A DNA stretch of 38,949 nucleotides. Origin: a virus. Taxonomy: Duplodnaviria > Caudoviricetes. Both the position numbers and the translations under genes were made by a program. Below are positions 1-38,949 of the stretch, piece after piece (the stretch's first letter is position 1; each line of letters begins with the position of its first letter). The stretch spans positions 1 through 38,949 of the IMG/VR virus record IMGVR_UViG_3300025018_000056, one strand, 5' to 3'. The notes under the pieces are model-generated. The model did no database searches. It was not told the DNA's origin and worked only from the letters and a program-made list of their open reading frames with translations.

Positions 1-2
1 AC

Positions 3-308
3 GTGGACAATTCTAGCTACTTGTACAATTCTAGCTACGTGGACAATTCTAGCTCCGTGTACAATTCTAGCTACTTGTACAATTCTAGCTACGTGGACAA
101 TTCTAGCTACTTGTACAATTCTAGCTACGTGGACAATTCTCGCTCCGTGTACAATTCTAGCTACGTGGACAATTCTAACTCCGTGTACAATTCTAGCTAC
201 GTGGACAATTCTAACTCCGTGTACAATTCTAGCTCCGTGGACAATTCTAGCTCCGTGGACAATTCTAGCTCCGTGGACAATTCTAGCTCCGTGGACAATT
301 CTCGCTCC
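3..308 (+). repeat. 18-nt coding tandem repeat, 17 units, consensus KTGKACAATTCTAGCTMC
   Basis: Read directly; units are contiguous with no spacers. Confidence 0.95.
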
Positions 309-659
309 GTAAGGTTTTTATACAAAGCAATATTTTGTTATGATATTGGTTTTAAAGAGTATGTGGCTTTCAATAAAGAAGTAGGCAAAGAACGTTTTGA
401 AGAATTGTACATTAAAATCACTAATATAATAAAACCAAATTTACAAATGAAATTAGAAATTTTTGAAGATGAATGGAAAAAGAATGTTAGTAAAGAACAG
501 TGGGTAGAATTATCTAAAATCCCAGAGTTTGATAGAAAAGTAGTAGAGAATATTGTCGGTTTTACTTTGCCCTTAGAAGATACGGAAGAAAAAGTAAAAG
601 AAATGACTGTCAAAGAAATATCCGAGAAGTTAGGTTATGATATAAAAGTAATTAAATAA
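3..659 (+). CDS. Hexapeptide-repeat (probable beta-solenoid) phage protein
   Basis: 17 copies of [VL][DY]NS[SRN][YS], then a globular region ending KEMTVKEISEKLGYDIKVIK. Confidence 0.8.
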   Translation: MDNSSYLYNSSYVDNSSSVYNSSYLYNSSYVDNSSYLYNSSYVDNSRSVYNSSYVDNSNSVYNSSYVDNSNSVYNSSSVDNSSSVDNSSSVDNSSSVDNSRSVRFLYKAIFCYDIGFKEYVAFNKEVGKERFEELYIKITNIIKPNLQMKLEIFEDEWKKNVSKEQWVELSKIPEFDRKVVENIVGFTLPLEDTEEKVKEMTVKEISEKLGYDIKVIK

Positions 660-716
660 CCCCAAAGCCAACTAACTCTGTTGGCAGAGTTTAATAATTA
701 TTCTTAATAAATAAAT

Positions 717-1016
717 ATGGACAAAGAAACACAAATAGGAGTAGTGATAATAGCTATTCTCTCAATTATTTTAGCGATTATTATCCCACAATATAAAGAA
801 AATCAATGGGAAAAGAAAAGAATATTATGTAATAAAACAATTTTAGATGATGGAATATTGTCGGAACAAATAATTGAAGGTATTGGTTGGAGTGAAGATG
901 AAGTTAGTGTAGAAAATGCAATAAATAGGAATAAAATTTTGGAACGTAGGCTTGTTAATACCAATAAAGAGGTTAATATTCTTAGGGCGTTAATTGGTTG
1001 CTATTTTGATGAATAA
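717..1016 (+). CDS. Hypothetical protein with N-terminal TM helix
   Basis: Hydrophobic IGVVIIAILSIILAIII; AAATATG start context. Confidence 0.7.
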   Translation: MDKETQIGVVIIAILSIILAIIIPQYKENQWEKKRILCNKTILDDGILSEQIIEGIGWSEDEVSVENAINRNKILERRLVNTNKEVNILRALIGCYFDE

Positions 1017-1017
1017 T

Positions 1018-1143
1018 ATGACTAAAAAACAAGAAATAGAATACTTATTAGATGTTCTATATAAGTACCTTAGAAGTATATGTACAAAACCAAAAGACGC
1101 TTTATTAGAAGTTGAAAGAGTAAGAAAAATAATATATGACTAA
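1018..1143 (+). CDS. Small hypothetical protein (41 aa, MTKKQEIEYLL...)
   Basis: Hand-translated; TAATATG coupling to the upstream gene; fills the gap. Confidence 0.6.
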   Translation: MTKKQEIEYLLDVLYKYLRSICTKPKDALLEVERVRKIIYD

Positions 1144-1402
1144 AAAAGAAACATTAAAACTTCAAAACAAAGGGGAAAAAATATTTGATAAATTTTGTAA
1201 ATCATTTTTAGATTTTACTTTCGCAACACCTAAAACAAGCACACTTGAACTTTTTGCACTTTTAGAACAAAAAAAAGAATACGAGCTTTTAATTAGAGAA
1301 CTTATGAAAGAATTTTTAAGCAATCTTGACAATGAAACAGATTTATTTGTAAAAAATGGAAAGTTATATAAAAAATTAATATATATAAAGAATTTAAAAT
1401 AA
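1136..1402 (+). CDS. Hypothetical protein
   Basis: ORF in a tightly packed + strand run. Confidence 0.65.
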   Translation: MTKKETLKLQNKGEKIFDKFCKSFLDFTFATPKTSTLELFALLEQKKEYELLIRELMKEFLSNLDNETDLFVKNGKLYKKLIYIKNLK

Positions 1403-1407
1403 AATAT

Positions 1408-1626
1408 ATGCAAGGCGTATCACAATGGAAAAATGAAGGAGTAAAATATGGTCATTGGGATTATTTCAGAGAAGAAACAATAAACGAAATCCTAGAAATT
1501 ATAGAAGCCAACAAAGAAGGAGTAAGAAAAGACACAGGTGCTTTTAAATACGACTTTTGCTTTGATTTAATTAAAGAGGCGATTAAAAAACAGTTTACCG
1601 GAACAGATAAAGGAACAGATATTTGA
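1408..1626 (+). CDS. Hypothetical phage protein
   Basis: ORF with ATATATG start; GVSQWKNEGVKYGHWDYF segment. Confidence 0.7.
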   Translation: MQGVSQWKNEGVKYGHWDYFREETINEILEIIEANKEGVRKDTGAFKYDFCFDLIKEAIKKQFTGTDKGTDI

Positions 1627-1709
1627 TAAAAAATGGCTAAAATAAAGCAATAAAAATTGTTTACAATTAAAAAATAGGAACAGTAAATAGAAATTTAATA
1701 TTTAATAAT

Positions 1710-1952
1710 ATGAAGCATTACATTGTTATTCACGATAAAGAGGGTAATATTATTTCACAATGGAAAACTGATAGAAAATACAAATACGCTGTTAATTTAA
1801 CCACACCTGAAACACCTACCAATTATGTGGAAGATTACAAAGATGGAGATAGTATCCCAACTTCAAATGAAATAAAAACAACACATACTTTTACTCACAC
1901 AACCACGAGTGGAATGTGGTTTTGGAAAAAATCATTTCATCACTATTTATAA
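1710..1952 (+). CDS. Hypothetical protein
   Basis: ORF with TAATAATATG start. Confidence 0.65.
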   Translation: MKHYIVIHDKEGNIISQWKTDRKYKYAVNLTTPETPTNYVEDYKDGDSIPTSNEIKTTHTFTHTTTSGMWFWKKSFHHYL

Positions 1953-1964
1953 ACATTTAATAAT

Positions 1965-2378
1965 ATGAAATTAGAAAATCAAGTAGTCAGTTTAGAACTG
2001 GCACAAAAAATGAAAGAATTAGGATTTGAACAAGATAGTTTGTTTTATTGGAAAGAGCAAATGACTGGCAGTGATGTAGCAATAATACAAGCAGAAAATC
2101 CAGCAGATGATGATTATAAAAATTTTTATTCAGCCTACACTGTCGCTGAATTAGGAGAGATGTTGCCTTCTACAGTTTATACAAGAACATATTTAAGTAA
2201 AAATCACCCAACAAATGAAGAAAACAAAGATTATATTGAAGAAATGAAACAAAATAATTGGTATGCTATTCATTACGAGGATAATATGGATTTGCTTCAA
2301 GGCTACAAAACTGAAGCAGATGCAAGAGCCACCATACTTATTTATCTAAAAGAAAAGAAGTTTAATCTAAACATTTAA
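1965..2378 (+). CDS. Conserved phage hypothetical protein
   Basis: MKLENQVVSLELAQKMKELG and AYTVAELGEMLP resemble a recurrent uncharacterised phage family (recalled, not searched). Confidence 0.75.
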   Translation: MKLENQVVSLELAQKMKELGFEQDSLFYWKEQMTGSDVAIIQAENPADDDYKNFYSAYTVAELGEMLPSTVYTRTYLSKNHPTNEENKDYIEEMKQNNWYAIHYEDNMDLLQGYKTEADARATILIYLKEKKFNLNI

Positions 2379-2382
2379 TAAT

Positions 2383-2937
2383 ATGAAAAACACAATAGTA
2401 TCATTAGTTTGCTTAGTGCTTTGCTCAATATTTTTAGGTATAAGTTGGCACTATAAAAATATATCAGAAGAAGCACAAGATGTATGTGAAAATATAAATA
2501 CAACTAAAACAATCACATACAATTCATCAGCAGAAGGTAAATTTAAAAGTTTAGAAGAATTTGCGTTCGAAGAATTACCCTGTGCTGATTCTAAAAGAGC
2601 AGAACTAACTGCTAAATGCGAACTTGAAAATGAAATAAAAAAACAATCCAATGATTTACTTGAGCTAAGAAAAAACAAATTAACTCTAAAAGAAATAGCT
2701 ACTTGGAATACCTATGATTGTGATGGTTTACACAAAGAACAGATATACTATTGTGATTTTTCTAGTTTAAAATTCACCGCAGTAAATTACAATGAAAATT
2801 GTACTAGAATATATAGTGGTGGATATATTTTCAATTATCCTAACGGAACGAATGACAAAGATAGACAAATAGAATGTTTAACTCTTAAATATAAAATGGG
2901 TTATCCAACAACAAAGGATGACTTAGAAAAAATTTAA
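2383..2937 (+). CDS. Hypothetical membrane-anchored or exported Cys-rich protein
   Basis: N-terminal hydrophobic helix; multiple Cys. Confidence 0.7.
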   Translation: MKNTIVSLVCLVLCSIFLGISWHYKNISEEAQDVCENINTTKTITYNSSAEGKFKSLEEFAFEELPCADSKRAELTAKCELENEIKKQSNDLLELRKNKLTLKEIATWNTYDCDGLHKEQIYYCDFSSLKFTAVNYNENCTRIYSGGYIFNYPNGTNDKDRQIECLTLKYKMGYPTTKDDLEKI

Positions 2938-2938
2938 T

Positions 2939-3124
2939 ATGCAAATTATCCCCCCAAAACCAGAACCTAGTCAATTTATAAAAGACTGGAAAAAGAATTT
3001 AGAAAATCCTAATTTAGAGTTCCCAGAGAAGTGGTATATTAAGAATTTCTGGTGGGCTGATTGGGTAATGATAGGAGTTAGTATTGTGGCTATTATATGT
3101 GTCTGGATAGCCATACAAGGCTAA
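2939..3124 (+). CDS. Small protein with C-terminal TM helix
   Basis: TAATATG coupling; WVMIGVSIVAIICVWIAI. Confidence 0.65.
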   Translation: MQIIPPKPEPSQFIKDWKKNLENPNLEFPEKWYIKNFWWADWVMIGVSIVAIICVWIAIQG

Positions 3125-3184
3125 AAATTGAGTTCTAAGGAGTGTTTGGGTGTTAAGTAGTATAAGATTACTTTTAAATTAAAA

Positions 3185-3201
3185 ACCACCGATTAGGTGG
3201 T
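3185..3201. terminator. Hairpin near the convergence of the two arms; likely terminator for the - arm
   Basis: ACCACC-GATTA-GGTGGT with an adjacent A-run (U-tract on the - strand). Confidence 0.5.
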
Positions 3202-3208
3202 AAATAAT

Positions 3209-3289
3209 ATGAAATTAGACAGTGAACAAATCTTTCTCGGTTGGATACTAGGTATAGTTTTTTGTATTCTTATTATTCTTTTTGGGTAG
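3209..3289 (+). CDS. 26-aa single-TM microprotein (MKLDSEQIFLGWILGIVFCILIILFG)
   Basis: Hand-translated; TAATATG start; stop abuts the stop of the convergent gene. Confidence 0.5.
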   Translation: MKLDSEQIFLGWILGIVFCILIILFG

Positions 3290-3290
3290 A

Positions 3291-6200
3291 TTATTTAAAG
3301 ATACTTTCAAGACTTTTCTTTCCACCAAATATCTCGTTAAGAGGATTTTTATTAGCAGATAAAGCCTTATCAAGTTTTTTTATCTGACCGTCACTTAATA
3401 AACTTCTGAGATATTTTTTATCTTCTTCATTCATTTGATTATAAATTTCAGATTTTCTTTCATAGTCACCATTCTGTAAGAACTCAACCTGTGGAACAAA
3501 CCATCTTCTATCTTCTGTTTTTTTACCAATATTTCTAATCCAATCTTTAGCCGCTTTTGAACCATATTTACCTCTTAAAACAGACCTAATTAGCTCATCA
3601 GTATCTCTAACTGGAGCAAGTATTTTACCATTCTTGTCTGTTATCCCTCCTTCTTCAATAATTTCTAATCCTTCTTTTATTCGTCTTATTTGTTTTGGCA
3701 AACCAAACAACTCTGCACCAGCAAAAACAACATCACTCAAGTCATCCGTTCCTTGTCTGTATCTATTTAATTTTTTAAGCAACTGTGAAATCCCTGATAC
3801 ACCAGCTGATATTTGTATTGGTTGTTCTGTAGCAAGAGCATAACTTAACTGTGAAGCGATAGGAATATTACCCAACAAAGATTGTAATACATCGGTAGTC
3901 ATTTGTTTTTTATCACTCCACTTTGGAGATAACTGGCTAATTGCCTGTTCTAAATAAGCAATAGCAATCGCAGCACTAGCTACTTCGGCAAGTTTCTGAT
4001 ATTTCTTTACACCCTGTGCTTTATAAACTGCTTGAAAAAAGCCATTAAGTTGAGAGGTAAGAGGGTAGACAAACATATTTATAAATTTACCAACTTCACT
4101 TCTAAAAGCTAATGGGTATTGTGCTTTTGAAACCATTCCACCATACCATAAATCTAATGTGTCTTGTGATTTTTTTATGATTTCTTTTTGTATTTCTGGG
4201 CTTATCTCTACTCCTTGCTTTAGAAACTTAGAATAATTTTTGTCTAACAAAGCGTTTAAAGACGCCTGAGCATTTAATCTATCAAATTCAGTTAAAGAAC
4301 CAGTAAATATTCTACCAATTTTACCCTGTAAATCTTGTATAGCAATAGACCCTTTTCTAGTAGTTAGAGAAGGCAAATCTTTTACACTTATTCCAAACTC
4401 CTTAGCAAACTTACTAGATAACTTCGGGGGTGCTTTTTCTATTAAACTTATAGGAATTTGTGTTAATGCTTGTTTTACAACTGAAGCATAATTAAGACCC
4501 AAAGAAGCAATAGATGTAGCTTTTCTAAAAAATCTTGGTATAGCAGTAATCTTGCTTGGAGTTTCAGGATTTATAGTATCCTTATACCATTTCATTATAG
4601 TTTCATAATCTCTTTTATTTACTATGCTTTGGAATTGTTCGCTGTCTAAAAGATATTTTATTTCTGGTGCAGTATCTCCAACAACATTAAACTTAGTTAT
4701 ACCATCTATCCAACGAGCGACAACCTTACGATAATCAGTTTCGTATAGTTCTTTTGGTACTTCTTCAGCTCTTTCTTTTAAAGAAAAGAATGATGGGTGT
4801 TTTCTAACGATAAAGTCCATTGTATTACCACCCCTGTCAATTAGTTCTATATCATCTTTTGTCATTATGGGGGCATAGTTATCAACTTTGCCTGGAGTTT
4901 TACCATTCTTACGAGCTACTTCATAAAATCTTTCTTCTGTATCTTTAATGATGTTATCAAATATTTTTACAAATTCTTGCTCTTTTGTAGTTAAATCTTC
5001 TAACTTAGTGCTATAACCTTTTCCTTGTCTTGATAAATAATACTTGCCGATATTATCAGACTCTTTTTTTGTTAAATTAAATCTATCAGCTGTAAACCAA
5101 CCACCTTTTTTGAATAGTCCAGCTTCTCTAAATCTGTTAAGAAGAGAATTATTAAGCTCCTCTGCACCTCTAAAAGACTCTATAATTGGGTCATAAACTT
5201 GCTGTAATCCTTTTCTATCAAAATATAAAGCAGGAAGCTCATAATAATTTACCCCTTCTCCAATTAAATCAGATGCTTGTTTTACTGCTGTTTTCTTTAC
5301 CCAACCCCCAGCAGGTGGTAATCCTTTGTAGTTTGTTTTAATATCACCTAGCTGTTGTTTTGTAATAACAGAAGCTAAAGATTTGTCTGCGTTTCGTTTT
5401 ACTTTTACTGTGTCAATAAGTCTTGTTCCGTCTTCTAAAACTACATCAGCTATATCTTCATCAGCCCAGTTGTTCTTTTTAAGATTTTCTACAATCTTAT
5501 TTGTATTTCCTCTAGCGTTTTCTATTTGTACTAATTTTTTCTCTGTTAGTTTTTCAAGTCTGATAGCGTCTATGTTATTTGCTTTTAATTCTAGACCACG
5601 CACAAAATCACGCCATTCAAGAGGCGACATATACTCAGGTGCTTTTCTTGAAACAGACTTGACTTCTTTATCTGTTAAACTAAAATAATCTCTAACATTC
5701 CGTATGGTCTGTCTTCTGTTTTTTGTAAGTGATTTTATTTCGCTTGCCTTTGCTTTTTCTCTAAGTAAACTACTCAAAGGCACTTTTTCTTTTCGTGCTT
5801 CTTTTAGTAATTCAGTAGATTTGGCAAAGTCTTTGTCTTTTAATAACTCTTGCTCGACAGCTTTTTTTACATCTGTTCCTTTTGGTAATTCAGATAACTC
5901 AATTTGTTTTACAAGATAATCATAACCATTATCAAATCCAGCTTCATCTGCCAAGCTATCAATTTCTAAAACTTTTTCGTAACCCATTTTTTGGAATTTT
6001 TCAACATCTTTAGGTTCAACGATAATATTTTTTCCTTTAGTTTTTTGTTTTATTTTATCTCCACCTTGTGTAACAAATGTCTTTTCGCCTCCACCTTTTC
6101 TCATCAACCAACCTTCACCCATCATATCTTTTATATCTTTTTCTTTTCTAAAATAGGGATTATTTTTTATACCCTCTACAATATCATTATCAATTTCTTC

Positions 6201-8009
6201 TCTTTTCATTATGTTCATTTCAATATCTACTGCTTTTTTAGCACCTAGTTCTCCAGTAATTGCTTCTGATAATTTAGCCTTGCGTGTCCTCTCTGCTTTC
6301 AAAAAGTCTTCTGGTTTTATTTCCGCTTTCGGTAAAGCAGGTTTAACTTCTGGTATCTTATCCCACTCTGTTTTTAACTGTGATTTGGTTTTGATTTTAT
6401 TTATTTTATTCTTTAAATAATCAAAAGCTATTCCAGCACCTTGTCTTTCTCCCTCATTGTCAAAACGCCTCATATAATTAGTTATTTTTTTATCAAATAA
6501 CTTTTTTATATTTTCTAAACTTTTTTCATTTTCAAAAGTAGATTTACCATAGAATGAATATACATCTTTATCAAAATGTTTTCTAAGATTACTTGCTAAC
6601 ACCATAGCTCCTTGGGCTTGTTCACTACCCAATTCTATACCAGGTATTGAGAGTATTTCTGGGTCTGTTAAACTTTTAGAAACATTATTTGCTATATCCC
6701 CCTGCCCCTTCACCCACTCATCAAAAGACTGACCACTTTGTTTAGCAGATTTGATAGAAGTAGTTAGATTGCTTTCTTTTACTAATGGTTGCCATTTGCC
6801 ATTTACTTTAACTTCTAACATTTCAGGTGGAATGTTCTGTCCAGTAGTATAAGTTCCTTTACCACCTGCGAGTAAATCTTCTTGTAAATCAGTTGGTTTG
6901 AAACTTGTTTTAGTTCTTATCATTACATCACCTTGCTTACCATAGTAAGAAGCGGTTGCTTCATTAGCACCAAAAGATATTTTATTAGGACTAGAAACTC
7001 CTTCAAATCTTGCTTTGTTACCGGTAGTTAGTCCGTTTGCTCGTATGCTTTCTAGGTTTTCAGCAGAAGTTGTATGGTAAAGATTATTACTTGTTTTTGT
7101 AACTTTAGCATTTTGTCCTTTGGTGGCTTCAGCCATTTTTGCTTTGTATTCTGGGTCTTTCATTATCTCAAAGACACTTTTACGTTTTGGCAATTCAAAT
7201 TGACCAGAGGCTTTAGCTTGTTGGATAGATTGGGTGGTTTCGTCAATAGGTTTAAAAATCTCATCTAATTGTTTGGTTGGTTTTAATGCATCGGTAACAA
7301 TCCCAGTAGGTTTAACCTTGGTCGTTTTATTTACTTCTGCTATGTGAGTGAGTAGTTTTTTGGCAACATCATCACTTTTAGTCTTAACTATCTCAGGGGC
7401 AAAGTGTTTAGCTAAATCATCTTTAACTCCGATTTTTAAAAGCAAATCAATAGCGTCATCAACCTTATTGACCTTTTTGATAGCTTCAACAGCACCTTTA
7501 CGAGTTCCACCAAGAGGCAACAAGTCAAGTCCGACACTTCCAACAACCCCAGCAAAAGCCAGTTCTTCAGGAAATTGTGATGCTATTTTTCCTAATGAAG
7601 AATACTTTTTTTCTCTTTCACCCCACTCTTTTACTCTCATTTCGGCTTCGGCTATTCTTAACTCTACTGATTTGATAGGCTCGTCTTTAAAAATACTTTG
7701 TAAAAACTTTGGTACTTCAACAACATCAAGACCTTTTTCTTGTGGTAAAATCTTTTTTGTTATTGGTTTTGCAAGTGATACACCAGCACTTCCGATATTC
7801 CGAGCAATTTCTTTTCCTATATCTTTTATAAAAGGAGTAACTTTTCCTACAAGTTTTTTAGTCCCGTATTGAAATGGTGATTTAATAAACTCACCAACTT
7901 CAGAAACACCTTTAACAAGAGATGATAAATTCAACCCTGTTTTTTTAGGTTGCTTTTTTTGTTCTATCTGCTCTGGTTGTTTGTATCCTAGTGCGGACAA
8001 ATTAAGCAT
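3291..8009 (-). CDS. Large internal virion/DNA-ejection (polyvalent) protein with an ADP-ribosyltransferase-like domain
   Basis: 1572 aa; last gene of the structural module; LYHTTSAENLESIRANGL motif; helical C-terminal half. Confidence 0.7.
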   Translation of the reverse strand: MLNLSALGYKQPEQIEQKKQPKKTGLNLSSLVKGVSEVGEFIKSPFQYGTKKLVGKVTPFIKDIGKEIARNIGSAGVSLAKPITKKILPQEKGLDVVEVPKFLQSIFKDEPIKSVELRIAEAEMRVKEWGEREKKYSSLGKIASQFPEELAFAGVVGSVGLDLLPLGGTRKGAVEAIKKVNKVDDAIDLLLKIGVKDDLAKHFAPEIVKTKSDDVAKKLLTHIAEVNKTTKVKPTGIVTDALKPTKQLDEIFKPIDETTQSIQQAKASGQFELPKRKSVFEIMKDPEYKAKMAEATKGQNAKVTKTSNNLYHTTSAENLESIRANGLTTGNKARFEGVSSPNKISFGANEATASYYGKQGDVMIRTKTSFKPTDLQEDLLAGGKGTYTTGQNIPPEMLEVKVNGKWQPLVKESNLTTSIKSAKQSGQSFDEWVKGQGDIANNVSKSLTDPEILSIPGIELGSEQAQGAMVLASNLRKHFDKDVYSFYGKSTFENEKSLENIKKLFDKKITNYMRRFDNEGERQGAGIAFDYLKNKINKIKTKSQLKTEWDKIPEVKPALPKAEIKPEDFLKAERTRKAKLSEAITGELGAKKAVDIEMNIMKREEIDNDIVEGIKNNPYFRKEKDIKDMMGEGWLMRKGGGEKTFVTQGGDKIKQKTKGKNIIVEPKDVEKFQKMGYEKVLEIDSLADEAGFDNGYDYLVKQIELSELPKGTDVKKAVEQELLKDKDFAKSTELLKEARKEKVPLSSLLREKAKASEIKSLTKNRRQTIRNVRDYFSLTDKEVKSVSRKAPEYMSPLEWRDFVRGLELKANNIDAIRLEKLTEKKLVQIENARGNTNKIVENLKKNNWADEDIADVVLEDGTRLIDTVKVKRNADKSLASVITKQQLGDIKTNYKGLPPAGGWVKKTAVKQASDLIGEGVNYYELPALYFDRKGLQQVYDPIIESFRGAEELNNSLLNRFREAGLFKKGGWFTADRFNLTKKESDNIGKYYLSRQGKGYSTKLEDLTTKEQEFVKIFDNIIKDTEERFYEVARKNGKTPGKVDNYAPIMTKDDIELIDRGGNTMDFIVRKHPSFFSLKERAEEVPKELYETDYRKVVARWIDGITKFNVVGDTAPEIKYLLDSEQFQSIVNKRDYETIMKWYKDTINPETPSKITAIPRFFRKATSIASLGLNYASVVKQALTQIPISLIEKAPPKLSSKFAKEFGISVKDLPSLTTRKGSIAIQDLQGKIGRIFTGSLTEFDRLNAQASLNALLDKNYSKFLKQGVEISPEIQKEIIKKSQDTLDLWYGGMVSKAQYPLAFRSEVGKFINMFVYPLTSQLNGFFQAVYKAQGVKKYQKLAEVASAAIAIAYLEQAISQLSPKWSDKKQMTTDVLQSLLGNIPIASQLSYALATEQPIQISAGVSGISQLLKKLNRYRQGTDDLSDVVFAGAELFGLPKQIRRIKEGLEIIEEGGITDKNGKILAPVRDTDELIRSVLRGKYGSKAAKDWIRNIGKKTEDRRWFVPQVEFLQNGDYERKSEIYNQMNEEDKKYLRSLLSDGQIKKLDKALSANKNPLNEIFGGKKSLESIFK

Positions 8010-8010
8010 A

Positions 8011-9669
8011 TTATAATAAATTATCTAACATTCTTTCTATATCAGTATCTTTTCCTGTGTACCATTTAGAAAAGCCAGACTCATCAGCTAACTGTTTAAG
8101 TTCTTGGGTTGTATAATTTTGTTTAATAAAGGTTTTAATTTCATCATCAGAATACCCTTGACCTTGTGCCATTAATAATCTTTCTTTTAAACCTTCTACT
8201 GAAGTTCTATCTGATGTTTCTACTGCCTCTGTCATTTCTTCACTACCTACCAACGCTTGTTTAGCACCTGCCTCTAGTTCTTCTGGTGTAGCGTTTGGAT
8301 TATCTTCCATAAATTTTAAAAGTTGTGGTTCAGTAAAACCATAAGGAGGTGTCCAACCGTAAGAGCGTCTAAACTGTTCTATTTTATTTATGCTTAATGG
8401 CTCATCCTTTGGTGTTGTTCCCCCACCTCCTCCACCACCACTTATTTTATATGCTTGTCCCATATCTAATCTTTGTTTTTTAACATACTCCCCACCTTCT
8501 TTAACATAGAGGTCTTTGTATTTAGTGTTCCCGATGATGCTTTCTATCCAGAGTTCGTCTTTCTTTTTAGTCCCTGTAACAAATACTCCAGGGGAGACCT
8601 CCATAGTTTGTCCTTCTTCTATTTTAGCACCTAAATCAAGCATTGTTTTAGTCAAAGCAAGGCTATTTTCTTGGTCTTGTTGAGCATAGGCGTTTATTTG
8701 ACCGACCAAAACATTCGGGTCTATACCATAATCTTTAGCAGTTTCTATAATGTATTCCATATTAGCGTCTATATCATCACCTAGACTAGCATAAAGAGAA
8801 CCAGCAACACTTTCAGCAGTGGCTTCTTCATCTTCTCGTTCCATTCTCTGTAAATCTAAGGTAGCTTTTTGTAAAGCGATTGCCCTATCCTCTTCATCCT
8901 TAGCTCTCTGTTGCATATCTAATAGAGCTTGTGTTTTTTCTTTTCTTAACTCGGCTACATTGTTCATATAGTCATTAAGATTTTTCCACCTATTTTCTGC
9001 CTTTGAAGTGAGAGCATCTTTAGCAAGGTTAACCTCTTGAGCCATTTGAGCGTTTAAATCACTTATTCTAGCAAGTCCTTGGTCTAGTGCTGACTTAACA
9101 TTACCCTCGGCTAGTGTGGATGCGTATCTGGCTCTACCAGTTCTAAATTGAGAAGTTTGAACATTACCTACTGCACCTTTATTATATATTTCCATTTGAG
9201 AGATAAGACCGTCATATTTAGTCTTGATGTCTTGAATAATAGGGTGCATTTCACTATCAATAGTAGCAAGTTCGGCATCTAGTTTAGTCTTACTGGATTC
9301 CATATCAGCAATTTGTTGGTCTATAATGGCATTTTGTTCATCATAAATAGCATCTGTTTTTGGTATTTCAGATGTTGTAGTGGTAGTTGGAGTAGTTGAT
9401 CCTGACACAGGTGAGACGGTTGATATATAATTAAACATATCGACACCTTCTTGTGCAAAAATATCGCTCCATTGACTTCTAGGTATGTTTTGGCTAGTAA
9501 GTTCAGCGGCTAACACTTCAGCTGTTTTTTTCTTTGGCTTTACTTCAGTTTCTAAATACTTCATTTTTTCTATTGCTTTCTCTGGAGTAAATTGTTTAGA
9601 CACTAACCCTTCATACGCACTTTTAGCATAATCTGGGTCTATATATTTTGTTTGGTCAAATTGTGCCAT
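8011..9669 (-). CDS. Putative internal virion/ejection protein (coiled-coil)
   Basis: Position after the tail genes; A/Q/E-rich helical sequence; poly-Gly linker. Confidence 0.6.
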   Translation of the reverse strand: MAQFDQTKYIDPDYAKSAYEGLVSKQFTPEKAIEKMKYLETEVKPKKKTAEVLAAELTSQNIPRSQWSDIFAQEGVDMFNYISTVSPVSGSTTPTTTTTSEIPKTDAIYDEQNAIIDQQIADMESSKTKLDAELATIDSEMHPIIQDIKTKYDGLISQMEIYNKGAVGNVQTSQFRTGRARYASTLAEGNVKSALDQGLARISDLNAQMAQEVNLAKDALTSKAENRWKNLNDYMNNVAELRKEKTQALLDMQQRAKDEEDRAIALQKATLDLQRMEREDEEATAESVAGSLYASLGDDIDANMEYIIETAKDYGIDPNVLVGQINAYAQQDQENSLALTKTMLDLGAKIEEGQTMEVSPGVFVTGTKKKDELWIESIIGNTKYKDLYVKEGGEYVKKQRLDMGQAYKISGGGGGGGTTPKDEPLSINKIEQFRRSYGWTPPYGFTEPQLLKFMEDNPNATPEELEAGAKQALVGSEEMTEAVETSDRTSVEGLKERLLMAQGQGYSDDEIKTFIKQNYTTQELKQLADESGFSKWYTGKDTDIERMLDNLL

Positions 9670-9671
9670 AT

Positions 9672-9857
9672 TTATATAGTTATGTTGAATTTATTACCTG
9701 TTATTTTTTCTAACTCCCTGATATTCTTTCTTGTCTGGTCTTTTACTTTTGAGGTTGTCAAAAGATTAGTCTTGAATTGACTTTCTAAAGGCTCTATTTC
9801 TAGGTTGTTTTGTGGCTCTAGGGTTTCCTCTAAATAGTTTGCGATTTTATCTTGCAT
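9672..9857 (-). CDS. Hypothetical protein
   Basis: ORF coupled to the downstream gene. Confidence 0.55.
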   Translation of the reverse strand: MQDKIANYLEETLEPQNNLEIEPLESQFKTNLLTTSKVKDQTRKNIRELEKITGNKFNITI

Positions 9858-9883
9858 AAAATTATATTTAATTATTTTCTATC

Positions 9884-9908
9884 CACCAGTCCAGTAATTG
9901 AACTGGTG
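9884..9908. terminator. Intergenic hairpin after the tail-fibre-like gene
   Basis: CACCAGT...ACTGGTG inverted repeat. Confidence 0.4.
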
Positions 9909-9936
9909 AGAGAAAATGATTGGTAAGGTAGGATAG

Positions 9937-11781
9937 TTAGTTATCGTGTTTAATTAGTAGTTCGGTTTCAGAGATTGCTATCCCAACTTTGCGAGATTGA
10001 GAACCAGCTACTGTTCCTATCGCTCCTGCAGTATCTGATAAATAATAAGTTGTGCCTAGTGTCAAAGCTGTATGATTATCACTAATACCACCAACATTCA
10101 CTAAACCAGAAGCTCCAGATGTTATGTTTGCATCAGCAAAACCAAAAAAGTTTGTAAATAGATAACTTGTGGCAGAGGTAGATTGAGCTTTGTAGATTTT
10201 TACTGTATCAATTATCTGTTCTGTAATAACAAGAGAGAAATCATTGGTTGTTGGTTCACCCCAAGTAGAGCCACCATTTGAAGAAGCTACTATAGTTCCA
10301 CCAGCATAAATTGAACTTGCATTAAGTAACCAAGTTACTTTATTACTTCCATCAGCACTTGGAGCTGAAATTACAATAGCATACTGTGTTGAAGCTTTAA
10401 CAAAATATGGAGAAGTAAAAGTAAAATTCATCTCTGAATAGTTTCCAACACCACTTGCTGCTATAGTAGATACTGCAAAACTTGTTGAAGTTAAAATACT
10501 CCCAGTTGGCTTACCACCAGATGTTGCATAAAGAGAAATAACCACATTGCCTGTTGGAGAATTAACTCGCCCTAATTTAACTTTACCGCCAACTATATTT
10601 ACTGTATTATTAGCTGTAGTAAAAGTTTGTGCTGACCATTCACTTCCATAGACATCTGCACCTGATGTTCCAGCTGGAGAAATAGTAAGTAATGCTGTAG
10701 ATGTGTTAGAAGCAATAGGATAAGTAGAAACAGCATTACCAGTAGTAATATTTTCTCCTGCTACGAAAGATTTCTGTACTTTTGATTTATTATTTATATC
10801 ATCACTCAACCACCCATCATCTAACTTCCCACTCCCATCAGCAATCGGTATCAAGCTAGCAGTAGGGGTTGAGGTGGCAATTAATGATACTAGTGTTGAT
10901 GTACTTAATCCAATACCGCTAGCACCTTGTGTTAAACCTGTTGAACTATCAATGTTTTGATAAATACCAGTTGTTGAAGTCACCATTCCTTTATCGGATC
11001 GAACGTAAACTCCAGCTGTTTCAGGTGAAGTACCTAATACTCTCAAACCTTCGCCTGTTGCAATATTAGCCGCAGTAAAACCACCAGCTCCAACAGTATC
11101 TACATAATATTTAGTGGCAAGTTCTCCGTTAGCGTCTGGTAAGGCAGTAGAAGAAGAAACAATAGGGAATTGATTATAAGTCCAAATGTTTTCAATTATT
11201 TCTGCGTTTTCTTTATTAGCGAAATCGTTATAAAACCCTGCTGTGTTAGATAGGCGGAATAATGAGCCGATTGAGTGAGAAAGTGCTAGACCAGATGTTT
11301 CAGTATAAGGATATTGTGCCAAAGCAGTTTTGACTCCCGTCAAGGTTTTAGTTCCGTCAGAGTTGGTCGTAATGCCTGTAAAAGAGATTGACTCTGATAC
11401 TCCGTCAGGATTTATACGACCATACATTTTAGTTGATGAACCCATTGTAATATCAGTTCCATAGATGTCTTCTAAGTCATCTAAGGTCAAAGTTGTGTCC
11501 CCAGCGGCTGCACCATTATATAGTTGCCAGTCAGATGACTCAATATAAACTCTCGGAGCAGATGATGCGGGTGTAGGAGTGCCACCCAATAAAGGTTCAT
11601 CTAAATCAACCTCTAAACCGATAGGAAGTTTGGTTGGGTCAGTTATGCCATATTTATTTAATTCTGTTCGCCAATTATCACCCCATAATTTAATAGGATA
11701 ATCTCCTTTCTGTACTGTGTAGCCAAAAGCAACAGTAGGAAGAAGCACGAGTGCAAAAATGATTGCGTATATTTTCTTCAT
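9937..11781 (-). CDS. Tail fibre/spike-like protein with signal peptide and LysM-like domain
   Basis: Signal peptide aa 1-20; YTVQKGD...ITDPTKLPIGLEV LysM pattern; ATKYYVD fibre motif; T/S/G-rich. Confidence 0.7.
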   Translation of the reverse strand: MKKIYAIIFALVLLPTVAFGYTVQKGDYPIKLWGDNWRTELNKYGITDPTKLPIGLEVDLDEPLLGGTPTPASSAPRVYIESSDWQLYNGAAAGDTTLTLDDLEDIYGTDITMGSSTKMYGRINPDGVSESISFTGITTNSDGTKTLTGVKTALAQYPYTETSGLALSHSIGSLFRLSNTAGFYNDFANKENAEIIENIWTYNQFPIVSSSTALPDANGELATKYYVDTVGAGGFTAANIATGEGLRVLGTSPETAGVYVRSDKGMVTSTTGIYQNIDSSTGLTQGASGIGLSTSTLVSLIATSTPTASLIPIADGSGKLDDGWLSDDINNKSKVQKSFVAGENITTGNAVSTYPIASNTSTALLTISPAGTSGADVYGSEWSAQTFTTANNTVNIVGGKVKLGRVNSPTGNVVISLYATSGGKPTGSILTSTSFAVSTIAASGVGNYSEMNFTFTSPYFVKASTQYAIVISAPSADGSNKVTWLLNASSIYAGGTIVASSNGGSTWGEPTTNDFSLVITEQIIDTVKIYKAQSTSATSYLFTNFFGFADANITSGASGLVNVGGISDNHTALTLGTTYYLSDTAGAIGTVAGSQSRKVGIAISETELLIKHDN

Positions 11782-11782
11782 A

Positions 11783-13639
11783 TTAAAATTTTAGATTATT
11801 AGACTGCCCTTCAATGGCAGAAATATTTAATGCGTATGAACATAATTCCCATCTTGCTCCAAGTTTCTCGGATTGAAATGATACTTGTAATTCGTAAAAT
11901 GGTCTTTCAGGAATTGATATAAACCCTCTAAATCTTCTCAAACCTGTTTCTGTTAATGTTTCACTTCTTCCACCCAGTGAGCGATTGCCTAGTGAGTAAT
12001 ACCCTAGTCCACCACCAGTTTGTACGATTACCACATTATCATCAGTTCCTTTAAGTGTTCGTTTTACAGACTGTTCTCCGAAGTCGTAGGTAAGGATTAT
12101 ATCCAGTTCGGTATTGGCTCGGATATAGCCATCAACCCACATAAGATTAAACTTCTTCTTATTAAAAGGCAAGTCAAAGTCAGTGTAAGAAGAATACCAT
12201 TTAGCACTTATAGGGGATTGTATTGCTTCGCTTACATAATTGTCCGAGTAGTTAGAGTCAAGGAGTTTATAAGTATTCTTAGTAGCAGGATCGTGAGCAT
12301 AAAGGTCGCCACCATATTCAAATAGCACAGAAGCAGGAATAGTCCAAGGGGTTTCCCAAATACCTAGTCTAAGATTGCGGATTATTATGCGATTATTGGC
12401 GTTATCATCACTATCTTCTTTAATCGTGGTGTAAAACTTATTTTTGTAGTAAGTACTGGAAGCCTTATCTACCCCGGCGACATCTATAAAACCTTTAATA
12501 TCATCGGAAAGGGATATGCTTTGAGGTGTGCTAACATTTTCTACATTACCTAAGAAATCAATCGTTGGCTCTCCACTAGTGTATACAGTGTAGTTTTTCA
12601 TATTCGTTACCGCCAGATTGTTTGTCGCACCTTCTAATGGAGATGTCTTGAGTGGTTTTATAACTATTTCTTCTTTTGAAAGGTCAGAACTAGGACTAAA
12701 TATAAATTGATACCATTGGTTTTTAGTAGAGATATAAAGTGCTTCACCATCTGCTTGTGTAATTACGCTTGTTGGTGTTTCGTCTAGGTTAAAATCAGAG
12801 GCTTCACCAGCTAAACGAGGGAAGGTCGGAGCAGAAAAATCAGTATAGTCAGTATTCTTGCTCATTTCCACAGTATTACGTTGTCTATCAAACACAAATA
12901 AGTAGTTGAGATAAAGCCCTATAAAGTCGTTAGAAAGCCCAGCAGAGGGGGTTGTAGTAGACTCACGCACTTCTTGTAGCACCACTGCCCCAGCAGTTAA
13001 ACTTAATGCTGTAAGGTCAACATCTACCCCCGTTAAAGTCGTAGTACTCTCTCCCCCTGTATAGGTAAAGGTATGCCAAGTACCAGCATCGTCTTTTATT
13101 CTTCCTTGTCGTGTTCCAGCAGTCAAAAAGCGTTCTTCTGCCCACGAGGTAGTGCCTTGTTTAGTTAGGGTATTAGCTGTAGCCGAAGCGTAAGTTGTAG
13201 AACCACCACTCCACATAAAAATAGAGTCAGAACCATCAACGAATAACAATAAGTCTTGCACTTCGGTTGAACTCCACCAACCCAGTAAGTTTCCAGCTCC
13301 TCTGTTTAGAAAACTTGCACCCTGTGTTGCAATATCATCAATTAGAGTTTCCCAAGTAGTGCCGATATAAACCTCTACAAAGCCGTTAGTCCCGTCAGAA
13401 TAAGTCCTAAGAGCATATTCATCGCCTGTGCTTGTCTTCCAAGAGCCACCGTCTAAAATACCATAACGGTCGGTTGAGCGAGTTCCAAGATAAGAAAACC
13501 CAGGGCGAACACCTATTTTAGTGTCGTCAATTACTTCAATGTTTTTAGAGCCAGAAACAGCTACACCAACCTCTTCTACGGTTACATCTTTCTTTTGTTT
13601 GAAGCCTCTCCCAAAATTGTTAATAGACCAATATTTCAT
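11783..13639 (-). CDS. Putative tail nozzle/tubular (P22 gp10-like stabilisation) protein
   Basis: 618 aa beta-rich; early VRPGF motif; follows the adaptor-like gene. Confidence 0.6.
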   Translation of the reverse strand: MKYWSINNFGRGFKQKKDVTVEEVGVAVSGSKNIEVIDDTKIGVRPGFSYLGTRSTDRYGILDGGSWKTSTGDEYALRTYSDGTNGFVEVYIGTTWETLIDDIATQGASFLNRGAGNLLGWWSSTEVQDLLLFVDGSDSIFMWSGGSTTYASATANTLTKQGTTSWAEERFLTAGTRQGRIKDDAGTWHTFTYTGGESTTTLTGVDVDLTALSLTAGAVVLQEVRESTTTPSAGLSNDFIGLYLNYLFVFDRQRNTVEMSKNTDYTDFSAPTFPRLAGEASDFNLDETPTSVITQADGEALYISTKNQWYQFIFSPSSDLSKEEIVIKPLKTSPLEGATNNLAVTNMKNYTVYTSGEPTIDFLGNVENVSTPQSISLSDDIKGFIDVAGVDKASSTYYKNKFYTTIKEDSDDNANNRIIIRNLRLGIWETPWTIPASVLFEYGGDLYAHDPATKNTYKLLDSNYSDNYVSEAIQSPISAKWYSSYTDFDLPFNKKKFNLMWVDGYIRANTELDIILTYDFGEQSVKRTLKGTDDNVVIVQTGGGLGYYSLGNRSLGGRSETLTETGLRRFRGFISIPERPFYELQVSFQSEKLGARWELCSYALNISAIEGQSNNLKF

Positions 13640-13643
13640 ATTT

Positions 13644-14771
13644 TTAATAGAATGACTTTTCTTTTTTTCTCATTGTCGGGAATTTAAGTTTATAATTTTG
13701 TTTAGCAGTTAGATAATCTTTTTCAATTCTTGTTAAGTCGTTTTCTCCCATAGGAATACGCTTTGCTACCTCATAAGTACATCTCCTAGCCCAGACCTTA
13801 AATTCTTCTGGATCAGCGTTTAGAATATCAGAGTCAGCAGTAGATGTTTCTTGCCAAGTGCCACCAGAAGTTCTCCAAGCGTAAATTGAATTGTAAAGTA
13901 AGTCATAACCATCACCCTCAGCGAAAAATAGTGAGTCAAAAATTATGTCGCTAGTAGAAGCTACAGAATAAGTTGCTGTTATTTTAGCGTAGTCAATCGT
14001 GTCCTCATCAGGAGAACCAGTTTCTGTTTCACCACTTCTATCAAAACCTACCAAGTTCCAACCCTCTACAAAAGCGGTAAGATTAATCGGAGTTGTAGCT
14101 GTTGCCGAATAGTAGTTTGAAGCGTCATTGCCGTATAAGAGTGTCAGACTGGTTAGGTTGGTAATAGTTGGCAAATAAACCCATACAAAGCCATAAGTAG
14201 AGTCCGAGATATCTACTTGCGACATTGTAGAATTGACGATTGAATTGCTTGTGCCTGTATTAGTAATCTGAATAGCATAGTCGCCTGAAATAAAGTTAGT
14301 GGCATTTAGAACAATAGCTGTGGCATCATCAGTCGCAGTCCAAGTCCCGTTATCAGTCAAAGACTCCATTGTGTGTAAAGTCTTAGAAGCGTTTGAAGTA
14401 AAGTTTCCTACTAGCCATTTAAGACCTTTATCATAATCAAAAGCAAAGGTATCGGACTCTTTATTTGTGAACCATTTGCGTAAATCTACTTTACGATAAT
14501 TAGTGTAAGAGCCTGTATCTTGATATTTATACTTCTGGATATCAATCAATGCCTCGTCAGACATATCTGTTGGGAGTGGATATTTAAAAACATTGTCCCA
14601 CAAAGCTCTAAAAGTTCGTGTGTGTCTTTGCAAAGAGCGATAATCAAAGTCTGTTATTTCGTCTCTAATAGCGTCATTTATTACAGTACGCAAATTAGGA
14701 GTGACGCTATCACTTTGATTTCTTGTTTCTCCGTCTATGTAGTTCTTTAGATTTAGATAGTTATATGACAT
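13644..14771 (-). CDS. Putative head-tail adaptor with inserted beta-sandwich domain
   Basis: Helical N- and C-termini (INDAIRD, KYPLPTD) around a CBM-like region (EGWNLV, IIFDSL). Confidence 0.55.
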   Translation of the reverse strand: MSYNYLNLKNYIDGETRNQSDSVTPNLRTVINDAIRDEITDFDYRSLQRHTRTFRALWDNVFKYPLPTDMSDEALIDIQKYKYQDTGSYTNYRKVDLRKWFTNKESDTFAFDYDKGLKWLVGNFTSNASKTLHTMESLTDNGTWTATDDATAIVLNATNFISGDYAIQITNTGTSNSIVNSTMSQVDISDSTYGFVWVYLPTITNLTSLTLLYGNDASNYYSATATTPINLTAFVEGWNLVGFDRSGETETGSPDEDTIDYAKITATYSVASTSDIIFDSLFFAEGDGYDLLYNSIYAWRTSGGTWQETSTADSDILNADPEEFKVWARRCTYEVAKRIPMGENDLTRIEKDYLTAKQNYKLKFPTMRKKEKSFY

Positions 14772-14811
14772 ATTAAAGTATTATTTTTTCCAAAAATATA
14801 ATTATATTTAT

Positions 14812-14839
14812 CTCTCGGCTCATCGGTTTAAGCCGAGAG
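14812..14839. terminator. Intergenic hairpin after the peptidase gene
   Basis: Perfect 9-bp stem CTCTCGGCT/AGCCGAGAG. Confidence 0.55.
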
Positions 14840-14847
14840 GAAATATA

Positions 14848-16113
14848 CTATTTAAATTGATAGTAAAGTTTTCTAGCAATCCCGTATAAGGTAAAACTTG
14901 CTGTAATAATCACACCAATATAATTTACCACTTCGTCAATTAGTGTTTCTGGGATATCTAAGTTAAAAAAACTTACTAACATTACTATTAAAGGAACAAG
15001 CGATTTTAGAGTTAAACTAATCTTTTCTGGATTAGCACTTGAACCTAATGAAGGATATCTTCTTGTTATGTTCATATTGTTGGTTAATAAATAATTTAAT
15101 TTTTCTATAAATGTTTTTGGTACTTGCATAGGTTTTTCACTTCCTTGCACAGGTTTTTTTGTTGTAATCCAATATTCAATCGGATAAGGAAATTCTTCTA
15201 CACTAACTCTTGGAAGTTCTTTGTAATCATCTACACCATAAAGAGTTTTAAATAATTTACCACCTGCTACTTCACCATCTGCAAAAGCCATCATAGCCTC
15301 TTCACCTTCAACTTTTACGGCGATAGTTGGCTCACCTACTTTTTTATATGTTGTAATCATATTGTTTTTTTTAATTGAGTGAACAGCTGGGAATTGGAAT
15401 TTATAATCTTTGTGGAAAGCAATTAATTGTTTGCTCTCGCTATCAAATACTATTTTCTTGTCGTCTTTCGGACCGAGATAAAGTACAGCGTGAGAATAAG
15501 GATTACCTGCATTAACTATTACTCCGTCTTTCCAAATGTATTTACCTTCTACTGCGACAGTCACAGGGGATATGCTAAGAGCTTCTTGATAAGCATAAGC
15601 GTCTTGTTGAGAGCCAAAGAATTGGTATCTTACCTCATAACTTTCTCCTCTTTTTTCTACGATAGCTTTTAAGTCATCACTAATTTTCTTTGAGTAATTA
15701 TATTCTACTGTCTTATCTCGTTCAGTTGGAAATTCACTTTCCCAAGCACAAAATTTTCTTCTCATTACTTCAAACACTTTTTCAAAAGAGTTACCACGCC
15801 CTGGGATAGTTCCTGTAATTATAGCCGAGTAAAGTTCAGACCAGTTTACTTCTTGATTATATCTTTTTTTGTAAATAAATTCCCAAGCATTAGTAATGGA
15901 ATTATTAGTACAGTTGTATAAATCACCATCTAAAACTCTTTGTATTTCTGGCTCAATATCTATATCCCACCAGATACCAGATGTATTAATTTGCTCTAAT
16001 TGTATAGCCGCCCCCAAAATATGAGCTTCTTCACTTACAGGCTCTATGATTAAGTTTCCTTTAGGCTGAATTAAATCTTCTTCCCTAGTAACTAGCTTGT
16101 CTATTAATTGCAT
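14848..16113 (-). CDS. Papain-fold (clan CA) cysteine peptidase fused to a C-terminal holin-like 2-TM domain
   Basis: Oxyanion Gln and Cys in EIQ...YNCT; His in YSHAVLYLG; Asp in VFDS; two C-terminal hydrophobic helices ending GIARK. Confidence 0.7.
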   Translation of the reverse strand: MQLIDKLVTREEDLIQPKGNLIIEPVSEEAHILGAAIQLEQINTSGIWWDIDIEPEIQRVLDGDLYNCTNNSITNAWEFIYKKRYNQEVNWSELYSAIITGTIPGRGNSFEKVFEVMRRKFCAWESEFPTERDKTVEYNYSKKISDDLKAIVEKRGESYEVRYQFFGSQQDAYAYQEALSISPVTVAVEGKYIWKDGVIVNAGNPYSHAVLYLGPKDDKKIVFDSESKQLIAFHKDYKFQFPAVHSIKKNNMITTYKKVGEPTIAVKVEGEEAMMAFADGEVAGGKLFKTLYGVDDYKELPRVSVEEFPYPIEYWITTKKPVQGSEKPMQVPKTFIEKLNYLLTNNMNITRRYPSLGSSANPEKISLTLKSLVPLIVMLVSFFNLDIPETLIDEVVNYIGVIITASFTLYGIARKLYYQFK

Positions 16114-16232
16114 ATAATTTTACTTAAAATTAAACCTATTAATTTATACCACCCCCACGCTAACAATAAACACCAAACTAATATAACAGTTCCGAATAGT
16201 AGATAATAAAATGCTGTTCTTCGTCTGTCCAT
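16104..16232 (-). CDS. 42-aa membrane microprotein (MDRRRTAFYYLLFGTVILVWCLLLAWGW...)
   Basis: Hand-translated; fills the gap; basic N-terminus plus TM helix. Confidence 0.55.
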   Translation of the reverse strand: MDRRRTAFYYLLFGTVILVWCLLLAWGWYKLIGLILSKIICN

Positions 16233-16244
16233 ATTTTTATGGTT

Positions 16245-16451
16245 TTAAATATACTCCTTTATTATTATGAAAATTATCGGCAATAAAATAACTTCTGTAA
16301 TGAGCAATGCACCAATTATTTTATTCTGCCACGCTTCTAATTTATTTACTCTACCATTAGTTTTTGTGGTTTGGATTATTACTGCGTCTAATTTAGAATG
16401 AACATTTTCTAATTTAGAATCAAACAGTTTTTCAAGGTCTTGAACCTCCAT
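16245..16451 (-). CDS. Small coiled-coil + TM protein (XhlA/holin-like)
   Basis: QTTKTNGRVNKLEAWQ followed by a C-terminal TM helix. Confidence 0.6.
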   Translation of the reverse strand: MEVQDLEKLFDSKLENVHSKLDAVIIQTTKTNGRVNKLEAWQNKIIGALLITEVILLPIIFIIIKEYI

Positions 16452-16526
16452 ATTTAATTAAGTTATTTTAAAAGGTGGTAGTTTTAAGGATAGGCACTAC
16501 CGAGCCTTGGTGGGGATAAAGAGCAG

Positions 16527-16736
16527 TTAAGTGGTGGGATGTTCTTCCCAATAGGCAGAGATGTTTCCACATCCACAGCAGAGGTGTAGTATTTCCAAAC
16601 TTTCGTCTTGCGGGTTATAGCCTACAACCTGCGTTCGTTCCTTCTTGCATTTGGGACAGACTTTGACTTCATAAGATAAGTCATTTTCATATCCCATAGC
16701 TCGGAAGTTTGGTCGGTCGTAATCACGCTTTCCCAT
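16527..16736 (-). CDS. Zinc-ribbon protein (likely start 16736)
   Basis: CPKC...CCGC; purine-rich GAAAGG upstream of ATG 16736. Confidence 0.6.
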   Translation of the reverse strand: MGKRDYDRPNFRAMGYENDLSYEVKVCPKCKKERTQVVGYNPQDESLEILHLCCGCGNISAYWEEHPTT

Positions 16737-16941
16737 TTCTGTCGCCTTTCTCAAAAATCCAGTCCAGTGAGTTATTCCACCATTCATTCCATTGCCCTTT
16801 AGTGGGGCGAATTTTCATCACATTGCCACATTCAAGGCAAGTGAGTTCCAAATAGTGAAATAAGCTAATAAAGGTAGTCTGGTAATGAGTATGCGTTTGA
16901 CACTTCGGACATTTGACAGTCCATTCTTGAGGTATTCTCAT
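16723..16941 (-). CDS. Zinc-ribbon protein (likely start 16941, MRIPQEW)
   Basis: CPKC...CLEC; GGGAGG SD upstream; ATGA overlap with the upstream ORF. Confidence 0.65.
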   Translation of the reverse strand: MRIPQEWTVKCPKCQTHTHYQTTFISLFHYLELTCLECGNVMKIRPTKGQWNEWWNNSLDWIFEKGDRNGKA

Positions 16942-17033
16942 CGTGTTTCCTCCCAGTTTTGTCCGTCTTGCGTGGTGTAAAGAACCATTCTTGCCAGTAT
17001 GTATCCGACTGGCACTATGCGTATTAGCCACAT
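16938..17033 (-). CDS. 31-aa peptide (MWLIRIVPVGYILARMVLYTTQDGQNWEETR)
   Basis: GGAGG SD 8 nt upstream; its TGA overlaps the next ATG. Confidence 0.5.
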   Translation of the reverse strand: MWLIRIVPVGYILARMVLYTTQDGQNWEETR

Positions 17034-17098
17034 CGCTTTTGCCTCCGTTGTTAATTCCCCCAATTATGCCTACCTAGTAGATAGGCACTATGGAAAAG

Positions 17099-19096
17099 TT
17101 AAGTTACCAACCCTGTTATATTCCAAGGATTACTAACCTCATAAGTAATACCAGCTTCATTTTGCAATACTACACCTTTTAATATTCCTTTTTGATTCCA
17201 TTGGGAAGTATAAATTGCACCCAAAGAACCTGCACCGATATTTGTATTATTATTAATATAAAATGTAAAATTATTTCCATAACCACTATAAGGAGACGCA
17301 CAAGATCTATTATTAGCACTATTCATTACGACATTTTGTATATAGAAAGTTCCTCTACAACCATTACCCGATATACCTATTAATGTTGAATCCACGGCAG
17401 AAGCAACATTTGAATAAATTACTGTTCCAAAATCTGTCCCAGCTGAACCATAATTCACACTCACACCAGAACCAGAAAAATCAGCAACTAATTTACTTAA
17501 ATCACCTTTATAAAGAAAGGTTAAATTTACAGCTTCATCACAACTATTAACTGTTAATTTACCACTCATTACAACATTAGACATCAAACCTTTAAATACA
17601 CTGGTCATTAAACCACTTGCACTAGCACCCCAAACAACATCATTTATCACAAGAGAATCAGTCCCATCGTTGGCAGATTCTACATCATAAGCTACTCCAT
17701 TATGAACGAATTTATAGCTTGTTGGATTTGCTTCAACATCTGACAAACTCCAATTTAAGCCACCTTTGGTGATTGTTGTTTTACCAGCAGGATTATTTGG
17801 GTCTAAAGTAGAATCATACAAAGCAACGTGAGCTCCCACTGTTGAACCATAGGTTTTAACAGAATAAGCCGAACCACCATTAATAATCACTCCCCCATTA
17901 GTTTCTTCAAAAGTCCAATTTTGTCCTTCATAAATTATCAAATCCGCAGTTAAGGTATAAGTACCAGCTTTAACAAAGAAACTTTTATCTTCGCCTTCAA
18001 CAGTTGAGGTTTTATTTAAAGACATATAATCGCCATCGCCTACTACATCGCTTATTTTAATATCGTAACCACCACGATCATACAAAACAGCTTTGCTATC
18101 TTTTAGAAGTTTGCCTAGATAAATACCAGCCATTAATTGACCGTTGGTGTCAAAATGAGTTTCGTCTGTATTTATAGATAAACCACCTGTTTCAACTATT
18201 TTAATTCTAGTATCGGCTGTGGCGTTGGTAACTTTAGCGGAATTTATTGTTCTTCTATCCGCACTACTTGGATTAACTTTATAATTTAGAATACTTTTAA
18301 TTGGATAACCGATATCGCTTTCTATATCAGCAAAGAATTGAGCCTCTGAAGCAGCGTAAGTTGAGGTAGCGGTCGTATCATCTTCACCTTGCCACCACAT
18401 CAAAGTAATTACAGGGTTATATCCCATTGCCTCCATTTGTGCGATAGCTAGTAATGCTTTAGCTTTTGCCGCCTCATAAGTGTCATCGCCTTTATTCCAA
18501 CTATTATCAGCAAAACCAGTACCACCTATTGCGTATTTAACTAAGAAATTTTTTTCAGGGTCGCTTTCTTCTAAATATCTAGCTAAGCCTAATTCTGGTC
18601 CGAAATCTTGACCTGCCAATAAATAGGCATTTGATTTTATAGCCAGACCAGTTTGTCCGCTTGAACAAGTACCTTGAATCGTAAAGTAATCTTCGGTTGT
18701 AGTATTTACTTTATACACTCCATCACAATCGGTAGAGCTTGAAATTTTAACACTTCGTAAAGTCTGCATATTGTGTCCTGTGGAGGAAACAATAGAAGTG
18801 CCATCGCCGACATCGGTTATGTTTTGGATTTCATAAGAAGTTCCATTCCATAAATTCATATCCTTAAAAGTAGCACTAACCGAATCAAACACTTGAAATT
18901 TTGGATAACTTTCTTTGGCAAGTACATCGGCTGACACTTCATATAAACGACCAATACCCTCGGCGTTTGATTGACCAAATTCAAGTATAAGGTTTACATC
19001 TTTTGGCATTGTCTTTGTCGTAGCACCCATATAGACACCTGTGTTACATAATAAAGCGATGATTACTGTTGCTATGTATATTTTTATGTTTTTCAT
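17099..19096 (-). CDS. SGNH sialate O-acetylesterase (SASA/CE6-like) plus beta-helix-like domain; probable virion appendage
   Basis: GQSN, GPE, WWQGE and DETH motifs; N-terminal signal peptide. Confidence 0.8.
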   Translation of the reverse strand: MKNIKIYIATVIIALLCNTGVYMGATTKTMPKDVNLILEFGQSNAEGIGRLYEVSADVLAKESYPKFQVFDSVSATFKDMNLWNGTSYEIQNITDVGDGTSIVSSTGHNMQTLRSVKISSSTDCDGVYKVNTTTEDYFTIQGTCSSGQTGLAIKSNAYLLAGQDFGPELGLARYLEESDPEKNFLVKYAIGGTGFADNSWNKGDDTYEAAKAKALLAIAQMEAMGYNPVITLMWWQGEDDTTATSTYAASEAQFFADIESDIGYPIKSILNYKVNPSSADRRTINSAKVTNATADTRIKIVETGGLSINTDETHFDTNGQLMAGIYLGKLLKDSKAVLYDRGGYDIKISDVVGDGDYMSLNKTSTVEGEDKSFFVKAGTYTLTADLIIYEGQNWTFEETNGGVIINGGSAYSVKTYGSTVGAHVALYDSTLDPNNPAGKTTITKGGLNWSLSDVEANPTSYKFVHNGVAYDVESANDGTDSLVINDVVWGASASGLMTSVFKGLMSNVVMSGKLTVNSCDEAVNLTFLYKGDLSKLVADFSGSGVSVNYGSAGTDFGTVIYSNVASAVDSTLIGISGNGCRGTFYIQNVVMNSANNRSCASPYSGYGNNFTFYINNNTNIGAGSLGAIYTSQWNQKGILKGVVLQNEAGITYEVSNPWNITGLVT

Positions 19097-19120
19097 ATTA
19101 TGTATTTCATATTATGTTTT

Positions 19121-20416
19121 TTATCTTGTATCTAAAAATGCATTTAAGTCTTGAACGGTTATTACATCACCATTGTTTGAAGAAGTCAGCCATATCTCAA
19201 AGAAGTCATCTTTTTCAATATCTTCAATGTAAGCAATAAGTGAAAATCCATAAGGTTGATTAGCGGTAATAGTTCGTACAGTAAAAGGAGAGATTATAGT
19301 GCCAGTTCCATTTTTCATTATTCCAACATTAACATTCCTGTTTACAGCACCTGCCGATAAATTTCCTGAAACATATATAGTACCGTCTCTTGAGTAACTA
19401 GGCTGATAGGTAGCCTTGTTTAAATCAACAGTAATCTTTTGGGAATAATACGTACCAGTAGCAATCTCTACTTTGTAATAAGTTCCTGCGGTAGTAACAA
19501 TAGTCGTGGAAACATTATCAACAACATTTAGTTTGGCGTGTGGTTTCCAATCTTCATCACCGACATTTGAAAGCCCTACGATATTAGCATCTCTTCCGTC
19601 TGTTCGTGTAAAGTCAAAACCTGAAAACATTGTACCAGTAGAGTTATAAGAGCAACCGATTATCTCTGCAAATTCTCCATACCCGAAAGCTTCCCCATCA
19701 TATTTTATACCGATCGAGGTTGATGCGTTTTCAAAGATAATATTTCGGATTATGAATTGATCATTAGTGGATGTGGCTAAGTAAATACCAATTCCGTTAT
19801 TCTCAAAATTACCAACTTCAATATCTGTTCGTGCTGATAATGGGTTAGAATGACTGACTTCCACTCCTGTATTCATATCAGAGAATACAAAGTTATAAAG
19901 GAAAAACTCTACCCCTGCTGTATCGTAAATACCTCTATAAAAAGTATCAACAAATATATCAGTTATCTCACTGTAATTAGTTCCGTTTTGTGTGAAATTA
20001 ACAAAACTTTCTGTCGTAAGAGTCCCATAATCAGCAAGAGTAGCACCAGATACTGTCATTCTATTTATATCAGCCTTACTTCGTAAATCAAACATCGGTT
20101 TATTAGTGAGTCCAGTCCCAGCTACTAATCTCGTAACTCCTTGCCCTAACCCACGAATTACTAAACTATGAGTAGAACTAACTGTAATTGTGTCAGTTAT
20201 TTCGTGGTCGCCTGTATCAAGTAAAATATCATAGTCTTTTGTGGCGTTAGCGTCAAACCAATCCACTGCTTCTTTAAGAGTGGTATAATCTCCTTTTATT
20301 CCAATATTGATACGATTATCAAGTTTAGTAACAGAATAAGTAGTAGCACCTAAAACACCAACTCCACCAAGTAAGCTAAGAAGTGCAACTAGAATGTAAT
20401 TAAGTGCTTTTTTCAT
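19121..20416 (-). CDS. Pectin-lyase-like beta-helix protein (tailspike-like) with signal peptide
   Basis: GDYTTLKEAVD...LDTGDH...LVIRGLG beta-helix cap motif. Confidence 0.65.
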   Translation of the reverse strand: MKKALNYILVALLSLLGGVGVLGATTYSVTKLDNRINIGIKGDYTTLKEAVDWFDANATKDYDILLDTGDHEITDTITVSSTHSLVIRGLGQGVTRLVAGTGLTNKPMFDLRSKADINRMTVSGATLADYGTLTTESFVNFTQNGTNYSEITDIFVDTFYRGIYDTAGVEFFLYNFVFSDMNTGVEVSHSNPLSARTDIEVGNFENNGIGIYLATSTNDQFIIRNIIFENASTSIGIKYDGEAFGYGEFAEIIGCSYNSTGTMFSGFDFTRTDGRDANIVGLSNVGDEDWKPHAKLNVVDNVSTTIVTTAGTYYKVEIATGTYYSQKITVDLNKATYQPSYSRDGTIYVSGNLSAGAVNRNVNVGIMKNGTGTIISPFTVRTITANQPYGFSLIAYIEDIEKDDFFEIWLTSSNNGDVITVQDLNAFLDTR

Positions 20417-20417
20417 A

Positions 20418-22610
20418 TTATAAACAAGATTCAGTTGATACTGTTAAAACACCATCAAGAGTAGTTAAGTAAGTCCAACCCCCTAAGTCAGTATCTTGAA
20501 CTGGAATACAACCTGCTTTTACACCAGCCACACCGACACTCATTGTGGAGGTAGTAGTACCACCAGCAACTTGTAAATCAAAAGCTGGAGTAGAAGTACC
20601 GATACCTACTTTATCTTTAATGTACCAATCACCACCTGCTGAATACATCGCCCAGTTATTTCTTGAACCTATGCCAGAATGGTCGCCCATATAAATACCG
20701 TAGTTATCTAAAATAGATAATTCATTACCACTTCCTTTGTAAGGGATATGAGCATTAACAGCTATCGTTGTAGTTACAGTAGAACTAACCGAGTCATAAG
20801 TATTTGATATTGCTTGAGCAAAAACACCAGTTGCTTCGTCTATTGATAAGTTTGCGTTGCTTTCGCCTAATTCGTTAATACCATAAAGACCAATAGCGTC
20901 ATAAGTTACTGACCTAGTATTTGTAGCGTTAAAGTAATTCCAACCAGAAGCACCCAAAACTGTTGGTACACTATTAGCAGATGAACCGCTATCAGTATAA
21001 CCACCTAAAATACCTTGAGCAAAGTTATATGTTTGATTTAATAGTCCATCATCTTTAGCCCAAAATTGACCTGCTATTTTACTTAGAGATGAACCAGTTA
21101 CTGCTGGTGTAGCTAAATCAATATCATCAATGTAAAATACTTCATTACCAGCACCATCATCATCTTGCCCATAAACTAGGATATTTAATTGTCCATTAGC
21201 AGGTACAGTAAAATCTGAAGTGGTGTATTCTGCATAAGCACCAGTAAGCTCTTGAGCATTTTGGTAAGCAGGGCTAGTAAATTCTGACCCAGTAAATGCA
21301 TCCCAAGTGCTTGAAGTGAAGTTCCAAATTTGATTAGCTGTTGCAAAAGCATCATTTAAAACAATCACTTTACCAGCCCCAGCGGTTGCGTATCTAGCCC
21401 AGTATTGAACATTATAAGTAGCACCAACTGTTAGACCTGTATTTAGTTGCTCTATAACAGGAGGAATACCACCATCGTTTGTAAATTTACCTGCATAAGT
21501 TCCCGAATGAATGATTGTTGATTCTTGTTCTAAAGTTGGGTTGTTAGCAAAGATAATAGTATCCCAATTAGTAAGGGCAGTTGAAGAAGCCCAAGTTTCC
21601 AAACCTCCGTCTGTTAAAACATCAGAGCCACGAGGAGTCACCGCACCAGCTTCAGTTAACCCAACAACATTTACGGTTGATTCAGAGTATGGATAATCAA
21701 ATGCAGTAGAAACACCAGCGTCTGAAACATCTAGAGCTGACATTTTTATATCACCTTTTCCAGATAAAATATAAGGGTTAGTTCTATTGTGAGAAAAATC
21801 TAAGTATTCACCTTGTGCTGATGAGAATAAATTACCAGAAGTAACATAAAAGTGTGGGTCGGTAGTGTGATTTGGTATTCCTGAAGATAAGAATTTATTG
21901 CCATTAGCAGTATAGATTAAATTACCATTAGCAGTACGAGGCCACATTTTTGTTTCGACAACTCCACCGCCTACATTGTAAGACATCCAACCAGCTTCTA
22001 CGCTAGATTGACCTGTACCTAAATACATACCATTACCAAAAGCGATATAACCGATTGCGGCTATATTATTTTGGAAGTAAGCGTTTTTGAGAGAGTCAAA
22101 GTAAACAATTTTTGTTCCAGCCGCACCATTTTTGGAAGCATACATTGCTAATTGACCTTCGGTGTTTGTTCCAGTAGCACCTTCTGCTTGAAGGTACATA
22201 TCCCAAGTATCTGCTGTTAAATCATTTGTGTCCCAAACACTAGAACGAAATATACCTTTATATGACGGCACATCTGTGTCGCTTACAGTAGCTGTTCCTG
22301 TTTTATCTACTAATAAATTTCCTTCATAAGTTGAAGTGCCTGCTATTGTTGTATCGCCTGTAATAGTAAGGTCGCCGACATCTACTAAATTAGCACCGTT
22401 GTAATCTACATAAGCTACGTCATCGTTAACTTCAATGAAAGTATCAGTACCGTCGGATTTTTTTTGTTGACCAGAGTCTTCTGTTCTAGCACCGACACAT
22501 TGTTCTTCGTTTTCTGGTAAAGAACAATCAATTTCTTGTTTATCACAACCTGCCCCCACTACTATAATGAGTGCAAAGATGGATATTAGTGAAAGCAGTT
22601 TTTTGTTCAT
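20418..22610 (-). CDS. Fibre/adhesin-like protein with lipoprotein signal and CBM4/9-like domain
   Basis: VVGAG-C lipobox; LTDGGLETW...FYIDDIDL galactose-binding-like domain; VGIGTSTP motif. Confidence 0.65.
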   Translation of the reverse strand: MNKKLLSLISIFALIIVVGAGCDKQEIDCSLPENEEQCVGARTEDSGQQKKSDGTDTFIEVNDDVAYVDYNGANLVDVGDLTITGDTTIAGTSTYEGNLLVDKTGTATVSDTDVPSYKGIFRSSVWDTNDLTADTWDMYLQAEGATGTNTEGQLAMYASKNGAAGTKIVYFDSLKNAYFQNNIAAIGYIAFGNGMYLGTGQSSVEAGWMSYNVGGGVVETKMWPRTANGNLIYTANGNKFLSSGIPNHTTDPHFYVTSGNLFSSAQGEYLDFSHNRTNPYILSGKGDIKMSALDVSDAGVSTAFDYPYSESTVNVVGLTEAGAVTPRGSDVLTDGGLETWASSTALTNWDTIIFANNPTLEQESTIIHSGTYAGKFTNDGGIPPVIEQLNTGLTVGATYNVQYWARYATAGAGKVIVLNDAFATANQIWNFTSSTWDAFTGSEFTSPAYQNAQELTGAYAEYTTSDFTVPANGQLNILVYGQDDDGAGNEVFYIDDIDLATPAVTGSSLSKIAGQFWAKDDGLLNQTYNFAQGILGGYTDSGSSANSVPTVLGASGWNYFNATNTRSVTYDAIGLYGINELGESNANLSIDEATGVFAQAISNTYDSVSSTVTTTIAVNAHIPYKGSGNELSILDNYGIYMGDHSGIGSRNNWAMYSAGGDWYIKDKVGIGTSTPAFDLQVAGGTTTSTMSVGVAGVKAGCIPVQDTDLGGWTYLTTLDGVLTVSTESCL

Positions 22611-22613
22611 ATT

Positions 22614-23075
22614 TTATTGATTATTAAATAGTCTCATTTTTACAGTTGAAGTTCCTGCTGTTCTAGTCCACATTGCAGTGCAGGAATAAGCACCGTCTAT
22701 ATTAGCAACAAAATCTCTAACTTCTGAATTATTAGTTTCTACAAAACCAGTATCGCCATCATAAGAAGTGCCATCTTCTCTATCTACAGTTTGTACATAA
22801 TCCCAACGATTAGTCACTGAGGCAGCTGTAGCAAAATCTACGTCTTCTTGTGGTGAACAGGCAAATTTTAGAGTTCCACTTGCACTTGTATTAGCTACAT
22901 TAAAAACAATATTGCGATAGTCGTTTGTCAGAAACTCTGCTCCAACAGTAGTGGTAGCGACCTCACTCATTATTGTCCTTTCGCCAGTGTTCACACCAGC
23001 ACCTAACTCGTTTATGCCATATCCTCCTGCTAGAACAGTAAGGAAGGCGGCAATCCCCAATAGTATTTTTTTCAT
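22614..23075 (-). CDS. Structural-module protein with signal peptide
   Basis: MKK plus hydrophobic stretch; beta-rich body; lies in the structural operon. Confidence 0.6.
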   Translation of the reverse strand: MKKILLGIAAFLTVLAGGYGINELGAGVNTGERTIMSEVATTTVGAEFLTNDYRNIVFNVANTSASGTLKFACSPQEDVDFATAASVTNRWDYVQTVDREDGTSYDGDTGFVETNNSEVRDFVANIDGAYSCTAMWTRTAGTSTVKMRLFNNQ

Positions 23076-23112
23076 ATATATATATTAGCCTTCTATTAAG
23101 AAGTTATTAAGT

Positions 23113-23159
23113 AATTTTAGTTTGAGAGGAGATAGTAAATCCCCTCTCATCAAAAACTA
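23113..23159. terminator. Intergenic hairpin after the capsid gene cluster
   Basis: TGAGAGGAGAT...ATCCCCTCTCA imperfect stem; an A/C mismatch would be G-U on the - strand. Confidence 0.5.
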
Positions 23160-23160
23160 T

Positions 23161-23910
23161 TTAGGAAGCAGAACAAGTTAAAGCACTTGCTGTCAATGTA
23201 CCAGAAGCACCAATGAACCATTTTACACCATTAGAACGAAGCTCGATAAAATCACCGAGGTTTTCTAATTCAGCATCAATGGTTATTGTATCTTCGGCAT
23301 CACAATCTACTACAGCACCAGCTACAAGCAAAGCACCTTCAATAACATCAGCTAAACTAGCAGTTTGAATTGTACTTGTTGTAGACATAGCACTATCTAC
23401 TACGAATTTGTAGTAAACACCAGCAGAGGTTGAAGTAGCAGGAAGCACGAATGCTGTACTGCTAACACCACCAAAGTAGAAAGTTTCACCAGACATCGCT
23501 GCAGTTAAAGTTGTGGTAACTGTTGCAGTTAGGTTAAGGTCGGTATAGCCTTCAAGACCATTAAAACCTCCACCCATTGTTACTGCACCAGCTACATCTA
23601 AAGTTCCGTCAAGTTCAACTGCTCCATCAAAATATGATGTACCATCAACTTCAAAATCTCCATATTCAAATAATGAATTGATTGCCATCCAATCATCAGA
23701 AGCAGTCAAGTGAGTAGGTTCAGATGTATAAGAGCCACCCAAAGTTTCGTTTTCTATTTGACCCAAGAGACTACTAGCTACTTTTTCAGCTACTATCTCC
23801 CAAAATCCACCTGGGGTTGCAGACACACTACCTACTAAAACAACGAAACTTAGTATTCCAACTAACCCAAATAGTATTTTATTACGAATTGTAAGTTTTT
23901 TATTAGTCAT
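23161..23910 (-). CDS. Putative capsid decoration/head fibre protein with N-terminal TM or signal peptide
   Basis: Directly after the major capsid gene; VDGTSYFDGAVELDGTLDV fibre-like repeats. Confidence 0.55.
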   Translation of the reverse strand: MTNKKLTIRNKILFGLVGILSFVVLVGSVSATPGGFWEIVAEKVASSLLGQIENETLGGSYTSEPTHLTASDDWMAINSLFEYGDFEVDGTSYFDGAVELDGTLDVAGAVTMGGGFNGLEGYTDLNLTATVTTTLTAAMSGETFYFGGVSSTAFVLPATSTSAGVYYKFVVDSAMSTTSTIQTASLADVIEGALLVAGAVVDCDAEDTITIDAELENLGDFIELRSNGVKWFIGASGTLTASALTCSAS

Positions 23911-23933
23911 AACTTACTATATTAAAGGGTTAA

Positions 23934-24872
23934 TTAAGTCGTTCCGTTTGAACCGTAAACTCCAACGTAGTCTTGACAGCCAATCACTTCTCTAAACTCA
24001 CCTTTGTAAATGTAAGAGTTATTTCTTTGGAATTTATAATCTACCATATCAGTAAACAAAGGAGTTCTTACATAACGAGTCATTGCGTGATTATTTGCCA
24101 ATAAGTACCAATATGCGTCAGCACCAGAGATACCAGTAGCCTTTGCTCCTAAATGTGGAGAAGTTGCTACATAGATACCATATTTGGTTAAGAATACATT
24201 TGGTTCGTTATTAGCAGTGTTTGGTCTAAGTTGAGACTCAGCCAATTCACAAGCTGTCTTATAAAGAGTCAAAGGCACTAATAAAACAGATGCAATACAA
24301 CCTCTAACAACACCAGCCTGATCTTGTTGTTCACCCAAATCTACAATAGCATCATTAAGTGAAGTTGGAGCAAGAGCTGCGGTAGCTAAATTATCTACTG
24401 TCGCACCACTAATTGTAGTGTGAGAATCAGAGAATATATAATCACCATCAGCTACTTTATTTGTAGCAAAGCCATCTGCCCAAAACTTCATTGCGTTTCT
24501 GTCACGAGTAACTCGTGCCATTTCAGCAAAGTTCCTAACCATTTTTTCATAAGAACCGTGCATATTGTCATCAAAAAAGTGTTTTGGGATATCAATACTT
24601 TCAGCATAAGCATTCACATTATAAGTAGCCTTGTTTGCGATACGAGGAGTTGAAGAGTGAACATTCTCTTCTTCTGCTCGGTCTTGCCAATAAGTTATTC
24701 CACCAAAGGTTTCAACCTGAACAGCAGCATTATCAGCTGTAGCTTGATTGAATATAGCGGAACTCTCGGCAGTTACGTAGTTCATTTTTTCTTGACGATT
24801 ATATTCTTGGTAGAATACATCATCAAGAGCTGTTTTAACCACGTTTGGATTCATTCCTGAATTAAAACTCAT
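23934..24872 (-). CDS. Major capsid protein (HK97 fold, Mu gpT-like)
   Basis: 312 aa; follows the scaffold gene; LLVP motif; C-terminal DYVGVYGSNG. Confidence 0.8.
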   Translation of the reverse strand: MSFNSGMNPNVVKTALDDVFYQEYNRQEKMNYVTAESSAIFNQATADNAAVQVETFGGITYWQDRAEEENVHSSTPRIANKATYNVNAYAESIDIPKHFFDDNMHGSYEKMVRNFAEMARVTRDRNAMKFWADGFATNKVADGDYIFSDSHTTISGATVDNLATAALAPTSLNDAIVDLGEQQDQAGVVRGCIASVLLVPLTLYKTACELAESQLRPNTANNEPNVFLTKYGIYVATSPHLGAKATGISGADAYWYLLANNHAMTRYVRTPLFTDMVDYKFQRNNSYIYKGEFREVIGCQDYVGVYGSNGTT

Positions 24873-24884
24873 ATAATTCTAAGA

Positions 24885-25382
24885 TTAAGCAGCAATATCG
24901 CTACCGACTAATGTCGCGGCTGCTCTTACACGAACATAAACCCTACTATTTTCTGGTTCACCTTCACCAGTTGCTATAAGACCACCTGCAATAGCGTGTC
25001 CAGCTGCAACATCAAGTGTCCAGACTTCACTTGTTAAGTCCATTAACAAGAAATCGTTGGCAATAGCTTTGATTTCAGCCAAAGTATCAGCACTTGCTGC
25101 TAACTTTGATTTCAAACTCAAAACTTCACCACCACGTAGAACATAAACATCAACAGTACCAGCAGCTGCAGCAGTATCTGTACTGTCATTAGCTGCAATT
25201 CCTATCAAGTAGTCAGTCCCAACAGAAGGAGTAGCATCAGCTGCCAAAGCAACTGTAGCTGTCCCTGGAGTAGCCACTACTGGCTCACCTGGTTGGATTG
25301 TACTTGCAGCACCTGCTGCGACCTGAAAGGTTTGTACTGAAATGTTTTTTGGCTCTACGATTAAAATATCACCTGTAGCCAT
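24885..25382 (-). CDS. Putative capsid cement/decoration protein
   Basis: Ala-rich; IQPGEPV...IGIA motif; between scaffold and capsid. Confidence 0.6.
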   Translation of the reverse strand: MATGDILIVEPKNISVQTFQVAAGAASTIQPGEPVVATPGTATVALAADATPSVGTDYLIGIAANDSTDTAAAAGTVDVYVLRGGEVLSLKSKLAASADTLAEIKAIANDFLLMDLTSEVWTLDVAAGHAIAGGLIATGEGEPENSRVYVRVRAAATLVGSDIAA

Positions 25383-25396
25383 AAAATTTTAGTTAA

Positions 25397-26038
25397 TTAT
25401 TTACCATACTTATCAACATACTTATCATAAAGACCTCGTTTTTTAAGGAAAGCTATATCTCTGTCAGAAAGACCAGATATTTCTTTCTTTTTACTTGGTT
25501 TGTATGATGAGCTGTCTTCACCCCCAGCCTTAGTAGCGTGGGCTTTAGCAAGTTCTTTATTAGCTTCAGCAACTTTTTTATAATTAGCCAGTGCTTTAGC
25601 TTTTTGAACCTGCTCCGTAACATCACCAGAGAAGTTATTATCCTCTAAATATAGGCGGATAAGTTTCTTTTCTGACTCGTTGCTTGAGACTTTATTTATG
25701 ACTTCGTTATACTTTTCTTCAAGAGTTAGAACTTTCATCTCACCTAGTTTTTTATCAACATAGGATTTGATGTCTTCTTCTTCCTCTTCGATTTCTTCCT
25801 CGTCAAGATTTTTAGCCTTCATTTTTACGATTTTATGTTCGGCTTTTTCTCTACGAGTTTTTTCTTCTTCGTATAAAGAAGCATAATCAATTTCTTCTTC
25901 CTCTGCTGTAGTCTCCTCTACAGTTTCGGTGGTTTCTTTAGAAGCGTCTTCCTCGCTCTCAGAATAATTGTTGTTTGTTTCAAGAGTTTCCTCTTCGGTA
26001 GTTTCTTCTACCTCTTTTTTGTCTTCCGACATACACAT
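25397..26038 (-). CDS. Capsid scaffolding protein
   Basis: Very acidic N-terminus, coiled coil, basic C-terminal helix; upstream of the capsid genes. Confidence 0.7.
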   Translation of the reverse strand: MCMSEDKKEVEETTEEETLETNNNYSESEEDASKETTETVEETTAEEEEIDYASLYEEEKTRREKAEHKIVKMKAKNLDEEEIEEEEEDIKSYVDKKLGEMKVLTLEEKYNEVINKVSSNESEKKLIRLYLEDNNFSGDVTEQVQKAKALANYKKVAEANKELAKAHATKAGGEDSSSYKPSKKKEISGLSDRDIAFLKKRGLYDKYVDKYGK

Positions 26039-26068
26039 TTAGTTAAGGCTCGTGGCAGAGCCATTGAA

Positions 26069-26221
26069 TTAACCCATTTTTAAGTCTTTGGCAGACTTTA
26101 GTTCTTGTTTTAGTTCGTTTACATTTTTAATCAATATTAAATTTCCTTCAACAGAAAGTATTACTAGATACTCACCCCATACTACAATCTGTTTAATATC
26201 GTTAGTCAATTTTATCTTCAT
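26069..26221 (-). CDS. Small hypothetical protein (50 aa, MKIKLTNDIKQ...)
   Basis: Hand-translated; ATGA overlap with the upstream gene. Confidence 0.5.
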   Translation of the reverse strand: MKIKLTNDIKQIVVWGEYLVILSVEGNLILIKNVNELKQELKSAKDLKMG

Positions 26222-26541
26222 ATAAATCTTGTCATTTTCTTTTTCTCTGGGCTGTCTATTTTAACATCACCTTTAGCCATTTTCTTAACATTAGATTTCA
26301 TCACTTCAAGGCAATAAAGTATTCCTTTACCAAATAACTGGACATTTGGGTCGCCTTGAAACATCTTTCTTTCGGCTAAAAGTTCCATATCTTCAATAAA
26401 CCACTTAAAATAACTCATTTCAAGCATAGCACGAGCTTCTTGGCTCATTACAGATAGCTTACCAGAGCCCAAATTATCAAGTAATTCGTGTTCTTTTGGT
26501 ACTCCTGTCCAGTTTAGTTTAGGTATTTTTAGCTTTATCAT
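26218..26541 (-). CDS. Hypothetical protein (portal-scaffold interval)
   Basis: Packed ORF. Confidence 0.7.
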   Translation of the reverse strand: MIKLKIPKLNWTGVPKEHELLDNLGSGKLSVMSQEARAMLEMSYFKWFIEDMELLAERKMFQGDPNVQLFGKGILYCLEVMKSNVKKMAKGDVKIDSPEKKKMTRFI

Positions 26542-26731
26542 ACATCATTTGTGCAAATTGAGGGTGTGTTTTAGCGACATCAGTTAGTCTTTCAACCTTT
26601 ACGCCAGTATAATCACCATATTCCTTTAAAGTCTTAGAGCTAACTTCTGCGTGTTTTCCACCTATTTCTTGGAAAGTACCACGAGATGTAGGTTTAAATA
26701 CCCTCCCATCACCAGTAATTAGTTCTTTCAT
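26519..26731 (-). CDS. Hypothetical protein
   Basis: Packed ORF. Confidence 0.65.
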   Translation of the reverse strand: MKELITGDGRVFKPTSRGTFQEIGGKHAEVSSKTLKEYGDYTGVKVERLTDVAKTHPQFAQMMYDKAKNT

Positions 26732-26732
26732 A

Positions 26733-27029
26733 CTATTTCTTTTTAGATTTCTTGACCTTTTTAACTTCTTTTACCTTTTTGACTTTAATATATTTTTTCA
26801 TAGGTTTTGCTTTAATTTCTTTAGGTTCTTTTATGTCTAAAATCTTTGTTTTAGCCTCATCGTATTCTTTACGCAAGGCTCTTTTTTCTTCCATAGCTAT
26901 AAAAGCTACTTCAGGGATTTTTTTTAATTCATCTTGATTGACTAATTCCATTTCGCCAACACAAGATACGCCATATTTTATAGACATCATTTCGCGTTCT
27001 CTGGTGTCTAAATCTTCCCATTTTAACAT
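26733..27029 (-). CDS. Hypothetical protein with Lys-rich tail
   Basis: KKVKEVKKVKKSKKK C-terminus. Confidence 0.65.
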   Translation of the reverse strand: MLKWEDLDTREREMMSIKYGVSCVGEMELVNQDELKKIPEVAFIAMEEKRALRKEYDEAKTKILDIKEPKEIKAKPMKKYIKVKKVKEVKKVKKSKKK

Positions 27030-27033
27030 ATAT

Positions 27034-28944
27034 TTATAGATTAAATGCTTGATTGTTAAGTTGTGGAGCAGGTGTCTGCCCTTTTAATTTATTTACTTCA
27101 TTCATCATTGGGTCTTCTTCTAAAATGAAGGAGTCCTCTTTTCCAGGTTCTAATTCTCTTAGAATGGTTGCTTTGATAAGATGTTTTTGATCAACTTCTG
27201 GTCTTCCAGCTAATCTATCAAACATCATCATCTTTTTAGCGAATACAGAGCTTTCAGATAAGAATGTTGCTTGAACTTTAGTCTTGTACTTCAGATTTCT
27301 AAAGTATTCTGGTCTAACCTTTGAGATTGACATACCTAGTTTTTGTTCTAGGTTTAGCATTTCGTAGGCTTTTTCTTCTTCTATCTTGTCTAGTTCCTCT
27401 TTAGAATCAGCTTCAGGTAAATCATTAGTAAACTCTATTTTCTTACTTACTTTGTTGCCCTCTTCGTCTTTTACTTCAGATAAGAATAGTACAGGGAATT
27501 TAAGAGCAGTTGAGTCGCCTACTATTTCACCTAATTGAGCAATTGGTAAATATTGGATAATTGAACCAACTAGTAATTGCCCGAAATCTTTGACAAGTTT
27601 AGCAACCATTTTACCTGTTCTACCCATTGAAATCTTTGTCTGTTCTTCCATATAAGCAATCTCACGAGCTGTTGTGTCGGCTTTTGGTGAGTATTCTTGC
27701 TTAGAAGTTTCAGCCATTGACTGTTCTACGGCTTGGATAGCGTTTGACCCAGCCATTAGGTTCTGTTGTAGGTTCATTGGTTCTACTCTTACATTTGGGT
27801 CAGAGAATACATTGATTGAACGAGGTGCAAAGTCACCCGATGACATATTAGATTCACCATAGACTGAGATTGGAGGCATCATTTGTAAATATGTTCCGTC
27901 AATAAACATTCTCCATAGAGTAGTTAGGTTGTCTTCATCAGGTTCTAACTTCTGTACCAAAGCCATTCCGTAGAAGAAACGAGAGTTAAACGTTTCATAG
28001 ACACTCTTGGCAAAAGGATATAGCTTGTCATATCGTCTCATTGGTTCGTCAGTGTCATCCATTAACACACCATTGACTAAATGAAGTTCTAAATCAGCGT
28101 CTCTATTCCAGTAACAAACTTCTTCAACTAATCTTTCTTCTAATTCCTCGTCATAATCCTCGTAAAAAGTGTCGTTAGTTTCATCAAAGAAAGTTTTAAT
28201 ACCTGGAGAAACATATTTAAAGTTCTCATTTTCACCGTATTTACGTTTGGCTGTGTTAAAATCAATTAACTTTCTACGGATTAAGTAAGGTTGTTTTTGT
28301 ATATCAGCTTCATAAACATTACCAATATACAGTTCATCTACTGGTACGATTGAAGCGATAAAGCCAGAGTATATTTCATCTACTATTTCTTCAATCTTAC
28401 CACCTTTCTTTACCTTGCGTTTAACATCTGTGTAGTCTTGATAAAGGACAATCGCAGGGTTCACACACATCTCTTGGACTATATCCACAAACATATCCTC
28501 ATACTTTGACTGCTCACAAGCCCAAATAACAGCGTCTTTCATTACATTAGCCATATCTTTATCCTGTTCTGAGTCGCTATTCTGGGCTACTATGTCAGGA
28601 TAAAGCACTTGTGAGGTAATATGAGCCACTATTGAGATGACTTTATTGCGGATAATAGGCTTTAGAGCGTTAGAATGCCACGATAAATCAGGGTCTTGGT
28701 TCTTTGGTGGTCTATAAAGATTGAATTTCTTTTGATTATAGTTAAGTCTGCCAATTAAACCATACATTATTCCATTCTCGTCAAAACCAAATTCCTCATA
28801 AGGTGAGGTCATTATGTTTTGAGCGATACGATAATCTTCTTGTATATCTTTAATCCTTTCTCGGACTTTCTTTGAGGGATTATAAGCAGACTGTTTATTG
28901 ATTATCTTTCCGTCTTTATCTTTTGTGGTTTCGTTAAGTAACAT
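27034..28944 (-). CDS. Portal protein (podovirus/P22-like)
   Basis: 636 aa directly after the terminase large subunit; YPF...FYGMALV and TTAREI motifs. Confidence 0.85.
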   Translation of the reverse strand: MLLNETTKDKDGKIINKQSAYNPSKKVRERIKDIQEDYRIAQNIMTSPYEEFGFDENGIMYGLIGRLNYNQKKFNLYRPPKNQDPDLSWHSNALKPIIRNKVISIVAHITSQVLYPDIVAQNSDSEQDKDMANVMKDAVIWACEQSKYEDMFVDIVQEMCVNPAIVLYQDYTDVKRKVKKGGKIEEIVDEIYSGFIASIVPVDELYIGNVYEADIQKQPYLIRRKLIDFNTAKRKYGENENFKYVSPGIKTFFDETNDTFYEDYDEELEERLVEEVCYWNRDADLELHLVNGVLMDDTDEPMRRYDKLYPFAKSVYETFNSRFFYGMALVQKLEPDEDNLTTLWRMFIDGTYLQMMPPISVYGESNMSSGDFAPRSINVFSDPNVRVEPMNLQQNLMAGSNAIQAVEQSMAETSKQEYSPKADTTAREIAYMEEQTKISMGRTGKMVAKLVKDFGQLLVGSIIQYLPIAQLGEIVGDSTALKFPVLFLSEVKDEEGNKVSKKIEFTNDLPEADSKEELDKIEEEKAYEMLNLEQKLGMSISKVRPEYFRNLKYKTKVQATFLSESSVFAKKMMMFDRLAGRPEVDQKHLIKATILRELEPGKEDSFILEEDPMMNEVNKLKGQTPAPQLNNQAFNL

Positions 28945-28945
28945 A

Positions 28946-30274
28946 TTAATATGAAATTTGAGGTCTTCTAATTGAAATATTGTTTTCTGCTACATTTTTT
29001 ATCTCAAAGAACATTCTCATCATCATACTATCAGACAAATCAGGACTTCTTCCAAGTATTTCTTTGATTTCTTCTTTAGGGACAATTCTTAGCTTATTAT
29101 CTTTATCAGCGTCTTTTGTTTTTAGCTGTTCAAGTTCTTCAATTAGCAGAGTTCTATCAAGGGTGCTAATTTCTTTTATTGATATAGCACGATTATTTAT
29201 CATTTCAGCTAGTTTGTAGTAGCATTGTGTCTTTAAATTTTGGTAATTTTCTTCTTTTAATGGTCTGGAATTGTTTATAAATCCTTTTATTCCTCTTAAA
29301 ATATCCACCAATCCACCACCAACACCATCATCATCAGCTATTATACTTGAATAAGGGATGTGTTCTTCAATAGCTAGGTTTCTTACTTTCTCGGCTAATT
29401 GGTCTATACCTATTTTTGTAAAGGTTACTATTTTATAAATCGTTAAATCATTCCAAAGCATTATTACACTCTTATCTCTACCATATCTTGCTACATCAAC
29501 TGTCATCCATCTTCTACCATTCTCAGAGTGAGGGTTGGTAAATAAGTCTATAATAGCGTCATAAGTCAGAAGTGCAGAAGGGTCATCATCATATTCCCAA
29601 TTACCAAACATCAATCTTTCTTTTGTAGCTTTATCTTTAATTTGTGCTAGTTGTTTTTTATAACTCTCAGCAGTATAAGGATTATCTGAGTAAAGACTTT
29701 GAATGAAAGCTATATTTTCAGGTAAATTTCCAGCTTTATATGGTTTAAAATAGTCTTGATAAGTCCAATTCTTCTTAGGATTGCCTGTTATCAAGAGCGT
29801 TGGTCTTATTTTATCGTTCAAATGTCTTCCAATACGAGACCCTAAAACATCTTTAGCCAAAGGATGAACCTCCCCAGCTTCTTCTATTGCTCCATCAGAG
29901 TATTCAAGTGAACCAAATCTTTCATATAATGGGTCAGAAGGAATGAATTTAAGGTCTAACAAATCAATTCTACTGCCATTTTTAAACTCTATGTAGTTAT
30001 ATTGTCCGTTAAGTTTCCAATCATCTTTAGGTATATTGTGGTGTTGGGTTACTTTACACCAAGTTACATAAGTAGATTGCATCAAGCGTTTCAATTCTTC
30101 TCTACCAATAAAGGATCGGTAACCTGGATAGAGATAACAGTTTACTAGTCTTGTTTCACATATCAACCAGCTCTTTCCTCCACCAGCACCACCACCGAGA
30201 AATACTTCGTCTTTAATCTTCAATGCTTCCCACGCTTCGTATTGTTTGATTGTCGGCTTCAAGATTATCTCCAT
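28946..30274 (-). CDS. terL: Terminase large subunit
   Basis: Walker A GGGAGGGKS; Walker B AIEEA; TGNP; nuclease motifs VDVARYGRD and SPDLSD. Confidence 0.95.
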   Translation of the reverse strand: MEIILKPTIKQYEAWEALKIKDEVFLGGGAGGGKSWLICETRLVNCYLYPGYRSFIGREELKRLMQSTYVTWCKVTQHHNIPKDDWKLNGQYNYIEFKNGSRIDLLDLKFIPSDPLYERFGSLEYSDGAIEEAGEVHPLAKDVLGSRIGRHLNDKIRPTLLITGNPKKNWTYQDYFKPYKAGNLPENIAFIQSLYSDNPYTAESYKKQLAQIKDKATKERLMFGNWEYDDDPSALLTYDAIIDLFTNPHSENGRRWMTVDVARYGRDKSVIMLWNDLTIYKIVTFTKIGIDQLAEKVRNLAIEEHIPYSSIIADDDGVGGGLVDILRGIKGFINNSRPLKEENYQNLKTQCYYKLAEMINNRAISIKEISTLDRTLLIEELEQLKTKDADKDNKLRIVPKEEIKEILGRSPDLSDSMMMRMFFEIKNVAENNISIRRPQISY

Positions 30275-30650
30275 AGTCAGGTTTTATCATTTTAATTTCT
30301 CTTATTTCTACTACTTCTCTTTCAGTTTCTCCACCTGTAGCTAATTGGTAATTCTTATTTAGTTTATCTACTATTTCAGCTAGGTCTTTTGCTTTGCTTT
30401 TTTCTAGTTTCTTCTCGGTAATATAGGTTATTGCCATTCTTCTTTTATCATCAAGCATTTTAGCCCAATCACTAGTAGCTTTCTTTACGTGTTCACTCTC
30501 TAAAATCATTTGAGGGTTCTTTGCCATTGCTTCAGAATAACCTGCTTCTAATGCTAATTCTCCTAAAGATTTAGTATTTCTAGGTGTGCCAAGATTTTCC
30601 AATAGCAATTTAATAAATTTTTCTTGTCTTGGTGTTCCTAATTCTCCCAT
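30213..30650 (-). CDS. terS: Terminase small subunit
   Basis: TPRQEKF...ALEAGYS HTH motif; immediately upstream of terL. Confidence 0.75.
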   Translation of the reverse strand: MGELGTPRQEKFIKLLLENLGTPRNTKSLGELALEAGYSEAMAKNPQMILESEHVKKATSDWAKMLDDKRRMAITYITEKKLEKSKAKDLAEIVDKLNKNYQLATGGETEREVVEIREIKMIKPDYGDNLEADNQTIRSVGSIED

Positions 30651-30670
30651 ATAATTTTACTAAGTTAAGA

Positions 30671-30865
30671 CTATTTTATAACCACATCTATCTCAGGTTT
30701 GTTTTCTCCTATCTGATAGATTTCGTTTGAGTAATTTTCTTCATCAGTAGCTATCTTTAATTCAGCACCTAGACTCTGCATAAATTCAGCTGTCTTGATA
30801 CTTATAACATCTCTTTCTTCTTTGGTTTTAAATACTTTGATTATAATTTCGTGCATAGGTTTCAT
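30671..30865 (-). CDS. Hypothetical protein
   Basis: TAATATG coupling. Confidence 0.6.
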   Translation of the reverse strand: MKPMHEIIIKVFKTKEERDVISIKTAEFMQSLGAELKIATDEENYSNEIYQIGENKPEIDVVIK

Positions 30866-30866
30866 A

Positions 30867-31085
30867 TTATTCTAGGTGTGACAAATATGTTTGTTGAATC
30901 TTTACTCCTGATAAATTACTTATTTTATCACTTAACATTTTAATAACTATCATTGCGTCTTGAACTTGAAGATTTTTTTCTATTAAGATTTTATAAAACT
31001 CATCAGCTACATTTTGATTTGAGTCAATTCTTTCTTTATTCTCTCTTTCTTCTCTTGATTTTGCTAAGTTTAAAATGTTTGTCAT
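30867..31085 (-). CDS. Hypothetical protein
   Basis: Packed ORF. Confidence 0.6.
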   Translation of the reverse strand: MTNILNLAKSREERENKERIDSNQNVADEFYKILIEKNLQVQDAMIVIKMLSDKISNLSGVKIQQTYLSHLE

Positions 31086-31231
31086 ATTTTTTTAAATCCT
31101 TTATCAGTTAATTTATAAACTCCATCTGATTTTATTTTGGGTTTTATGTTTTTATAAAATTCTTCTCTTTTCTTAAAGTCTTCTTTGGTTGATTTATATT
31201 TAGCTGAGGAATTTTTAGAACAATCACTCAT
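31082..31231 (-). CDS. Small basic protein (49 aa, MSDCSKNSS...)
   Basis: Hand-translated; ATGA overlaps at both ends. Confidence 0.55.
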   Translation of the reverse strand: MSDCSKNSSAKYKSTKEDFKKREEFYKNIKPKIKSDGVYKLTDKGFKKI

Positions 31232-31386
31232 AATTTTTTAGATTTTAAATAAAATTCCCATTCACATTTACATTTGGGACAGAAACAGTAGCCTTTTCCT
31301 TCTCTTATGGCTAAGTCAATATCACAATCAGGGCATTTTCCTGTTAAGTCCTCTGGTTTTTTAATTTCGTGGCGTTTATTTTTCAT
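31228..31386 (-). CDS. Small zinc-ribbon protein (52 aa)
   Basis: Hand-translated; CPDC...CPKC; ATGA overlap. Confidence 0.6.
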   Translation of the reverse strand: MKNKRHEIKKPEDLTGKCPDCDIDLAIREGKGYCFCPKCKCEWEFYLKSKKL

Positions 31387-31824
31387 AGTTAAGTGTAAGG
31401 CATTTATGGATTGGTGATAGTTCGTACATACTTCTAATTCATACTTCTGTTAGTATAAGGTTTTATAGAGCCGTAGCCTTATAGACCTTTGACAAGTAAG
31501 AAAAATGATTAATGGTGAGTATAACAATTCCTCTATCATTATAGTTTGTCCCAAATGCGTTACAATTAAATATTAAAAAAATAGTGCAAAAAAAACACTA
31601 TTTACGTTTACCACCACATTTTTTATTTAGCTTCATAACTCTGACATTACGGAAGCTGAAATTGCTTCTGGTACTTTGCATTTATAAATTCCAAACAGGA
31701 TTTTGAGTTTGCACTCTCTAAGCGTTTATCCAAAATAAATAACAAAGTATCAGAAAATTAATTACCTATATTATACTATACACGATAAATCACGCAACCT
31801 TGGTGAGCGAAAGTTATCCACTTT

Positions 31825-32037
31825 TTAGCCCCAAAGAAAACCATTGTCATATAAATCTAACAGTTCTCTAGCCAAAATATCCATTTCTTTATAGAGTTCA
31901 TTATACTCCCTATCCGATTGGATTTGTTCGTTATAAAAACCTAACTTAGCTAATTCAAGTTTTCTGTACTTAGCTCTCTCTTGCAAGATTACAATTCTCT
32001 TGCGAATATTAATAATTTTGAAACACATATCATACAA
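31825..32037 (-). CDS. Hypothetical protein
   Basis: ORF only; start uncertain. Confidence 0.5.
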   Translation of the reverse strand: MYDMCFKIINIRKRIVILQERAKYRKLELAKLGFYNEQIQSDREYNELYKEMDILARELLDLYDNGFLWG

Positions 32038-32141
32038 GCATTTTAGATATGAATTAAAGGCTCTATTTTGATTAAAAATGTTCGTTTGGGGGGATTATAC
32101 CTTTTGAGGGTGCAATGGGGTTTAAATCGCCAAATTTTAAG

Positions 32142-32732
32142 CTATACGCTATTCTGGTGTTGGAGTTCGTCATACAACTTCTCGTATTTGTCTTTAATCT
32201 CTAAAAGTTGCTCATAAGTCAAAGGTTCTTCGGTATTTCTGCGATAAATAATTTCTCTTACCCATTCTTCGCCAAAATCTTGTTCAAGTCTTTTCCCAAA
32301 TTCATATTCTTCTCCACTCTTAGCAAAATTACATTCTGAACATTGAAGTTGTATATGATTAAATTCAAAGTCAATCGCTTTCCACTTTGTCCTTCCCCTG
32401 TGTTTGAAGTGTCCACCTTGCAATTCTTTGATTGAGAATTGACGACCGCAAGTATAACAACAGGCGTATTCTTTTCCTTTGGACTTTTTAGCTTTTAAAT
32501 ATTTAATAAAAGTAGCCCAAACCTTTTTTCCAAAAACTAAATTTGATTTTGATTTATCTTCTCGTTTTCTTTTGCGTGTTTCTTTTTTTCTTTCCTCTCT
32601 GCGTTTTAAAACTTGTTTTTGGTGTTTTTCTTTTTTGATTATCCACTGGCAGTCAGAACAGAATTTTGAGATGTTAATTCCATTTTGTTTTCTTGGAGTA
32701 AATGGTTGAGAACATTTTGGACAAAGTTTCAT
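32142..32732 (-). CDS. ninG: NinG/Rap-like HNH-family nuclease
   Basis: CYTCG...GHF...NHIQLQCSECN motif; extra N-terminal zinc finger. Confidence 0.8.
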   Translation of the reverse strand: MKLCPKCSQPFTPRKQNGINISKFCSDCQWIIKKEKHQKQVLKRREERKKETRKRKREDKSKSNLVFGKKVWATFIKYLKAKKSKGKEYACCYTCGRQFSIKELQGGHFKHRGRTKWKAIDFEFNHIQLQCSECNFAKSGEEYEFGKRLEQDFGEEWVREIIYRRNTEEPLTYEQLLEIKDKYEKLYDELQHQNSV

Positions 32733-32799
32733 AAGTCTCTTTCGTTGAAATTAGTCTTTAACTTATCATACCATAGTTTTAAGTTGTAGAGAAGAATTT

Positions 32800-33000
32800 T
32801 TAGCATAAAATTTCTGCGGTTTTAACTTCTAAATGACTATACCCTCTTTCTTCAATCCATTTTTTAGCGTCTTTTTTTCTTAAAAAAGCGTTGACACTTT
32901 CGATATAAATTCCATTTTCACCAATCTTATCACATCTTGACCACGCTTCCATTTTCCAGATATTAGGTTTTCCTTTGTGTGCTATTAAATATACTTTCAT
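32800..33000 (-). CDS. Hypothetical protein
   Basis: TAATAATATG start. Confidence 0.6.
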   Translation of the reverse strand: MKVYLIAHKGKPNIWKMEAWSRCDKIGENGIYIESVNAFLRKKDAKKWIEERGYSHLEVKTAEILC

Positions 33001-33030
33001 ATTATTAAATGTTTATATTAAACTTCTTTA

Positions 33031-33366
33031 TTAACAATTATTAAGATTTTCTTCTCTGATATAATTTAACCAAGTATCTTCTTGTATATTTCTTTTCTTT
33101 CTAATTTTTGGGTCAGTAGGTAAAAATAATTTTTCAACATTTTGTACAACACATCTGCATCGTTTTACATTGTCTTCTCTAATTAATTTAAGAGCATTAG
33201 TTGAAATATACCATTTTTTAGTTTCTTCGTCTTGATACATTTCTTCTGGATAATATTCTTGTATAATTTGAAATGTTAGTTGAGCATCATCATTTCTTGT
33301 AAATGGATATTTGTTTAATACGAATAAAACTTTTTCTTTAATTTTTTTTAACCTTTCAGTACTCAT
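33031..33366 (-). CDS. Hypothetical phage protein
   Basis: KVLFVLNKYPFTRNDD...RCRCVVQN...LPT pattern. Confidence 0.7.
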   Translation of the reverse strand: MSTERLKKIKEKVLFVLNKYPFTRNDDAQLTFQIIQEYYPEEMYQDEETKKWYISTNALKLIREDNVKRCRCVVQNVEKLFLPTDPKIRKKRNIQEDTWLNYIREENLNNC

Positions 33367-33367
33367 A

Positions 33368-33538
33368 TTATTTACTTTTAAAAATAATTATAATAGGATT
33401 TTCTGGATAAACGTGTGGTGAGATAGCTTCTAATTCATCAACTTTATTTAATTTTTTAACCAATTCATCTATTGCAACAGCTAATACTTGTTCATCGTTG
33501 GTATCCCAAATTATCTCTGCTTTGAATACTCTTTTCAT
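33368..33538 (-). CDS. Small hypothetical protein (56 aa, MKRVFKAEIIWD...)
   Basis: Hand-translated; TAATATG coupling to the next gene. Confidence 0.6.
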   Translation of the reverse strand: MKRVFKAEIIWDTNDEQVLAVAIDELVKKLNKVDELEAISPHVYPENPIIIIFKSK

Positions 33539-33542
33539 ATAA

Positions 33543-33725
33543 TTATTCTGTTTTATCTAAATCCTCTGCTATTTCTTCTACTTTTTGATTAGTGTAAGGC
33601 TTTGATTCATCTGTTATAGAACCACCAAGAGTAAAGACATCTTTCACAACAGCAATAGGCAACTCTACTGCGATTTGAAATGTTGCTTTAAAAAGTTTTC
33701 CAATCATATATTTTAATTTATTCAC
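33543..33725 (-). CDS. Hypothetical phage protein
   Basis: LPIAVVKDVFTLGG motif; packed ORF. Confidence 0.65.
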   Translation of the reverse strand: MNKLKYMIGKLFKATFQIAVELPIAVVKDVFTLGGSITDESKPYTNQKVEEIAEDLDKTE

Positions 33726-33727
33726 TT

Positions 33728-33970
33728 TTAAGAGTTAAAAACTAAATTGCCTATTTTTTTAATAATCTTGTCTGGTAAATCTAAATCGTCTTTACATTCA
33801 AAGAAATATTTTTGTTTTTTGTTATCATAATATCCTATATATTTTTCTGATAAATCTGGTTTCACTAAAAAATATAAGTATTCTTTAGAGTTAGCTCTAT
33901 TCTGCCCACCATATACTTCGTATTTTTCTTTGTTATGTTGAAAAGTTAAGTATGTTTTTACCATTAACAT
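33728..33970 (-). CDS. Hypothetical protein
   Basis: Intact ORF just beyond the hypermutated tract. Confidence 0.6.
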   Translation of the reverse strand: MLMVKTYLTFQHNKEKYEVYGGQNRANSKEYLYFLVKPDLSEKYIGYYDNKKQKYFFECKDDLDLPDKIIKKIGNLVFNS

Positions 33971-33974
33971 ATAA

Positions 33975-34232
33975 TTATTTTTTAAGAATAAATTTTAAAT
34001 ATTTTAATTTTTAAATGTAAAATTTAAAATTTAGTTCTTATTGTATTTCTACTAATAAAAAATTGATAACTTATTCTCCTTTTCTTTTCTTTAAAACCCA
34101 AACCAAACCACAATCTTCTTTTTTTAAATCTAATAGTTTAATAATTTCTAAAACTTGGTCTTGCCACCTATAAATAGCAAACTTTTTATTCTCTAATTTT
34201 TTGTATTATAAAATATTTCCTATTCCTTCCAT
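33975..34232 (-). pseudogene. 85-aa gene broken by 4 in-frame TAA codons (probably former CAA)
   Basis: MEGIGNIL*YKKLENKKFAIYRWQDQVLEIIKLL...KGE*VIN...IQ*EL...YI*KLKYLKFILKK; fills the gap exactly and has a TAATATG start. Confidence 0.7.
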
Positions 34233-34233
34233 A

Positions 34234-34890
34234 TTAAATTAAAATTTGTTAACTCAATCTCTTTTTAATTATTTCACAATACTCACTTAATATTTCAAAA
34301 CCAATATAATTTCTATTTAAATCCATACAAACACAAACTATTATACCACTACCCATAAATAAATCGTAAATTATATCATTTTCTTTTGAACTCATTAAAA
34401 TAAACTTAAAAAATAACTCTATCGATTTTTGAATAAAATGAACTCTATTTATAAATACAAATATTAATAAATAAGATTTTTCACAATTTCCATTAAATAA
34501 AACATTTCTTTTTTTTACCATCACACATAATTCTCCACTTGATAACCAAAAATATTATCCATTCATTATATTAAAATTTGATTTTACCCAACAAAATTTC
34601 CTTATAATTAAATCATTATTTTTACATTCTTCAAATATATAAAAAAACTATTCATCAACACAAAAAATATAAACACCATTTTTAAAAACTCTAATCATTT
34701 CTTTTATCCATTATAAAACAGTTTCAATACTAATTCCTTTATCCCATTCACCAAAATCTATTTCTCTTAAACCACCATTTTCTTGTGAAATATTGTATGG
34801 AATATCTGTTATTACCAAATCCACAAAATTATCAGGCATTCTTTTCATCGTCTCAAGACAATCTTCATTATAAATCTCATTTATTTTCAT
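34234..34890 (-). pseudogene. Beta-class N4-C/N6-A DNA methyltransferase inactivated by C-to-T hypermutation
   Basis: IYNEDCLETMKRMPDNFVDLVITDIPY N-terminus; degenerate HFIQKS and DLFMGSGII; stops at 34711-13, 34648-50, 34555-57 and 34249-51. Confidence 0.92.
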
Positions 34891-35075
34891 ACTAAATTTT
34901 TATATCTTTTAGTTCTTTTGTCTAGTCTTGTTTTTTCTAATTCACCACCATTATTTTTATAGTATAAGTCTAGTATCTCGGTTAGTTTTTTAGCCATACT
35001 TTTATTTCCTTTTGTTAGGTGTAATCTTTCCCAATTTACCCTATCTATCTTGATGTTTTTTCTCTTATCTAACAT
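34887..35075 (-). CDS. Small basic protein, possible ribbon-helix-helix regulator
   Basis: RKNIKID strand then helices; first substantial gene of the leftward arm; ATGA overlap with the methyltransferase. Confidence 0.55.
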   Translation of the reverse strand: MLDKRKNIKIDRVNWERLHLTKGNKSMAKKLTEILDLYYKNNGGELEKTRLDKRTKRYKNLV

Positions 35076-35508
35076 ATTATTTAGTAAAAAGTATCCAGTG
35101 GCTACTTTACCATTTCCGCCTCATAAATTATTGGTTTATGTAGTTTAAAATTATATAAGATATTAAATTGGTATTAGCAGAAGATTATCAAATGAGGCTC
35201 TCGGTTGTCAGGTAGGACAGAGCCGAGAATTGTATCTGATAACCTTTTGTCCTTGTCAGCTCATTCTGACAAGTTAGCTGTTCCTTAAAAGGTATAAAGA
35301 TTTTGTGGGCAGTTCTTTATAATTAACTGGGTTTAATATCTATTGTATAAAAAAAACGCTTACAACTTGAGAGGAGCTTTGGAGTTAACGAAAAAGTTAA
35401 TTTCCGCCACTCCCCCGCAGTTGTAAACGCTTTTATAGGTTATAAAATTGTACACTACGAGTTGTATCCCAAGTTGGCTCATACGAGCAGTATTTAATAT
35501 TATTTATA

Positions 35509-35537
35509 ATTAAATCACATTATTTAAAACTTGTCAA
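35509..35537 (-). promoter_or_regulatory. Candidate second leftward promoter
   Basis: TTGACA-17 nt-TTTAAT (weak -10); DnaA-like box at 35543-35550. Confidence 0.4.
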
Positions 35538-35660
35538 GAAAGTTATCCACTTTTTTTAAACCTATCAGGAGCAGGTTATCAGTTTTTAACTGAACGAGTC
35601 TTGCGACCACCTGCTCCACATTGCTTTGATAGGTTATCAAGGTCTTGCTTTGATATTTAT

Positions 35661-35689
35661 AGTTTAGCACAAAAATAAAAGATTGTCAA
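35661..35689 (-). promoter_or_regulatory. Leftward sigma70 promoter
   Basis: TTGACA-17 nt-TAAACT with extended -10 TG. Confidence 0.75.
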
Positions 35690-35702
35690 GAAAAAACATA
35701 AC

Positions 35703-35731
35703 TTGACAGGTGGATAAGTTTGTGGTATTAT
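35703..35731 (+). promoter_or_regulatory. Rightward sigma70 promoter with a DnaA-like box in the spacer
   Basis: TTGACA-17 nt-TATTAT with TG; GTGGATAA in the spacer. Confidence 0.8.
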
Positions 35732-35813
35732 ATAAATGGCTTTGGTTGGTGGGCATTGATTAAGTTCATATAAGTTCTTCCCACCAGCCAGAGTTGGTCT
35801 AACTAAGTATTAT

Positions 35814-36077
35814 ATGGAAAAAAGATTTTGGGACATTGATATATTTTTTTCTAACAGTGGAATAATAGAAAAAGGTGTATTTAGTTTCAATAAACTTTAT
35901 GCAGATACAATTACAATAAAAGATGTTGAAAAATTTGTTAAAAGGAAATTAAGAAGATGTGGCAAAAGAGAAAACCCAGATGTAATATGTAGTGCGTGGG
36001 CTGAAAGAGATGGGGATAATTTAGTTGATTATAGAAGTGAAAGGGGAAGAAAAAAATATTATAAAATATATGAGTAA
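35814..36077 (+). CDS. Hypothetical early protein
   Basis: First ORF after the rightward promoter. Confidence 0.65.
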   Translation: MEKRFWDIDIFFSNSGIIEKGVFSFNKLYADTITIKDVEKFVKRKLRRCGKRENPDVICSAWAERDGDNLVDYRSERGRKKYYKIYE

Positions 36078-36420
36078 AAGACAAGACTATTGGTTAGAGA
36101 AAGGATATACAAAAGAACAGATTGAAAATCATCTGTCTTTTGAGAGATATAAAGCTAAACAAACAAGAGATAGAAAGAAAAAGAATAACGAAAAAAACAA
36201 AGAGATTATTGAACAAATTAAAAATGATTTAGTCGGGAAAACTTTTGATAGCGGAAGATTAAAAGTAAAAATATTATCAATTAGTCCAACAATAGATGGT
36301 GTAGGGTTTTGGTTTAAGATGATTAAAACTTTTAAAGATGGAAGTCAAGGAGAGTTTAAAGAGTTTAGTCATTTTGAAAATTATAACAAAGAAGAATTTA
36401 TTGAATACTTAAAATACTAA
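36070..36420 (+). CDS. Hypothetical protein (likely start MSKRQDY)
   Basis: ATATATG context at 36070 preferred over the upstream TTG. Confidence 0.65.
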   Translation: MSKRQDYWLEKGYTKEQIENHLSFERYKAKQTRDRKKKNNEKNKEIIEQIKNDLVGKTFDSGRLKVKILSISPTIDGVGFWFKMIKTFKDGSQGEFKEFSHFENYNKEEFIEYLKY

Positions 36421-36422
36421 TT

Positions 36423-36632
36423 ATGAAATATAGTAAATACCAAAAAGCAAAAATAGAAAAACTTAAACTAAAAGTTTTTGACCTTTACAAGCAAGGATAT
36501 ACTTGTAGAGAAGTTTCTGATTTAATCAAAAATCAGCGTTCTTATACTTGGGTAGCAGATGTTGTTAAAGAGCTTGAAAATAAAGACTTTACTGACTTAT
36601 CCACAACAACATTTGACAAAACAAAACAATAG
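36423..36632 (+). CDS. Helix-turn-helix protein
   Basis: LYKQGYTCREVSDLI...RSYTWV pattern. Confidence 0.7.
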   Translation: MKYSKYQKAKIEKLKLKVFDLYKQGYTCREVSDLIKNQRSYTWVADVVKELENKDFTDLSTTTFDKTKQ

Positions 36633-36641
36633 TGCTACAAT
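36597..36641 (+). promoter_or_regulatory. Consensus DnaA box plus sigma70 promoter
   Basis: TTATCCACA at 36597-36605; TTGACA (36613)-17 nt-TACAAT with TG. Confidence 0.8.
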
Positions 36642-36761
36642 GGTAATGCGAGAATAAATAATTTAAACCTCGCACCAAAAAACCAAAGTGTAGTAAGATG
36701 CATAATCGGTCAAGACTAATTATTCCACTACTACACTTCCTAATTCAATAACTATATTAGT

Positions 36762-36899
36762 ATGAACAAAAAATATTTCTTGCTCAAACAAAGAGCCAAA
36801 GGATTTATTCAAAAAACTTTACGAGACTTGTATAATTTCAAACAAGACTGTAAAGCAACAAACTTCTTAATTAAAAGAAATCCAATTATATGGCGATAA
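36762..36899 (+). CDS. Small basic protein (45 aa)
   Basis: Hand-translated MNKKYFLLKQRAKG... Confidence 0.5.
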   Translation: MNKKYFLLKQRAKGFIQKTLRDLYNFKQDCKATNFLIKRNPIIWR

Positions 36900-37090
36900 C
36901 AGGATTGTCAAAATGGTGTAATGAAAATATATTCACAAGTGCTTTTGAAGGATATAAAATTAAAAACAACACCCAAATAAACAATAATCAAAGATGTTCC
37001 AAATGCGGAACTAAAAAAGATTTATCTGAAATGATAGCTTATCAAAACAGATATGGGTTAGTTAAATATAAATGCAATAATCACTCTTAA
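36890..37090 (+). CDS. Small zinc-finger-like protein
   Basis: CSKC...CNNH. Confidence 0.55.
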   Translation: MAITGLSKWCNENIFTSAFEGYKIKNNTQINNNQRCSKCGTKKDLSEMIAYQNRYGLVKYKCNNHS

Positions 37091-37101
37091 TTATAAATAG
37101 T

Positions 37102-37314
37102 ATGGAAAAACAATACGCAATTATATCACACGATAGACATAGAGATGATTATGTTTATCTTGTAAAATGCGAGGAACAAGATGTAAAAAATTATGTAGAA
37201 AAAATTTGGAAAGAAGATTTTCACTGTGATGCACCATATAAGAGTAATTTGCAATTTACTGACGGAAGTGGAGGTTATACTGTTGAGGTGGCGATATTAA
37301 AAGAAATTAAATAA
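37102..37314 (+). CDS. Hypothetical protein
   Basis: Packed ORF. Confidence 0.6.
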   Translation: MEKQYAIISHDRHRDDYVYLVKCEEQDVKNYVEKIWKEDFHCDAPYKSNLQFTDGSGGYTVEVAILKEIK

Positions 37315-37332
37315 TTATTCTTAATAAATAAT

Positions 37333-37497
37333 ATGAAAATATCAAACTGCTGTTCCTCCCCTGTTAAATGTGAGAGAGATAACGAGGGAGTATGTATGGC
37401 TTGTGGTGAACATTGTTCGGTTGAGGAGGAATATGAAAAGCAAGATGAATTAGCTGAATTAGAGTCTTGGAAAATTAAACAACTGTCATTACAATAA
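37333..37497 (+). CDS. Small Cys-rich protein (54 aa)
   Basis: Hand-translated; SNCCSSPV...GVCMACGEHC. Confidence 0.65.
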   Translation: MKISNCCSSPVKCERDNEGVCMACGEHCSVEEEYEKQDELAELESWKIKQLSLQ

Positions 37498-37498
37498 T

Positions 37499-37717
37499 AT
37501 GAATATATCGCTAGGACAATTAGACCAATTACTTGTGACTTTAAGAGGGTATAAAGATTTAAACAAGATATTTGATTTAAGTTATGAAGAGGCAGGAGAG
37601 AAATTAAGCACTATTACAGACGCACAAAGAGGTAGATTTTATGCCCTTATGTACAATGATAAGTACGAAGATTTAATTAAATTCCTCCAACAAGAGGGAG
37701 TAAATAAATTAGTATGA
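37499..37717 (+). CDS. Hypothetical protein
   Basis: TAATATG coupling. Confidence 0.65.
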   Translation: MNISLGQLDQLLVTLRGYKDLNKIFDLSYEEAGEKLSTITDAQRGRFYALMYNDKYEDLIKFLQQEGVNKLV

Positions 37718-37887
37718 AAATAATTAAACGCATTCCACTAGAAGCCTATGCTTATGAAGAAATAGAGTTTGAGAGTTTAGAAGATTACGAAGAAAATTAT
37801 CCTAAATATGTTCAGACTTTTAAAAGAGTTAGAGAAAAAATTAAATCACAAGAGCCACCTTTTAAAGGTGATGAATTTAAACAATAA
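37714..37887 (+). CDS. Small hypothetical protein (57 aa, MKIIKRIPLEAYAYEEIEF...)
   Basis: Hand-translated; ATGA overlap. Confidence 0.6.
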   Translation: MKIIKRIPLEAYAYEEIEFESLEDYEENYPKYVQTFKRVREKIKSQEPPFKGDEFKQ

Positions 37888-37892
37888 AATAT

Positions 37893-38414
37893 ATGTATCT
37901 AAAATTTCAAGTAGGAGATACCCACGATGTAGAATTTCACAAATATAATACAGGTAAAAAAATAGAAGGAGAATACCAAGGACAACCAACAGTCCAATAT
38001 CTTTATGGTGTGAGAGTAAATGGCGAAGAAACATCTTGGTATACCACCCCTAATACCAATCAAATTTTACAAGAAAATAATTTACAAGTGGGCGATATTA
38101 TCACAGTCGCAAGAGTAGCAGAAAAACAATATGTCTTTACTCGTAATGGTAAAATCTTAATGAAAGCAAATGATAGCGAAGTTAATAAAGTAGTTGCCGA
38201 ACATAATGCCAATAAAACTATAAGTGGTAAAGAATTATTAGATAGAATTAAAAGCCTAGAATTAAAGGTTTCTGTATTAGAGGGTAGATTATCCCAATCA
38301 GAGCCTAAAAGCCCCTTAGAAGCCCAAAATGAGCCAAATAAAGAGCTTACAGTTGAAGAAGTAGAACAAGCATTTGGGGAAGATAGTACCGATGTTTCAA
38401 AAATTCCTTTTTAA
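37893..38414 (+). CDS. Putative ssDNA-binding protein
   Basis: Beta-rich OB-like N-terminus; acidic tail ending IPF as in SSBs. Confidence 0.55.
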   Translation: MYLKFQVGDTHDVEFHKYNTGKKIEGEYQGQPTVQYLYGVRVNGEETSWYTTPNTNQILQENNLQVGDIITVARVAEKQYVFTRNGKILMKANDSEVNKVVAEHNANKTISGKELLDRIKSLELKVSVLEGRLSQSEPKSPLEAQNEPNKELTVEEVEQAFGEDSTDVSKIPF

Positions 38415-38418
38415 AATT

Positions 38419-38766
38419 ATGAAATTACAGATACCTGCAACCATACAATCTTTTAGGACAATGGCTGATAGTGGAATAAGACTAACCGTTGATACCCAAG
38501 AATTAAGTCCAGAAGCAAGTCAAGCCCTTTTAACACTTGTTAAGAAATTTGGTTGGTTATTATTTTCTGAAAATCTTATGAAAGAAGAAGATGTGCCAGA
38601 AGATAAAGCCCCTGAATTCAAATCTGATAAAAGCCCTAGCAAAAGATTAAAAGATTGTCTATTCGTTTATTGGAAAAATAACACTAAACAAACTAAAGAC
38701 TTTGAAACTTTTTGGAGAGAATGGATTGATAAGAAATGCAATGAGATAAAAGATTTATTACCTTAA
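38419..38766 (+). CDS. Conserved phage hypothetical protein (likely start MKLQIPA)
   Basis: RTMADSGIRLTVDTQE...KSPSKRLKDCLFVYW; AT-rich start context at 38419. Confidence 0.7.
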   Translation: MKLQIPATIQSFRTMADSGIRLTVDTQELSPEASQALLTLVKKFGWLLFSENLMKEEDVPEDKAPEFKSDKSPSKRLKDCLFVYWKNNTKQTKDFETFWREWIDKKCNEIKDLLP

Positions 38767-38800
38767 TTAACCAAAGCCAACTAAACAATTAATTTTTAAT

Positions 38801-38949
38801 ATGAAAAATATGTCAAACGTAAACGTGGACAATTCTAGCTACTTGTACAATTCTAGCTACGTGGACAATTCTAGCTCCGTGTACAATTCTAGCTACTTGT
38901 ACAATTCTAGCTACGTGGACAATTCTAGCTACTTGTACAATTCTAGCTA
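38801..38949 (+). CDS. True N-terminus (MKNMSNVNVDNSSY...) of the hexapeptide-repeat protein; continues at 128-659 across the junction
   Basis: ATG at 38801 follows the genome-typical TTAAT context and is in frame with GTG at 38825 (= position 3). Confidence 0.85.
   Translation, partial: MKNMSNVNVDNSSYLYNSSYVDNSSSVYNSSYLYNSSYVDNSSYLYNSS
38823..38949. repeat. 127-bp terminal overlap identical to bases 1-127 (assembly circularisation)
   Basis: The last 127 nt match the first 127 nt exactly. 127 is a common assembler k-mer. The ORF starting at 38801 continues in frame into position 3. Confidence 0.9.

Follow-up and report, generated by a model that had tools for sequence, protein, structure and literature searches.

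To our knowledge, tailed phages are thought to assemble all parts of their particles in the cytoplasm. Filamentous phage coat proteins carry signal peptides and are likewise virion proteins sent through Sec, but they enter an extruded filament after a single signal-peptidase cut, with no second motif and no head or tail. The Bacteroidota type V pilus (Mfa1/FimA) is built from a lipoprotein precursor that is then cut by Arg-gingipain, and so offers an exported, membrane-tethered structural precursor freed outside the membrane by a second protease before assembly; this pilus, however, belongs to the cell, the enzyme is the host's own and cuts after Arg, and no phage particle is involved. In virion maturation by poxvirus I7L (AG/X, the slash marking the cut), African swine fever virus pS273R (GG/X) and the adenovirus protease, one viral cysteine protease removes the pro-segments of a number of unrelated virion proteins by cutting at a short Gly motif, but these are intracellular clan CE enzymes of eukaryotic viruses, whereas the locus described here combines a clan CA C1A protease with Sec-type leaders in a tailed phage.

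In PMC6834076, XepA of PBSX is reported to be exported during phage development and to be missing from mature particles; it lacks a transmembrane domain, and a location at the capsid vertex was suggested for it. A 153-aa protein of our locus has the fold of XepA and of YomS (SPbeta), but it differs in having an anchor at its N-terminus, along with a cleavage-type motif. Xylellain-type short bacterial C1A peptidase genes are also already known in Caudoviricetes, and the accessible part of that paper (PMC10380794) gives them no virion-maturation role, unlike the one proposed here. A full-text literature search, mostly outside subscription papers and supplements, returned no exported, twice-cut virion proteins of tailed phages. 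To these systems the present case would add a putative second cut, a matching protease and an A-[ST]-S-T motif.

Six leader-bearing proteins in a structural module

We analysed a 38,949-nt stretch of viral DNA (the window), scanning 27 ORFs on the capsid strand between 3000 and 34872 and calling leaders by a custom hydropathy rule. Terminase, portal and an HK97-type capsid are present, as in short-tailed (podovirus-type) Caudoviricetes; promoters and terminators in the window were at chance level. An earlier note had assigned N-terminal leaders followed by an [LMV]G[AG] motif to six genes of the structural module, and all six ORFs were recovered on the minus strand with the same starts and with their motifs (LGG, LGA, VGA, LGA, MGA and LGG) at the residues claimed. 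Directly after the leaderless, gpT-like major capsid gene (23934..24872, minus strand, as are all features below), which anchors our comparisons, lies the gene for a 249-aa protein of family F1 (23161..23910), a predicted head decoration or head fibre with a Sec-type leader and LG/G at aa 57-59 (nt 23734-23742). It is followed by the 153-aa jelly-roll protein of family F2 (22614..23075), a predicted vertex or decoration protein with a signal anchor and LG/A at aa 24-26 (nt 22998-23006), and by a 730-aa putative fibre protein (20418..22610) in which a GAG-C lipobox (Cys22) precedes VG/A at aa 39-41 (nt 22488-22496), an arrangement that recurs in L080 and L091. A 431-aa protein, spike-like by position and with no family match in our searches (19121..20416), has a leader ending in LG/A at aa 22-24 (nt 20345-20353), and a 665-aa protein (17099..19096) joins a leader and MG/A at aa 23-25 (nt 19022-19030) to an SGNH acetylesterase domain at aa 163-327 (PF03629, E = 1.3e-18).

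Further along the locus are a 375-aa predicted head-tail adaptor (13644..14771) and a 618-aa predicted tail nozzle (11783..13639), both leaderless members of the presumed cytoplasmic core; they are kept in 17 and 15 of 18 genomes, respectively, and have no PDB or Pfam match, both being named by synteny alone. The sixth leader-bearing protein, the 614-aa tail protein of family F3 encoded after the nozzle (9937..11781), consists of a signal peptide, a LysM-like domain (aa 21-60), LG/G at aa 65-67 (nt 11581-11589), a tail-attachment-like domain (77-204), a carbohydrate-binding jelly roll (359-524) and a cement-like C-terminus. Its LysM region is unmatched by PF01476 and aligns with a Pfam-positive LysM homolog; PF01476 was above cut-off in 7 of the 20 F3 homologs scanned.

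Under the hydropathy rule the leaders have the features of Sec/SPase I and lipoprotein (SPase II) precursors, namely a basic n-region, an h-region and an AxA site or lipobox, which makes export by Sec very probable. Besides the six, the hydrophobic-leader filter passed a single ORF, of 90 aa and lying beyond the module, and it rejected the capsid, portal, scaffold, adaptor, nozzle and ejection proteins. Within 70 residues of the hydrophobic stretch, [LMV]G[AG] occurs in six of six window proteins against 1.2 expected from shuffles, bearing out the suspected enrichment. Because this pattern was picked after inspection of the data, the homolog sets provide the fair test. Of 85 leader-bearing proteins at related loci (94 rows minus 9 short holin-like rows), 44 have LG[GAS] within 50 residues against 8.3 expected (z = 13); the control, a like stretch in proteins from leaderless phages, gave 22 of 246. 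Of 120 homologs of the 249-aa protein, 116 are leader-bearing; 87 carry [LFMI]G[GAS] and the remaining 29, judged by eye, hydrophobic-Gly with another residue. The xG[A/G] motif originally proposed thus stands in part: among 51 tail homologs hydrophobic-Gly is conserved and the position after it is unconstrained (A 25, G 9, F 5, Y 3, S 3 and others), with an acidic residue at P5 in 28. The tether itself varies (LysM, lipobox, bare anchor and others) while the motif is kept, and structure predictions place the motif in a linker with pLDDT<50 ahead of the folded domain, the edge position that had been anticipated. A type IV prepilin leader, which is cut at Gly/Phe ahead of its hydrophobic stretch, was rejected, the motif coming after that stretch in all six window proteins. 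Two tail homologs start prepilin-like yet keep the downstream motif.

Leaderless orthologs and the proposed route

In sister phages the same proteins lack leaders, and the leader trait switches 11-12 times on the capsid tree (quick and FastTree trees), so that orthologs with and without leaders within one phage family form a natural experiment. In three unrelated families the initiator Met of the leaderless proteins coincides with the position of the motif Gly, suggesting that the leader is a removable tether, be it a signal anchor, a lipobox or a signal peptide plus LysM. In the tail family, all 29 leaderless homologs have Met 31-34 residues ahead of a fixed anchor, and all 51 leader-bearing ones have the motif Gly 27-39 residues ahead of it; in 20 of these 51, including the window's, Gly stands 39 residues out, 5-8 beyond the leaderless Met, which counts against the register. 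Anchored proteins of the post-capsid family have Met at -4 in 21 of 28 leaderless cases and Gly at -4 in seven of eight leader-bearing ones, and in the jelly-roll family Met falls at -5 to -7 (9 leaderless) and Gly at -6 to -8 (6 leader-bearing). No gene was exclusive to leader-bearing genomes among the 18 clustered; genome G187 supports no claim. Cysteine content is the same in leader-bearing and leaderless tail orthologs (4.4 versus 4.2 per 1000), so disulfide folding is not an evident reason for export. The register, the linker position and the LysM or lipobox ahead of the motif lend good sequence-level support to the earlier note's proposal of export or tethering followed by release through a second cut, and we consider it likely that a cut occurs at hydrophobic-Gly/X.

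Structure comparison of the mature parts returned a portal-tail chain of phage GP4 (Z 8.8), the phi812 baseplate (Z 17.7) and mycobacteriophage capsid proteins (Z 9.5). The F2 protein matched the XepA/YomS jelly roll at Z 15.1 (rmsd 1.7-1.9, 107 residues aligned), the next match being at 8.6. This homology to virion parts, together with gene position, indicates that the exported products probably join virions.

Our preferred reading, to which we give a probability of about 50% as a whole, comprises export, modification, tethering and release at lysis by the phage C1A protease. The outer parts, predicted to be head decoration, fibres and tail spike, would be made as precursors and, once exported, would probably remain tethered on the outer side of the cytoplasmic membrane, possibly becoming glycosylated there at A-[ST]-S-T sites; at lysis the papain-family protease would reach them via the holin and probably cut after hydrophobic-Gly, and the freed parts would join the particle only then. 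If true, this would give phage papain-family proteases a role, Patescibacteria a candidate protein-modification motif and virions a route to host glycosylation, and the exact predicted cut sites and candidate enzyme are testable in vitro without host culture. A broader form, which we put forward as speculative and rather doubtful, is that tailed phages of Patescibacteria have a second assembly line coupled to lysis: particles would be built naked in the cytoplasm while exported parts are parked on the membrane or wall, the holin would let C1A out and all parts would be freed at one motif, yielding host-glycosylated virions finished outside the cytoplasm and bearing a previously unreported A-[ST]-S-T sequon.

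The C1A protease and competing explanations

The candidate releasing enzyme (14848..16113) is a C1A cysteine protease without a signal peptide, in which Q58, C68, H208 and D224 are invariant; its profile matches include ficin (E = 2e-6), ananain and cathepsin L, and PF00112 is above cut-off in relatives' C1A proteins, not in the window protein. It has an LG/A of its own at aa 33-35 (nt 16009-16017), ahead of the catalytic domain, and an in-frame fusion to a holin-like C-terminus (about aa 347-421). Papain-family enzymes prefer a hydrophobic P2, and the C1A propeptide junction has hydrophobic-Gly in all 12 leader-bearing phages compared and in none of 10 others, four of these rows having been added after the pattern was seen. 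At papain position 67, as numbered through the alignment with ficin, a small residue is present in 11 of 12 leader-bearing versus 2 of 9 other phages. By lineage, the link between C1A and leaders comes down to only three independent pairs, all agreeing (p = 0.25). In L146 and L074 the structural operon has the protease gene immediately after F2, and a distinct amidase gene is present in G023. If a cut occurs, these features make the phage C1A its somewhat favoured agent.

A possible but clearly less favoured alternative keeps the same route and has a host extra-membrane protease cut at hydrophobic-Gly, the phage C1A being an endolysin activated by the host enzyme after release. C1A genes occur in leaderless phages too, twice with peptidoglycan-binding domains, which with the window's C1A-holin fusion fits an endolysin; C1A genes also adjoin holin genes and interchange with M23 or amidase genes. 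Leader-bearing G013, rated 100% complete, has VG/T in the tail protein and an M23-like gene in place of C1A, which is absent from all six frames; C1A is also missing from G022 (85%) and G021 (69%). Some host exported proteins show motifs of this kind, with anchor-linker-[VI]LG in 4 of 29 DD-carboxypeptidases (by eye) and LG[GAS] in 16 of 119 exported proteins versus 7.6 expected (7 of 56 versus 3.3 in a second set). Exported proteins of the G065 host, however, have no such excess (3 of 44 versus 2.7), and a general host VLG motif was rejected as weak or absent in the host sets examined. Furthermore, several of these proteins in G013 and G022 have ordinary AxA signal peptides, a host protease would cut the tethers before lysis, and the covariation of C1A's own S2-wall residue with the leader trait would be left unexplained.

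It is improbable that the exported proteins stay off the particle, their virion-derived domains masking receptors or blocking superinfection at the cell surface. LysM and the lipobox would indeed retain proteins on the cell, and exported XepA is reported to be absent from mature PBSX particles (PMC6834076). The exported versions nevertheless replace the sole post-capsid and post-nozzle copies one for one in the same slot; the tail family is present in 16 of 18 genomes, nearly always singly; and the N-terminal capsid-binding-type motif keeps an exact register that matters only with the leader removed. Still less probable is that there is no second cut, hydrophobic-Gly being a leftover hinge and the proteins leaving anchored in membrane by vesicle or budding exit. 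Cleavage has not been observed and Gly is frequent in linkers, but one and the same residue pair is found in non-homologous families and behind different tethers, often with the acidic P5, the leader trait has changed repeatedly, and a membrane- or wall-held tail-attachment domain could not dock on the nozzle. The double-glycine leader cut after GG/GA by a C39 peptidase, as the earlier note had it, we regard as negligible and unsupported, because the motif is hydrophobic-Gly-any. Most tail homologs (37 of 51) do have GG, GA or GS, but F, Y, T, I or V often stands in the third position, the leaders are Sec-like, the register implies a cut behind the first Gly, the neighbouring protease is a papain-type C1A, and scans of 22 window and 78 related-phage proteins gave no C39 match.

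The A-[ST]-S-T motif and the host

In the preferred reading, the modification step centres on A-[ST]-S-T, which is present in 44 of 51 exported tail proteins versus 2 of 29 leaderless orthologs. Leader-bearing tail homologs contain 99 copies against 8.3 expected and leaderless ones 2 against 4.7, and the sites are scattered across 48 alignment bins; in the six window proteins, [ST]ST occurs 24 times against 5.7 expected. An exported protein with an excess of a Ser/Thr motif is what characterizes substrates of bacterial general O-glycosylation, and we narrowly favour A-[ST]-S-T as a candidate glycosylation site. Among five independent lineage pairs comparing the motif with the leader, about three agree and none oppose (p = 0.25). 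The N-glycosylation sequon is about equally frequent in tail orthologs with and without leaders (15.5 versus 15.0 per 1000). PF13231 was found in five of five candidate hosts and, being common in controls as well (9 of 14), does not discriminate hosts. The Ser/Thr motif is in mild excess in the G434 host (8 versus 1.8), with none in three other host samples. One DNA coding of ATST, counted in five host genomes, was at or below control in four and driven by one repeat array in the fifth, and is uninformative.

The host is probably a member of the Patescibacteria. A search of 401 Patescibacteria genomes gave no prophage of the capsid family beyond the one known. Another locus, L050, is a prophage from Blastocatellia, a group in which hosts may be easier to work with. 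The GAG-C box seen in the 730-aa protein is also present in host-like ORFs, at 5 of 12 loci.

Leaders and the hydrophobic-Gly motif

Six window proteins encoded on the minus strand, of 249 aa (23161..23910), 153 aa (22614..23075), 730 aa (20418..22610), 431 aa (19121..20416), 665 aa (17099..19096) and 614 aa (9937..11781), carry an N-terminal export-type hydrophobic segment (leader) and a motif behind it, at the places where the earlier note had described them (6/6 versus 1.2 expected for the motif). The motif proved enriched in homologs too. Among 84 de-duplicated related loci, 94 leader-bearing proteins lay downstream of the capsid gene; after 9 short holin-like proteins were dropped, LG[GAS] occurred at most 50 residues from the leader in 44 of the remaining 85, against 8.3 expected and 22/246 in the control, proteins of leaderless phages. 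Homologs of the 249-aa protein had a leader in 116 of 120 cases, from a search whose query included the leader and therefore favoured leader-bearing forms, and hydrophobic-Gly followed it in all 116 (87 by pattern, 29 by eye). Residue 3 is free to vary, and thus the motif unit is hydrophobic-Gly rather than GG/GA. The earlier note had read these features as export or membrane tethering followed by release through a cut at xG[A/G], and had pointed to papain-fold C39 peptidases, which cut after GG/GA; this interpretation is partly supported, with that cut replaced by hydrophobic-Gly↓X (↓, presumed cut) and with a C1A protease as candidate enzyme.

At residue 23 of the 665-aa protein, the Met of MG↓A could double as an internal start giving a leaderless form. 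Two homologs of the 614-aa protein (L159:274-1533, minus strand, and P0160) have type IV prepilin-like starts (KG↓FALI, RG↓FAIL) and retain the downstream hydrophobic-Gly. In the predicted nozzle protein (11783..13639), an LG stretch is repeated near the C-terminus (~aa 545–562; consensus SLGxxSLGxxPLGS), whether or not the phage bears leaders.

Leaderless orthologs

Sister phages have these genes at the same positions but without leaders. A quick capsid tree covering 69 phages (29 with leaders, 40 without) requires 11 changes of the leader trait, at least 5 of them forced by well-supported branches, and genomes mixed with respect to leaders exist (G005, G014 and G022). Where a leaderless protein has its initiator Met, its leader-bearing counterpart has the motif Gly; this correspondence holds in three unrelated families. 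In the tail family (that of the 614-aa protein; 81 homologs matching over the N-terminal domain, one with a doubtful start left out), Met lies 31–34 residues ahead of a fixed anchor in 29 leaderless members, and the motif Gly 27–39 residues ahead of it in 51 leader-bearing members. Where a 21-residue window offered several hydrophobic-Gly pairs, the final one was scored, although in a few rows another would be more plausible. The value of 39, found in 20 of the 51, is due to a short insert that the window protein shares. In the family of the 249-aa protein, a T-[HN]-F anchor is present in 28 of 40 leaderless and 8 of 29 leader-bearing members; relative to it, position −4 is Met in 21 of those 28 and Gly in 7 of those 8. 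In the jelly-roll family of the 153-aa protein, with one longer fusion left out, Met falls at −5 to −7 in nine leaderless members and Gly at −6 to −8 in six leader-bearing ones. Cutting after the motif Gly would leave the same small N-terminal residue that Met removal yields.

The segment ahead of the motif differs: it may be a bare anchor, a lipobox, a coil, or a signal peptide with either LysM or an unnamed helical domain; LysM was found in 7 of 20 tail homologs scanned. In the 614-aa model, the motif belongs to a low-confidence linker (pLDDT below 50) that connects the LysM-like part to the first folded domain.

A candidate releasing protease

Between the predicted fibres and the predicted adaptor (13644..14771), a 421-aa ORF (14848..16113) encodes a C1A protease with a holin-like tail fused in frame; of its five closest homologs, four end near 350 aa and one is also fused. 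The protein is without a signal peptide and has LG↓A at residues 33–35, immediately ahead of the catalytic domain. At the aligned pre-catalytic position, [LFM]G is present in 12/12 proteases of leader-bearing phages versus 0/10 of leaderless or mixed phages, a pattern that was seen in the first 18 enzymes and agreed with all 4 later ones. It is found in each of the two clades into which the protease tree divides. The papain-67 residue, which lines the S2/S3 pocket, is small in 11/12 leader-bearing versus 2/9 other cases. The C1A gene immediately follows decoration genes at two loci (L146 and L074), and one genome, G023, has a separate amidase.

On sequence grounds, the C1A protease is a candidate enzyme for the hydrophobic-Gly↓X cut. 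Counting against it, C1A also occurs in leaderless phages, two with a peptidoglycan-binding domain; no C1A was found in three leader-bearing genomes, G013 (complete), G022 and G021 (both incomplete); and the association could be assessed in just three independent pairs of lineages (P = 0.25). A serious rival is that a host protease does the cutting and also activates the phage C1A.

With C1A as the cutter, the core particle would be assembled in the cytoplasm, while outer parts would be exported, modified and parked on the membrane or wall. Once the holin opens, the protease would get out, mature and free the parked parts, which would dock onto emerging particles. Parking could keep receptor-binding parts from diffusing off or blocking neighbours' receptors, and could time the final assembly step to lysis. 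In its mechanism the proposed route resembles the maturation of type V pilins and the Gly-motif maturation of pox- and adenoviruses, but belongs to neither class. Full-text literature searches listed no paper on such a route, and none is described in passages from PMC13059738, on a phage of Patescibacteria, from the HFTV1 structure paper PMC12494034, where 'signal peptide' does not occur, or from PMC10380794, which treats C1A genes in tailed phages.

Probable particle parts, export and host

Three segments of the 614-aa model matched virion structures: aa 77–204 a chain of the phage GP4 portal–tail complex (Z 8.8, rmsd 4.8), aa 359–524 the phi812 baseplate (Z 17.7), and the C-terminus mycobacteriophage capsid proteins (Z 9.5). 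Its family follows the predicted nozzle gene and is present in 16/18 genomes. The 153-aa protein is a XepA/YomS jelly roll (Z 15.1). Passages of PMC6834076 propose a capsid-vertex position for XepA/YomS pentamers and describe XepA as exported and missing from mature PBSX particles. Among the other proteins, that of 665 aa contains an acetylesterase domain, and those of 730 and 431 aa gave no family match. We infer that the leader-bearing proteins belong to the particle.

A[ST]ST occurs 99 times in leader-bearing tail homologs (8.3 expected from local shuffles) and twice in leaderless ones (4.7 expected), at near-equal Thr content (14.2% and 13.8%); at least one copy is present in 44/51 versus 2/29. 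Across loci, leader-bearing proteins have 3.6 copies per 1,000 residues, compared with 0.16 for the remaining proteins of these phages and 0.17 for phages without leaders. One aligned site reads ANATST in exported forms and ANATAT or ANATIT in leaderless forms. The tail orthologs do not differ in cysteine content or N-x-S/T. In host genome G434, A[ST]ST numbers 8 versus 1.8 in exported proteins and 10 versus 3.7 in others; no excess was found in exported host proteins of G029, G065 or a mixed sample. A[ST]ST is a candidate O-glycosylation site, as judged from these counts. A host gene region (G473:C1:814614-823267) contains a 216-base repeat with an ATST-coding pattern in most units.

The record is complete, its 38,949 bases bounded by direct terminal repeats; genes for terminase, portal and a capsid protein of the gpT-like type precede the studied region, which lies on the same strand. 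Assemblies of Moraniibacteriota and Paceibacterota supplied the named homologs of the capsid protein, and related loci come from Moranbacteria, Paceibacterota, Falkowbacteria and several other, possibly misbinned, assemblies. The window's GAG-C lipobox pattern gave 54 matches versus 27 control matches in 31 Falkowbacteria-class genomes, and 15 versus 21 in 31 Paceibacterota-class genomes. The host is therefore probably a member of the Patescibacteria. Some Patescibacteria DD-carboxypeptidases (L261, L266, L273 and L281) have an anchor, linker and [VI]LG ahead of the catalytic domain. One leader-bearing relative (L050:10934-17539) is a prophage within a Blastocatellia contig, where it is accompanied by an integrase and flanked on both sides by GC-rich host genes; its leaders finish in LRG, FKG and LAG, a motif variant whose free P1 agrees with papain-type P2 recognition.

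At another related locus (L039:10001-16790), translation with table 11 makes the structural genes look split into short ORFs, perhaps because a stop codon is recoded. In the window, two short ORFs (34249-34890) resemble fragments of a DNA methyltransferase gene, and an ORF of tandem 7-residue repeats (Y-x-D/Y-N-S-S type) crosses the terminal repeat (3-659 and 38760-38949).

Follow-up and report, generated by a model that had tools for sequence, protein, structure and literature searches.

In the 38,949-nt phage genome analysed here (the window), the coding (-) strand has lost most of its cytosines over one stretch of 830 nt (33955..34784), the best-scoring depleted segment, in which two adjacent genes are broken. 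Only 21 C are left where 98-114 would be expected, a loss of 79-82% by composition, and the C-to-T tract is fixed in the assembled population. We consider it probable that a single-strand DNA cytosine deaminase acted in trans and in one burst on an exposed piece of the coding strand, which was then copied before uracil repair. Processes of this kind are known, as are bacterial enzymes that could carry them out; what appears to be new is the natural footprint in a phage.

The depletion had been noticed on the + strand in a sequence-only reading, which counted about 10 G in 548 nt against about 10 in the next 110 nt. These counts were reproduced exactly: 34233-34780 has 10 G and 99 C among its 548 nt, and 34781-34890 has another 10 G. 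The lowest G count in any other 548-nt span is 48, and the binomial probability of the depletion is 2e-12 even with a 9% background. The flanks of the tract have a normal 9-10% G, and C content is normal in the intact genes on its upstream (34887..35075, - strand) and downstream (33728..33970, - strand) sides. The purine total of the + strand is 0.417 in the tract and 0.416 in the adjoining downstream gene, unchanged as expected if G became A. The 5' edge can be placed only to 34784-34713; the 5' part of the first broken gene, a methyltransferase, is unmutated (codons 1-36; 34785..34890, - strand; 10 C in 106 nt) and served as an internal control. The tract disregards gene limits, spanning the methyltransferase and its neighbor, gene 2, and conversion is uneven, reaching about 85% in the methyltransferase and about 65-70% in gene 2. 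In codons 38-219 of the methyltransferase, two-fold NNC and NNT codons stand at 1:60, compared with 750:1853 in the other tested genes (p 2.5e-8). Synonymous sites were therefore converted too, which indicates mutation and not selection at the protein level. Promoter-like sites occur at chance level (24 vs 22.4), and a near-palindrome at 34162-34181 is at about chance level by a rough hand estimate.

The methyltransferase gene (34234..34890, - strand) belongs to the N6/N4 DNA methyltransferases (PF01555). Its read-through sequence scores 98 bits with the N6_N4_Mtase profile, compared with a curated cut-off of 26.7; the gene itself is broken, with four premature stops and 29 further inferred residue-changing C-to-T sites that reach the catalytic and SAM-binding motifs. 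The stops, all on the - strand, are TAA at codon 60 (34711..34713; Gln in 1 of 13 homologs), TAG at codon 81 (34648..34650; Gln in 13 of 13), TAA at codon 112 (34555..34557; Gln in 13 of 13), and TAA at codon 214 (34249..34251; Gln in 5 of 13 and in P0065, a related methyltransferase described below). The last precedes the natural end (codon 219) by five codons only. Every one of the eight premature stops in the two genes is TAA or TAG, and opposite six of them at least one homolog has Gln, the exceptions being gene 2 codons 9 and 74. Intact homologs can be aligned over the full length of either gene, which shows that no frameshift is present, and the earlier description of eight TAA/TAG stops without frameshift was confirmed. 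The translation likewise has no Pro, Ala, or Thr past codon 57 and carries the motifs HFIQKS and DLFMGSGIIV, as had been read.

To characterize the substitutions, the methyltransferase was aligned with 13 intact homologs (50-69% identity). Past codon 57, 11 of the 52 columns that are invariant in all 13 homologs are changed in the window, and C-to-T explains all 11 while no other single substitution type does; in codons 1-57, 0 of 22 such columns are changed. Changes compatible with G-to-A number 0 at invariant columns. With looser conservation, C-to-T fits 12 of 15 changes at 11-of-13 columns and 17 of 25 at 9-of-13 columns, a lower share from which it follows that ordinary divergence is also present. 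In a leave-one-out control, C-to-T-compatible changes numbered 0-2 per homolog (n=13) versus 12 in the window. The inferred converted sites in the methyltransferase come to 33, with 9-10 cytosines kept. No parent allele was found among 502 protein hits (best 69%) or in the gathered loci, where L065 is the window itself, so each converted site is inferred from relatives. At the DNA level, the share of homolog C that is kept, over the ten closest loci per segment, was 33-35% for codons 1-59 and 8-10% for codons 60-218. This comparison is weak and was given little weight, since these loci are distant and the unmutated control segment has an excess of C-to-T as well (49 vs 6). In the 41-nt motif region 34758-34798, contigs of four of the seven sequencing runs described below (X1, X2, X5, and X7) match with 5 differences; they appear to represent another gene of the same methyltransferase subfamily in these samples.

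Gene 2 (33975..34232, - strand) has 85 codons and belongs to a family of small four-helix phage proteins. Its four premature stops (34011..34208, - strand) are all TAA, at codons 9, 54, 65, and 74 (positions 34208, 34073, 34040, and 34013), where Gln is found in 0, 3, 5, and 0 of 7 homologs. An exhaustive search returned 8 hits, of which 7 have 81-96 residues and the eighth, an unrelated repeat protein, was dropped. The best homolog is 52% identical over its full length, so gene 2 is a real gene. Word-index and locus searches did not pick up these homologs. It retains 1 Pro, Ala, Thr, Ser, or His residue, compared with 10-19 in the seven homologs. C-to-T fits 8 of its 17 novel residues and other substitution types fit 5-6 each, which makes the site-level test weaker here than in the methyltransferase. 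A partly spared patch (34136..34203, - strand) keeps 6 C in 68 nt where about 1.6 would be expected at 80% loss; its p of 0.006 is uncorrected, the patch having been picked after looking. No match to the family was found in Pfam, PHROGs, PDB sequences, or Foldseek, and scores against C-terminal families of replication initiators were only 0.76-0.78, a lead at most.

By its pattern of identities, the methyltransferase is a chimera, with ends like those of the SPPY-type methyltransferase P0065 and a middle of the DIPYNISQ subfamily (codons 29-190; 34321..34806, - strand). Codons 1-28 share 25 of 28 residues with P0065 and 16-19 with the DIPYNISQ homologs; codons 29-59 share 4 of 31 with P0065 and 24-29 with the DIPYNISQ homologs; and in codons 191-218 the figures are 22 of 28 (26 if C-to-T is allowed) and 13-18. 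A protein 94% identical to P0065, P0261, has yet another C-terminal end, and these differing ends point to frequent part-swapping among these phage genes. Besides portal and capsid relatives, a terminase relative at 95% identity was found, which together with P0065 suggests one sister phage. Movement of methyltransferase target-recognition domains by recombination at conserved motifs is known (PMC3467074), and as in the window the middle of the gene is exchanged. That report concerns Type III mod genes of Helicobacter pylori, mentions no hypermutation in its available text, and accounts for the chimera but not for the tract. The tract begins about 25-95 nt inside the first chimera junction, and because of this closeness an incoming single-stranded donor is possible as the substrate. 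Against this idea, 5 cytosines are kept just inside the first junction, and the tract passes the second junction and goes on into gene 2. The chimera and the start of the tract near its junction are both new points.

The sequence context of conversion was scored at 42 sites, near saturation, with converted sites counted only where the residue changes and with 5' T and C pooled, since T may be a former C. The 33 converted sites include 13 after A, 6 after G, and 14 after a pyrimidine, and 7 of the 9 kept cytosines follow a pyrimidine. On the 5' side, RC was converted at 19 of 21 sites and YC at 14 of 21 (p 0.13), a weak lean to purine; on the 3' side, conversion reached 19 of 20 sites before a pyrimidine and 14 of 22 otherwise (p 0.022). 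Since AC (13 of 15), GC (6 of 6), and pyrimidine-C were all converted, TC-specific enzymes and BaDTF3 are excluded. A footprint of DddA or BaDTF3 (TC only, or no GC) was accordingly rejected on the GC sites, and kataegis by APOBEC3A/B, which prefers TC/TCW, on the conversion of all 5' contexts. The likeness to APOBEC kataegis that had been drawn from the sequence therefore holds for strand coordination and fails for context. Retroviral hypermutation reads as G-to-A on the sense strand. The tract resembles APOBEC3G hypermutation of retroviruses and APOBEC/AID kataegis in affecting one strand, with C-to-T only, a sharp local extent, and premature stops; it differs in lying in a prokaryotic virus, in showing no TC or CC preference, in having about 80% of sites converted, and in placing the changes on the sense strand.

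Among known bacterial enzymes, the context fits a loose-context single-strand deaminase such as SsdA or YwqJ, without pinpointing one. SsdA (BaDTF2) is a single-strand DNA cytosine deaminase toxin that accepts all four 5' contexts (PMC7901873; PMC12494967), with a reported in vivo preference for YCY, and YwqJ is a second such bacterial deaminase of loose context (PMC13648612). Enzymes of this kind are already published, so the agent need not be an undescribed one as the earlier reading had supposed. The excess of 3' pyrimidine in the tract fits the 3' half of YCY, while its 5' side leans weakly the other way, to purine. Both enzymes share with the tract the single-strand substrate, the four 5' contexts, and C-to-T changes in an ung-minus background; they differ in being interbacterial toxins tested on bacterial chromosomes, and the available text of these reports describes no dense local tract or phage target. 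DddA (BaDTF1), which requires TC (PMC13346905), and BaDTF3, which is inactive on GC (PMC7901873), are, like the proposed agent, bacterial C-to-T mutagens delivered in trans (PMC7901873); they are double-strand DNA deaminases, whereas the tract is on one strand only and includes the GC and AC conversions given above. Dcd and AvcD also use a cytosine-deaminase fold against phages, but their substrate is free nucleotides; in the available account, phage DNA was examined for editing and none was found (10.1101/2021.04.26.441389). Phage-encoded 5mC-selective deaminases, reported as active on ssDNA in vitro, have been proposed to serve nucleotide supply (10.1101/2024.12.05.627091). In an ung-minus yeast single-strand reporter, a deaminase gave one-strand clusters of pure C-to-T changes, at most 12 mutations in an isolate (PMC3521656); at about 80%, the density of the tract is far above that of the clusters described there.

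In the mechanism that we propose, about 0.8 kb of the coding strand would have been exposed in one genome molecule and most of its cytosines converted in one burst. The exposure may have come from a replication or repair gap, to which we give somewhat more weight, or from a recombination intermediate or the displaced strand of an R-loop, which we rate equally. In transcription it is the coding strand that is displaced; the same strand would be the template for lagging-strand synthesis if replication and the main operon run in the same direction. The agent would be a loose-context enzyme of the SsdA/YwqJ kind that the host itself produced or that came in from a nearby cell or element. Because only C-to-T changes are seen, uracil excision was presumably absent, blocked, or outrun, and the uracils would have been copied as T. 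Both broken genes would have been dispensable or complemented, so that descendants multiplied. The event would be recent, since no other decay is present at the invariant columns. From the original suggestion of one deamination event on exposed ssDNA, a recent, fixed, single-strand C-to-T event is thus retained and the APOBEC-type context is not. No polymerase, integrase, reverse transcriptase, or deaminase was found among the scanned ORFs (45 by PHROGs; 49 window ORFs by Pfam), and the sole deaminase-motif match, at 36917, is C-x-E in a small zinc-ribbon-like protein. The phage genome therefore contains no recognisable deaminase, in agreement with what had been noticed from the sequence.

Starvation for dCTP, for example by a host dCTP-deaminase defence (AvcD/Dcd), would have T or U misincorporated opposite template G in one synthesis patch, and would also yield one-strand C-to-T changes of loose context in a patch-sized tract. 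Such defences deplete dCTP in infection (10.1101/2021.04.26.441389; PMC10511110). Nevertheless, the DNA of phage T7 was examined for C-to-T changes and no increase is given in the available text (10.1101/2021.04.26.441389), and in that of PMC10511110 neither dUTP nor Ung has a role for AvcID. In the tract, one wrong base only was used. A proofreading host polymerase that extends about 80 mispairs in 830 nt is implausible, which counts further against starvation, and we regard this explanation as unlikely.

Chemical deamination by sulfite, nitrosative stress, or long persistence, acting on a long-lived ssDNA gap or on damaged, recombined donor DNA, would agree with a tract that has no strong sequence context, and bisulfite makes one-strand cytosine clusters in the ssDNA of living yeast (PMC3521656). 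The same source indicates that full conversion takes at least 2 M in vitro, while 100 mM in vivo already lowers viability. The kept cytosines are not those predicted to be paired (p 0.77-0.88), so that protection by hairpins is unsupported. Nitrosative chemistry is expected to add A-to-G changes, and these are absent at the conserved columns past codon 57. A chemical origin thus also seems improbable to us.

An artefact would require that the tract came from one damaged, amplified molecule, from treated DNA, or from assembly. Seven aquifer (groundwater) runs, X1-X7, contain the phage. In X1, a single 32-kb contig with a mean depth of 134 covers positions 32500-36500 without a difference, and it is unbroken across the tract and its flanks. 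Contigs inside the tract were listed for X1, X2, and X4 and none for X3, X5, X6, and X7. X2 has an identical 229-nt contig (34614-34842) that includes two stops, and X4 an identical contig over 34679-34829. These two pieces have a depth of 2-3, about 2% of that of X1, and come from the same year and habitat, so barcode cross-talk is possible; the phage shares in X2-X7, 0.05-0.28, are likewise at a level that cross-talk can reach. The library type is not on record, and the evidence is from contigs, which lose rare variants. Against an artefact stands the long contig at depth 134 that spans the tract without a break. As 830 nt exceed a short-read fragment, many molecules would have to agree. If a double-stranded molecule had been damaged on one strand, the other haplotype should also survive; at 80-84% likeness, none of the 7 runs listed a contig with the tract unmutated (contigs only, with rare variants dropped). 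The rest of the genome has no comparable depletion, and the truncated product of 59 residues appears in records from three assembly sources, probably built on the same data. Given the length, the depth, the absent complementary haplotype, and the undamaged remainder, such a fixed tract would be hard to make in a tube, and we hold an artefact to be very unlikely. The sequence-only reading had named two findings that would speak against it, a tract resting on a few molecules and substitutions not dominated by C-to-T; we found a contig depth of 134 and C-to-T only at the invariant columns. X1 also has a second, related phage contig, at depth 6 and with 41 differences in 240 nt at 35826-36065. This co-occurring phage could complement the broken genes or act as a recombination partner.

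The tract knocks out an anti-restriction-type gene, lies on its sense strand, and starts near the swap junction, as might be expected from dedicated, site-directed editing or silencing, either a host defence directed at the methyltransferase cassette as it enters, or RNA editing that reaches the gene through reverse transcription and gene conversion. However, a self search of the genome blind to C/T and a repeat search of 30000-38949 returned no template repeat or second copy, and no RNA family (Rfam), targeting element, or reverse transcriptase was found in the genome. The same damage is absent from 228 other methyltransferase loci, and the tract crosses gene limits. We therefore give site-directed editing very little credence. 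A diversity-generating retroelement comprises a template repeat, a reverse transcriptase, and adenine-specific changes; it was rejected, there being no second copy, no RT match, and changes at C. An alternative code in which TAA and TAG are read as Gln in an AT-drifted but working gene would fit the Gln opposite 6 of 8 stops, but it is excluded for practical purposes because TAA and TAG serve as gene ends genome-wide (41 of 45 other genes, 36 with TAA and 5 with TAG), long frames are open under table 11, and the loss of invariant Pro, Ala, Thr, and Ser is beyond the reach of recoding.

Deaminase hypermutation of viral DNA is a core animal defence, and such scars are familiar from animal retroviruses. 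In titles and abstract openings of the open-access literature, no phage genome was found described with a natural C-to-T tract on one strand. The fixed, near-saturating tract means that prokaryotic viruses can suffer and outlive such a burst. It also gives a searchable signature, loss of C on one strand together with Gln-to-stop changes, that can be sought in existing metagenomes and makes two ideas testable: that prokaryotes edit the DNA that invades them, and that wild genomes carry jumps of about 80 mutations left by deaminase toxins. If the tract is collateral damage of the known toxin class, it would still be a natural footprint of the kind that those studies predicted; the finding would have far greater weight if a dedicated antiviral editor were behind it. 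More tentatively, and with considerable doubt, we suggest that some uncultured groundwater prokaryotes might defend themselves with an APOBEC-like editor that saturates exposed single-stranded phage DNA with uracil, that this phage survived since the burst struck two dispensable genes, and that such scars could map the hosts of the enzyme.

The suggested scan for similar C-depleted tracts found no second one in 278 other loci (1.8 Mb including the locus of the window). Of 279 loci passed through a composition detector, 2 were flagged: the window, and L269 for an intact gene that is AT-rich. Among 229 methyltransferase loci, 3 have a stop, and C is scarce in the window alone. Of two degenerate scans of the viral collection for a methyltransferase motif after C-to-T conversion, one had 0 hits and the other 1 chance hit, in an intact unrelated gene. 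In L175 (4200-5200), and also in L176 near 3219, small genes with open frames are G+T-rich and poor in C and A; in L175, whose terminase is 51% identical, 400 nt have 11 C and 123 G, and such genes alternate with A-rich ones. This strand skew is chronic, unlike the acute tract of the window.

The record corresponds to the whole window, and its two ends share an overlap of 127 nt that falls within an 18-nt coding repeat, which identifies a complete circular phage genome. The 18-nt tandem repeat (38824-38949 and 1-330) codes for a hexapeptide repeat (VDNSSY-like) and bridges both ends; its copy number across them is uncertain. Recognised genes include those for terminase, portal, capsid, and a NinG-like protein. 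The terminase relatives at 61-66% identity come from bins with mixed labels (Bacteroidia, Patescibacteria, and Tenericutes), and the cultured relatives at 37-46% infect Bacteroidota. A 740-nt non-coding region (35076-35813) separates divergent operons at a point where the GC skew switches and carries a back-to-back pair of good sigma-70-like sites (35703+ and 35689-); lying 300 nt from the tract-bearing operon, it is a candidate for a control region or an origin. No ORF of 60 codons occurs in about 740 nt (31086-31824) that separate NinG from the terminase block; the G content there is normal, which ruled this stretch out as a second tract. The 173-residue protein of 37893-38414 ends in an acidic tail with IPF, which we take to resemble that of single-strand binding proteins, and its atlas clusters are of phage and unnamed only. 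A virion-region protein (17099-19096) has a sialic-acid acetylesterase (SASA) domain (E 1e-18). In a related phage (L162, 2100-2900), the terminase seems by its translation motif to bear an intein-like insertion, presumably of the LAGLIDADG-like kind.
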